A stretch of 63,551 nt of DNA, filler included, from Globobulimina sp. (GCA_003354225.1; 46 parts of 46 records of this genome joined end to end with filler, not necessarily neighbours in it), one strand, 5' to 3'; positions 1-63,551 are shown, counted from the first letter of the whole stretch. The notes: generated from the sequence alone by a model not told the origin. Numbers and translations: made by a program.

Positions 1-33
1 AGCTGGGGCAATTATTCCAGAGCTATCCCTGTA

Positions 34-1285
34 TTGACATCATCAGCAGGACCGGACCAGAATAAATCCCAGCCATTACCTGCCAGAAATTTACATAAAA
101 ACAAATCAAATCATTCAAATGAGTCACAAACATTGCAATTGATTGAGACCCGAATCGAATGGAAATTTGTGGATCGCAAAAGACACAATGTTGTTTTGTT
201 TGGTTCATGGAATGGATTTAAAGGTGGCAACGAATTGGAATATGTAGGAAAGCAAATATTTGCTTGCAATATAAAATTACCGATAGGAACATTTGTATAT
301 CGATTCTTTATTGATGGAGAAAAGTGGAAAACACATATCAATGCACCAAAAACGGGAAGAAAGGGTTGTACGTATAACGAGATTATTGTCACCCAACAGA
401 GCACCCAACTTTCGATGAAAAGTTAAGTGAAATACAAAAATAATTTATGATAAAATGAAGTCAAATATAAATCCAGAGAGACGCGGCAGACCTGATATGG
501 AGCTTGAGCTTGGTCAAAGTTTTTCTGTTCAATCTGATGAGTTAAGACTTAAAAGCGATATATCTGAATGTGTGCAGGTTGCAGTAATTTGTAATTTGAT
601 TATTTTCATTGTAGATCACTATCAAACTCTGAAAGTGAAGAAGGAAATTTTAAGACAACCGGTTATGTAAAATAGTCTATTTTATATAACATAGAAATTA
701 ATTGGTTTGTTTCAATTGTATTATATTCATATATCAGATGTAACGAACCCTGCAGTAAATCAACAATTGGATGAATCAAAAGCTGTGCTACAAAATGAAC
801 TCGTTCTACAGCTGAAAGAATCTAAGAACACCATTGAAAAACAAAAAGCTGTCATTGGAAAACAAAAAGCTGTCATTGACAAATTGACTGTTTAGTGTAT
901 ATTTTATTTATTTTTGATAGATTGAATACATTATTTGTTTTATAGAAAGGGTACAAAGAATTACATAAAATTAGCATAAAATTGAAAAAAATGCGAAGTG
1001 AACATCTGTCAAAGATTACGAATTATGAAACACAAATTGATGAATTAAAACAGCAATTTAACAATGTACAGCAAGCAAATCAAGAGTTGCAATCAAAATG
1101 TACTGCAATGGAACAACAGGCAAATTCGACTAAGCAGCAGGCATTGAATGAATATAAAGAATTGGAAACAAAATATTATGTTCTACAGGAAAAATATAAT
1201 CAACATTTAAATGGATCAAATTATTGTGAGTGGAGTCATGAAGATATTGCTGACTGGATCATAAATATAAATCCCTCAAAATATC
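34..1285 (+). CDS. Multi-exon protein: AMPK-beta-type CBM48 glycogen-binding domain, coiled coil and start of a SAM-like domain (partial)
   Basis: VVLFGSWNGF...LPIGTFVYRFFIDGEKW is a CBM48 pattern. In-frame GT-AG introns at 662-737 and 890-945. Gln-rich heptads, then EWSHEDIADWI. Confidence 0.65.
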
Positions 1286-1385
1286 NNNNNNNNNNNNNNN
1301 NNNNNNNNNNNNNNNNNNNNNNNNNNNNNTTAATTAATTAANNNNNNNNNNNNNNNNNNNNNNNNNNNNNNNNNNNNNNNNNNNN
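1286..1385. other. Artificial contig spacer (N44-TTAATTAATTAA-N44), recurring every ~1.38 kb
   Basis: Identical linker with stops in all six frames between N runs throughout the window. Contig lengths fall slowly from ~1285 to ~1282 nt (size-sorted). Confidence 0.98.
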
Positions 1386-1425
1386 TTTACAGGCGTGTTT
1401 ATGGGTTGCACTAATCTTCTGTAGA

Positions 1426-2544
1426 TTGGTTCGTTCGATATTTAAGCAGATTATTTTCAATCCGGATTCTTATTACCAGAATCATCAATATTCAATGATC
1501 ATTGCAGCAACATGTTTGTGGATTGGAATGATTGCAGGTTGTATTATTGACATATTATTTTCAACAAATCTTATTCTTCCATTTCGTGATGATGCATGTA
1601 GTCGCAACACAGCACAAAAGTGTCAACATTGTACTATTTATGGTGACGTAACTATGGCGATCTTGTTCGTGAATGGGTTTTCTTTAGCTTTCATGTTTAT
1701 TGAAGCAATAAAACACGCATTTTGGTCGACACCAGCTGCAAATGATAATGATAACACTAAGATTAAACTTTTTTGTCTACGATTTATGGTAGCGATTGTC
1801 ATGTTTTCAAACATTTGTTTATCGATATTTGCGTTTGATGCAAATAAAGGTAAGCGACTAAATGGTATTAATAAACATTATGTATGTTCGTATTTTACAG
1901 AAACAGATGGAAATCCTGGTACTATTCTAACTGCGATCGCATCGATAACATTTTTGTTCATTTGCTCTTTATTTGTATGGAAATCATATAAAATGATCAT
2001 ATCAAGCACAAAATCATTGCATTACAGTAAAAAAAGACTGAAAGTTGTGAAATCAATCGTGAATATAAATATTAAACATGGCGTAATATGTATTGCACTA
2101 ATATTATTGCTAACTGTTTCTAATATCATTCATAAAGAACTCATTAGACTCTTTCCTGTCGTCACTTTTGCGGTTGGTCAATATATTCATATGTTATTTC
2201 CATTCGGCCAAAAAAAATATGAGCGTGTATTTGGTTGCATTCATAAAGCAGTGTTCATCTTTTGGTGCAAACATTATCAAATAGCTGAAATGGAGCGAGA
2301 ACTGCGAGATACATTGGAAGTGCTCGAAACATCAACAAACAGACTGACAACAATGAATACAAAGAGCCGAATAGCAAGTGGTTTGTCGTTCTCGCATCAA
2401 ATAACACCACTCACACTTACGGCTACCTCAGAAATAGAAGAAATGAATTTTGTGAATGAAGAAATATCCAGTTTTGTTATTGAAAAGAGCAATGAGCAAC
2501 ATTCAAGTATATCAGAAATCAATGACATACTGGATAGATTATAA
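1426..2544 (+). CDS. Multi-pass (about 7 TM) membrane protein, GPCR-like topology
   Basis: 372-aa ORF with about seven hydrophobic segments and a Ser/Thr-rich tail. Confidence 0.55.
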   Translation: MVRSIFKQIIFNPDSYYQNHQYSMIIAATCLWIGMIAGCIIDILFSTNLILPFRDDACSRNTAQKCQHCTIYGDVTMAILFVNGFSLAFMFIEAIKHAFWSTPAANDNDNTKIKLFCLRFMVAIVMFSNICLSIFAFDANKGKRLNGINKHYVCSYFTETDGNPGTILTAIASITFLFICSLFVWKSYKMIISSTKSLHYSKKRLKVVKSIVNINIKHGVICIALILLLTVSNIIHKELIRLFPVVTFAVGQYIHMLFPFGQKKYERVFGCIHKAVFIFWCKHYQIAEMERELRDTLEVLETSTNRLTTMNTKSRIASGLSFSHQITPLTLTATSEIEEMNFVNEEISSFVIEKSNEQHSSISEINDILDRL

Positions 2545-2589
2545 ACATATAAAATAATTTGTTCATTTTATTGCCACGTTTTATGTGAT

Positions 2590-2637
2590 ATATTTAACTT
2601 TTTTGGCTTAGTTTCGTTTCATTTCATTTCAACGATT
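2590..2637 (+). repeat. Dispersed repeat, copy 1 (identical 48 nt at 62122-62169)
   Basis: atatttaacttttttggcttagtttcgtttcatttcatttcaacgatt occurs in two unrelated contigs. Confidence 0.9.
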
Positions 2638-2770
2638 GGCAAGGTTTTTGGTTAGCTAGAGTGGTTTTCANNNNNNNNNNNNNNNNNNNNNNNNNNNNNN
2701 NNNNNNNNNNNNNNTTAATTAATTAANNNNNNNNNNNNNNNNNNNNNNNNNNNNNNNNNNNNNNNNNNNN

Positions 2771-3088
2771 GCTCTCTAAGGAAGATAAATCTGTATGTTG
2801 AACTTCGTTTCGATGAGTTGTAAAAATAGATTTTGTTGTTTCCGGATAAAAATTTTGCAATAAATGATTTATTCGTTTTTTAATATTGTTTGCAACATAA
2901 TGAGGGACAAAATTCTTTAACCATAAATATCCATTTTCTGTTAAAAATTCTTTTTGGTCGTCATTTAATACGTTTTCGTTAGGAATGGATTTATTAATAG
3001 TTTGGGTGGAAAAAAATGAGTGGCGGCTGGATAGATAATGATTCAATGAAGAAATGCGTTTTAGTATTTTAATATTGTTAGGCTTCAT
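2771..3088 (-). CDS. Phytanoyl-CoA dioxygenase (PhyH/PHYHD1-like) N-terminus, partial
   Basis: LNDDQKEFLTENGYLWLKNFV...TKSIFTT after a basic targeting-like presequence. Confidence 0.7.
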
Positions 3089-3227
3089 TGTAATGTTGTT
3101 GGGGATCTTGATTAAAACCTGACTATTTTTCAAAAATGATTCACATTTAACTTTACATTTTTTATACACAAAACAAATTACAGTCTGTTTTCCTTGCTTT
3201 GAAATTCTAAACATTATTATTATTAAT

Positions 3228-4055
3228 TCAAACTGCTCCATCATCTTCACCTTCAACAGTTTTGGTGGTAATGTTTGCAACTTCGTTATTATCCTTGTTA
3301 TTTGACTGCTTTTTCTCATCATGTTTTTTGTTTTTGCTGCCTACAGTCAATGGTGTGATAGTATCACTATTATGATTTGCTTTATTTTCATACACTTCAT
3401 CAGAATCACTGCTAAAACTTTCCTTTCTTGTGGTGCTTCCGTTTGTTGTTATTTTATTGCCACAATGATTTGTATACATATCATCCGAATCACTTTTATA
3501 ATCAATCAAATTATTATTTATATTTTTAAATTTTAATTTATTCCATTTTTCGCCAATTTTAGGTGGTGGTTTTGGTGTTTTCCTTGTTTGTTTTTTCTTT
3601 TTTTTATTAGCAACGTATAATTCATCTGAATCACTATCCTCTTTTTTATCATTTAACTCATCATTTTTATTATTATTATTCTCTTGTTTTTGAACCCCAA
3701 ATACTTGATCACCATATTTTGTTTGTTTTTGTTTTTGTTTCTTTTGTTTTTTCCTATTTTCAATAATTAAACTTAATTCTATGTCATTATCCACTTTGAA
3801 CTCATTATCTTCGCCATAATCTATTGTGTCTATAGAATCCATTAAAATGTCATGCACTTCTTTTTCGTCTCCCTTATCTCGAATAATATTATTTATTTCA
3901 ATAGATTCCATCATTGATAATTCACTCACTTCATCATTACAATGTTTATTTACTTTATTTATAATCCATTTGGTTTCAACATAACAAAGTAAGCAAATCC
4001 ATGCTTGATAGAATAATGTAATGCATAATTGCAATGATAAAACATTAATATTTAT
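3228..4055 (-). CDS. Hypothetical protein C-terminus (TM segment then charged low-complexity tail)
   Basis: 268-aa ORF, hydrophobic start then K/N/D/S-rich. Confidence 0.5.
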   Translation of the reverse strand: MNINVLSLQLCITLFYQAWICLLCYVETKWIINKVNKHCNDEVSELSMMESIEINNIIRDKGDEKEVHDILMDSIDTIDYGEDNEFKVDNDIELSLIIENRKKQKKQKQKQTKYGDQVFGVQKQENNNNKNDELNDKKEDSDSDELYVANKKKKKQTRKTPKPPPKIGEKWNKLKFKNINNNLIDYKSDSDDMYTNHCGNKITTNGSTTRKESFSSDSDEVYENKANHNSDTITPLTVGSKNKKHDEKKQSNNKDNNEVANITTKTVEGEDDGAV

Positions 4056-4218
4056 NNNNNNNNNNNNNNNNNNNNNNNNNNNNNNNNNNNNNNNNNNNNT
4101 TAATTAATTAANNNNNNNNNNNNNNNNNNNNNNNNNNNNNNNNNNNNNNNNNNNNAATTACATCTATCAAATCCATCCATAATAAATTCCATAAAAAAAT
4201 CAAATAAAGTTTTTTTAT

Positions 4219-5440
4219 ATGCGTTTTTTGTACTGGACTTTAATCATGCAATTTGTACTGGAACATGTGTGTAACATAAAAGACGAAAACATCAAACGTA
4301 AATTATCCGCATTTCGTGCCTCGTTATTATTATTTTTAAACATTGTGACAGATATTGGTGTCATAGTAACAGATTGGAATCCCAATACATTATACATTTG
4401 GTTATTAGTATTTTTTAACTTTCATGGATGTTTACAATTATCCATCTCAATATATCTTCGTTATGATAGTTATATTTTATCAATTTTAGGGTTTTTCGGC
4501 ATTGGACAGGTTGGCACATTATTTAAAATCTGGAAACATATTGAAAACAATGACCAATACAGACAGTTATGATGATGTACAATACCACAATACAATAATA
4601 TGCACATTCTAAATTATAAATAGATGGATGGAGGTTTGTTGGATCCAAACCACAATGATCACCATTCCCTCAATCTCCTTACAAATATGGAGTATGACCG
4701 CCTTCGCTGACATCACCATCGAATCGTATGCAATCATCAAAATAATCTCTGTCTTATTTGGCATCATATCCATTGGCCCAACGATAGTCTGTTTGGAAAA
4801 GTTTATGAACGAACACGCTCAGTCCACCTTACAAACCATTCACAAAAACATGCAACAGCAAAAGAGAGAAATATCGCACCAATTATCGAGCCAATTAATG
4901 CCTGAAATGCCAGTTCAAAGTCAATTGCAAACCGAAGAGAAACAGGCAAATATACAAATAAATAACAGTAACAATAATAATATGTCCGTGGCCGTTGCAG
5001 ATGATACAGACGATACAGACAGCGATGATGGCTTCGATTTGGACGATAATGATAATTATAATCTGAATGATGGATATATTCGAAATAAATTGGACCCGCA
5101 ACACAGTAAAACCATTCCAAAGATGAATGAAATTGAAAGTAGATCGCGTTACGATAATTATTATAAATTAAAAAAACCAAAATTACAAATTATCCAATAC
5201 AGCAATCAATATTATTATGGATTTCTATCGTTGATCCCCTCGGATTTTGTGATAAGAGTAATATCGATCGGATTTATACAACGTCTCATATTTGGTGATG
5301 ATATTAATAATTTTCGTTGTTTATTGTGGTATGCCATCATTTTTTATTTTATAATTTGGAGGTTTACCTATTCTGAGAATTACGGTGTTTTATGTTGGGG
5401 ATATCAGCAATATGATAAGTTGCAAAAATCGATTACAAAC
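4219..5440 (+). CDS. Multi-pass membrane protein, possibly XK-related (partial)
   Basis: Intron 4566-4623 joins two ORFs in frame. TDIGV and IPSISLQIW helices loosely resemble the XK family. Confidence 0.45.
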
Positions 5441-5774
5441 NNNNNNNNNNNNNNNNNNNNNNNNNNNNNNNNNNNNNNNNNNNNTTAATTAATTAANNNN
5501 NNNNNNNNNNNNNNNNNNNNNNNNNNNNNNNNNNNNNNNNATCAGAGCTAAATAATATGGTAAAAGACTGTAGAGCAGGAAGTGATTTATCATTAAATGC
5601 ATTTAATGATTACCCTAAAGTACAGAATTTTTATAAACCATTCCTATCAGCGAAGGCAGATATTAACGCAGATAATGTCAACATTGAGCAAGAACGCGGT
5701 ATGGATAATAGACTGAAATAATAATTTCCGCAGAGAGTAGATAATTTTTCAGGTGAAAGCTAAAATACAGCTAT

Positions 5775-6825
5775 ATGAAAAAACACGAATTATTTACTCA
5801 TCAAAAACAAGCAATCAAAGCTATTAGCAGAGTCTCTAAAAGCCATGATAGGGCGCAAGTTGTCATGGCTTGTGGCAGTGGTAAGACTTTAGTTGGGCTG
5901 CAATATGCTATCAAATCCAAAGCTACTAATATTCTGGTATTGTTGCCATCATTAGGTCTCATGAAGCAAACTCTAGATTATTGGCTTTCTCATTCAAATT
6001 GGGGCATGGAGAATTTCATCTGTGTTTGCTCTGATAAAACAGTTGTTGCATATGATAATGTCCAAATATCTAGCTCTGAACTTCCTTGTCCTGTTACTAC
6101 AACTCCCAGTGAGGTAAAACAGTTTTTACGTGGCAGAGGCACAAGAAAAGCTAGTATTATATTTTCTACCTATCAGTCTGCTGATGTTATATCTAGAGCT
6201 AGTCCAAAAGGATTTAGTTTTGACCTAGGTATTTTTGATGAAGCCCACAAAACCGCTGGAGAGTTGGGAAAACATTTTGGGATTGCTCTAGACGACAAGA
6301 ATATCAAAATTGATTTTAGGTTATTCATGACGGCAACGCCTCGTCATTATAAAATTAGAAAGAAAGATGATTTTGATAATAGAGAGCTAACTTATTCCAT
6401 GGATGATATTAATACATATGGAGATGTATGTTATGAATTTTCATTTGCTGATGCAGTAGAGCAGGACATTATTTGTGATTACAAGGTTATTGTTTCAATC
6501 ATCACCAACAAAGATATCAAAAGAGCTGATTTAAAGAACACCAAAATAAAAACTAAAGGAAATTTGTTGGAGTCTGAGAAAGTAGCCCACAGAATTGCTT
6601 TGGCTCATGCCATCCAAAAACACCATATTAAAAAAATAATTACCTTTCATCCTAAAATCAAAGATGCTGAAGAATTTTCCCGTAATAGAAAAACTAAATC
6701 TTTCGACACTCTTTTAGAAGATTTTAAGCTCTCCCATATTAATGGCAGGATGTTAACAGATAGTAGGCATACCATTATCAATACTTTTAGAAAAGAAAAA
6801 AAAGGAGTATTAACCAATGCCAGAT
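5775..6825 (+). CDS. Bacterial-type SF2 DExH helicase (ResIII/type ISP-like helicase core), 3' truncated
   Basis: MACGSGKT, STYQS, DEAH, MTATPR, SMDD..YG and VLTNAR motifs. Intronless; follows a short upstream ORF end (~5722). Confidence 0.85.
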
Positions 6826-7011
6826 NNNNNNNNNNNNNNNNNNNNNNNNNNNNNNNNNNNNNNNNNNNNTTAATTAATTAANNNNNNNNNNNNNNNNNNN
6901 NNNNNNNNNNNNNNNNNNNNNNNNNTATTGAGCCTTTGTACAAAAAAAAACACACACAACATTTGTAATTGTCAGTATATACAGTAGTAACATTTTGCAA
7001 AAGCAACACCA

Positions 7012-8094
7012 TCAAACTCGATTAATGTTGCTATCAGGTAACGCATTTTCAGTTGTAATCGTAGTGTCTGTTTCTGTGAGCTTAGTGCTGGACAACTCAG
7101 ATTTATACAGTGCGTTTGAGCTTGACTTGATAGTATTGACAGGCAACAACAACGTTATCTTCCTCTTTGGTGACACTGTTTCCGTTCTTTCATTGATTGC
7201 CCAAACAACACCATTGGCAATGCCAACAGAAGCGATACAAACATGATGCGATATGATGAGCCATAATGGCGGTGCCCAATGCGTTGCACATTCCCATATC
7301 CTTTCCATTGCAGGCAAGACCCGTATAATTGTATAAACTAAAACGAATCTCATCAATCTCCTGACGAGAGACACATATTGCGGTGATCTTATGGTTGCGT
7401 AATTTTTACGACATTTGCAACACATTATTCCCAATACAATGTAATGAAAAAGTAATGACACTAAAATAGCGCAAACAAATACTAACTGCCAATAGTCGCG
7501 AACCAACCAACATTGTTTATCCTTTGCATTGTTATTAATATAAACGCCATATACGTGAATCCCATTGAATATTATTGGCAAAATACAGCATAACATGGGT
7601 ATGATAATGACGAGTGCGTACTGATAGTATCTCTGTTTGGATAAATTATGTATTGCGTTGACAGAACCGCTGGTGACTAAATATCCCAAATTATATGCTA
7701 GCATACAGTGCCAGAGAGGCGATTGGATGGCAAAGAATTGTGCGATTATGCCCAATATTCTGCAGGTTTGGATATCATAGAATTGCAAGTCAAAGGCATC
7801 CATATCTGGCACCCAGTTTATTAGGATCTCAATTGACATACATAAATCGGAGAAACACATTCCAAAAATGATGTTCCTCATTGAGAGCTTTGACTTTTGT
7901 GGTTGCGGTGGGATTTGTAAGTGTGGTGTTGAATCTTCATCATTGCAATCAATGCAACATTTACAGTGTAATCTACAGAATCTTATCTTTTCGATTGGTA
8001 TATTTTCTACGACCATGAGCATCACGTAAATGCATGCAAATATTGAAAACCAGGACAATATAATAGTTGGGATAGATAATACATCCTCCAACAT
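7012..8094 (-). CDS. G-protein-coupled receptor, cAMP-receptor (Dicty_CAR)-like
   Basis: Seven TMs, SDL in TM2, C..LG..Q.F in TM3, YG....CW loop, GIANGVVW in TM7. Confidence 0.75.
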   Translation of the reverse strand: MLEDVLSIPTIILSWFSIFACIYVMLMVVENIPIEKIRFCRLHCKCCIDCNDEDSTPHLQIPPQPQKSKLSMRNIIFGMCFSDLCMSIEILINWVPDMDAFDLQFYDIQTCRILGIIAQFFAIQSPLWHCMLAYNLGYLVTSGSVNAIHNLSKQRYYQYALVIIIPMLCCILPIIFNGIHVYGVYINNNAKDKQCWLVRDYWQLVFVCAILVSLLFHYIVLGIMCCKCRKNYATIRSPQYVSLVRRLMRFVLVYTIIRVLPAMERIWECATHWAPPLWLIISHHVCIASVGIANGVVWAINERTETVSPKRKITLLLPVNTIKSSSNALYKSELSSTKLTETDTTITTENALPDSNINRV

Positions 8095-8310
8095 TGTTAT
8101 AAATTAATTTTCCACTTGTACACTTTTTAGGAAAACGGCCCATACAAAACGTTTTTTTACGTATTGTTTTACATCAATGAGAGATAAACAAATAATATGA
8201 TATGATACAANNNNNNNNNNNNNNNNNNNNNNNNNNNNNNNNNNNNNNNNNNNNTTAATTAATTAANNNNNNNNNNNNNNNNNNNNNNNNNNNNNNNNNN
8301 NNNNNNNNNN

Positions 8311-9595
8311 GAATACAGTAACGAAGCACTGCTCACATTGTTATATTTGTTGAATGAAAATAAAACAGAAACACAACAACTCGATGCTGATAATGAAGAA
8401 ATTGCAAATATAAAATTTAAAGTGCCTCAAATTGAGGATGTATTTCGAATTGGCATTGAAGAAAAACTGGAGATTCCCATAATGAAACGTGCAATGTATT
8501 TATTATTTGAATATCAAATGCAACGATCATTATATCATAATAACTCTGTCCAACATTTGATGCATTTTGATGACATTTTTAAAATATTAAATATTGCTCA
8601 TCGCCGTTTGATTGATATTGAGATTGTTGGCTTTGAAGATTCGAAAGAAGCATTGCATGGAATAAAAGTGTCTGGTTCTCATCACATGGACCATTTATTT
8701 AAAATCGCACAGAAAGAGGCCAAAAATGAATATTTTATGCACCAAAGAATGGAGACAATAAAAATTGGAAATATTATTAAAAATAATGAAGAGACACACA
8801 AACAATTTGAAGAATTTGCTACGAAACTAATTGCAGTTAATGAACATCGCAATTTGCTTTCTACGGAAATTGATGAAATGGGCAAAGAAAAGGAGATAAA
8901 TAATGGAAATAATGAAGAGATGATGCTTGAAATGGAATGGAATGATGAACAGTTAAAAGATTTAATGAATGTTAAGTTTATATTATAGATTCGATTCTAT
9001 TTATTTATAATATGAAATTGATAGATGACAACAGATTATTTATATGATGATTGGAGTACAATTTTATTCGATAAAAGCAATAACAAAGAAACAAAATCAT
9101 GGAAATATAAATATCCACAATGGCTTAGTAAACAAATGGATGATACTGACGAGATTCTTAATTTTGTACCAAATGGATATCCAAATAAAGATCACTCGGA
9201 AATGCATACAAAGATAAGTGATATCGATTCAATTGAGAAACAATCACAATTTGTTTTGCGTTTTGATGATTTGGATCCATTACAAAAGCATTTCTTACAA
9301 AGAGTTAAGATTAATATATAAATAAATAAAAATATACAAATAAATTAAAACAAAAAGGCAAAGCATGCGAAATTGAAATCTTTTGTGGATAAATTAAATG
9401 CAAAACAACATATATTTTTGAAATGGTTAATATTTTGTTATTATCATCAGATGGAATGTCGCGGTCGAAAGTATTTGCCAAATACATTTAAGGTAGTACA
9501 GGAACTAAGCAATTAGGATTTGTATGACATGATAATATAAGGCTAGATTCAAGAGAATTCAATGGAATTCAAAAATTCTTTCAACACATAACAGC
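8311..9595 (+). CDS. Hypothetical multi-exon protein (partial)
   Basis: ORFs joined in frame by introns 8971-9024 and 9304-9357. Confidence 0.55.
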
Positions 9596-9831
9596 NNNNN
9601 NNNNNNNNNNNNNNNNNNNNNNNNNNNNNNNNNNNNNNNTTAATTAATTAANNNNNNNNNNNNNNNNNNNNNNNNNNNNNNNNNNNNNNNNNNNNACTTA
9701 CGTTCGACAGCTTGTAATCTTTTTAGATCCAAAATCCACAAACTTTTTACTTTTAATCTTCTTTAAATTATGTATTACGTAAAAACGTCAGTTCGGATGA
9801 AAATCGTTTGCTGAATTTGTAATTGTGAATC

Positions 9832-10980
9832 ATGTCTGAGCAGGAAAGAGTTGATCAACAAATACTTGGAATAGCAATGATCGGTGATGAAATACTATAT
9901 TTCCAACCATACACATCACAACCACTAGATATTGATATACAGCAGAAAATTACATCCTATATATTCACAAAATATGATGAAAATAATCTACCCGATTGTC
10001 GCGGTCATCATACATTAAAAGAATTTGGAGTCTATGAAACCTCATTTACTTGTGATGGATGCAAAAGTGCGCAATCATTACGTGCCACAATGTGGGGATG
10101 TCGCATATGTAATTATGATCTATGTGCACTATGTTACGATATGTACCATAATTATCACCAAACCACTATCAAATCATTAGATGGCACTGCTTATTGTAAT
10201 ACAAAAGGAAATAATTTAACCATTGCTTTCATAGTATATCCATCATTTGGTTATAAATTTTGGTTTAATAAAAGACACATATTTGCACAAATATCGTCAG
10301 CAATTCATAACAATTTGGATTCAATGATACAGCAACAAATAAATACAATGAATAACAATAAAATTCCGTTATATATTTTACAAATCCAATGTCATAATAT
10401 ATTCAGAAAAAGAATTAAAATATTAAATAAAGCAATATCTAAATCCAAAAGAAAATATTACTGCCGCCAATGTTGCCTACTGACAAAAAATTGTTGCACT
10501 AAATTTGCTGAATGCATGCAGCCAATATTTATGCTTATGTTGCTAATATTGTTTGTAATGTCATGTTGCTGGATACCATATCTATGCTATAAAGCAATTA
10601 CAGGAGAAATATTTGCTTGTTGCGCAGAGCCAGACGCTGATGCTGATGAATCTGATGATAACATTAGAATACAGAGAGAGATGCATATCGAGAGTCATAT
10701 GCGTGTAACTGCACCAACAGCGGATGTAATTGATGTAAACGTATCAATGCAAGATCTTTTACGCAGTCATGGTGCACAACAATGGGGCGGCGGTGGACCA
10801 CCGACAATCCCATCATATCGATATTCATATCCAATTGGCATGAAAGCTATTGATAAGGAAATTGTGGATGATAAAAAATCTGTTGACGAACTGCAGCTGA
10901 CGGAGCAAAAACAAATTGTTGTTGAAGATATTGAGCCACAGGAAAGATATTCTTCTGTTGATGTGATAGCAGCTGGTCAA
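9832..10980 (+). CDS. Longin-like domain with inserted ZZ-like zinc finger, Cys-rich linker and TM segment
   Basis: CDGC...WGCRICNYDLCALC finger; flanking beta/alpha pattern resembles longin; hydrophobic IFMLMLLILFVM. Confidence 0.5.
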
Positions 10981-11121
10981 NNNNNNNNNNNNNNNNNNNN
11001 NNNNNNNNNNNNNNNNNNNNNNNNTTAATTAATTAANNNNNNNNNNNNNNNNNNNNNNNNNNNNNNNNNNNNNNNNNNNNATACAAAATACAAATCGAAC
11101 AATACGTTTCTTGACAAAAAC

Positions 11122-11607
11122 CTAAACAATAATTGCATGAGCAATCTTCCAATGAGGGAAATGTAATTGATTTAATTGGTTTGTAGTTAAATCCATATAA
11201 ATCTGTTTATAATTGACACCTAACACAGAATATGTATGAAAATCAATTTCATTTATAATTTGTGCATCATATCCAATATCTATCCACAATTCTGTCCAAT
11301 CCCTATTTGATATTTTTCTATAATCAATGCCATCATCATTCATTAACATATTTCCTAAAACATTGCCTGTTTTAAATATACCATCATTAAGTGAACTAAT
11401 TTTACCATAATTATTTTTTGCAACTAATTCAAACCATATAGTGATTACAATTGCCAATACTGAACATGCAATCAGGGAAATTAATATAATAGTCGTTTTT
11501 TTCGAGCATCGTTGAAAATTATGTTGTTGCCTCTCTTCTTCTTTTTGACGCATTGTAACTGATCCATATTCTATTTGGTTATCACCAGGCTGTAATAGCA
11601 AATTCAT
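11122..11607 (-). CDS. Type II membrane protein N-terminus (partial)
   Basis: Single TM (IILISLIACSVLAIVITIWF). Start assumed at MNLLL; an upstream ATG at 11658 is also possible. Confidence 0.5.
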   Translation of the reverse strand: MNLLLQPGDNQIEYGSVTMRQKEEERQQHNFQRCSKKTTIILISLIACSVLAIVITIWFELVAKNNYGKISSLNDGIFKTGNVLGNMLMNDDGIDYRKISNRDWTELWIDIGYDAQIINEIDFHTYSVLGVNYKQIYMDLTTNQLNQLHFPHWKIAHAIIV

Positions 11608-11674
11608 CCTTCTTAGGGATGCTTCTTTATTAGTTTTTTTTTTCTTGGGAGTAAACATATCAACACATATTTCG

Positions 11675-12364
11675 ATGGCGTCAATCCCAATGATGACACT
11701 GATTCATCCACAATTTGTGCCACGTAGGAATGAAATTAAATATATTAAAGAAAGAGCACAACAAAAGGCAAACAGACAGCGTCAAGTAAACCAAAGATAT
11801 GTATTTAAATATTTTCTAGCGATTTCACTGTTATGGTTAATCGATGATAGTGATGTACGAAGTTATTATTCAAATAGGAATATGAATATGTTATTCATAT
11901 TCCATGGACTGCAATTTGTTTCATTAATTATCTATTACATGTTAACAATATCAGATCCTGGTTATTTGCCGGTGAATACAGAGAACACAGATGACTCGAA
12001 TGACACAGAGAGCACAATATTAATCTCCAACAACAATTGTAAAAGAACTGTCGACTTGACCGGGATTGTAATTCCTCGAAATTTTTGTGAGAGATGTAAA
12101 CTTTTCAAACCACCAAGATGTAAACATTGTTATTTATGTGATCGATGTGTTATTAAATTCGGTATAATATATAATATATAATATACAATTTACATATAAT
12201 GATATTATACAATACAGATCATCACTGTCCTTTGCTGGATCATTGTATTGGGATTAAAAATTATAATTTATTTATTTATTTCATGTTAGTTCAAGGTGTT
12301 GTATCATTTTGGACATTCTGTATTGCTATAAATTGTTTATTTTTTTATAAAAATTCAATACATA
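11675..12364 (+). CDS. DHHC palmitoyl S-acyltransferase (partial)
   Basis: DPG motif and FCERC..KPPRCKHCYLCDRCVIKF|DHHCP..DHCIG.KNY, joined by an intron at ~12162-12217. Confidence 0.95.
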
Positions 12365-13364
12365 ANNNNNNNNNNNNNNNNNNNNNNNNNNNNNNNNNNN
12401 NNNNNNNNNTTAATTAATTAANNNNNNNNNNNNNNNNNNNNNNNNNNNNNNNNNNNNNNNNNNNNTTATTACCGTCGAGGGATGATTTGAAATTCTTTCG
12501 GAAAGGGTCGTCGGATGCACGCATGGCAAGAATTTTAGGCCAACGGTGGAAGAATACTCTTTCCAAACGATAATTATGTTCCCATTGCGTTGCCGTTTCC
12601 AACCGTTCGGTCCATGATGCTACATAAGCTCTTGCCATTATCATTTGACTTTCGAATAAAATTTAACCAACTTGACGCAAACTAATGAAACTTGACTAGC
12701 CTATAATGTGCATATTATAATGTAATAGCCTTCATTAATGCTAATAGCAATTTCTGAATGCAATGACTAACATGGTTACGATTCAGCAATATTTAAACAA
12801 ACATAACAATGAAAACGAACACCTGTTTCCTTGCCGTTACTTCAAGGTCATTTTTCCGACAGAGAGATTAGGGGCAGGGAAGAAGTGATGCATTATGTTT
12901 TATGGGTTTTTTGGACGCTTTCTCACACCGATTTTGACTCTTTCTATGTGTAGAGTGTGCAGCCTAACTGTAGTTGGAGTTTTACTCTGTTGGTTCATTT
13001 TGCAACGTAAGTACATATAATAAGTATTTTATTTTATCTATAACTAAGTATCTGTAAGCTGTCTGTTACTGTGGTACAGTCTACAGTACCGTATATTAAA
13101 CTGATGAATATGCTGTGGGTTATCGGTATTGTCAATTGTGTTAAATGTCGGGATGATATACGGTTCGCTTACAATTTAGAAAACTTGACGCTAACAATAT
13201 GGTAACGCAATAACAGTACACATAAAAAGTAGTGATCCGATTGAACGGCAATGTAAACGAAGTTGTCATAAGAATTTTTTAAAATTTTACTGAAATTCAA
13301 ATACAGTTGGTATGGTTAAATGCTCAACTATAGGAAAACTAGTACTTCTACTAATACAACTAAT

Positions 13365-13750
13365 TCACTTTTCCTTCTTTCGGCTAAATTTTTCATACCA
13401 CTTTTTTGGAGTATACTGTGGAGGGGGCATATCCGGTTTGCTAACATTTGTATCCTTCTTTTTGCCCAACGATAACATTCTATGGAATGAGGAATAGGCG
13501 TTCTCTGGGGGAGGACTCCAATCTATCTTCATACGTTCGGTAGTATCCTTTTTAGGTGCAGATGTTTCGGGTGTTGATTCCTCAGATTTTGTTGGTGTTT
13601 CATGACCATCATTTTCTGGAATTATAAGCCGAAGTTTCGATCCCCTTTCGAATGTAACATGTTTTCCTTTCACTTCCGGCGTAGTATTCAATTTCTTTTC
13701 ACCAACATCCATTTCCAGAACGAATTGCATGTCTTGTTCAAGGCTGTGAG
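13365..13750 (-). CDS. Hypothetical protein C-terminus
   Basis: Open frame ending in TGA; no recognisable domain. Confidence 0.35.
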
Positions 13751-14070
13751 NNNNNNNNNNNNNNNNNNNNNNNNNNNNNNNNNNNNNNNNNNNNTTAATT
13801 AATTAANNNNNNNNNNNNNNNNNNNNNNNNNNNNNNNNNNNNNNNNNNNNTCACTGTGTCAATTTGCTGATTTTAATCTATATTCTTATTGATTGCTTGC
13901 CCTACGTTTGTCTAACATTTTAATTTTATAATTAATATTGTGTAAGTAATACATTAATAACGAATCATTATTATCGTTCGATCCTTTAGAAAGACCTTGC
14001 ATTGTGATTGATTGCGTTTAGCAGTTGAATCTTTAATTGATTCTTTTTTTTTTATTCATGCTCATTAAAT

Positions 14071-15135
14071 TTGCACATTAATTTACATTTTAGCTCAAAT
14101 AATCCGTTTAATCAAAAAGAATGCATATTCTTTTCCTTTTTATTTAGATCGATTTGTTTGAATGATTGTGAGATTAAACACAAATCATTCACAAAGAAAC
14201 TGATTAAAAGAATGATAAATCGTGATTTCCCCCCTGTTGTTATTAGAAAAATCCTTCAAAAACGAAAATTGCCGCAATACATTAATCGCGACAAATATTT
14301 GGACAAATTGGAAGAAAATAGATTACGTAAATATTACCAATCTGTTTTAAAGATTTATGATGAAAATATATGGGGCCCAGAGCATAGATTTTTAGATGAA
14401 GAAAAATTGAATTTATTAAAAGCAAAATATTCAGATATCGATCAAGACGAAGATGAGATAAAAATGATTTATTTCAAGAAAATATATCAACAGTTATTCG
14501 ACGATGACAATCGATTTAGGGAGATTTTAAAATTAACATTTTAAAAGCATTTTGCCTCAAGATTTTGCAGATATGATTAAATTATCTATTTGTAATAAGA
14601 CTGATGACAAACTCATGAGATATTTGAATTAATTATCATGGATTTTATTATTATGCTTTTGCCCCTTTTTTATATTTTTCATTTTTTCTATTTTTTAGAT
14701 ACAATTTTTAGTTTACGTCTATGTTTATTAAAATTGCAATGGAAAATAAAATATATGATTTTTTATTCTCTTTTATTTAATTTAATATTTAATTTTTGTG
14801 TTTTTGATTTGTGGAGAATTAAAGTCGTGTATTTTCAACATACACTTTCGTTTTACCTTTGTTTTTTAGTTTTTTCTATATATTATAGTATGTTTAGCGA
14901 TTTTGTGTGTGTTTTTATATTGTTTCACAAACTGTGATACAGCTCAAAGTTTTTTTGAATATTTATCAAGAAACTTTCAGTTCTTTTATTTCACCTTAGT
15001 TTATAAAGTGTGAATCAGTCCAATTGTGGACGAAACTAGTCACTAAATTATTTAATTAATTGTTTATTAATTTCATTGATAAGTGAATCTCGTAACTAAA
15101 TATAGTTTATCTATCCCTTTAGTCCTACGTCTCCC
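14071..15135 (+). mobile_element. 5'-truncated, decayed Penelope-like element 3' end (RT thumb and 3' tail)
   Basis: LHFSSNNPFNQKECIFFSFLFRSICLND...LIKRMINRDFP is a PLE thumb pattern. The frame continues past a stop/frameshift to LSICNKTDDKLMRYLN*. Confidence 0.7.
14997..15050 (+). ncRNA. Type I hammerhead ribozyme candidate with variant core
   Basis: Stem I tagttt[ataa]agt/actaaatta, core GTGAATCA, stem II gtcca-attg-tggac, GAA, palindromic stem III actagt, cleavage triplet GTC (C15041). Confidence 0.65.
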
Positions 15136-15235
15136 NNNNNNNNNNNNNNNNNNNNNNNNNNNNNNNNNNNNNNNNNNNNTTAATTAATTAANNNNNNNNN
15201 NNNNNNNNNNNNNNNNNNNNNNNNNNNNNNNNNNN

Positions 15236-16520
15236 CAAATTTATAGAAAGTATGGTGTAGGTTAGGTTTATTATATCCATTTGCAAGTAGTGTCTGTATC
15301 AACTGTCCAATTCTAGGAGCAAAGTCATTAAAATTATTACAAATTCTAGCCATTCTGATTAGTTGAGTATAAAAGACTTTATACCCAGTTGATGTAAACC
15401 GTATCTGACCACATGAAAGTTGAAATCATCTGTTTTATTGTAGACTGCTATTCTCCTTTTACCAGGACTTAGGCTAACCATTATGTCAAGAAAGCAACTT
15501 TCATATTTTGATTTAGCTGTGTTTTCCAGTGTTAAGCAGCTTGGGTAGATGTGTTTACTGTGTTCTAAGAATTTTTCACAGTTAATGGATAAGATGTCAT
15601 CAATATATCTCATAGTGTGACCCATTGTTTTCGCTATAACTTTATTGTTATTGTCCGTTAGGAAACTATATTCAAGCATACTCAATACTAGATCTGCAAT
15701 TAGCGGACTAGCATTTCCGCCCATTGGCACACCACATATTTGTTTAAATATGAAGCCAGCAAATTTTACATATGTTTCATCAATAACATTATTAATTAAA
15801 CACTTTACCTCATCCTTATCTAATGCTGCTAAATATTTACTTGTAACCTGGTCTGCATAGTATACATTATTATATGTAAAGACTATGAATCTTTTGTTTG
15901 CATGATCAAATAACATATTGCAGAGTTTAAAAAGTTGTTCCTTTATAATATGCAGTGGGAACATTGTATATAGTGAACTAAAATCAGCTGTTACTATACT
16001 ATTTAAATTGTTAGCTTGTATTTTATGTTCTAGTTTTCTATGTGCTTCTAAACTGCCTTTGATAGACCAGTAACAGTTAAATCCCTTTCTTTTACTAACT
16101 GTTGTACAATATCTTTCAAAATGTTGTTGAAAATGCGTTAGTATTCTATGTAGAGTTTTTGACATTGGTTTAGTTGAAGAGTTACTAGCCCCAGCGATAA
16201 ATCGAAATTTATAAGGATTTTTATGTAATTTAGGTGTCGCAAATATAACTGGTAAACATTCATCTTCTTTGTCAAATTTAATATTTCCTGTTTGAATGGA
16301 AAGATTCTGATGCTTGGTAATAAGTTTATTTTCTTCCATACCACAGGGCTTATAGACATCATTTCCTACGGCTATACAGGTACCATTATTATCAATACTA
16401 ACACCAAGTTCTTTACACATAACCTCTATATAATACTTTTTACAAATAAAAATAAAATTATTGCTTGCTTTATATGCTGGGGCCATGACGTATTCCAATT
16501 GTAGTCTTTCAAGTTCCCTT
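15236..16520 (-). mobile_element. Penelope-like reverse transcriptase fragment, frameshifted
   Basis: PKLHKNPYKFRFIA, ADFSSLYT, GVPMGGNASPLIADL, RYIDDIL, FLDI, YNKTDDFNF. Continues in another frame as SQLIRMARICNNF...LLANGY. Confidence 0.92.
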
Positions 16521-16620
16521 NNNNNNNNNNNNNNNNNNNNNNNNNNNNNNNNNNNNNNNNNNNNTTAATTAATTAANNNNNNNNNNNNNNNNNNNNNNNN
16601 NNNNNNNNNNNNNNNNNNNN

Positions 16621-16939
16621 CCAAAAGCAAGAGCGAGAAGAAATTTTCAAAATTCATATACAAGAGTTTAGACCAAAAAGTTGGAAATCATTTGATTATT
16701 CAAAACTAGGTCAACTTTCTGAATCATTTTCAGGTGCGGAAATTCGTCAAAGTATTATAGAAGGCATGTATCATGCTTTTTATGAAAAAAGAGAATTCAC
16801 AACAGAAGATATTTGTTTAGCGTTAACTCAATTAATTCCACTTTCTCAATTAGAAAATAACCAAACAATAAAATTAAAAAATTGGGCAGCTTCTGTCCGT
16901 ATCCGTCTTGCTTCGTCAAAATCTATTTCTATAAATTAA
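16621..16939 (+). CDS. ycf46: Plastid Ycf46 AAA+ ATPase C-terminus
   Basis: EREEIFKIH...FSGAEIRQSIIEGMYHAFYEKREFTTEDI...NWAAS.RIRLAS*. Confidence 0.9.
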
Positions 16940-16946
16940 AATTTTC

Positions 16947-17904
16947 ATGAAACAAAATATTTTTAAATCAATTGCAGATTTAAGATTTGCGATATTCATT
17001 TTACTAATAATTGCGTCTTTTAGCGTAATTGGAACAGTTATTGAGCAAGATCAATCAATTGAAACGTATAAAATAAATTATCCTTTAACAAATAAAATAT
17101 TTGGTTTTTTATCCTGGGACCTTATTATTCAATTTGGATTTGATCATATTTATAAAACATGGTGGTTTATAACACTTATCTTCTTATTTGGGGTTAGTTT
17201 ATCAACTTGTACTCTATTACAACAATTTCCTTCTTTAAAAATTGCTCGAAGGTGTCAATTTTTTCGAACAACTCAACAATTTGGCAGGTTAAATATTTCA
17301 ACGAATTTAAAACATTTTATATCTTCTCAATTATTGTTTAAAATAAAAGAAAAAAATTATTCGATCTTTCAGGAAAAAAGTATTTTTTATTGTTATAAAG
17401 GCTTAGTTGGTCGAATAGCACCTATTATTGTTCATCTTAGTATGATTATAATTTTAATTGGATCGATTATTGGATCAGTAAGTGGATTTAAAGCACAGGA
17501 AATTGTTCCTAAAACTGAAACTTTTCATATTCAAAATATATTAAATAATGGACAATTTACTATTATTCCTAGGATTTCAATAAGAGTAAATGATTTTTGG
17601 ATTACATATACAAAACAAACTACAATTAGACAATTTTATTCTGATATTTCATTTTTGAATAATGATGGAAATGAAATTCAACGAAAGACAATCTTTGTAA
17701 ATTCACCAGCAAAATATAATGGAATTGATTACTATCAAACAGATTGGAATATTATCGGGTTACGAATCAAGTTAGAAGATTTTATTAATTTTCAATATCC
17801 ATTTATAAATTTATCAAATGTTCAAGAAAAAGTTTGGCTAACTTGGGTAAGTACAAGTGAACAATTAAATAGTGGATTAACATTATTAATTGATAATTTA
17901 CAGG
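16947..17904 (+). CDS. ccs1: Plastid cytochrome c biogenesis protein Ccs1 (partial)
   Basis: ADLRFAI..LLIIA.FSVIGTVIEQDQ, CT..QQFP.LK.ARR, GRIAPIIVH, YYQTDW. Starts 7 nt after the ycf46 stop. Confidence 0.95.
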
Positions 17905-18220
17905 NNNNNNNNNNNNNNNNNNNNNNNNNNNNNNNNNNNNNNNNNNNNTTAATTAATTAANNNNNNNNNNNNNNNNNNNNNNNNNNNNNNNNNNNNNNNN
18001 NNNNGCTGCAACTATGATATATTTGACATTTATGTGGCTTGTGTTTCTGTTGTAATTGTTTGGTTTCTTTTTGTCCGCTTTTGTATTTTTTAATCGTTAT
18101 GATTTCTTTATCACTCATATTCATCCTTTGCATTATAACTTAATTCAATTAATTTCACAAAAAAATATCGCGTAGTTATTACTAAAAATAAAAAAGAAAT
18201 TGCGAAAAATTTGTATATGT

Positions 18221-19035
18221 TTAGACATATTCAGAAACAATATATTGATCATCCGGACAATAAAACTGAACCACAGGATAATATTTTAGATATGGTTTAA
18301 TTTTAATTGTGCCGATGCAATGTTTTTCATTTAGAAAAAATGAAAGCGTCCATGCATTACAATTTAGTAACACAATAATTGCATCGTTATGATGCCATGT
18401 TGAAATTGCATCGTTATCATATGGATCACCATGTGTTAGATGCCTGATTTCCACACCATTTGAATATGATAATATAGCTTTTATATGCTTATCCCAATAG
18501 TATGAGATTCCAATATTTGCAGAATTAATTTCAGTTTTTTTGTTATATTTGGTGATTGCTTTGTTGTTTGTAATAATACCAACTGCCCCAAATGTAAATG
18601 ATCCAAATGTACCGCCTCTTACACTATTTTCATTTAAATATTTTATTTTCCATAAATGAATGTCTTCATTAAATCCAATTTTTGCCGCAAAAATACGTGA
18701 ACAATGTAAACGTGATTTTGACATATTTGTCCTCAGTGTATGTCCTTCATCATATTGCGATGAACAATAATGCTGTGAATATCGTAAAAATTCTATGTTT
18801 TCAAATCTATATATATCATATATGAAATGTTAAGTGCAGTTGATAGGTATTTGAATGTGTATGATATGATATTAACAATTAACTTTGGATAATATCGGAA
18901 AACTAGAGATTGAATAGATGTTGGAATTATGAAATCTTCCTCTTCAATCTGGCGAATAAATGATGTGACCAATAATTCTCTGTGGTTGCCAACCCACATC
19001 GTATCTTTGGCTGCAAGTGAAATTTGTCTTGCCAT
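18221..19035 (-). CDS. SPRY/B30.2-like domain protein with intron(s)
   Basis: IHLWKIKY...AVGII...DAIIVLLNCNAWTLSFFLN...YYPVVQF; N-terminal exon with ELLVTSFIR...IP. Confidence 0.65.
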
Positions 19036-19100
19036 TTTAAACTAGGTTTTTTAATGCGATAAGCTAAGAGAAATCCTTGCACTTGTTCAACTTTGAGAGA

Positions 19101-19288
19101 ATGAGTTTTTCTGTCAATGTGACCAGCAGCCAACAAGAAGGAGATGCTTTGCATATATTCCTTACAAATTGTCTAAAGACACAAAATGAGAAAGTAGTCG
19201 AAGTGGAACAGAAATTGGTGGAAGAGGATGTATCGTATGATGATATGATTGGATTTTCAGAAAAGGATCTTCGCGATATTCTATCTGC
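19101..19288 (+). CDS. Protein N-terminus with SAM-like helices (partial)
   Basis: QKLVEEDVSYDDMIGFSEKDLRDIL. Confidence 0.45.
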
Positions 19289-19539
19289 NNNNNNNNNNNN
19301 NNNNNNNNNNNNNNNNNNNNNNNNNNNNNNNNTTAATTAATTAANNNNNNNNNNNNNNNNNNNNNNNNNNNNNNNNNNNNNNNNNNNNTCATCCAACAAT
19401 CATAACCAATTGTACCTGTTTCGGAGCAATATTTTTCCATATACTGTTTTTATCTCGAAATAACAGTATAACGAAAATTAAAACGAAAATTTATACGAAG
19501 TTTTTGGTAAAACGAAAATTAAAAAAGTTCGATGATTTA

Positions 19540-20391
19540 CAATTTTGGGGATGGGATATTGAGGTGGATGTTCATTCAAAAGATACCGACACACATTGCA
19601 CATTACAAAATGATTCGTGTCATGCAAGTCATCAAAAACGAGCAATTATATCATCGACGGCATTGAGAATACGCAGTATCTGCGACCAACAATTCATTGC
19701 CAAACAATTTATAAATTACAAAAGCTATCTCATTGCGAGAGGCCATGATGTGTGGCAAGTTAATAATATTTTTAATAAATACATAAAAATGACAAAAAAG
19801 GAAGCCGTAAAAATATGGAAACAGCCATATTTTATTAGAAAGAAACGCGAAAGAAAATATTTTAACAAATACGCAGACGACAAAGAGAAGAAAGAGGAAA
19901 CAGAGAAAGAGATGGAATTGAGATTAATTGCAGAAAAAACCAAAGATAAAACATTTTGGTTAGTGGTTAAATACCATAATAATATGCCAAATATATACAA
20001 TATATTAAAAACAGTGTACAATAAATGGATTAGAAACGATCCGAAGCTGTCGGCAATTTTTCCGATTGAAAAGTTCAAAATCGCCTATAAATGTTACGAC
20101 AAATTAGATGCCACCCGGATGTTATCGGGAATAACTGGGAATAACTGGAATCGGGAATGTAAAAAATGGGAATCTGGAATAACTGGACAGGCAATAAAAT
20201 GTAACAGGTCGTCATGTTTCAGCAGAGACACAGTTTACGTCATTATTTGTGATAATTGCGGCATACCATACTTTGGGAAATGTGGAAGAGGTAAAAATAG
20301 CAACAGGCAGTTTAAGACGAGGACGAGGGAGCACGTGAGGGATATTCTGAAAGTGTTCAAATTATTATTGAACAAAAACTATTACAATTAA
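19540..20391 (+). mobile_element. Penelope-like element fragment: RT thumb and C-terminal GIY-YIG endonuclease (truncated)
   Basis: KDTDTH...DSCH..HQK.AII.S.ALRIRSIC...YLIARGH, then VYVIICDNCGIPYFG...FKTRTREH. Confidence 0.85.
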
Positions 20392-20449
20392 GATGGCTCC
20401 ATTTCAAATAATATAGGCTTATTGGCGTTGATTCTGAGGGGCATTAAGA

Positions 20450-20672
20450 ATGATTATACGGGCAAAGTATTGCACTTTTTGGGTTATCGCTAATTTTATT
20501 ATGTTCATCAAATGGTTTTGCAGATTCCTGGACTGCATCCATGGCCAGCATGCCGCAATCAGCGGAAGTTGATGAAACAGGTCAGATAAAAGGAGCATAT
20601 GTTGATCTTGTCCGTGCCCTGGATCAATTGACCGGATCTGAAACCAAAATCAAAGTGGTGCCCTTTAAGCGA
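20450..20672 (+). CDS. Bacterial periplasmic substrate-binding protein N-terminus (one frameshift)
   Basis: GAGGGG RBS, signal peptide (..IALFGLSLILLCSSNGFA), then GQIKGAYVDLVRAL...KIKVVPFKR. Confidence 0.6.
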
Positions 20673-21288
20673 NNNNNNNNNNNNNNNNNNNNNNNNNNNN
20701 NNNNNNNNNNNNNNNNTTAATTAATTAANNNNNNNNNNNNNNNNNNNNNNNNNNNNNNNNNNNNNNNNNNNNGTTTATGTTAAATTAAATTAATCTAATC
20801 TAAAAAATGACAACTTCTTAACATCTTGAGAAACAAAATAAAACTCAAAATCATGTCAAAAGAGCAGAAGTCCGTTTTATTGATACAATGCGCTGAAAGA
20901 TTAATTAAACCAAATGCATTTAATAATAATGGTGGTATTTCCTCAGTTAGCAGCAAATCGCAAACTGAATTGGCTAACAAAACTCAATATTCATTGGTTT
21001 GCGCATTTTAATTTAGCTGAATAAACGGATGTAAACATTTTGATAATTTGATTGTTTCATTAATATCAACGTATTGTTGATTGGTCAAATTTATATCTTT
21101 CAGTTAATTTTGTCATTTTGTTATTTGTTAATTTCCAAGCTTTGATGTAATGAAATGCAGATTGTAATTTATTTATTTTTTTTTGTAGCTCCATCTGTGC
21201 ATTGCGTTTGAGTTTTAAATTAAGAGCGTTTACAAAGAGGAAAAGGAGACAAACCTAAGCCAGTAAAGTACAATTCAGCTAAATTAAA

Positions 21289-21837
21289 ATGCGCAAACCA
21301 AATTTATATTCGCCGACAAAATATCCAACCAAATATCCAACAACTGATACTCTTACAATTATACCCTCTGTCACGCCATCTTTACAGCCAAGTTTATGGC
21401 CAAGTCAACCCTCACAAATATCAACAACTCCACCATCTAACTTCACCTCTATTACTCCTACGAATGTTCCATCGCGAACACCTACAACAGCACCCACACC
21501 AAACACACCAATGGATACTCAAACATCCGTCGCAGAAACGCCACAAACACAGAAACATCAAAACTATGTAGAATTAAATATAGTGTTCATTATAGTTCTC
21601 GTCGTTGCAATACTATGCTTTTGCTGTGTTGCCGTTGTAATAATGTTACATAAAAGAAGCATAGTTCAAAAGCGCAAAGTAATAGAAAAGAATGCCAAGT
21701 ATATAGCATCACAGTCATCTTCTGATGGCAGTATATAACTTTGTTAATATCTTCCATCGCTGATAACTTTGTTAATAAATACAGAAAATATGGACATTGC
21801 TGGCACGGAAGGACATGCAGGAAGGAAAATAGATTAA
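21289..21837 (+). CDS. Pro/Thr/Ser-rich stalk plus single TM membrane protein (C-terminal part)
   Basis: PTKYPTKYPT...PSLQPS repeats, then IVFIIVLVVAILCFCCVAVVIM. Confidence 0.55.
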
Positions 21838-22156
21838 TAATAAAATGTTAATGGTTCCTGATGAAACACAACCCACTCTATCTTCAGTAATGATAAGGTG
21901 TATGCAGATAAAAATTTAACATTCATGGATTTCAATTATAAGTATATCATTTGAAAGCTCTAATCGAGCTAGTTCATATGGTATTGAATATATGGAAATC
22001 CGCTGATTAGATTTAATTATATTGGTCAAAATGTATTCTAATGGACAAATACATGGNNNNNNNNNNNNNNNNNNNNNNNNNNNNNNNNNNNNNNNNNNNN
22101 TTAATTAATTAANNNNNNNNNNNNNNNNNNNNNNNNNNNNNNNNNNNNNNNNNNNN

Positions 22157-22674
22157 TATCGCATTGTTTATTGAATGATAAGAAACTAAAAAATCAATGG
22201 AATGGATGTTTTGCCGCCGGCAATGCATTGAGTAATAATAAGATATCATTATTATCGGATAAAACCGCAATGGAATCAACGCGAGATTTGTATTTTTCAA
22301 TATTGTCATTATTGGATAAATGCGAAAATTATAAAGTAAAAATAACGTGTTGCTATGCATTAACTTGTCCTGTATCAAAAGCTAATTATGGTCCGATTTA
22401 TTATAAATTAATTAAAAGAACAACAAATGCTTTAAATAATATCGATAAATTAGAAGCAAATGGTTATGCTAAACAAAAATATAAACAATTGCTTAAATTT
22501 AGATTAATTGTATTATTATCACATTTAATTGGCTTATTTTACAATGATAATAATAATAAAAAAAATGATCAAAAAAAAATAAATAAATTAAAGCAATCCA
22601 TGCAGTTAAATGACAAAAATATTTTAAATAAATTGCACCAAAATTATGAATCAACGCATGATGCAAGATTTTGA
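22157..22674 (+). CDS. HEAT-repeat protein (HEATR6-like) C-terminus
   Basis: KNQWNGCFAAGNAL...NYKVKITCCYAL..P.SK.NYG. Confidence 0.65.
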
Positions 22675-22907
22675 GCTAAAAAAAATGAATGCTTATTTTT
22701 CTCCTACACTACAGCAAATGTAATATTTTTAATTTTTTTATTTTATACTGTATTATTATTTTGTGCCATGGTGAATAGTTCCCGTTTTTTAATTTCTTGT
22801 CATGTCAAAATAACACAATTGAGATAGACAGTATACGAACAGCAACACCCATAAACACAATACACCAGTCCTAGTATTTTACCAAAAGGCAGTAATTTCG
22901 AGGCTAG

Positions 22908-22946
22908 GAACGTGTTTCCAAAAAACTGTTTTTTGGAAACACGTTC
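22908..22946. repeat. Perfect 18-bp inverted repeat with 3-nt loop
   Basis: gaacgtgtttccaaaaaa-ctg-ttttttggaaacacgttc. Confidence 0.95.
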
Positions 22947-23334
22947 ATAGCCCGCTGATAGCCGAGAATAAACCTGCCTTTTGGCACAATGTTTTACCAA
23001 AAAAAAGACCATACAGTGAATTTTGGCCACTCTGTTCATTAGGGGTGTCCGATAAGTACTGATGATAACCCACCTGGTCTATATAAGTTGTATACATTTT
23101 ATTCCAAAAAACGCCTATAAAAAACTTTTATTTGACTACTAAAAAAGTCACTTTATTACCTAATAAAATAGAAACGTTTCCGTTGTATTGATGGTATAAA
23201 ATGGAAACGAAAACACACACACGATTGGCAAAGAAACGAAAATAAAATATAAAAAGGATGATTGGGATTTGGACCCAAATCTTCTTTAATAAGATGCTCT
23301 CATTGAGCTATCATCACTATCTTATACGGAAACG

Positions 23335-23434
23335 AATAATGGCGAGCTTCGCTCGCAAATATCCCGTCAATAAATACCAGTTTGGCTGCAAATAATGGCG
23401 AGCTTCGCTCGAGAATATGACGTTAATAAATACC
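23335..23434 (+). repeat. Two tandem ~56-nt units, each with a cgagc-ttc-gctcg hairpin
   Basis: aataatggcgagcttcgctcg at 23335 and 23391 with similar downstream sequence; ends near the contig end. Confidence 0.85.
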
Positions 23435-23540
23435 TAATTTNNNNNNNNNNNNNNNNNNNNNNNNNNNNNNNNNNNNNNNNNNNNTTAATTAATTAANNNN
23501 NNNNNNNNNNNNNNNNNNNNNNNNNNNNNNNNNNNNNNNN

Positions 23541-24462
23541 ATAGCATTTGGTCATCCAATAACCGCCAATTCCATGCATTGGAGTAAATGTTACTTTTAA
23601 AGTAAGTGTGCAGCTCAATAAATATTTGTCATTTTTTGTTAAAACATTGATAAATGCAAATATTTGTCAGCACACACTTACTTTTTAATTCATCATATTT
23701 CTTATCGTCATCGCTAATGTATGAATACCGTTTGCTGCACTCATCAAAGTACGCATTTGTAATCAGGTCTGTTACGTCTTGACTCATATCTTTATGTTTT
23801 GCAGTGTTATATGGATCAATTTGAGCAAGGACCTCATTCGAATGCCATGGTTCTAAGTTTTGCAAAATGGAGTGAGCAATGGCTTCGTCGTGAGGGGGAA
23901 TTATTTGCGACCCGTTATTCCAATATACTTTAAATCCATTATCTTGCTTAGGATTATGACTGGCAGTCACCACAATGCCTAAACAACATTTTAATTGGAG
24001 AATGCCAAAGGGTATGAAAGGAGTGGCTGCGAATCTGTGAAACCAATATAGTTTGAACCCTGATGACAGGAATAACGATGCTGCGATGTGAGCAAAACGG
24101 TCAGAATTATGTCTTGCATCGAAACCAATAATTACACCTTGTTTGTAACATTTTGTTTGATCCTGTGCTGCTTCAATATGACGTATTAATCCTTGACATG
24201 TTTGGATTATAATCAAATCATTCATATACGCATAACCACCGCACATTTTTGCTCTTAAACCCGCGGTTCCGAACGATATTCGTTTACCGAACATCGCTTG
24301 TAATTCAGAGATGTTATTTGTGGCTAAGGCATCAGAGACTTGTTTCCTAAATGGTTGGTATGCTTCCCATTCTGTGTATTGTTTTGCTTGCGATTTTATT
24401 CGTTGGATTACCTCATCATTATTTTCTGATTTTTTCTCTTCTTTTTGATCGCTATTGTCCAT
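23541..24462 (-). CDS. PGM2: Phosphoglucomutase-2 / phosphopentomutase (partial)
   Basis: FGTAGLR, GFDARHNS, TASHNPKQDNGFKVYW.NG.QI; intron 23594-23681 leads to TFTPMHGIG. Confidence 0.92.
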
Positions 24463-24924
24463 GTTGACTTTGGTTCTGTTTAAAAGAGGGGGAAAGGAAA
24501 ATGCATTTTCAATGTGATGGGAATGTCTACTTGTCTTGTGCAGATGAAACAGAGTGTATCAAGCTGGCTATTAACTCTAACGAGGCCATGGTCACGACTG
24601 ACGAAGCACACTTAAATTAAAGCAACAAACTAATTCAACCAGAAACTAAACAGCCTCCAGTATGTCACTCCCTGTTTCCCTTCCAAAAGGAACTTTTGCC
24701 AGGACCTCCTGGTTGGCGGGATTGACTTGTCTGTGGCTTCGGTGATTCATATTCAGCATAACATAAAGTTGACTTACGGAAGTAGGTACGCACCTTAACA
24801 ATAGCAAAGAAATGGGTTATCCTANNNNNNNNNNNNNNNNNNNNNNNNNNNNNNNNNNNNNNNNNNNNTTAATTAATTAANNNNNNNNNNNNNNNNNNNN
24901 NNNNNNNNNNNNNNNNNNNNNNNN

Positions 24925-25451
24925 TGAATACCTGGGAAGTGACAAACGTGGGAGATAATTTGCATCCATTGCATGTGCATATTAACCATTTTCAAATGTT
25001 AAATTCTTCATTGGATCAGTTAAACAGGACATCGTACGAGAATTGGGTTGATATTCCCGATGGATATCAGGTGAGAGGGGATTGGTTTGACACATTTTGG
25101 GGTCCAGGATGGATACGATTTAAGACAGATATTTTTGCAGGCACTGTTACTATGCATTGCCATATATTAATTCATGAAGATCAGGGAGCCATGGGTACCA
25201 TTAAAATTACAAATGGCTGTGATCATGACTATACCGACTATAATGGTGATGGGAGTTGTAACTATCCGTATTCGGAATCATGTGGATTTGGTACTACTGA
25301 TGCGCCTGATACTACTCGGACAACCATGGAAAATACGCAAACCACAATTATATATGGTACTACTGATGCGCCTGATACTACGGAAACAACAACGGTGTAT
25401 GACAGTACGCAAACCACAATTATATATGATACTACTGCATCTAGTATATGA
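24925..25451 (+). CDS. Multicopper oxidase C-terminal domain with Thr-rich repeat tail (partial)
   Basis: HPLHVHINHF and MHCHILIHEDQGAM copper-ligand motifs; GTTDAPDTT...TQTTIIY twice (25290, 25356). Confidence 0.88.
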
Positions 25452-26899
25452 CTTTCATAACTTTCAGTGAGTGTTTGTATTTTTTTACTTTAATTTGTTC
25501 CCAGAGTGTATCTCACATTTGACAGTAAGAATGGATATGGCCGATTATTACGGGTTTGATGCCAGAACTTTTAGTTTTCAGAAAACATTATTGAAAATGT
25601 CAACCAGGCTCGACAGTCCCTTGTATTTTCTATACCATATTTATCCAGACGTTAGAACTGTCTTTCTAGTGCACAAGCTATTGCACACAATATATAATAC
25701 AAATCAAATGCTAACGATATTGAATGGATACAAATATAAATATCAACGAATGAATATTCCACCACACTTATCATATATGCACAAATTAAATAAGAACAAG
25801 ATTATTTCATCCGATTTATCAATGCACAACCCAACATATTCTAGCAGCTACACAGCTCTATTATTATATTATTATCTTCATAATTCTATAATTACAATCA
25901 TCTTATCACAATCTAAACCCTGACTTCCAAAAAAAAAAACATCTTTTGCAGAGCCTGCCCCATCAACGTACAGTTGAACACCGATGACAGACACCACCAT
26001 TGTACGTCATTGTGACACTTGGACACAACAAGCTGCTTCATTGCTTGACGAATCCATCATTGGTCAATTACAACAGTTGATCATTATCATCATATTCCAT
26101 TACTCAACTGCAGTCCGATACCATTATCATTTTGCCATGTTTCAATACGAAGTACTCCATCTGGTTTATGGCATTAACATTGAGTCCATTGCATTCCGTT
26201 ACGTTACTNNNNNNNNNNNNNNNNNNNNNNNNNNNNNNNNNNNNNNNNNNNNTTAATTAATTAANNNNNNNNNNNNNNNNNNNNNNNNNNNNNNNNNNNN
26301 NNNNNNNNACAAATCAAATATACATTTTGCAGAACTATTGTATACAAATTAGTGGGTTATGTGATGTGATAAAAATGTTAAATTATGCGTTACTGTGTCA
26401 ACCATATTATTGATAAAAGGAGAAAAAATAAACACTACCTAAAATGCCGAAAAAAAAAGCAAATAATCAATGATAAATTCAAGAGAATCGTCCAATCCAC
26501 ACATGATAAAGCATCCGGAAGTAGCGAGAAATTTGCATCAGTTCCGGTTGCACACATAAAGCCATCATAATAATAATAAGCCACCCGTAGGTTCGAATAC
26601 TAACCAATTGCAGTACCGCATGTAGCCATTGACAAAATGAATCATGTCTGTCCCACCATAAGATCGAATATAGATAATGTTGACAAAATCCATCAAATCA
26701 GGTCTTCTTGTCATTGAATCAGGTCATATTACCAAAAGCAATTTTTAGAGCAAACAAAAAAGTGAGAACTTTTGGAAACGAAAATACGATAAATTTGGAC
26801 TTAAAACTATGGTAACCAGATCTAGAAAGGATCGAGTGTACATATTACAGTACAATTAAAAAGCAACGAAGGTACATTACCAGAATAGGGGGGTCCATT

Positions 26900-27592
26900 A
26901 AGCTTACTGTATACCAGTGCTATTCAGACAGGAATTGACAAACCAACCAATCGAAAATCGCACTATAATCCGTCAATCAAATTGTCAATACCATAACCAC
27001 AACCAATCATCCATCTCCACTGTCCAATAAGCAAAGGGTCCAAAGCCAAGAGGACACCCCAACTAATGATCGATTTCCTTGAATAAACCATCCAATGTTC
27101 GATCGACCATAAATGGGTCCACTTTTCCACCGGCCAATTTAGCAGCCCTTTGCTGAAAATGTAACAGTTTAAAACGCTCATTTAGCCGTACTGTCCCTTG
27201 TGCCGTCATAGGGTCCCTTCCGACTTCCGGTACTACATCCGGTCCCATTTCCATTGGTTTGTTGTGTAAGAACCGTATACTGTGTAATGTAGGATCAAAA
27301 ACCATTTGCCTTGACAACACAACAGGGCCGTGGGTCGGAATTTATGCAGTTTGACCTGTCTGTAATAAACTCGCTTGACTTCCTCCTGTGACAGTCATAG
27401 CTGATGCTGGTCCCATGATTTATTGAATATGTTGCAAAAACTGCGGACCTGTATATTGCTGCGGTGCACTTATTGTCGATGTACCTATAGTTTCGGTCAG
27501 GGGCAACATTACAGGAATTGGGGCTCTAGGAGTAACCATTCCAGGTGTGTCCTTCTGAGGTGTCTCACTCAATGTATGTAGGATGACTCTGT
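26900..27592 (-). pseudogene. Decayed ORF of unknown origin
   Basis: A frame of more than 200 codons is interrupted by single TAA/TAG/TGA codons. Confidence 0.4.
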
Positions 27593-27797
27593 NNNNNNNN
27601 NNNNNNNNNNNNNNNNNNNNNNNNNNNNNNNNNNNNTTAATTAATTAANNNNNNNNNNNNNNNNNNNNNNNNNNNNNNNNNNNNNNNNNNNNGACACAGT
27701 TAATTATAATATGTGCGTTTTTTTGTTTTTTTCCGAGTAAACAAAAACAACCAACATTTTTCCGATAAAACAGTGGAGAAAGTTAATCAAAGAATAT

Positions 27798-28775
27798 ATG
27801 ATTGCTTTTCAAGCAAAATCCAAAAAAATGGGGTTAATGGCGCCTTATATTGGAACGTGGAACAAATTGAACGCATTCCATTTAATAAAGATAATGTATG
27901 ATAAAATTGAATATTCAGATGGCTCAAAATTTGGTGTTTATGTTAATGATAAAACGAATGAAATTATTGCAAAATATTTCAGTTCAACATTTACAGGAAA
28001 ATTAAAACAAAATAAAGATAAAAATAATAATTTTGAATATGAATCGATTGAATGGAATAATGGTTCGGTTTGGATCAAAAATGGATTTATGCGGTTTGAA
28101 GGAGAATATAAACACAATAAAACTCAGCAAAAATATAGTATTAATAAATTAGGAACAATTACATTGCCAATAACTGGAAGAAAATTAAGATTTAAATTGT
28201 TAAAACATAATAAAATTGCGTATGTTCTTCATAATAACACCACGAACAAAGGTACATTATCGACATCGTCAAATCGGTCAATTATTAAATGGCATAATGG
28301 TTCCATTTGGGAAAAAACCTCACAACCAAAGTCTATAACTATTAGCAAACATTGTATGTTGTTTATATTTCCATATCTTTTTTTATAATAATTATCGGTT
28401 AATATAGCCAGTGGTTCAAAGAGTGCAAATGTACCATTATTTGAGCAAAATGAGAATGTAGAAATGCGGGGAAAGGAGGAAATGATACAGGAAGTACATG
28501 AAAGTATAGCGATTGAAGAGAAATCCGAAGAAATTGAGGTTGAAAATAAAAAAACTGTTGAAATTGAGGGAGAAATTGAAGATTCAGAACATAGTGATTT
28601 TGAAAAAGACTTTGATATTTATTTCAAAGAAAATATACCATCATTACAGGTTGATAATTATGAACATTTTGTATTGATCAATGCCGAATTGGATGAATCT
28701 GATGAATTGTTAGGAATGGAACAAGAGCATAATATTAATGAGAATGATAAAGTTAATGAATGGTTCTTAGTTTAA
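27798..28775 (+). CDS. Hypothetical protein with repeated I.W.NGS.W motif and SAM-like start (multi-exon, partial)
   Basis: IEWNNGSVW and IKWHNGSIW; GTATGT intron near 28354-28408. Confidence 0.5.
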
Positions 28776-29076
28776 CTTTTATTCATTGTACATGACCCGT
28801 GACATGACATTATTTGTTAGAGATTGTACCATTAATCTTTTTATATATTATTTAATTAAATATTCATAGTTTCATACTTATTATGATTTTTCAATTAGCA
28901 ATTTATTATATTAGAACGCTGCAAAAAAGAAAAATCACACACAATCAAAAACAAATTGTTTTTTTTTAGGAGTTGTNNNNNNNNNNNNNNNNNNNNNNNN
29001 NNNNNNNNNNNNNNNNNNNNTTAATTAATTAANNNNNNNNNNNNNNNNNNNNNNNNNNNNNNNNNNNNNNNNNNNN

Positions 29077-30212
29077 CATTGGAGACAATATCTGTCAGAA
29101 CGCAGCAACAATACACAAGGACTGGCAACAGGAATATATTCGAAATGAAAAACAAACATTAAACACAATGTATAACAGATTTATTCAACAAAAAACGGCA
29201 GAAAATAAACATGTGCACGTTTTGCAAACACTGAGTCGAGAACAATTCAACGACTTTCAATATCACATTTTACCCATAATATATAGATCGAAGCTAGTAA
29301 AACTAAATGTTTTCGATGAATTAGATCCCAATAACGATGGTACAATCAGTGTGAAACAGTTGGGCCAATATTTGGACAAAATTGCAGAAATAATAGAAAT
29401 CGGAGATGGAGCAAATGCAGGATACCATGAAATGGATATATTTGAACCACAGGAACAGAAAACAAAATATAAGGAATCACTATTTGCTGCAGATTATGAT
29501 ATTGTTGACAATGATGATAACAGTTTTGTACTGCAGCTGCTACGTACTGCGACATTTTAAAAATATCTTTTACTATAACTCTCGGATTTATTTATAATAT
29601 GAATGCATCAAATTGTACGTATATATTTATGTATATTCAGTGGAGGCAGTGGAGGTTTCAAAGCAAAAAGAATCATTATTTGCAGATTATAACATTGTTG
29701 ATAATGAAGATTGCAAAGGTAACAAAAAACGACGCAAAATAGGTAAATTAAAACATGATTGGAATAGGGGACAAACAGGGACGGAAACAGTGAGATATAC
29801 TCCGAGTGGCAAAGTAATAAAAGCTGACGCTTCATGGGTTCGACATAAATCTGTAAAGGTTGTGCATCCCGTTCATGAATCAGTGGATGCGTTGCATGTA
29901 AATGCGTTGGTTTCGCAAGCACAAAAATTATTTTCTGTTGCTGAGGATGATGATGTTAAAGAAACTAAACAGAAACCTGGCAAACTCAAAATGCCACAAA
30001 AAAAAGAACCATTGTCCGATGAATCATGGATCAAACATAAATCTGAGAAAGTAGGACATGTAGCACATGATTCAGTGGATGTGTTGGAACTCAATAGACT
30101 GGTTTCTCAGGCACAGATTCATAGAAAATTAACGCCTGTTGGAGAGAACGAGGAGCAAACCCCCGCAACAAATGAGTCACAAAATAACAGTTTGCCTAAG
30201 TACATACAATAA
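29077..30212 (+). CDS. EF-hand-like protein with internal duplications (partial)
   Basis: FDELDPNNDGTISVKQL; KESLF.ADY.IVDN twice; SW..HKS.KV.H..H.SVD.L..N.LVSQAQ twice. Confidence 0.55.
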
Positions 30213-30575
30213 TATTACAACAAATTTGACATATTAATTATTGAATCTATTTATAACAGTTTGCCTAAGTACTTTTGTACATAATATACGTTGTTGTGCA
30301 TGTAGCTAAATGCAAGGGATATATGCAGATCGAGACAAAAATATAAATTTAATAAGAATGNNNNNNNNNNNNNNNNNNNNNNNNNNNNNNNNNNNNNNNN
30401 NNNNTTAATTAATTAANNNNNNNNNNNNNNNNNNNNNNNNNNNNNNNNNNNNNNNNNNNNCCTTTATCTAGTTCCTAAACTCAAGACCTAAATGTCTACG
30501 GTGTAAAATAATCTTTTATTCTGTGCCAAAATGAACAACAATCAAATAATGGAAGTACAAGAAGTTAAATAACTG

Positions 30576-31744
30576 TCAAAAATATATATGATGATCCAAT
30601 AGCTCCACATGTGGAAGAAAATTCGCAAGACGCACCGTAACAGTCAACTGATACTCAGTGTCAATCACTTTATCAAATGCAACCCCGTACCATTTATCAT
30701 TCACACCAAACGACACTGTTCCTGCGCTCTTATCATATCGAATCACAATAATATCGCCCAACTCTAACAGTTTACAGTAAGAATCATTCAATCCATAATT
30801 ACCATGCTTTACATGTTTTGTTCCTCGATCATTGATACAATACTCAATATTCCCATCCTTACAATCCATTAAACCAACCAATACACTCCATACAATATCA
30901 TTATTCCCGTAGGCATTCCCCACATTATATTCTGATGTTATCCGCACTCGCCACGAATATATAGAACCCTCACCACCAGCAACGCCAATTTTATTCCTAC
31001 CTACAAATTTATGATAAAACACATTATCCAGTTTATCAAACACATCCTTCCCAACATAGCATCCAAAGCAATACGCCACAGTCTGTTGCCATAAGCCATG
31101 ATCATATTTAATACCACTATATCTCCGACAATATCCTTCCACCAAACACTGCTGTTCAGATTCATCCAACTCATTGTATTTATACTCTCTCTCCATACAT
31201 TTCTGTGTATTGATATTGCCACAAAATAGGCCAATACACATAATCCTATCTCCGTCATTCAGCCATTGACATTTATCACATCGCCAATGTCGATCACCGC
31301 AGGAATGATAACCTAATTCATGCTCATCGTCAATACTGTCAATCTGAAATTTAATTTCGTGATTTATATCGTCAGAGCCATGGATTGCATCATCAATGTC
31401 CATATTTTGTTTTTGCTCCACATCATTTCGAAAACACTTTTCACAGTGTTTTGTATGTGCTTTGTTTACCATATTACATACATTGCATTGCCAGTCCTGT
31501 AGTCGCGGCAAGTTATTGCTATCAAAGCCATTGTGTAAGTTTACAGTCTCTAATGGCGGCACACTGTCATTGTCAGTGTCCTGCGTCATCTCTAAATTTG
31601 GTGTGCCGCATTTTAAACAACATGGTATGTCATGTTGTCGTGTTACAAAAGAATCGTTTTCAAAGTTACAGGCCGTGCATATCCAATCGGTTAGGTTTAG
31701 ATTGTTCCCTTTCCGGACACTGTGATCGCGCATAAAATGGCATT
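30576..31744 (-). CDS. RanBP2-type zinc fingers (x3) plus SPRY-like domain
   Basis: W.C..C...N...C motifs three times; GDIIVIRYD...TVSFGVNDKWYGVAF. Confidence 0.8.
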
Positions 31745-31844
31745 NNNNNNNNNNNNNNNNNNNNNNNNNNNNNNNNNNNNNNNNNNNNTTAATTAATTAA
31801 NNNNNNNNNNNNNNNNNNNNNNNNNNNNNNNNNNNNNNNNNNNN

Positions 31845-33128
31845 TCTATTTAATGGAATCTGGAGACATTGAGTCAATGTATTACGCAATGTTTTCCATA
31901 TTGGACATTTTAAGGGATTGTTTTTATTTTGTTCAAGTTCAAAATGAAAACAGATCGAAACCATAGAATCCGACAAAGGCAATCGTTTTTTTATTAATGT
32001 TTTAATACTTTGACACATTTTCTTCATTGATTTATATTCGGTTGAATTTGTATTGCTAACTTTATAGAATCTAAACCATTGCTTTATCATTCCTTCAACT
32101 CGCCGCAATTTCGCTATTTCATCATCGGCTTTGCTTCGCATTCTGTCGCCCAATGATGAAAAGGTCAGAGTTGAAACAATATTCCTGTTCATAAAAAAAA
32201 TTAGAAAATGGAAAAATAATTATATACTACACACCAATGCCCGTTTTCTTTGGCCATATCCATAGCAGTTTGACCCCCATGACTCACAACATCAAGTTTG
32301 AGATTTTTAAAAGATAACAACCAATTTAGTATTGGCCCGTTGTTCAACATTGCAGCCGTATGCAACAAAGTCGTTCCCTCCGTGAAATCAACCATATTTA
32401 TATCAATATACTGCTGATATGCTTGATAAAATTCCACTGCCTCTTCGATATCAGATTTGCGGTTCAATTCTGACCAACATCCAAATGTTTTTAAACTTTC
32501 AAAAATAGCGTCAAATAATTTGCTATTTGTATTGTTTTTATCTGTTTTATATGCAATGAACCATTTCGCCAAATCCTCATATTCGTCGTAAACGCCATTA
32601 TCGTTTTTCAATTGATCTGGCATTGCATCATACATTATTTCTAAATCTCGTTTTTTAGAAACACATTTTAATTTAAATGCGGGTTGGTGTGCGTTGTTCG
32701 GAGGAGCAATAAACGAAGCAACCCATACTCTTTTTGTTAAATCCCGATCTTTGAAGTGTTTTATTGATGGATGCATTGTCGAATATGTTAATGCCGTATC
32801 AATCCATTGTATTACCTTTTCCTTTTCTTGAATGAGTGTATTTGTGTTCTCGTCCATTTTCAAAATGTCACTGATATCGTCATGCGACAGAAACGGTGCA
32901 CGTGCTTTCTCTAAATCACTTGCGATGGACATAAGGCTGGTTTTAATGCGCATGATAGTTTCTGTCGTTATATGTATGTTGATTTGGTCCGCTAGGTCTC
33001 TCAGTTGTGCACTCAGAACAGACATGGTTTTCGTTGCAGTGAAGTTCGAGGAAAAGCTGTGCGCATGGATGGAAGTGTGCAAGATTCTCCAACTGTCCGT
33101 GTTGGATCTCTTCAAGAGCGAATCGATG
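31845..33128 (-). CDS. Ankyrin-repeat protein (partial, one intron)
   Basis: GTTLLHTAAMLNN..ILNWLL...GQTAMDMAKENGH. Confidence 0.75.
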
Positions 33129-33228
33129 NNNNNNNNNNNNNNNNNNNNNNNNNNNNNNNNNNNNNNNNNNNNTTAATTAATTAANNNNNNNNNNNNNNNN
33201 NNNNNNNNNNNNNNNNNNNNNNNNNNNN

Positions 33229-34512
33229 TGAGAGCATCGAGATTGGTGTGGGCTGCATTGATGAGGAGGAGGAGGAGGAGAATGATGAGGAAACTGACAT
33301 TTTTATACACAAAGCACACACGCCGCTGCGGCTGCGCTTGCAGTCGCAATCACGCTCCGTGACGCCGGGCATGATGAGCGAGATGACGCCAATGTTGAGT
33401 TCGAACCAGAGTCGGAATAACAGTCTGACGCCGGTGATCTGCGAAAACGTCAATAAATTACCGTCATATTTGCACGCAAAGCAGAAAAAGCTGCATTTGA
33501 ATGCGCAAAGCGATGATTTGATGATGGAGACGCATTTGAATATGGACTTAGTGCGTAAAAGCAAAGTGACCTTCAACTTGAATGAGAATAAGTTTGTGGT
33601 CTCGCCCAAGATTGAGAAGTTAGTGAGCGCCAATTGTACGAAACTGGCACAGGAAGACATTGAGACGCATTCACGTCTCAATGTATGCAAAGACACTGTG
33701 AAAGAAGCGGAGATTGAAAAGGAGGCGGAACCGGGCAATAAACCTCGGAAATATACGTGGATCATAGAGACATTGGACAGCAATGACGAGAGCATTGATG
33801 TGTGGCTACGGCAGAAAAAGCAGAAACTGCTGGATGTGTTTGCGCATAATGGCGTGTATGGACACATCAAAGCCATTGGATTGGAACCTACGTATTGTGA
33901 GTTGCCGACATTTGGGCAGCATGGATATGAGGATTTGGATGGAAAGCGGCTGCCGTCGCTGTATTATTTGATCAGTAAATACGTGGATTGTAGCAATCCA
34001 TGGTATATTAAGATGTTATTGAAATACTTTGATGTGGAAACGCATAAATATTGCAATTGCGCAGCAAACATAGATAATGTGGATACGGATTTAAGTTGTT
34101 TGTTTCTGCGGAAATATGTGCACAAAGAGCCAAAGTCACTGCGCTATGCTTTTATTGGTACGGTTCAGGACAAGGATGAGGTGCACAGTACGGTGGTGAT
34201 GGATATTTATATGGATATAAAGGATAAGGAATGTTATATTCGATTGAAACTGAATGAGGATAAACGACACAAGTTATTGTGTCTGTTGTTGCGGATAAAG
34301 AACAAATGCAAACATAATAAGCACACTGATACGCGCTGTATACCGCAGCCACCGCCGCCGCCTCCGGAGGAAAGTGGTTCGGTGGAGAATAATAAGCGGA
34401 TATTGCTGATGAATGCGATTTGTGTCAATTATAATTGGAATGGTTACTGTGAGGCAACGTATTGCAACAAAAAACATGAATGTTGTTGCTGTGGAGAGAA
34501 ACATCCGGCGAG
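33229..34512 (+). CDS. Hypothetical protein with C-terminal CCCH-like zinc finger (partial)
   Basis: Open frame across the contig; ICVNYNWNGYCEATYCNKKHEC..CGEKH. Confidence 0.6.
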
Positions 34513-34612
34513 NNNNNNNNNNNNNNNNNNNNNNNNNNNNNNNNNNNNNNNNNNNNTTAATTAATTAANNNNNNNNNNNNNNNNNNNNNNNNNNNNNNNN
34601 NNNNNNNNNNNN

Positions 34613-34792
34613 GTATCCATTGCCATACTGACCGATGGCGGGGGACATGCAACCATAGGCGCGGATCTGCTTTCCGATTACGGCATCACGTTGCCTGAAC
34701 TGGGAGAAAAGACGAAGGCCAGGCTGAGGGAGATCCTGCCTGCAGCCGCTTCCGTTACAAATCCGGTCGATGTCGCGGGAGCTGATCCTTGA
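34613..34792 (+). CDS. Bacterial ADP-forming acyl-CoA synthetase (acetate--CoA ligase family) fragment
   Basis: IAILTDGGGHATIGADLL...LREILPAAASVTNPVDVAG; markedly higher GC than the rest of the contig. Confidence 0.8.
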   Translation, partial: VSIAILTDGGGHATIGADLLSDYGITLPELGEKTKARLREILPAAASVTNPVDVAGADP

Positions 34793-34839
34793 GAGGGTGT
34801 TCGCCGGACGGCTGGCAGAACGCGACTATGCCATCCAGG

Positions 34840-35896
34840 TCTATCAGGAGAACATAGCGAAGCGGCAAATACATATTCAATCCGTGCATCGATAGGAAAT
34901 GCTTTACCTTTAAATTCCCCATTTACATAAAAACCTAATTCAAATTCTTTCATATTTATCTCGATTGATATCGTGTCGTTTACACTAAATTTATCAGAAT
35001 AATTACTGCCTTTTTTAGAAGAATGGAATTTTTTCCCTGAATACCCATAATATCCATATCCCAAAGCTGGGCCTAACCAAAAGCCGCCGGCTCGATCACT
35101 TAGCATTTCACGCAAAAACATCAAACAATTTAGCCATTTTTTGCACGCTTACAAAAACAATCTGTTTTTTAACATAATGGTCCATTAAAAAACAGTTTTT
35201 TCGACGCGTCATATGAAAAATAAAAATACCCAGAAATAAGTGAGGTACCTTGTTTTTTTCGCGTTGACCACACCAATCACCACATCCGCGACAAAATCCT
35301 TTTTATGTTTGGGCTCAAACTTAGGCACAATTTTAATTTCCCATTTCTTATATTGCCCTTTACGAATTACTTGATTTCCATACGAATTTAGCCATTCTCC
35401 CCTTTTGCCAGTACGGCAGACACTGTTTGTTTGCTTATTGAACACCAAATGGTGATGCGACACCATTGTGTTCCATGTGTCTGTGATATATTTAATGTTT
35501 TGCTTTGGTTGCGGTTGGACAATGACTATTTGCTGTGGCGGGGCTTGGAGTGGTTTTATATTTGGATTTATTTTGATTTCATTCATATTGTTGGCGAGGG
35601 TTTGTAATTGCGTTGATATGTCTTTTTTTTGTTGCTTATTTGCGGTCATACAGTCATTTAAAATGGATATTTTTTTGTTGTTTAGTAATTGTATTAATGT
35701 ATCGAAAGTAGTTGCGATGTCGGAATCTAATTGTTTTGATTCATCCGGCTGTGCATAAATTACTTGTGGTGCTTGTTGCGCATTTGCGTATAATTGTTGT
35801 TGGGGTTGTTGTGGTTGGAATTGTTGGTATTGCTGACCTGGTTGACCTAAAACTGGATAAAGTGGTGGGGCTGATGGTGGTGCTGCTACTTCAGCT
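34840..35896 (-). CDS. SPRY-like domain protein with Q/P-rich N-terminal part (partial, intron 35099-35248)
   Basis: KKWEIKI...VVIGVV...FSVNDTISIEINM..LGFYVNGEFKGKAF...YVFAASL. Confidence 0.75.
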
Positions 35897-36007
35897 NNNN
35901 NNNNNNNNNNNNNNNNNNNNNNNNNNNNNNNNNNNNNNNNTTAATTAATTAANNNNNNNNNNNNNNNNNNNNNNNNNNNNNNNNNNNNNNNNNNNNTCAT
36001 CACTTAC

Positions 36008-36090
36008 ACCTTCGTGAGCATCAATTATAATCACCACACCATCACACAGTCGATATGCTGCTGTCACTTCGTCCGAAAAATTGACATGAC
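36008..36090 (-). CDS. EFTUD2: Single 83-nt exon of U5-116kD/Snu114 GTPase
   Basis: ttttctag|(G)[27 protein letters not shown]|gtaagt. Confidence 0.75.
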
Positions 36091-36134
36091 CTAGAAAATG
36101 TGCATTTTTCTAATATAAATTTTGTACATCGTTG

Positions 36135-36665
36135 CAATTCGCCACATGTAATAATTTACAAAAGGTCATTGAAAATCTCCAACACATCATGCTCTCCGTC
36201 GCAATTGAACCACCCTCCCAAACCCGCGTTGTTAATAGAATTGTCAAAATATGCGCGAGTGAAAATATATCTATTGAACGTAAAAATATACGGCGAATTT
36301 TGACACACGCGCGCGGCGACATACGAATGTGTCTTAACATTATTGATAGTTTTGGCGAAAATGGATTATATGAACACGTGTTATTCAATCACGCGGATCA
36401 TATTATTTCGCGCTTCAATTCGCATAAGGGTGATTTTCACCAACTGGTTGATGAATTATTTGATTATGGATATACTTCAGAGTACATTGTAAATACCTTT
36501 TGCGAACATTATATGAACGAAGAATATGGCAACGTGAATGAAATAGTTATATTGTTGGGAAATTATTTGCGCGAGTGCTATAATAATTTCGACGAGGGAA
36601 AATCGTTAATATATGAAATGTTTGGTTGTATTAAATATATAAAGGATAATGAGCGGCGAGGATGA
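36135..36665 (+). CDS. Replication factor C small-subunit-like C-terminal part, probably viral
   Basis: FATCNNLQKVIENLQ...KICASENI...ARGDIRMCLNII; intronless. Confidence 0.7.
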   Translation, partial: QFATCNNLQKVIENLQHIMLSVAIEPPSQTRVVNRIVKICASENISIERKNIRRILTHARGDIRMCLNIIDSFGENGLYEHVLFNHADHIISRFNSHKGDFHQLVDELFDYGYTSEYIVNTFCEHYMNEEYGNVNEIVILLGNYLRECYNNFDEGKSLIYEMFGCIKYIKDNERRG

Positions 36666-37279
36666 AAAAACTTGTTCTATTTGTTTTGGGGATGGACTCG
36701 ACGATGACGATGACGAACTCGTGAAAATTATTCACGAAAATGAGACGGTGGATGATGGAGGGCATTATTATCATAAAACGTGTTTAGAACGCTATCATAG
36801 TTATAATACGGGAAAACGTTTTATATGCCCGCTTTGCAAACGACTAATTGTTAACACCCATCCGCAAATTGAATCGCTCGCACACATTGATGGCGAACAA
36901 ACGCGCTCATATCAGCACAATGAGAAAATTGCCGAAATGATGATTTTCGCATTTCAATCGTTTTCCCGCGTCAAAAGTATATCACAAATAAATATTTTCT
37001 TGCGCCAGCTATTTAACACACGCGATTATGAAGAGTTGGTAATACTCGACACATTTGAACATCTCATTCCAACTATGTCGTTCATATTTAATAAATATAT
37101 AACTCATCCAGACAATGTTCTAATATTCATTGCGTATGCGAAAATTGATTTTGAGCGAAAAATAAAACTATTCAATATTCTCAAAAAGTTCGGCCATCAT
37201 TTCACAAATAAAACAAATGGTAAAAGTACATTATTCTCACTCATTCAAAACATATCACATGCCACAGATTTGTCAGATA
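36649..37279 (+). CDS. RING-H2 finger protein (partial)
   Basis: CSICF...HYYHKTCL...CPLCK; overlaps the upstream gene by 17 nt. Confidence 0.7.
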
Positions 37280-37379
37280 NNNNNNNNNNNNNNNNNNNNN
37301 NNNNNNNNNNNNNNNNNNNNNNNTTAATTAATTAANNNNNNNNNNNNNNNNNNNNNNNNNNNNNNNNNNNNNNNNNNNN

Positions 37380-38662
37380 CAAACCACCAACAATAATAAT
37401 ACGTTTGTATACAATGTATATCCAGATATTGAAAATAATGTAATACGTAATAGTTCAAATCATGCGATATTTGCAGGTTCCACAATGTATGGTTTTAATA
37501 ATGGTGCAAATGAATTTGATTCACATTTTAAACGGCCACATGCTGTGATGCAAACCAATGAAAATGATATCTATTTAATTGTTGACACAGAGAACAATGT
37601 AGTCAGAAAATTAAATAAAACCTCCTCCACAGTAACCAGTTTTAGTGGTAGTGGAATGTATGGATATTTGGATGGTAATGCAAGTCAAGCAAAATATAGA
37701 CATCCTATTGATATTGTAAAAGATTCACAAAGTAATTATTATATTGCTGACTCATTAAATCATTGTATTCGTAAAATGTTTGGTAATAATGGCTCGGTCA
37801 TAACCTATGTTGGTATGCCCACAGAGTTAGGTTTTAAGGATGGTAATTATTTGAATGCATTATTTAATAAACCAATGTATCTCACCATTGATGGTGATGA
37901 TAATTTATATGTATCGGATACATTGAATCAACGCATCAGAAAAATTACACAAAATAGAGAGGTTTTGACCATTGCTGGCTCGGATAAAGGATACAAAAAT
38001 GGATTGTCACAACAGGCACAATTTTATCATCCAAAACAATTAAAATTTACAAATAATACATTAAATGTAATTGATTCTGGAAATGATATGGTTCGACAAA
38101 TTATTCAACGCCCACAAAAACCAGAATTGTTTTCCGTATCGCCAGATTTTGGTCCAATTGATGAGGGTGGCTCAATTATTGTATTTCATGGCGATTTTGG
38201 TTTAAATTATACCAATATTTATAGTAATTTTACCATATTTTGTGACTTTTATTATGCATTAATTGCACCAATCTCGTATAATACAACAAGCATAGAATGT
38301 ATTTTACCGTCCATTACAAATATAAATATAACCATGAATTCTATTCCAGTCCGTATTGTTTATCAACTAAAATATTATCAATATTCCAGTAATTATTTAC
38401 AATTGTTTATTTTTGATAATTTGGCAATTAATTTATTGTATGTATCGCCACCAACTGCAACCTTGGATGGTGATACCTTAATTTATGTCTTTGGGCAAGC
38501 ATTTATTAATACAAACTCAATATTTTGTAAGTTTGGTGCAGATATTATCAGAGCAAAATTTATAAATTCAAGCTTAATTTTATGCACTTCACCGGCTCGT
38601 CTCATTGAAGAAATTGTACCATTCGATCTTACATTTTTTCCACTCCATCAAAATCATTGGCT
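37380..38662 (+). CDS. NHL-repeat beta-propeller plus IPT/TIG domain surface protein (partial)
   Basis: A.F..P..I......YIAD..NH.IRK repeats; SVSPDFGP..GG and VSPPTA...GDT.I.V.G..F...CKFG. Confidence 0.85.
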
Positions 38663-38946
38663 NNNNNNNNNNNNNNNNNNNNNNNNNNNNNNNNNNNNNN
38701 NNNNNNTTAATTAATTAANNNNNNNNNNNNNNNNNNNNNNNNNNNNNNNNNNNNNNNNNNNNTACAAAAGACATAAATATGCAGATGTTAATTATGATCA
38801 TGATACTATACTATTCGCTAAATAACTTTACTGAAAGTTTTCGTAGCTGAGATGCAAAAATTGTTAATTGTACAATACACGGATAGTATAAAAATAATTA
38901 ATGTATAAATATAACAATGTAACACAAACATTGCATATGCTGTTAA

Positions 38947-40045
38947 CTATTGATCATTAACATTCTCATCCAATAGACTCGCAAACTCTTGCTTTCCATA
39001 TATACTCATTTTGACGTCTGCTTGTTCCGGTACTTCAAAATGACGTTTTCCAAACATAAATCCAGGCGTTTTGGGCGTATTATCGCTTGCATAGTCCTGA
39101 TCACTGCTATTCCCTGTCCCTGCTGACGAAAATGCAATTAATGCTAAATCCTCCTTAAAGCGCGAGCCACAAACTGTCCGTTTAGTAACTACAATTTTCC
39201 GATCATACAGTACCGGCGCATCATCCTCCTCCTCCTCCTCCTCCTCATCAGATTCACTAAATTGTATATCCTCCAAATCAATACTACCCGCTTCATGTAA
39301 TGAAGATAACTGTTCCGGTGGCTTAAGCTTAGCGTCGCCAAAACCAAATGAAGAATCATCATCTGCATTTTCATCATCTTCTTGCAAAGTGCCCATTGAT
39401 CTAAATTTAATTTGTTTTCGTTGGCGTTGCCGCGATGGTTTTTGTTTTCGTGGCGATTTCTGAATTTCAAACTCGATGTCTTCATTATTGGTGGCCATTT
39501 CTGCAAATACATCCAAAGCAACTCGAAAATCGTCATATTGGATCAATGAGTCGCCGCCGCTCATATAATGAAACGTGCCCATTCTATCAAATCTATTCCT
39601 GTATTCAACGGGTAGCTGGTTCTCGAACTCTTCAAATTCATTCTTGTTCATTCCGAATCTGGAGCCCTGACGCTCCACTCTCTCAAACACAGTGTGCAAC
39701 AAAGCCCTCTCGTGCTCGAATAACTGTTCTCGCCATTTCTTCTCCATTGCACCTGCTTTTTGTATTACTTCTGTAATTTCTGCAATTGACTCTTTGCCCA
39801 ACGCCCCCATATTGTTCTGGATTTGGTTGAATTGATCTAAGTTTTGACGATTACGCTCATTTGAAATCAATAAACGGTTATGCGTATCGCGTAAATTATC
39901 ATTGGCTGCTTCTATGCGATCCACTTCTTTTGATAATAAGTTACTTTCTCTTCCAAATTTTATGTTTAATTTACTGAAAGTATCGACTTGTTGTTTTAGA
40001 CCTAACAATGTATAGAAATGTTTTAATCCATAAAAAGCTATCGAT
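38947..40045 (-). CDS. Coiled-coil and degenerate EF-hand protein (partial)
   Basis: Heptad region, GMNKNEFEEF, MSGGDSLIQYDDF, acidic tail. Confidence 0.5.
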
Positions 40046-40287
40046 NNNNNNNNNNNNNNNNNNNNNNNNNNNNNNNNNNNNNNNNNNNNTTAATTAATTA
40101 ANNNNNNNNNNNNNNNNNNNNNNNNNNNNNNNNNNNNNNNNNNNNATTGCAATTCCTACTCCTCTAAAGTCTATGGATCGATAAACTGTACTTGGCTATG
40201 TCCTATCTTGTGTACAGAGCCATCATCTTCCATGGTCAATAGTGCTAAATGTTTGAAGAAAAACGGGTTTTTTTAATTTAATTTAAC

Positions 40288-41428
40288 ATGGGAGCAAATG
40301 AAAAAAGCGCAAGGTGGAGATCAATGGATGACCCGCATAATATATCATTCAGAATTTGTACAGCATCAGCACGAACGCATTGTGCACACTGTAACAAACC
40401 AATTTTTGTAGGTCACGTTCGTAATAGAAAACGAAAAGCCACCAAAGGCTATATAGTACCCTCCAAACTAAAATATAAATTATTCTCTCGTTTTGATGAT
40501 CATCGCATCATAATAACTCCCACCCAGCGTTTCTGTAAACCATGTTACCAAATCCCAAATGTTGCTGACTTTGTGTTTGACGATACAAACAGTGTTTTAA
40601 TATCCAAATCGATCCCCAAACATTATAATTTTTATCCTAAACTATCTCCCAAATCGCGGCGCAGCCAAGCAGTCCTATGGTTCAATAAATTATCAGATAA
40701 ACAGTTTAGACAATCATGTGGTTTAACCCGTGCTAATATGGATATAATACTTGAAACAGTGAATAAAAATACGCGTGTTACATTAAATAAAAAAGATTTG
40801 CTGATTGCATGCAACATTTGGTTTCAAAATCTTCCATATAGATATGCTGCAATTATATTTGGCTATAAGTCCGGTGGTAGTATTTCCAAAGTAGTTGACA
40901 GAGTAATAGAGATATTAAAAACATATTGGGTACCTTTATATATTGGCAAAGCTGCATGGGATTTATCAAAAGTATCTGATAACACACCGGACTTTGTAAA
41001 TAAATTGTTTCCAGGCCAAAATGTCATTGGCTGCACGGATGTTACCTATTTAAATATAGAACATTCCAGAAACAATTTTCAATATCAAAAAGGCACATAT
41101 TGCGGATATAAACATAGCAACCTACTGAAAGAGAGTGTGCTTTGCACCGCCAATGGCAAAATTATTTTAATTGATGGTCCATATTTATCAGATGGCCGAA
41201 ATACCGATGATAAAATATGGGATGATTATATTATGGATAATAACTCCGAAATCCATGAAATATTTGAAACTACTGATTGTGGGTCGGATAACCCAATCCC
41301 ATATACAATTGCTGCAGACTGCGGTTATAAACATTGCTGCCAAAGCCCGGATTTCTTTAAATTAATAATGCCGAGTGGCGTTAAGATAAAACAGAAGACA
41401 AAACAGAAAAAAAAAGAGATCGAAAAAA
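40288..41428 (+). mobile_element. PIF/Harbinger-family DDE transposase (3' truncated)
   Basis: F.QSCGLTR HTH_Tnp_4-like region, IGCTDVTYL, QKGTY.GYKH.N..K, GRNTD, AADCGY. Confidence 0.88.
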
Positions 41429-41813
41429 NNNNNNNNNNNNNNNNNNNNNNNNNNNNNNNNNNNNNNNNNNNNTTAATTAATTAANNNNNNNNNNNNNNNN
41501 NNNNNNNNNNNNNNNNNNNNNNNNNNNNAAAAATGTCACTCGATCAGGGAAAAAACATTTACGCTCAAAACTCCTTAACGCTCAATCACCGCACTCGAAA
41601 TCATGTGAGCTCAGCTGAATCTGACTATAGTTCAGAGCCAGATAAACGCCGGATATCTGTTTGGGAGGTACTACCAGTGAGATCTTTCAAAAATTGTGAT
41701 TGAAACATATTTTATTTAAATATTTTAAACGTATGCCATCACCCAATAAAATGAGTTGCGGATTGGCGGATTTCAAAGTCAATGTCCATCCCTGGAATAT
41801 TACTGATAACATT

Positions 41814-42811
41814 TTATGTTCCTCTTAATCTCATTACCAAATGTATGGTACTTTCCCTTTCAATTTTGTAATCACCCAAACATCTCCGATCTTCCAATTG
41901 CCAGCCAGCATATACTAATCGTTGAAGTTCAGACGGAACACCTTCTATCTTTTCAATTTCTTTTTTTAGAGACAGGACTGAACCATATTGCATTACAGAA
42001 ATTGTTATGGTTGCTCCAGTTAACGTTTTTACGAATATCTGAATTTCGTCATCTGCATTATTAACCAAATTTAATTGTGCTCGAAATTTACCTGACAAAA
42101 AAAGTCTTTTTTTGTTTAATTCCTCAACATTAATATTATTGGTCTCAATAACTTGTATTAAAGCATTATTATCAATTATATTCACATAATCATTATATTT
42201 TAATATTAATCCATTACATTTCAATACAATTATTCTAATATCCAAATTTAATAAATTTGCTATCTTTTGATAAATTGTATAACATATATCCAATGAAGAA
42301 AGCGTGACTTGATTTTCATATTTAATATTATTATGAATAAAATTAATATCAAATGCAAAACAAGGAACCAGGACCAACAAATCATTTGTTTTAATATGTT
42401 CATACATTAAATAAGATTCATTTTTGTATGGTTCCAACATATTTCCCACAGTACATTCCATTATTTTCCCCACAGTGTTATCCATTTTATTCATATCTGA
42501 CTTGATTTTATAAAGAAATATTTCATGAAAGCCTTCATATTTCCCAACAAAGCCTACCAATTCGTCAATAATTTCATTGGCAACATCTAACTGAAAGTTT
42601 TTATTTATGACACTGCGAATAAGTGATGAAAATCTATAACTTAATGTATTGCGAAATGATTTTTTTAATTGACCAACATTCCAAGATTTACATATTGAAT
42701 ATTTTATTGTTTGTGGATTCCAATATGCACAGCAAATATTGACAAAGCGATTTGAATTTGGTAGCATATAAAGAAATGTTTCTGGTAATATTTGTTGTTT
42801 AAATAATGAAT
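41814..42811 (-). CDS. Protein with C-terminal ubiquitin-like domain ending LRGT
   Basis: [10 protein letters not shown]...[34 protein letters not shown]. Confidence 0.85.
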
Positions 42812-42911
42812 NNNNNNNNNNNNNNNNNNNNNNNNNNNNNNNNNNNNNNNNNNNNTTAATTAATTAANNNNNNNNNNNNNNNNNNNNNNNNNNNNNNNNN
42901 NNNNNNNNNNN

Positions 42912-44194
42912 AATGAGACATTAATGTCGCTATTATTTGATTATATTGTTACAGGTCCGGCGCGTATTGGCATTAAAACTGCGTTGATGGTGTCACAAAT
43001 TATTGACATATATCCAAGAAAAAATCCATTCCAAAACTTAAAGAAACACTTATTCGAAACCGCAAAACTTTGTAATGATTTATGTTCAGATAAGTACAAA
43101 AAGGCCAATATTAAGAATGAGGTAATTGACGATGGAGATGAGGAGGAGACAGAATTATGTATTACAGTGAAACATGTTGGTGTCATTGCCAATGTATTAC
43201 AGGATATGCATCAAAATAGTGAGATAGCGACGGATTTAATTATTTGTTTGACCCAATTGATGTTATCAATAACCTGTAACTACCATCACCAATATGCGAT
43301 TGACTTAAATTCAATGAGTTGGTTCAAATCTGTTTGCCAAACCCATAGCGCATTAAAATGGTTTTCTATCCAACAAAAACAAGATAGAAATAGTGAGACA
43401 TTACAATTTTTATCACCTCATTTTTATTCAAAGTTATATGAAACTATTTCTTCCTGGGATCAAATCCGAGAAATGCAAGAAAAGAGCGCAACCAAACAAG
43501 AAATACCAACACGGAATATAGGTTTTATCAATGTTCTACAAAATAATATTAAGCGATGTTCAGATTTATTGCATACATTTCGAACATTATTGACATTGCC
43601 TATGGATGTGTTATGTACACAAAATACATTAATTCAATTCAAGAAAAACTTAGTGACGTTTTGTGATATTTCCGTTGCATTGGCAGTGGATAATTTACCA
43701 GAAATTGAGGATATTATCCATGTTCAAAGGAAAATAGTAATCAGTAAGACCAAAGAAGCAGATCCAGACTGGCTCATTTTGCAGCAAATCAAACTGATTT
43801 GTAATAAATTAGCCACCGCATTCAATTTATTATATTATAAAATGTTCGCAGATACCACCAATATCATCGACAAAAGCATTCAATGTTTAGGACCGTCGTT
43901 TGATGAAATCATTACTCGATTGGTTGAGAAATCCATCGAGGAATTCCAAATAACAGACATTATTTCTCAGCAATATACGTGTATTCGCACAGCAGATATA
44001 AATATTGACGAGACCGACATAGATAACTTAGCTTTAAATGCCAGACAACAAAGTATTTATTTGTTAAATCAATTAATTTTAAAGAATATCTCCTATTTTG
44101 ATATCACAAACAATATCAAATCGACATCAATATTATGTTTGAATAAACACTTGATTTTGGGCAACCGCGTGGCGTGTCATATATTACAAACAGC
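42912..44194 (+). CDS. Large helical hypothetical protein (internal fragment)
   Basis: Open frame across the contig; no motif recognised. Confidence 0.55.
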
Positions 44195-44294
44195 NNNNNN
44201 NNNNNNNNNNNNNNNNNNNNNNNNNNNNNNNNNNNNNNTTAATTAATTAANNNNNNNNNNNNNNNNNNNNNNNNNNNNNNNNNNNNNNNNNNNN

Positions 44295-45238
44295 TATTTT
44301 TTTATTTACATATTTTATGTTTAACGCATCCAATCTCTCTCCAATGTGTGGTATGTCGTCGTATGCATCATCGCCATCTGCCCCATCTGCGTCAGAATCA
44401 GTATCCGAATCAGAATCAGGATCCGTAGCAAACTCACTGCCATCACTGGAGTTGGAGTCGTCATCGCTGTCATCATCATCATCCACTGCACATTTAACCA
44501 CTTTTTTGGGGATTATCATCAGCTCAATCTGTAATTAACAAAATCACATTAAAGAGATACTATATTTATAAGTAATACAAACTAATCAAAATTATATGTT
44601 ATCTACGTAGTAACGTATAGAAAAAAGTATATTTTTACCTGAAATGGAGGCGGAATACAGATATCATTGAATAAAATATTGATAAAATCCGTGGTTTGAA
44701 TGATAATCTCAGTGAATAAATCCAATGAATCGTCGTATTTTTCAGAGACAGGTAATGTTAACAGCGTTGAGTACCGGGTAAAAAAAGTCATCATGGCAGA
44801 TTCTAATATTTGTTGAATTGCTTGATTTTTGGGTGATATTTTCTTAATTGTTTTATAATTGTTTCTCCAGTCTGATATTGAGAGTGCTTGCTGTGTCTTA
44901 TAGTAATAATCCAAGCGGTCTCTAATGAATGAATCAATGAGTAATGTTAATAGCGACAATCTATTTTTACGGCCAAATGCCAATGCCCGCCATAAGTCGC
45001 CTTGGCGGCCAGAATGATGGAAGCCTTTACATTGTTTGGAGTATATTTGCTTTGTTTTATTTATTTGCGATTGGCTTATATTAAAATCTAACATTGATAA
45101 AATAAATGGGATGTGGTAAAAGAAGAATAATGTCTCAGTGACGACAGTAAATTGTTTCGTGTCTAACTGTCTGCATTTGTTTCGACAATAACCAGATAAT
45201 AGCAATGTATCTCTAACACGTCTAGTTGAATTCGACAT
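44295..45238 (-). CDS. Hypothetical protein with LLLSGYCR N-terminal motif and acidic exon (partial)
   Basis: Two ORFs joined by a GT-AG intron at ~44522-44638. Confidence 0.55.
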
Positions 45239-45677
45239 GGCTCGCTAAGCTATATATGCAAAAATGTTTAGTGAATATAAATGTGTATCTCCTTGCAAAA
45301 AAAGACCATGTCGTCATCAGGATTGGGTGTAACGGTTGAATTGGGACCATGTCGTGTTGTACGCGATGACAAAGGCAAATTCACAGTTAATTTCGACCTT
45401 GAAAACAGCAACAATATAAAAAACTAATTTATATCACATTCACATTGTAAACCAAGACATACACATTAAATTTTCGTATCGCAGAAGAAACTCATTCATT
45501 CACCTCTCGATATGCAAAACTATACAAATTCCATGAATCGCTATTGAAAAATGAAGAGTTCCAACAATCATTTGCTTNNNNNNNNNNNNNNNNNNNNNNN
45601 NNNNNNNNNNNNNNNNNNNNNTTAATTAATTAANNNNNNNNNNNNNNNNNNNNNNNNNNNNNNNNNNNNNNNNNNNN

Positions 45678-46004
45678 AATTTATTTTGTTTGGCTACCAT
45701 TGGCAGTGCCATTGTCATTATTGAGTTGGCAGTGGCTAAAAACTATCAAAGTGGCTATAACTTTCGTCCACAGATTTATTTCTGTCTATCCACTGTCGAT
45801 GCAGTGGTCAATTTGTTATGCGTGTATCTTCAGTATCAATTCAATGCGAAATACTGTCAATGTGGAGAAGGATGTTGGAAGAAATTCTTTGTCAAACTAG
45901 CCAAGCAAAATATGCATAGGAGCAGACAAGAGCGAATTAATCAGCTCAAGCCTCTCAAACTGAAGAGCACTGAGGACACGGATGAGGGAAATGAGTCAAC
46001 GTAA
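45678..46004 (+). CDS. Multi-TM receptor-like protein C-terminus
   Basis: TVDAVVNLLCVYLQYQF...Y..C last-helix pattern. Confidence 0.45.
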   Translation, partial: NLFCLATIGSAIVIIELAVAKNYQSGYNFRPQIYFCLSTVDAVVNLLCVYLQYQFNAKYCQCGEGCWKKFFVKLAKQNMHRSRQERINQLKPLKLKSTEDTDEGNEST

Positions 46005-46164
46005 ATGTGTTTGTCGCGCACAGTTGTGCAGTTTTGGCGTTTGTTGAGCATTTTATTAATTTTCAACTAATTTTTTTTTCACCGTGTTACACCGAGTAGT
46101 TGAGACGGAAGAATTATATGTAGACAATATATAATATGCTTGTCGTTTTGAGCAAGTCATGGCA

Positions 46165-46908
46165 TTACTTTGGAGGAATAATTGCATCAATTTGAGGATA
46201 CTGTTTGTAAGCTCCAGATATCTCATCGCGTTTCGGAGAGATCTGTCCATAGCCTCCAATCATGGCTAAATGTTTTGGAATTGTCGGGTCGTCCTCCAAA
46301 TCAATCATAAGTCCATGTTTCTCGTACAATAATTTCTTATTTTTCACCCACCGCGAATACATTTGTAACCGTCTTTTTTTAGCATTTTCAATGTCCTGTT
46401 CATCCCATAACCATTTTATATTTGTGACCGGTGCCAAGGCGTCAAAGTATGCCCTCTGGAAAGGCCGACAAAAGCGATAAGCTTCGCCGCCTTCTTTGCA
46501 CATACATTGGTTTAATGTCTGCCGCAATGTTTCCACAAATCCCCAATAAATGGCATCTTCCAATTGTGCACGTTTTTGGATGGTGGATCGATACATAAAT
46601 TGATTGAATGTCAATGCTAAATGCTGTGCACGATCGGGTGTGATGACCCGTGCGGCCACAGGCATCTCGTCATCAGACACGCGATATTTCTCTAGGAAAT
46701 CTAAGAAAGTGTCATTGTCCATATCTGGCTCGCCGTATTCGTTTAATATCTCAAATCTGTCCCTCCAATTTTGCCGTTTTATTCTCCATTTTCTTTGTTC
46801 GTGTTGTAAATCAAATTGGGGGACTGTTTGTGACGGCCATTTGCATTGTTTTTGTTTGATATATTTGCTGCATAAAAGCATAACATACCACCAAATACAT
46901 TCCACCAA
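46165..46908 (-). CDS. Hypothetical protein, possibly complex I NDUFB10-like
   Basis: LRQTLNQCMCKEGGEAYRFCRPFQRAY resembles the C-x3-EG-x6-C motif of NDUFB10. Confidence 0.35.
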   Translation of the reverse strand: MVECIWWYVMLLCSKYIKQKQCKWPSQTVPQFDLQHEQRKWRIKRQNWRDRFEILNEYGEPDMDNDTFLDFLEKYRVSDDEMPVAARVITPDRAQHLALTFNQFMYRSTIQKRAQLEDAIYWGFVETLRQTLNQCMCKEGGEAYRFCRPFQRAYFDALAPVTNIKWLWDEQDIENAKKRRLQMYSRWVKNKKLLYEKHGLMIDLEDDPTIPKHLAMIGGYGQISPKRDEISGAYKQYPQIDAIIPPK

Positions 46909-47060
46909 TGGCGTGGTTGGATTGGCATGCTTTAATCAAAAAAAAACTGCAAGAAAACCTNNNNNNNNNNNNNNNNNNNNNNNNNNNNNNNNNNNNNNNN
47001 NNNNTTAATTAATTAANNNNNNNNNNNNNNNNNNNNNNNNNNNNNNNNNNNNNNNNNNNN

Positions 47061-48343
47061 TTGATGGGCATTATACCAATATGGAAAGTTGGACTGTGTC
47101 AAATATTCATAAATTTAAAAATATTGACAAATTATCAATAAAATTATCAATTTTAGACAGTTTAGACTTATTTAATGTATTTCAGAAAGTTAAACATTTA
47201 ACATTTTATGGCGATCCTCGAGATGGATATCCTTATGTTCCAACTATGAAATTATTGCCATTATTACAAACAATTTCTTTCGTAGAATTCAATGATATGG
47301 AGTCTTTATTACATTTTCTGAGTCCGATTGAAACAGCTCATTTCAATAAAATTATTCATCAATTAACATCGATTGCGTTTGTTGACAGTGTTTGTCATTC
47401 ATTGGAAGATGACGGGTTTGATCCTGATGAAGATGCCGAACTATATGAAAAATACCAAAATATAGCAAATTTTATATTGGCATCGCAACCAAATCGTTTA
47501 CAAGTACTAAAATTTGAAAATTCATATTTTGGCAAAACTATTGATCCAAAGTGTATTGAATTTGTAAATATTGAAAGAATTCAAACCTCATTACCAAATT
47601 TAAAAGGATTTGTTTATGGCAAATATACTTCTTTTGAATATAACTCTGAATATAATGAAAATGACAATTTATTTTTTTCTTTAACAACACATATTTTATC
47701 AAATTTAATATTATTTAGTAAATTGGAGTCAATCCATACCCATTCATCGACAGATCAGTTAATAGCATTATATTTAAACAATAATAATATAAATGCATTA
47801 AAAAAAATATCTGAATTATGTATTTCCGTTGGATTACAATCAATGAATCAAAATACATCACCATTCAATACACGTTCATTCAACAGATTTGTACCAAATT
47901 TGGAGAAATTATGTTTAGTGATTAAAATATCAGATAATGATAAATCGCATTTGACAAATTTTGAAAAAGTAATTAAATCCATCTTACTTAATTTAGGAAA
48001 ATTGAACGTATTACAAATTGTAGCGATAATTGAAGATGAAGCTGGTATCGATCCATCATTTTGTATTAAAAAAATAAATGTTTTAACTGAGCTTTCAAAG
48101 GTATTGGTTAACGCATTCATTTGGATACGAAAAAGAAATGAAAAACAACCACTATTATTCAAATTTCATGTAAAATCATCACATTCGCAAAGGAATGCAA
48201 AATGTAAAACTAATAATGCGTCGAAATTAAGAGCATTCGTTGATAGCATTCAAAGTATGATAGTAAATTATTTGGTGACTTATCCGATTGGAAAATTACA
48301 ATTTAAATTAAGTTGGAATATATCGGAACATTTTTGGTTGGCA
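47061..48343 (+). CDS. LRR-like hypothetical protein, paralog A (internal fragment)
   Basis: Open frame; closely similar to 58124-59405. Confidence 0.65.
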
Positions 48344-48542
48344 NNNNNNNNNNNNNNNNNNNNNNNNNNNNNNNNNNNNNNNNNNNNTTAATTAATTAAN
48401 NNNNNNNNNNNNNNNNNNNNNNNNNNNNNNNNNNNNNNNNNNNCAGAGCTCTGCGTATAGTATCTCCAGAGTTCAATTTTGTTGTGATTTTGTCCACCTT
48501 AATATTAAACAAGTGTTAAAATTTAAAAAGAATCTGCAAACT

Positions 48543-48884
48543 TCAGATGAAGTTACACACTTTATATTGGCCCAAATTGGTACGTTTTTCATTGTTATTT
48601 GATTGTTGATGCCAAAAAAAAATACAGGTAGGTTTAGTACGAGACAAATCAATCTGTTTATCCTGATCAAAATGGGTTGCAATTCCAATGGCACCACAAC
48701 ATCTATGTCCAGTATTTTCATATTTGATAACCCATTCATGATAACCACGGTTAATAGCTTTGGTACCATATACATAACCATGAGCACCATCCAATGATTT
48801 AACAGTACCATCTGTTACCTTGTAAGATTTCGAATTATGCTTTCCAAATATCTCAGGGCATTTAGCTTCTGCTTGTTGTGCCAT
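48543..48884 (-). CDS. SPRY-like protein N-terminus
   Basis: YVYGTKAINRGYHEWVIKY...AIGIAT; the 3' part looks disrupted. Confidence 0.5.
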   Translation of the reverse strand: MAQQAEAKCPEIFGKHNSKSYKVTDGTVKSLDGAHGYVYGTKAINRGYHEWVIKYENTGHRCCGAIGIATHFDQDKQIDLSRTKPTCIFFWHQQSNNNEKRTNLGQYKVCNFI

Positions 48885-48949
48885 TATACGCAGTGGCTGT
48901 TTTTTCTACTTAGAAAATCAACTTGAGTGTAAGGTATCAAATATAAAGA

Positions 48950-49663
48950 ATGAAAAGACAATTGCAGGAGAACTCCGAAGTAACAACAAAGAAACAAAAG
49001 ACTGATCCAGCATTTTGTAAATATTCGTGTGGTCACATATGTAATCCAGAAAAAACAAATAACGGCGATCCATACGATACATATGCATGTTGTAGACAAT
49101 GTGCTAAAAATAGAAATGATAAAAATAAAATTGTTTATCATGATTTTGATTGTAATCAAAGAATATATAGTACGTTGATCATACATTGTATATATTTATC
49201 TGTGTCAATAAAGTGCGTAATATCAAACAAAACAGATTATAAAATAGAAATTGGTGAAATTGAAGCTGTTAACAATTGGAAAGATGTCAATAAACGAATT
49301 AAGAACAAAGTAAATGAAGAATTTGGCGGTGTTCTTGCAAGTTGTTTAGCAAAGAAACAATTTATTAATATGGATATTGACAAAATAAAAAGTATATTAT
49401 TACAATATATTACACCACAAATTATTCCCCGACCTTTTTGGAAACCAAAAACACAACAAACTGACCAAAATATATCAATCATAGCATCTAAATACGGTGG
49501 AAAACCATTATTATATTCAAACGAAGAATGGCCAAAATGTGGAAATTGCACAAATTATATGCCATTATTTGTGCAATTAAATGTCAATAATTTACCAAAT
49601 AAATTCAAACAAAAATTCTTACCAAAAAACAAAAATGGTGCTATATTTGGGAAAATCATTTAA
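48950..49663 (+). CDS. YwqG/DUF1963-like (PDCD2-related) protein (partial)
   Basis: SKYGGKP.....EEWPKC.NC...M.LFVQLN...LP. Confidence 0.65.
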   Translation: MKRQLQENSEVTTKKQKTDPAFCKYSCGHICNPEKTNNGDPYDTYACCRQCAKNRNDKNKIVYHDFDCNQRIYSTLIIHCIYLSVSIKCVISNKTDYKIEIGEIEAVNNWKDVNKRIKNKVNEEFGGVLASCLAKKQFINMDIDKIKSILLQYITPQIIPRPFWKPKTQQTDQNISIIASKYGGKPLLYSNEEWPKCGNCTNYMPLFVQLNVNNLPNKFKQKFLPKNKNGAIFGKII

Positions 49664-49826
49664 TTCAATTATTTTATTGTGGTAATGCTGATAATTGTGA
49701 TGATGGAGCTGACGCATTTAACAATCNNNNNNNNNNNNNNNNNNNNNNNNNNNNNNNNNNNNNNNNNNNNTTAATTAATTAANNNNNNNNNNNNNNNNNN
49801 NNNNNNNNNNNNNNNNNNNNNNNNNN

Positions 49827-51104
49827 AATCAATTTATTTATTTGGCCACCAATTTCGGTGCCCATGGCATGAGGGATGCGCAGGTTTTGGTGTTGACGCA
49901 TAAAATATTTTGTGATTCAAAGTTTAGTTTGTTTGTACTGTAGAAAATAGATTGCAATTTTAATGATATTGTATACAGAGCATTGCTAAAAGGACTTCGT
50001 AGGCGATTTTGGATGCCGCTGCCACCAAACATAACGCCATCGGAGATGACAGCGTTTCGGCAAACATTTGTTAAACAGATTCGAGGTAAAATAATAGCGG
50101 TTTTGCGATATTGGTTAACCAAACATTGGTGTGATGATTTTCGCGATGAAGTCGGTTTACAGCGCAGAATGAATAAATTTATCACGGAAATCTTCGAAAA
50201 CAAAGACTCGGAATCAATGTCGATATATTTGGCCCAAGCTTTTGCCAAAGAGAAGAAAGCAAATACAATAAAGAGTTTATTTGATGGCAGAGCTAAGTTA
50301 CAGACGGCGCAGAAAAAGAAAGTGGTTAAATTTTTTTATGACGCCAAAACAATGGACATTTTAGATTTTGATCCCGGGGAAACTGCTGCGTGTATTGTTG
50401 AATTAAACTGTAAATCATTTTTATTGATTGATCAGCGAGAATGCTTTGAATTTATCAAAAATAAAGAAAAAGGCCCAAATGTTGCTTCTATGATCGCGCG
50501 CTGGAATGCTATGGGAAATTGGGTGCAAAGAGAATTATTGTCACAACGGAGAGATTTTAAAAAAAGATTGCAATGTCTGCGATATTTTATACATATTGTG
50601 AGTATATTATCCGATTTGGGAGATTTTAGCGGTGCCTATGCTATAAATTCTGCATTACATTCAACGCCCGTTCATCGATTGAAAACATACTTTGATGAAT
50701 TGACCAGAAAAGAACATAATACATTGAAAGAAATGAGAGTATTATTTAAAGTTTCTGGCAATTATCCAAAGTTGCGACAAGAAATGAAAAATTATTTATC
50801 AAAGCCATGTGTGCCTCATATTGGATTATTTACGCGTGATTTAACAATGTTGGCCGAAAATGATTCTACAAAAATGATAAATAATGGAAAATATATTAAT
50901 TTTGGGAAATGTCAAACTTTAGCAAAGCTAATGAATGATCTGAAAATGTATCAAAATAATATCAATAAATTTAATTTGCAATATCAAAAACCTTTGCTCG
51001 ATTATGTTGAAACGCAGTTGGAAAATCCAATAAAAACTGAAAATGATTTGTATAAAATGTCTATTCAAGTTGAACCAAAACCAACTATGCAAACAAGTCA
51101 ATAA
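49827..51104 (+). CDS. RasGEF (REM and CDC25 domains), C-terminal part
   Basis: VLRYWL.KHW.DDF, WNAMGNWV, AINSALHSTPVHRLK, NY..LR, PCVPHIGLF.RDL, INFGK; intron 49922-49978. Confidence 0.93.
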
Positions 51105-52391
51105 AATTTNNNNNNNNNNNNNNNNNNNNNNNNNNNNNNNNNNNNNNNNNNNNTTAATTAATTAANNNNNNNNNNNNNNNNNNNNNNNNNNNNNNNNNNN
51201 NNNNNNNNNTGCCATTGACTTAGTGTTTGACTTAAGAGTGTTTTAACTTAAAGTTTTCTAACCTAACTACTTTCTAAATACACTTTCTATTCCTACAAAC
51301 TATAAATATACTCGCAAGTCTCTACAATTGGGGGGTCAAGTGTTACAAACTATTCACGACATAGAGTAGTATAGCACAGTAAAAAAAGAGGAGCAGAAGG
51401 TATATATATTGATACAATATATTTTAAACTAGTTTAGTGTGAGGTACCAGCACAAAATTTAAAATATGGTTTTCCAGACAAGTTAAGGAGTACCGTAAGT
51501 CAAACGAGTGGAGACTAGCAGAGCAGTATAAGTCAGTCCTAGCACAAATAAACTAAAATGAAATTAAAGGACAAATATAACCATAATATAAGTATAAAAT
51601 AAAACACCGGTAAGAAATAACAAAAAAAAACATATATACAAATTCAGATTGCAAACTTTGAAAATCAGATTGTGAATTTTGAAAATTCAGATTGAAAATT
51701 GATAAAACCTGGTCCAAACCAACAAAACCATGAAATACAAATCCAAATCCAGGAAATCTAACTTTTGAATTAAAATGAATAAAATGCACCATATACCATT
51801 CAATTTTATTATATTGGGAGTCGCGACCCATTGATATCATTGTACGAGTTATGAGATGTAGTGGTTCCTTGGTCGTGGTCCACAAATAACGCAGAGTGCC
51901 CTTTGAGGCCTATAATGAATTAAATATAAACATATGTGCAATAATGCTTGTTTGATTGGGATAACATCAACAAGGCATGGATTGGCATAATGAGTTTGAC
52001 CTTGAGTCCATATAACATTTGTACCAAATGCCATAAATCCGATACAAACTAAATAAAAACAACCAAACAAAAAAAAATGTATCAGGCATGACGACAACGA
52101 CAAAAAGAAGAACAACACGCAATAGCAACAGAAATAGCAATAATACGAACAAAAATACCTCAGATTCTGAAGATGTGGATATGGAGATAACATACACGAA
52201 ATTATTATATCTACAATCCACATTGAGCCCATTCACGAAACCATGGATTAGATCTGGTTTGGATGCTTTTCGCTGGATATTAGACGTCCGAAATTACCGA
52301 GACAGCCATTCCGAGCATCCACAAGATATGTTAATGAAAGAAATCTTGAAATCGTTGCCGATGGGCAGTCGCCAGCTATATTTTTTTTTTT

Positions 52392-52492
52392 AAATATATT
52401 ATCTACTAATATATATATTATCTACTAATATATATATTATCTAAACTAATATATATATTATCGATAATATATATATTAGCGAGCTCATATAT
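52392..52492. repeat. AT-rich ~21-nt tandem repeat
   Basis: tatattatctactaatata-like units, about four copies, at the contig end. Confidence 0.8.
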
Positions 52493-52625
52493 NNNNNNNN
52501 NNNNNNNNNNNNNNNNNNNNNNNNNNNNNNNNNNNNTTAATTAATTAANNNNNNNNNNNNNNNNNNNNNNNNNNNNNNNNNNNNNNNNNNNNACTTTAAT
52601 TTTAATTTAGTTAGAAACAATATGC

Positions 52626-53875
52626 TCAATCAATATAATTAGCCTTTTCATCTCCTTCCACTGTATTACAATATGCAAGTTTCAAATTATTAATTTGCAT
52701 CATAATTAGATCAATATGTCCTTGTTTCTTAATCCCAATCATTTTTAATTTCTCCTCAGTTAATAATTGAACAATTTGCACAGTTTCATAGCCATTGTCA
52801 ATAAACAATTGAAAATAGAAATTCTTTAAATTTGGTATATTTATATGAGTATCAAACCACGCCCTCAACGCAACCGTATTATTACTGTCAATGATATACG
52901 TTTCAATCTCGTCCCTCGTCTCTTTATCCTGCGGTATATTAACAAATAACTGCGAGCTATCACTTTCAGCCTCAAACTCCGCCGCACGGTCATCATAATT
53001 CGTTGCATTCAATGCATTGGGTATTTTTTCATAGCTGCTGCTGTCTTGTGAGTCGCCTTCGGTTTCTTCATGAATTTTCTTCTCTTCCTCTTCTAAATCC
53101 GGTCGCAATTGCCGAGTTTCTGCAGATTCTGCATCTTCTTCTTGGGTTTCTATTTCCATATCATGCCCATTTTCAGGTTGTTGCGTTTCTAACTCGGCCA
53201 TATGATGCTGCATAGTTTGTATCACAACAGTTTCCGTTTCCTGCTGGTTTTCTTCATCTTCATCGTATTCGTTGGTGGTTTTGGGGGAGGATTTCTTTCG
53301 GTTTTTGACAATAATGCTGATGATAATGCATATAAATATTGCCACAGGAATCAGCAATAAAAAACTCGAAAATGGCATGTTTTTATTGTTCGCCGAGCCA
53401 AATAATTCACTGTCTGTCATTAAAATCACTGTACTTTGTATTGATGGAGTGGACGGCGTTAATATTTTTTTCGAATCAGTAGATAATGTGGGTATTACAC
53501 CTGGTGAATATGTTGTATATAATGGGGAAATTGATGGTATATTTGTTGGTGATACTGTTGGATTACATGTGCTACCGATTGACAATCCAGCGCCATTCGT
53601 CCATGCTGATGCATCTGAATATGTATTCTGTGCGTTTATATTGAAATAAATTATTTGTTTTACCGGTGAACAGTCATCTATTTCGTTATCAACACATAAG
53701 TGTTTGTAATGAGAATATCCATCGCCGCAAGCACCATCAGTAATTTCCCAGTCTTCTTCATATCCACTATTTACTGCCTCATTCACTGCCCCTGAAGGAA
53801 TACACCATGACTTTGTACCCCACCATGCGTCCAATGTATCAGTCACTAAAACGCTGTCTACAACAACTGCATTAT
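52626..53875 (-). CDS. Single-pass membrane protein with P/T stalk and C-terminal SAM domain (partial)
   Basis: TM LLLIPVAIFICIIISIIV; YFQLFIDNGYE...LTEEKLKMIGIKKQGH. Confidence 0.8.
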
Positions 53876-53974
53876 NNNNNNNNNNNNNNNNNNNNNNNNN
53901 NNNNNNNNNNNNNNNNNNNTTAATTAATTAANNNNNNNNNNNNNNNNNNNNNNNNNNNNNNNNNNNNNNNNNNN

Positions 53975-55000
53975 NTATTTTAATTGGCATTTTTGTGTAT
54001 TGCTCAATAGCTCGAATTTGTTTCCCGCGATCAATAACGTGCACTCTTGGTCGGGGTCGCTGAAATTAAAGAAGTTGTTTCTCCAATAAATGTTATCGAA
54101 TTCGAACTGTTCGCTGAACGCAAACGAAGCGATGCCGCATTTACTTTGGCAATATTTGCACGTCGACGACAAAATAAACTGTTCGCTGCGACATAGATAT
54201 AGCAATAAATAGTTATACCACACGTTGTTGGCTAATAACTCGAATTTGCGCGTTTTTAATTGCTTTTTCATGATTTTGATCTCTGTCTTGATGCGCTCGC
54301 GCTCGTTTTTCAAGGAGATGGCGGAGGAGTCGTCGACTACATTGCGGCCGGTGATTTTTCTGAAAGCCAACGACATTGACGATTGGTGCGGTGCATGTGC
54401 AGCGTGGCTGGGCGACAGAGCCAAATCGCTAAAGAGCGAGCCCGTGGAGGCAGACATTGGGTGATAGCGGCCATCTGCATATCGTATGTGTAGAAGTTAG
54501 AAAGCGTATACATTATAAATATGCAAAAACACACTGGCTGGATCCATCAAACGTAGGTCCGGCGACGAAGCGTTTAAGGCACGCATGGACGGCGTAGGCG
54601 GTTCCTCCATTGGCAAATCCGGCAATGCAGCGATTTCGGTGGCATTTAATCTCAATGTACGCTCTTCTTTGTGGTGATTGTCGATTTCTTGTCGGCCTAA
54701 TTGTCTCTTTGCAGAGGTCACAAAGGTCTTTAACTGCAAAAAAATAGGCTCGAAATCTGGCTCAATTGCGTCTTCTTTCTTTTCTGGGATGGAATCGATC
54801 ACAAATTCGATCATGTCGATGTATGATAGACAGACTTGTTTCAATGCGGATAGTTCTTCATCGTCTATTTGGTCAATGTTTAATCCATTTATTGACGATT
54901 TGTTATCTTTATCTGATGTGAGTACTTTTGCTCTCGTTGTTACTGATGTGGACTTAGCACTTCTTGACTTCTGTCGAGGTGCTCCTGCCGTGTTGCCCAT
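53975..55000 (-). CDS. Putatively myristoylated protein with F-box-like segment (partial, one intron)
   Basis: MGNTAG start; VWYNYLLLYL...EQFILSSTCKY. Confidence 0.5.
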
Positions 55001-55528
55001 TGTAGCATTTACTGAATTGGAAATTAAAGTTTTTTTTAGTTAATACATCCTTGCACAATTTAAAGCCGTTGAATGTTTCGGTTGGTGTATATCTGATACA
55101 GCACAGTTACAGTACTCATTGCTGTTTACAAGGTGCACATTTATGTCAAATAGAGTGCAAAGCCCAAAATTTTGAATTTGTTAAAGTGTCTTGATCCATA
55201 TTCATCAGCAATAACAATGGCATGGAAATATAATTCATCGTTTGCTACAAAGTTATTTNNNNNNNNNNNNNNNNNNNNNNNNNNNNNNNNNNNNNNNNNN
55301 NNTTAATTAATTAANNNNNNNNNNNNNNNNNNNNNNNNNNNNNNNNNNNNNNNNNNNNATTCATACTTTTTTTCTTTTTTTTTGTTTTTGTTTTAATCCT
55401 GAATTGTATCGCACTTCTTGAAAAAACTTAAGAAATGACTCAAATCGCACATAAATGAAGATGAAGATCAAGATCGTATACTAAAATACATAATAAACTA
55501 ACAACAAAAGAGGTTATTATAAAGTTTA

Positions 55529-56641
55529 CTATTTGCAGTTAACAACGACATCATTAATAGCCGTAGCAATATAATCAACATTTGACGATGCAACGCCAGC
55601 CATCGACACTCTGCCATTGGACAATAAATAAATATGATGCTTATTAATCATAACATCGACTTGTGTGGCTGTCAAACCGGTAAACGTAAACATTCCGATT
55701 TGATCCGTAATATGATTCCAAGTGCCGGGCGTCTTTAAATCTTCTATCTTTGCTCGTAATCTCTTTCGCATTTCCAATATACGTCCACTCATTCCTTGCA
55801 TTTCTGTTTTCCAAAATGCATAATTATCCGCATTGCTTAACACCGCTTTTACAATTCGGGCGCCGTGAGCTGGCGGGTTGCTATACATCGGACGGACGAT
55901 GCTACAGAACTGGCTCATGCATGCTTTTGCTGCTTCCGGTGAGGAGGTCACCGCCGTCGCACATCCTGCCCTCTCACAGTATAAACCTAAATTCTTTGAA
56001 AATGACTGAGCTATGAAAAATTCAAATCCTCTGCTTTCAAATAATCGGACTGCGTACTACAACACAAATAAATATGAATCGCATTAGTATGGACATGTAT
56101 TACTTAACAGCATCAACATCTAAGTCGCCAGTGGCAAATCCTTGATACGCACAATCGAAAAATGGAACTAATTGAGCCGCTTTCATTGCATCGGCAATCT
56201 GTGCCCATTCATCTTTTGTGGGATCGACGCCTTTGTAACAGATGGGACTGTGCAGTGTGCAGTGCTTAGTGGGTCAGACAGGGCAGCAACATACCGGTCG
56301 GATTATGGGCGCAAGCATGCAATAATACGACATCGCCGGCATTGCCTTTGTTTTTTAAATCTGCCAACATCGCTTTCAAATTTAAATTTCTTTCTTGCGG
56401 ATTCCAATAAGTATATGTCTCAAATGGTAAGCCGGCTTTTCTGATGATTTTCTTGTGATTCCCCCAGGTCGGATTGGAGATTAATATTTTGCATTTCTCA
56501 TTTTTCGCAGCAAAATTGTTTTTGATAAAATTGAAGCATAATCGCAAGGAACCGGTGCCAGATATGGCCTGTACGCCGGCGACGCAGCCACCTTTTAAAC
56601 GGGCACATTCCCCCAATATCAGGGTCTGCGACAAACGGACA
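55529..56641 (-). CDS. GOT: Aspartate aminotransferase (5' truncated, introns 56057-56108 and 56231-56294)
   Basis: QAISGTGSL, PTWGNH, LHACAHNPTG|VDP, DCAYQGFATGDLDVDA|YAVR, QSFSKNLGLY.ER, YSNPPAHGA, QIGMF, GRVS. Confidence 0.97.
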
Positions 56642-56741
56642 NNNNNNNNNNNNNNNNNNNNNNNNNNNNNNNNNNNNNNNNNNNNTTAATTAATTAANNN
56701 NNNNNNNNNNNNNNNNNNNNNNNNNNNNNNNNNNNNNNNNN

Positions 56742-57933
56742 TATCCAACAATGACTACACAGTCAACCCCTCCTCGATTATCACTCTTTGCACCATCTTT
56801 TCATTAATATTCTGTTTCATTTTCGCCAAAGCCAAATATTCCTTCCCTTTAAACTTTATTCTCATTCCACTCTCAAACGTAACAACCCATCCTTCCTTAT
56901 TACAGTCCAAAACATCCGCTGCTTTCATCACTTCACTCACCGAATTAAAACGAAAACGTTTTGCAATTCGCACAGTTGGCGACATTTTATCTGTAATTTG
57001 CTGCAAATATGAATATTTATATTCATATCCATGCTCATTATATGCTGCCAACAACACCAAACCCTCGAAATCATATTCGATAACAATCTTATTATCCGAC
57101 CATATAATCTCTGCTAAATAGGTGTGACCAATCACCAATACATCACTATAAATGCTTTTATGTGTTTGCAGATATTTATTTGTCCATTTTGCCTGCGATG
57201 AAGACAAACTGCCTCTCGTTGCACATCGCCAATGTTTTATAGTGTGACAGTAAAAGATAATACCTAACGAGCCATCTATTTTCTCATTGATTTGAATGCT
57301 GTCTTTCTGTGCAATGAATAAAGCGTTTAAATGATGTCGTATATCATTTTGGAACTCGCCGTAATTGAAAAATTTAGGAAATGCGGTTGCGACTATTTTC
57401 TTTTGTTTTGGATCAATAATTAACCCACGACATAATATGTGGTATTCATCCCATTCCGGCATTGTGCTGTTTATTGTTAAGTGTTTGGAGAACGAACATG
57501 TTATTTCCGAGCAACACTAATATTGGAATTCGAAACTTAACGTTATGTAATAATTAAAAATTTGGTAATCTGAACAATATAAAGAATCTCCTTTGAATAC
57601 AAAACCGTTGGTCTTTTCTACTGTTTCTCTCAAGTTTTTGTACATTGCATCCCAGCCAAGCTCATCAATTAATTTATAGACTGGATGTCGCGATTTGTAA
57701 TTATACTTTGTATGGTCGAATTTGTTTTTTTTATTGGATTTGATAATAACACCATAACAAATTGCCAATGAGATAATAATCAGTGATGTGTTTAATAAAC
57801 TTTCTGTTAGAAATATACAGCAAAGTGCCATTGCTAAAAACACAAATATTAACCATGTGTCTTGTTTTTTATGTGTCGGATAGCTGGATTTTTGCGTGCA
57901 TATTTTCATGCATTTATTAGACAAAACAACCAT
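56742..57933 (-). CDS. T4 Rnl1-family RNA ligase with N-terminal hydrophobic segments and intron 57467-57541 (partial)
   Basis: FNY...WDE...CRGLI, FPKFFN.GE, EKIDGSLG (motif I), EGWVV (IV), RIKFK (V). Confidence 0.88.
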
Positions 57934-58123
57934 GATATCTCATAAAAAACTTTTAGAGATAAAGCGAAAGGCATAATGACTGGTTTGTTTATAGATCCAG
58001 CGCCTCTGTACAGCACCAAGGATNNNNNNNNNNNNNNNNNNNNNNNNNNNNNNNNNNNNNNNNNNNNTTAATTAATTAANNNNNNNNNNNNNNNNNNNNN
58101 NNNNNNNNNNNNNNNNNNNNNNN

Positions 58124-59405
58124 AGATATGATCCATATAAATATGCTGAAATGGATTATGAGCAGGTTGGAATCGATGGGCATTATACCAATATGGAAAG
58201 TTGGACTGCGTCAAATATTCATAAATTTAAAAATGTGGACAAATTATCAATAAAATTATCAATTTTAGACCGTTTAGATTTATTTAATGTATTTCAGAAA
58301 GTTAAACATTTAACATTTTGTAACGACCCTCAAGATCCGTACCCTGAGGTTGAAAATATGGAGGAAATGAAATTAATGCCATTATTACAAACAATTTCGT
58401 TCGTAGAATTTAATGATATATGGACTTTATTACATTTTCTAGATCCTAATTTCAATAAAATTATTCATCAATTAACATCGATTGCGTTTGTTGACAGTGT
58501 TTGTGGTTTGCACCCTGAGGAATATGATGAACCATATGAAAGATACCAAAATATAGCAAATTTTATATTGCCATCAGAGCCAAATCGTTTACAAGTTCTA
58601 AAATTTGAAAATTCATATTTTCGCAAAAGTACTGATCCAAAGTGTACTGATACAAATAATAAATTTGCAAATATTGAACGAATTAAAACCTCATTATCAA
58701 ATTTAAAAGGATTGGTTTTTGATCATGGCCTATCTGCAAGATTTAGCGATGACAATTTATATTTTACTTTAACAACAAATATTTTATCAAATTTAATATT
58801 ATTTCGTAAATTAGAGTCAATCCATACCCATTCATCGACAGATCAGTTAATAGCATTATATTTAAATAATAATAATACAAATGCATTGGTAAAAATATCT
58901 GAATTGTGTATTTCCGTCGGATTGCACTCAATGAATCAAAATACATCACCATTGCATGTACGGAATTTGCCTACGTTGCCAATGCTTTCACTCAAGAGAT
59001 TTGTACCCAATTTGGAGAAATTATGTTTAGTGATTAAAATATCAGATAATGATAAAATGTATTTGCCAAATTTCGAAATAGTAATTGAAGCAATTTTACA
59101 TAATTTAACAAAATTGAAAGTATTACAGATTGTGGCGATAATTGAAGATAAAACTAATACCGATCCATCATTTTGTATTAAAAAAATAAATATTTTAAGT
59201 GAGCTTTCAAAAGTATTGGTTAACGCATTTATTTGGATACGAAATAGAAACGAATCCGGAAAACAGCAGTTATTATTTAAATTTCATGTAAAATCATCTC
59301 ATTCAAAAAGCAATGCAAAATGTAAAACTTGTGAGCGTGCAGGTGATAATGCATTAGAATTACGAGCATTCGTTGATAGCATTCAAAGTATGATAGTAAA
59401 TTATT
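58124..59405 (+). CDS. LRR-like hypothetical protein, paralog B (internal fragment)
   Basis: Closely similar to 47061-48343 with clustered indels. Confidence 0.65.
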
Positions 59406-59624
59406 NNNNNNNNNNNNNNNNNNNNNNNNNNNNNNNNNNNNNNNNNNNNTTAATTAATTAANNNNNNNNNNNNNNNNNNNNNNNNNNNNNNNNNNNNNNN
59501 NNNNNTGGTTTGTTGTATGATTGGTATACGAAGTAAAAGAAGCTGTTGGAGATAAAGCGTGCATGAATTAAAGTTGTTTTTCTTTAACTTTCTTAAATAT
59601 AAATCTTTTTTTTTACTCAAGATA

Positions 59625-60787
59625 ATGGCCGACGGTTTAACAGCAGATTTAACAGAACATGACAAACCTATTTTTAATCATTCCTTGATCAAAGCGTGGC
59701 GATATGATTCAAACAAATGGAGAACGAGAGGAAAAGGCTCAGTTACAATGTATTACAATGTCAAAATAAATAAGGCAAAATTAATATTCTTTGATGAGAA
59801 ATATCAAAAAGTTCGCTTATTGCAATATATTGATAATGTATGCGGAGAGAGTACGGCAACAATAAACACACCGGATTCAGAATCAGTGGACTGGGTTGGT
59901 AATGATTATACGATGGACGCCTTAAACCCACTTAAATCACAATGGAAATTGAAATTTATCACTTCTGCCAACACAGCCATACAATTTTCCATATTATACA
60001 ATTATCACATTTCATTATTTAATAAATATTTAAACAGAAACGAATTTTTGCAAGAATTAAACTGTAATATTTGTTATGAGTTTATCAACGATGCACAATT
60101 ATTATATTGTGGTCATATTGGATGTAATAAATGTATGACGCAATGGATAACCCAGTCGTCCACGTGTCCAATTTGCAGAATTAAAATCGACGAATCAGTC
60201 TCCTTTACATCATGCAATACCATTGATATAATTATAAAACATAAAACAAGCAATAAATGTATTTGTAAGCAAACAATTGATAATAATATCTATATAAACT
60301 GCTATGTTTGCGATAATTGGTACCATCCACAATGTGTTGGCTTGCAACCAAATCAAATCAATGAGATACCGTATAAATGCATATTATGTAAATCTAAACA
60401 AGTTAACAATTGCAATATATACAATAATCAGATATTAATTGGAGAAGTTGCCTGTAAATCAGTGGTGTACAATGATAAAAAACTCGTAATCGATACAAAG
60501 TTACAGTTTCTACAAAATATAAACAACGGCAAATATCGATTGATCGCACGCGATGAGGAAACCAATGAAATAAAAATTGATCAATTTATATACGATTATT
60601 ATAGAGAGACATTAGAAATTAGCTCAGATACATCCTATTCGTGGCACGCTATGGATTGTGTCTTGCAAACGGAATTTAATATATATCAACAAGTCTCATT
60701 TATGGCTACTTTTTATACAGACAAGGATGCATTGGAGTTTAAATTGTATTATCTCAACAATTGTAATAACAACGTACTTGACAATCA
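59625..60787 (+). CDS. RanBP1-like PH domain - RING - PHD - second RanBP1-like domain protein (partial)
   Basis: KAWRYD..KWRTRGKG; CNIC...CGHIGCNKC...CPICR; CICKQ...YINCYVCDNWYHPQCVG...YKCILC; GKYRLIARDE...SYSWHAMD...ATF.T..DA.EFK. Confidence 0.75.
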
Positions 60788-60964
60788 NNNNNNNNNNNNN
60801 NNNNNNNNNNNNNNNNNNNNNNNNNNNNNNNTTAATTAATTAANNNNNNNNNNNNNNNNNNNNNNNNNNNNNNNNNNNNNNNNNNNNTTTGATTTTTCTC
60901 TAACTGTGTTTCGTGTTGTTTTGTTTCTTTTTGTTTCTCATAATACCGATAGAAAACAGCTCCG

Positions 60965-61641
60965 ATGGCAGCAGTAAACAAAAGAGCAAATAATACAAAC
61001 AAATTACGCAAAGAAAAGAAAGAAAGAAAATTAATAAAAGTAAATGAGAAAATAATTTGGAGGCCACCATTACAAACAATATTCTCTGACCATTTATTAT
61101 TAAATACACTCAGTAAATTCATGCAAAATAGCTACAACTCTGAAAATTTATTATTTTTACAGGCTGTCAAGGCATTAAATGGTGCGAATCATAAAAATAT
61201 AGACAATAAAATCATAAATATTTATAATAAATATATTATTCCATATTGTGAATATCAAATAAATTTAAGCTATCATTGTTTAATGAATATAATGAGCAAA
61301 AAAGATGAATTTATGTCTTATAATGATATAAAAGCTAAATGTAAAATATTTAGTTTATGTGTTGAAGAAATTGAAAATTTAATCATAACTTCCATATTAG
61401 GCTCGTTTTATAGATCTTCTTTGTTTCAATCAAATGCAAGAAAATCCAAATTATTTATTGATAATCATTCCCCTTCGAATTCATCTCAATATTCGCCATA
61501 TTCTTCGCTGAGTCCACCTCCAATTCCAATCGTTATGTTTTATCTTTGTTTTTTGTCTTCGTTTGTTTTTCTATTATTATTATGTGATATATTTAGGAAT
61601 CATCAATGTCAACAGAATCGTTCTTCGACTTTGATGCTTAA
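60965..61641 (+). CDS. RGS-domain protein (intron 61532-61596)
   Basis: KFM..SYNSENLLFLQAV...IYNKYI.....YQINLS...SFYRSSLF. Confidence 0.88.
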
Positions 61642-62121
61642 TCAATGGATTTTTATTTTTATTTTTAAAATTTTCTGAGCTTTTTTGTTTTGAATATACT
61701 ATAATCTGTAAATCAGAGTCATTTTTATTCAAAATCAATCATCAAAAAAGAAGGAAAATTAATGCATGGCAAATGGATGATTTTCGTTAATCGTATAATT
61801 ATTTATTACTCCGTTTAGTTTGTTAATTTTGTTTTTTTTGTTGTCGCCGTTTTTAATAAACATAAATATTAATATCAAATTGATTCCATTCATGATAATA
61901 TTTTTCGATATAATCGGATATATGTCGTGTTGGAATACTTTTTTTTAATTATTATCAAATTTTAGCTTTTTGTTGTTTTGTTTTGTATCTTTCTAAATAT
62001 GTTATTCCATTGTTTGAGTTTTGTGAAATATAATTAAAATATTCATTGTTTTCTAATATTTTTTAATTTCTTCAAAACTTAATTGGAACGTGCATTGCGT
62101 TTAAACACATCAAAAAAAGCA

Positions 62122-62169
62122 ATATTTAACTTTTTTGGCTTAGTTTCGTTTCATTTCATTTCAACGATT
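62122..62169 (+). repeat. Dispersed repeat, copy 2 (identical to 2590-2637)
   Basis: Exact 48-nt match, cut by the contig end. Confidence 0.9.
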
Positions 62170-62269
62170 NNNNNNNNNNNNNNNNNNNNNNNNNNNNNNN
62201 NNNNNNNNNNNNNTTAATTAATTAANNNNNNNNNNNNNNNNNNNNNNNNNNNNNNNNNNNNNNNNNNNN

Positions 62270-63531
62270 TATTGACAGCAAATCATAATATTAATACCGC
62301 AAATTGGTTACATGCCAAGCAATGGCTTAAGCGCTATGCGGATGGCAAGCTGGTGACGAAAAAGCCAGTATTCACTGCGGAGCAAACCTGCAAATTTTTA
62401 GATGAAGCAGACAGCGATGAATATGAAAACGACAAAGTTGCATTGGATGTGGGCATTGGTGGTTGTTTCAGAGCGATTGATTACAAGTAGCTTTATCATG
62501 AAAAAGATGAAAATATCAAAATCGATACATTTTTATATATTTATAATATCGGACTTGTATTTTTTTACGACCTCTGAATCAAGAAATCTATCCAAATCGA
62601 TATGATTTAATATGGAATAATGTATTCATGGATTTGGAAACAAAAATAAATGGTTTGAATGAGTCCAGTATACCACCAAAATAAATACAAGGCCCCAAAG
62701 GGAAGAAAAATGCGCAGAGAAAAGCAAAGACAGTGATACATTTTTATCACTTAGCGAAGACGAAGGTGTTTAAGAATTTCGTTATCACGAATAAGAAATC
62801 AGTACATCTGATATTAAAATATATGAAAAGGACAAAGAAACTATGGACGAACAAAACAAGTATTTATGGCACTCGATTTTTATGGCAGAAACGAATGAAA
62901 AATGGGAAATTTGTATTTCATCCACAACCATTAGGAAAGAACTATTTTTATCGATATCCGAAGAAAATTGCAAAGTGGTTAGGTATTAAAGAGTGGTGGA
63001 GATTTGCCGGGCATTCAGTACGTCGCACTTCGGCGTCATTATTCTGTGAAGGCGATGAGGTATGTTATATTTTATGTATTTATTATCTCGGACTTATATT
63101 TTTTGTTTGTTTTATAATACACAGACAACGTTATTACAGTTAAAGAAATTTGGCTGTTGGAAGAGTGATAAAGTCGCAGAGTCGTATTATGACAATGCGA
63201 TTAGGAATAAAATGAAGGATGCGGAGATATTGAATGATGTGATGGGATATAATGAGGAAGAACAAGTTCAAGAGCCACCGAGGCATGAAACCGAAATACA
63301 AGATTCGGATTTTAATAAGAAACAAATTGAACAGTTATTTAGTAATTGCTCCATCTATCATTTAGTAATTGTAATTGTAATTTTTAATGTGTTGTTTTGT
63401 GTTTCTATTCCATTTTACTTCATGTACAAATTCTTAAAACGTTTCTATTTTACTGTCCCTAGGCGACGTAAACGGCCTCTTTTTTGAGACGTAAAGTACT
63501 TTTACTGGGTGATTTTTTGGTAAAATACTAG
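62270..63531 (+). mobile_element. Crypton-like tyrosine recombinase gene with spliceosomal intron(s), partly disrupted
   Basis: GGCFR, AKTK, QPLGKN...PKKIAKWLG, GHSVRRTSAS, intron 63060-63124, LKKFGCWKSDKVAESY. Confidence 0.82.
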
Positions 63532-63551
63532 TACGAATTCGTTACTTGGAT

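Follow-up and report, generated by a model that had tools for sequence, protein, structure and literature searches.

The 54-base segment at 14997-15050 on the + strand of the window (i.e., the whole 63,551-base stretch of DNA from Globobulimina sp. that was analysed) looks like a hammerhead-type motif, with a candidate core that carries a swapped 3-8 pair and an extra letter. Judged from its sequence and those of its relatives, it is tentatively read here, with somewhat less than even confidence, as a hammerhead-type element at the 3' end of an endonuclease-less, telomerase-like retroelement of a protist, and as a slow self-cutting variant. Genome searches for hammerheads are anchored on the core sequence CUGANGA.

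The motif and the contig that carries it

The window is a pseudo-molecule of unplaced contigs and six-frame stop linkers, not continuous genome. It contains 90 runs of exactly 44 N, i.e., 45 linkers of the form N44-TTAATTAATTAA-N44, and between these linkers lie 46 pieces of 1282-1285 bp, ordered by length. As the pieces are unlinked and were artificially joined, adjoining pieces are uninformative about each other. The following parts are relevant here:

13851-15135, no strand: the motif's contig, unplaced, 1285 bp, flanked by linkers on both sides; the sole real sequence context of the motif
15136-15235, no strand: artificial, non-genomic linker with stop codons in all six frames
15236-16520, - strand: separate contig with a distantly related reverse transcriptase (RT) ORF (15359-~16520), unlinked to the motif

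No resemblance was found between the motif's contig and the other 45 pieces, either by blastn or by tblastx, and a tRNA scan of the whole window yielded no genes.

Within its contig, the motif consists of the following segments:

14997-15009, + strand: 5' strand of stem I, with distal TAGTTT (14997-15002), a bulge ATAA (15003-15006) and proximal AGT (15007-15009)
15010-15017, + strand: 5' core, GTGAATCA in DNA and GUGAAUCA in RNA, in place of CUGANGA
15018-15031, + strand: stem II, GUCCA/UGGAC with loop AUUG (GTCCA at 15018-15022, ATTG at 15023-15026, TGGAC at 15027-15031)
15032-15034, + strand: GAA (G12 A13 A14), followed by A15035, which completes GAAA
15035-15040, + strand: palindrome ACUAGU (A15.1 C15.2 U A G16.2 U16.1), candidate helix III
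15041, + strand: C17, within GUC; predicted cleavage between 15041 and 15042
15042-15050, + strand: 3' strand of stem I, with ACU (15042-15044) and AAAUUA (15045-15050)

A read-out of the sequence bore out every letter and every pairing of the anatomy that had been given in a first-pass annotation of this DNA. In stem I, 14997-15002 pairs with 15045-15050 (14999-15048 being a G-U pair) and 15007-15009 with 15042-15044. G15018 and C15031 form the G10.1-C11.1 pair of stem II, and A15017 directly adjoins G15018, with nothing between them. In sequence, all hammerhead features outside the 5' core are present, i.e., stems I and II, GAAA, A15035/U15040 and, at position 17, C15041, which is not a G. 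As a monomer, helix III would merely comprise 2 bp around a 2-nt loop and, therefore, this helix is possible only between two molecules.

The core GUGAAUCA is assigned as G3, U4, G5, A6, then A and U where a single N7 is expected, C8 and A9. Compared with CUGANGA, C3 is replaced by G, G8 is replaced by C, and one nucleotide is added between A6 and position 8. G15010 and C15016 may form a Watson-Crick 3-8 pair, which is inverted relative to C3-G8. All three deviations fall within these 8 nt of the 5' core, with two that would re-form a Watson-Crick pair, a pattern which looks more like compensation than like neutral decay.

Covariance models and predicted folding

In the whole window, the hammerhead models of Rfam (RF00163, RF00008 and RF02275-RF02277) gave no match at the gathering score. 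At E ≤ 10, a hammerhead was absent among the three matches obtained on 331 nt and from the single match obtained on 69 nt. Since its core departs from CUGANGA and these models do not recognize it, the motif is not filed as a member of a hammerhead family.

For the 54-mer, the structure proposed in the first-pass annotation has a free energy of -5.0 kcal/mol, whereas the minimum lies at -9.0 kcal/mol. The 54-mer is no more stable than shuffled versions of it (z-score only -1.24), 25 of 200 of which fold equally well. In the minimum-energy fold of the 54-mer, stem I runs through the cleavage site via a G3:C17 pair (G15010-C15041), with a probability of 0.67. The pairing probability of the 5' strand of stem I is 0.31-0.67 in the 54-mer and at most 0.002 in a 131-nt context, in which GUGAA pairs with UUCAC at 14990-14994 (probability 0.73-0.96) to form a competing hairpin. 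Stem II, with a pairing probability of 0.99, is the only stem that is robustly predicted, and the palindromic helix III is not used in the minimum-free-energy dimer fold of two 54-mers. A G3-C8 variant was reported, as "data not shown," to have a higher activity with G17 than with C17 (PMC3884650). Given this preference, the predicted G3:C17 pairing suggests a possible trap.

A fold of 14905-15070 has a z-score of -2.0 on the + strand and of -2.7 on the - strand. In its minimum-free-energy structure, the 3' untranslated region has two hairpins:

14921-14941, + strand: predicted hairpin
14942-14981, + strand: predicted hairpin

Predicted folds that prefer non-hammerhead pairings are in line with the idea that the block derives from a hammerhead but is catalytically dead, an ancestral element having lost the activity and all its descendants keeping the block for another role at the 3' end, e.g., as a structure which the element's own RT recognizes to begin reverse transcription. 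We consider this explanation unlikely. Alternatively, the motif may be no hammerhead at all but a conserved 3'-terminal stem-loop of a retroelement, with a chance likeness that was found by permissive reading of a very large scan. That no covariance model supports the motif, that stem II alone is robustly predicted and that other hairpins are found in the same region all agree with such an accidental resemblance, which is nonetheless rated as fairly unlikely for reasons of frequency, position and conservation discussed below.

Expected frequency of chance matches

A relaxed descriptor was used, which allowed a Watson-Crick 3-8 pair of any letters and one or two nucleotides between A6 and position 8, and which required GAAA, a stem II of at least 4 bp closed by G10.1-C11.1, A15.1/U16.1, H17 and a 3-bp stem I. 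Its single site in the 63,551 bases is the motif. In 1.44 billion random bases composed like the window, the same descriptor had 10 matches, which corresponds to ~8e-4 matches expected per window on both strands, and it matched none in 10 Mb of first-order Markov sequence. For this window taken by itself, a chance match is thus far from expected. Extrapolated to the ~250,000 windows that were scanned, on the order of 200 matches are expected by chance, which is a point in favor of an accidental resemblance. Because of this number, the count alone is indecisive, and context and relatives must decide. In contrast, a strict descriptor, which additionally called for five Watson-Crick pairs in stem II and for a palindrome as helix III, found no site in 1.44 Gb of random bases, which argues against a likeness by chance.

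A loose search with the pattern of the first-pass annotation returned three sites in the window where 0.63 were expected; one of them, located 76 nt upstream of the motif, is clearly no hammerhead, and this result, too, would suit an accidental resemblance. A pattern with the canonical core had 16 overlapping matches in the window, none of which has a stem II and none of which lies on the + strand of the motif's contig. A gapped pattern of the motif from which the core was omitted had no match in viral contigs and one match each in metagenome contigs and in prokaryote genomes. The former has no UGA box ahead of it, the latter is found in a GC-rich MAG and lacks the core, and both are considered chance matches.

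A second copy of the motif or a tandem repeat was found neither in the 1285-bp contig nor in the window, an absence which is weak evidence given the shortness of the contig. The stretch 15032-15054 recurs weakly, in direct orientation, at 15085-15109, at a level equalled by 7 of 500 shuffles.

The host element

The ORF that precedes the motif on its contig is, as judged from its relatives, the C-terminal end of a reverse transcriptase. Two segments were distinguished:

14065-14541, + strand: C-terminal part of the RT ORF (thumb-like region and C-terminal domain), from relatives found by tblastn and HMMER
14540-14632, + strand: last 30 codons in the next reading frame, with the family stop codon at 14630-14632, from tblastn in frame +3 and the family alignment

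When relatives were compared with the ORF by tblastn, E values ranged from 1e-39 to 8e-26 at 37-47% identity. An exhaustive HMMER search yielded 25 relatives, 10 of them at E ≤ 1e-10 and the best at E 1.8e-27 with 46% identity. The HMMER matches cover the last ~140 residues of the relatives, which are proteins of 250-740 aa (up to 741 residues). In tblastn with the relatives, the segment in frame +3 matches the C terminus of the family, which ends in YLN. As the ORF ends in the next frame, this copy has a frameshift near 14535-14541. The motif starts 365 nt downstream of the stop codon in the same sense. The RT core, expected upstream in 13851-14064, was undetectable in this copy.

Other searches with the ORF on the motif's contig were unproductive: Pfam gave no family, word-based protein searches among near-length and longer proteins gave no homologues, and there was no usable match among Atlas look-alikes. 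Pfam also found nothing in all 12 relatives tested. PF26215 is recorded for one relative, P0027, and a local Pfam search at E ≤ 1 did not reproduce it.

The relatives carry, in this order, the motifs DKxMG, PxxKxHKxxxWR, DVKxLYD, GxGTGYSHSxxLAN, KRYIDD, FLDT and IYEK, among which PxxKxHKxxxWR, YIDD/YVDD and FLD are RT motifs. DKxMG is found ~90 residues ahead of KxHK in 7 of 27 relatives, many of which are fragments, and its possible equivalence to the N-terminal DKG motif of Penelope-like elements is judged from its position. A profile of 14 relatives aligned with the RT ORF at 15359-~16520 over 266 columns across the RT motifs (hhalign probability 97%, E 1.1e-10), and the relatives' profile had no match at E ≤ 10 among PDB sequences. 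An AlphaFold model of a relative of 650 residues has a mean pLDDT of 78.8. When this model was compared with the PDB by Foldseek, telomerase RTs (TERT chains) occupied ranks 1-5, with a best E of 1.7e-8, and RTs of group II introns, retrons and DRT systems ranked below the telomerases. None of the 27 relatives matched a loose GIY...YIG expression for the GIY-YIG nuclease, and no Pfam nuclease was detected in them either. A pattern search of viral contigs with the family alignment gave 58 matches without a relative among them. Only one relative of the ORF has a name attached, and it belongs to the EukProt set of a foraminifer. Many long orphan ORFs are present across the window, which agrees with the foraminiferal origin of this relative.

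Telomerase and the RTs of Penelope-like elements (PLEs) are sister groups, and the nuclease is missing from two of the PLE clades (PMC8557442). Since the RT is telomerase-like, GIY-YIG is not found and nuclease-free PLE clades are known, "Penelope-like, endonuclease-less" is the best description of the host element, which on these grounds appears to resemble that kind; this denotes a likeness, not membership.

The ORF at 15359-16520 is the sole ORF in the window that Pfam recognizes as an RT (RVT_1, E 2e-5, 24.8 bits, under the cut-off of 29.6 bits). Its Atlas look-alikes carry DUF8422, HTH_animal and RVT_1, and a PDB search gave a single, irrelevant match. As it lies on another contig and on the - strand, it cannot be the motif's upstream sense ORF. 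The first-pass annotation had stated that the motif is sense to, and downstream of, a PLE ORF. This statement holds for the ORF on the same contig, which was brought to light by HMMER, hhalign, tblastn and Foldseek, and does not hold for the ORF that is visible to Pfam. The context, a telomerase-like RT whose stop codon precedes the motif in sense by a few hundred bases, was worked out without recourse to the motif itself, and it argues against a chance likeness.

Sister copies

One public sequencing run contains a third of the sampled words of the motif's contig, and its contigs were placed on that contig at a likeness of at least 80%. No RNA run was listed among the sequencing runs that contain the stretch. 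Across the whole contig, 58 sister contigs were placed, 53 of them less than 95% alike, and about four cover the motif. Thus, the contig belongs to a diverged multi-copy family. The differences discussed below are those listed in summary tables of this one run, beyond which lie 60 further substitution rows and 11 further indel rows; positions within ~30 bases of the ends of pieces are omitted from the tables. Of the 21 substitutions listed in the coding part, 15 are synonymous and 15 affect the third position of a codon (p 4e-4), and this bias indicates that the family evolved as coding sequence.

Outside the motif, the copies also differ in length and in alignable extent. One sister contig has 37 extra and 6 fewer bases than this copy at 13926-14043. 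The alignment of the sisters is lost at ~14818-14942 and is back at 14943-14957. Three sister contigs cease aligning at 14943, where the consensus of their loose ends again shows an inverted repeat.

The motif lies on a conserved segment:

14989-15055, + strand: island nearly free of listed substitutions, consisting of the motif and 5-8 nt on either side; the nearest changes listed outside are at 14988 and 15056

In a sister contig of depth 9.45, one substitution is listed in the 67 nt of 14989-15055, vs. 13 in 58 nt of the flank (Fisher p 2.6e-4). An accidental resemblance to a hammerhead would also have to coincide with this island. On the other hand, the block is conserved as a unit, and any function at the 3' end would account for that, including one served by a catalytically dead derivative.

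Within 14997-15050, the listed changes are A>T at 15022 in three contigs, A>T at 15023, a T inserted behind 15022, the loss of 15026 and the loss of one base at 15047. They are located at the closing pair of stem II or in loop II, except that at 15047, which affects the distal part of stem I in one contig. The sister contigs retain a 4-bp GUCC/GGAC stem, and the sequence and length of the loop vary. There is no compensatory stem change among the listed sister changes, stems I and II being otherwise invariant while loop II varies. If the block were dead, the 3/8 complementarity, GAAA, A9 and U4-G5-A6 would all have remained intact without need, while loop II drifts; this speaks against a dead derivative.

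The conservation of the core bears on a further explanation, i.e., that this copy alone has degraded from a canonical CUGANGA that is kept by its sisters. In other places, the copy is indeed damaged: its reading frame shifts near 14540, and bases are deleted upstream of 14065. However, the best-supported sister contig (depth 37.6) has no listed change in 15010-15017, although changes at 15022 and 15023 are listed for it. The first-pass annotation had proposed to look for canonical CTGANGA in sister copies as a sign of decay, and the outcome goes against private decay: the listed changes leave GTGAATCA untouched in the sister contigs, including that of depth 37.6. Since the sisters keep this sequence as far as their changes are listed, the core of this copy is no private decay product, and this explanation is largely refuted and very improbable.

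Comparison with known hammerheads and Penelope-like elements

According to PMC8557442, canonical hammerheads occur in all PLE clades except Naiad and most Chlamys, with or without endonuclease. The first-pass annotation had described PLE hammerheads as having a short palindromic helix III and cleaving as dimers, in agreement with reports of this kind of helix III and of a presumed action as dimers (PMC4209133, PMC6765202). The motif is like PLE hammerheads in its type I topology and in its sense position near the 3' end of an element with a telomerase-like RT (Cervera and de la Peña, 2014, PMC4209133; PMC6765202). It is like the dimeric ones in its G10.1-C11.1 pair, its very short palindromic helix III and its low expected activity (PMC4209133). 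As far as such comparisons can tell, it probably works like, and descends from, dimeric PLE hammerheads. Unlike the PLE hammerheads described in PMC4209133, it has GUGAAUCA as its core instead of CUGANGA, and a tandem partner is unseen in the 1285-bp contig. It also departs from the dimeric PLE hammerheads at the junction of core and stem II, where A15017 is directly followed by G15018. In the protist PLE hammerheads described so far in the same paper, helix III is long and the ribozymes work as monomers; the motif, whose host element is from a protist and lacks GIY-YIG, has a short helix III. Athena and Coprina elements, whose telomerase-like RT has no GIY-YIG either, bear a hammerhead close to their 3' end, but these hammerheads are adjoined by reverse-complement telomeric repeats (PMC8557442), none of which is present at 15042-15135 of the motif's contig.

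Natural hammerheads with a U3-A8 pair exist (Perreault et al., 2011, PMC3088659), among them that of the Cercyon PLE of Schistosoma mansoni (PMC4209133). There, the 3-8 pair is likewise Watson-Crick with other letters, whereas the motif's pair is inverted to G3-C8, which adds the possibility of a G3:C17 mispair. In engineered C3G/G8C double mutants, cleavage is partly restored, also in a PLE hammerhead (PMC11167929, PMC8495972), consistent with the earlier claim that a compensatory 3-8 swap can keep activity. These mutants, including those of PMC3884650, have the same letters at positions 3 and 8 as the motif, but they are laboratory constructs, whereas the motif belongs to a natural repeat family. 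A natural variant with an insertion after A6 cleaves slowly, since the phosphate between A6 and N7 contacts U4 (PMC3088659). This A6a variant has the same extra nucleotide between A6 and position 8 in an otherwise canonical core (PMC3088659), whereas in the motif the insertion is joined with the 3-8 swap. The G3-C8 or C3G/G8C hammerheads that were found in the literature are engineered only; the supplements of PMC8557442 and PMC4209133 and Figures S6-S7 of PMC3088659 may contain natural ones.

Several of these reports can also be cited in favor of a block that is hammerhead-derived but dead. Each of the deviations lowers activity (PMC3088659, PMC8495972, PMC3884650). Furthermore, hammerhead activity is dispensable for the insertion of a PLE in vitro, as an element with dead hammerhead mutants still inserts (PMC11167929), and hammerheads are missing from Naiad and most Chlamys PLEs, which thrive nonetheless (PMC8557442).

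A possible mode of action

As a slow self-cutting hammerhead variant, which is the reading preferred here, the motif might operate as follows. The core, with its swapped G3-C8 pair and two nucleotides at N7, would be family-wide, as far as the family is visible. Transcripts of the element would fold stems I and II, and two motifs, located in tandem or neighboring copies or on two transcripts, would pair via their ACUAGU palindromes to form helix III. A slow self-cut after C15041 could then set or free the 3' end of the element's transcript. Such cleavage would proceed at a low rate and would probably depend on helpers. A low rate is to be expected, because the swap restores activity only partly, the insertion at A6 is of low activity and G3 can pair with C17.

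A chance look-alike would have to be positioned in sense behind a telomerase-like RT ORF and on a conserved island, and hammerheads are widespread in PLEs; hence, a derivation of the block from a hammerhead is considered reasonably probable. With respect to activity, the deviations are confined to an 8-nt box, the pair appears to be re-formed, the remaining core is intact and loop II is drifting, and this leans toward retained slow activity rather than a dead relic. Against activity stand the predicted folding and the cost that each deviation is known to have. The most far-reaching version, i.e., a natural hammerhead with G3-C8 and a two-nucleotide position 7 that is active family-wide, in an unrecognized endonuclease-less Penelope-like family of Foraminifera or other Rhizaria that is missed by Pfam RVT_1 and by CUGANGA searches, would go considerably further and is regarded as doubtful.

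Implications

If the motif is dead or accidental, the segment comes down to a conserved retroelement 3' end of the ordinary kind. If it cuts, it would be a new natural hammerhead variant, in a retroelement family that is unseen by Pfam. Kept in a repeat family, a natural core of this kind, with G3-C8 and one added nucleotide, would mean that searches based on CUGANGA undercount ribozymes, and it would offer a natural test case for what the 3-8 pair and the A6-N7 backbone do. To our knowledge, the mobile elements of foraminifera are hardly described, and the matches listed in a literature search on foraminiferal retrotransposons contained nothing relevant. The RT family, which is invisible to Pfam and has a predicted telomerase-like fold, bears on the spread of Penelope-like elements, and of the ribozymes they may carry, among protists.

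Composition of the window

The window (1-63551) is a pseudo-molecule of 46 contigs of 1282-1285 bp each, arranged in order of length; they are connected through linkers of 100 bp that consist of N44, TTAATTAATTAA and N44. Reading across any of these linkers is an artefact. The features considered here are as follows.

Features of the window (coordinates, strand, description)
14921-14981, +, two predicted hairpins just 5' of the hammerhead-like motif
15032-15054 and 15085-15109, +, 3' half of the motif (GAAAC..CACUAAAU-like), repeated weakly in direct orientation, with the second unit 53 nt downstream
15236-16520, -, second RT ORF, a distant relative of the first, with a weak RVT_1 match
16621-17904, +, terminal part of an AAA-type ATPase gene and, immediately after it, a ResB/Ccs1 gene (Pfam)
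47061-48343, +, contig-filling open frame of 427 residues, no Pfam family
58124-59405, +, contig-filling open frame of 427 residues, no Pfam family

A plastid-like contig and an orphan gene family

On contig 16621-17904, which has a G+C content of ~25%, the ATPase gene end is recognized by a weak AAA_lid_3 match and the cytochrome c biogenesis gene ResB/Ccs1 with an E-value of 1e-49; gene identities beyond Pfam are our own interpretation. This contig looks like algal plastid DNA (of prey, a symbiont or kept plastids) inside a non-algal assembly. The open frames of 47061-48343 and 58124-59405 have similar stretches in common (pattern matches at 47424 and 58515) and appear to constitute a paralogous orphan gene family.

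Surroundings of the hammerhead-like motif

The alignment of the sister contigs, i.e., diverged copies of the motif's contig, breaks off at 14943, yet an inverted repeat is present again in their loose-end consensus. The structure of the hairpin region may be preserved there with different letters. The score of the direct repeat was equalled in 7 of 500 shuffles, and the repeat could be the leftover of a partial tandem or tail.

Reverse transcriptases

The ORF in 15236-16520 carries on in a different frame at 15236-15425. Its look-alikes in the Atlas contain DUF8422, HTH_animal and RVT_1, and it probably represents a further Penelope-like family of the same assembly.

Within the ORF on the motif's own contig (14065-14632), 109 bases in the interval 14336-14446 are absent from one sister contig. 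The gap has CC..AA ends and, therefore, does not resemble an intron; this contig represents a variant of the retroelement with an internal deletion. The family formed by this ORF and its stored protein relatives (P0001-P0027) has a modeled fold that resembles telomerase RT, yet no Pfam family was found in 12 of 12 relatives. This RT family is missed entirely by Pfam, and a profile of its own may be warranted.
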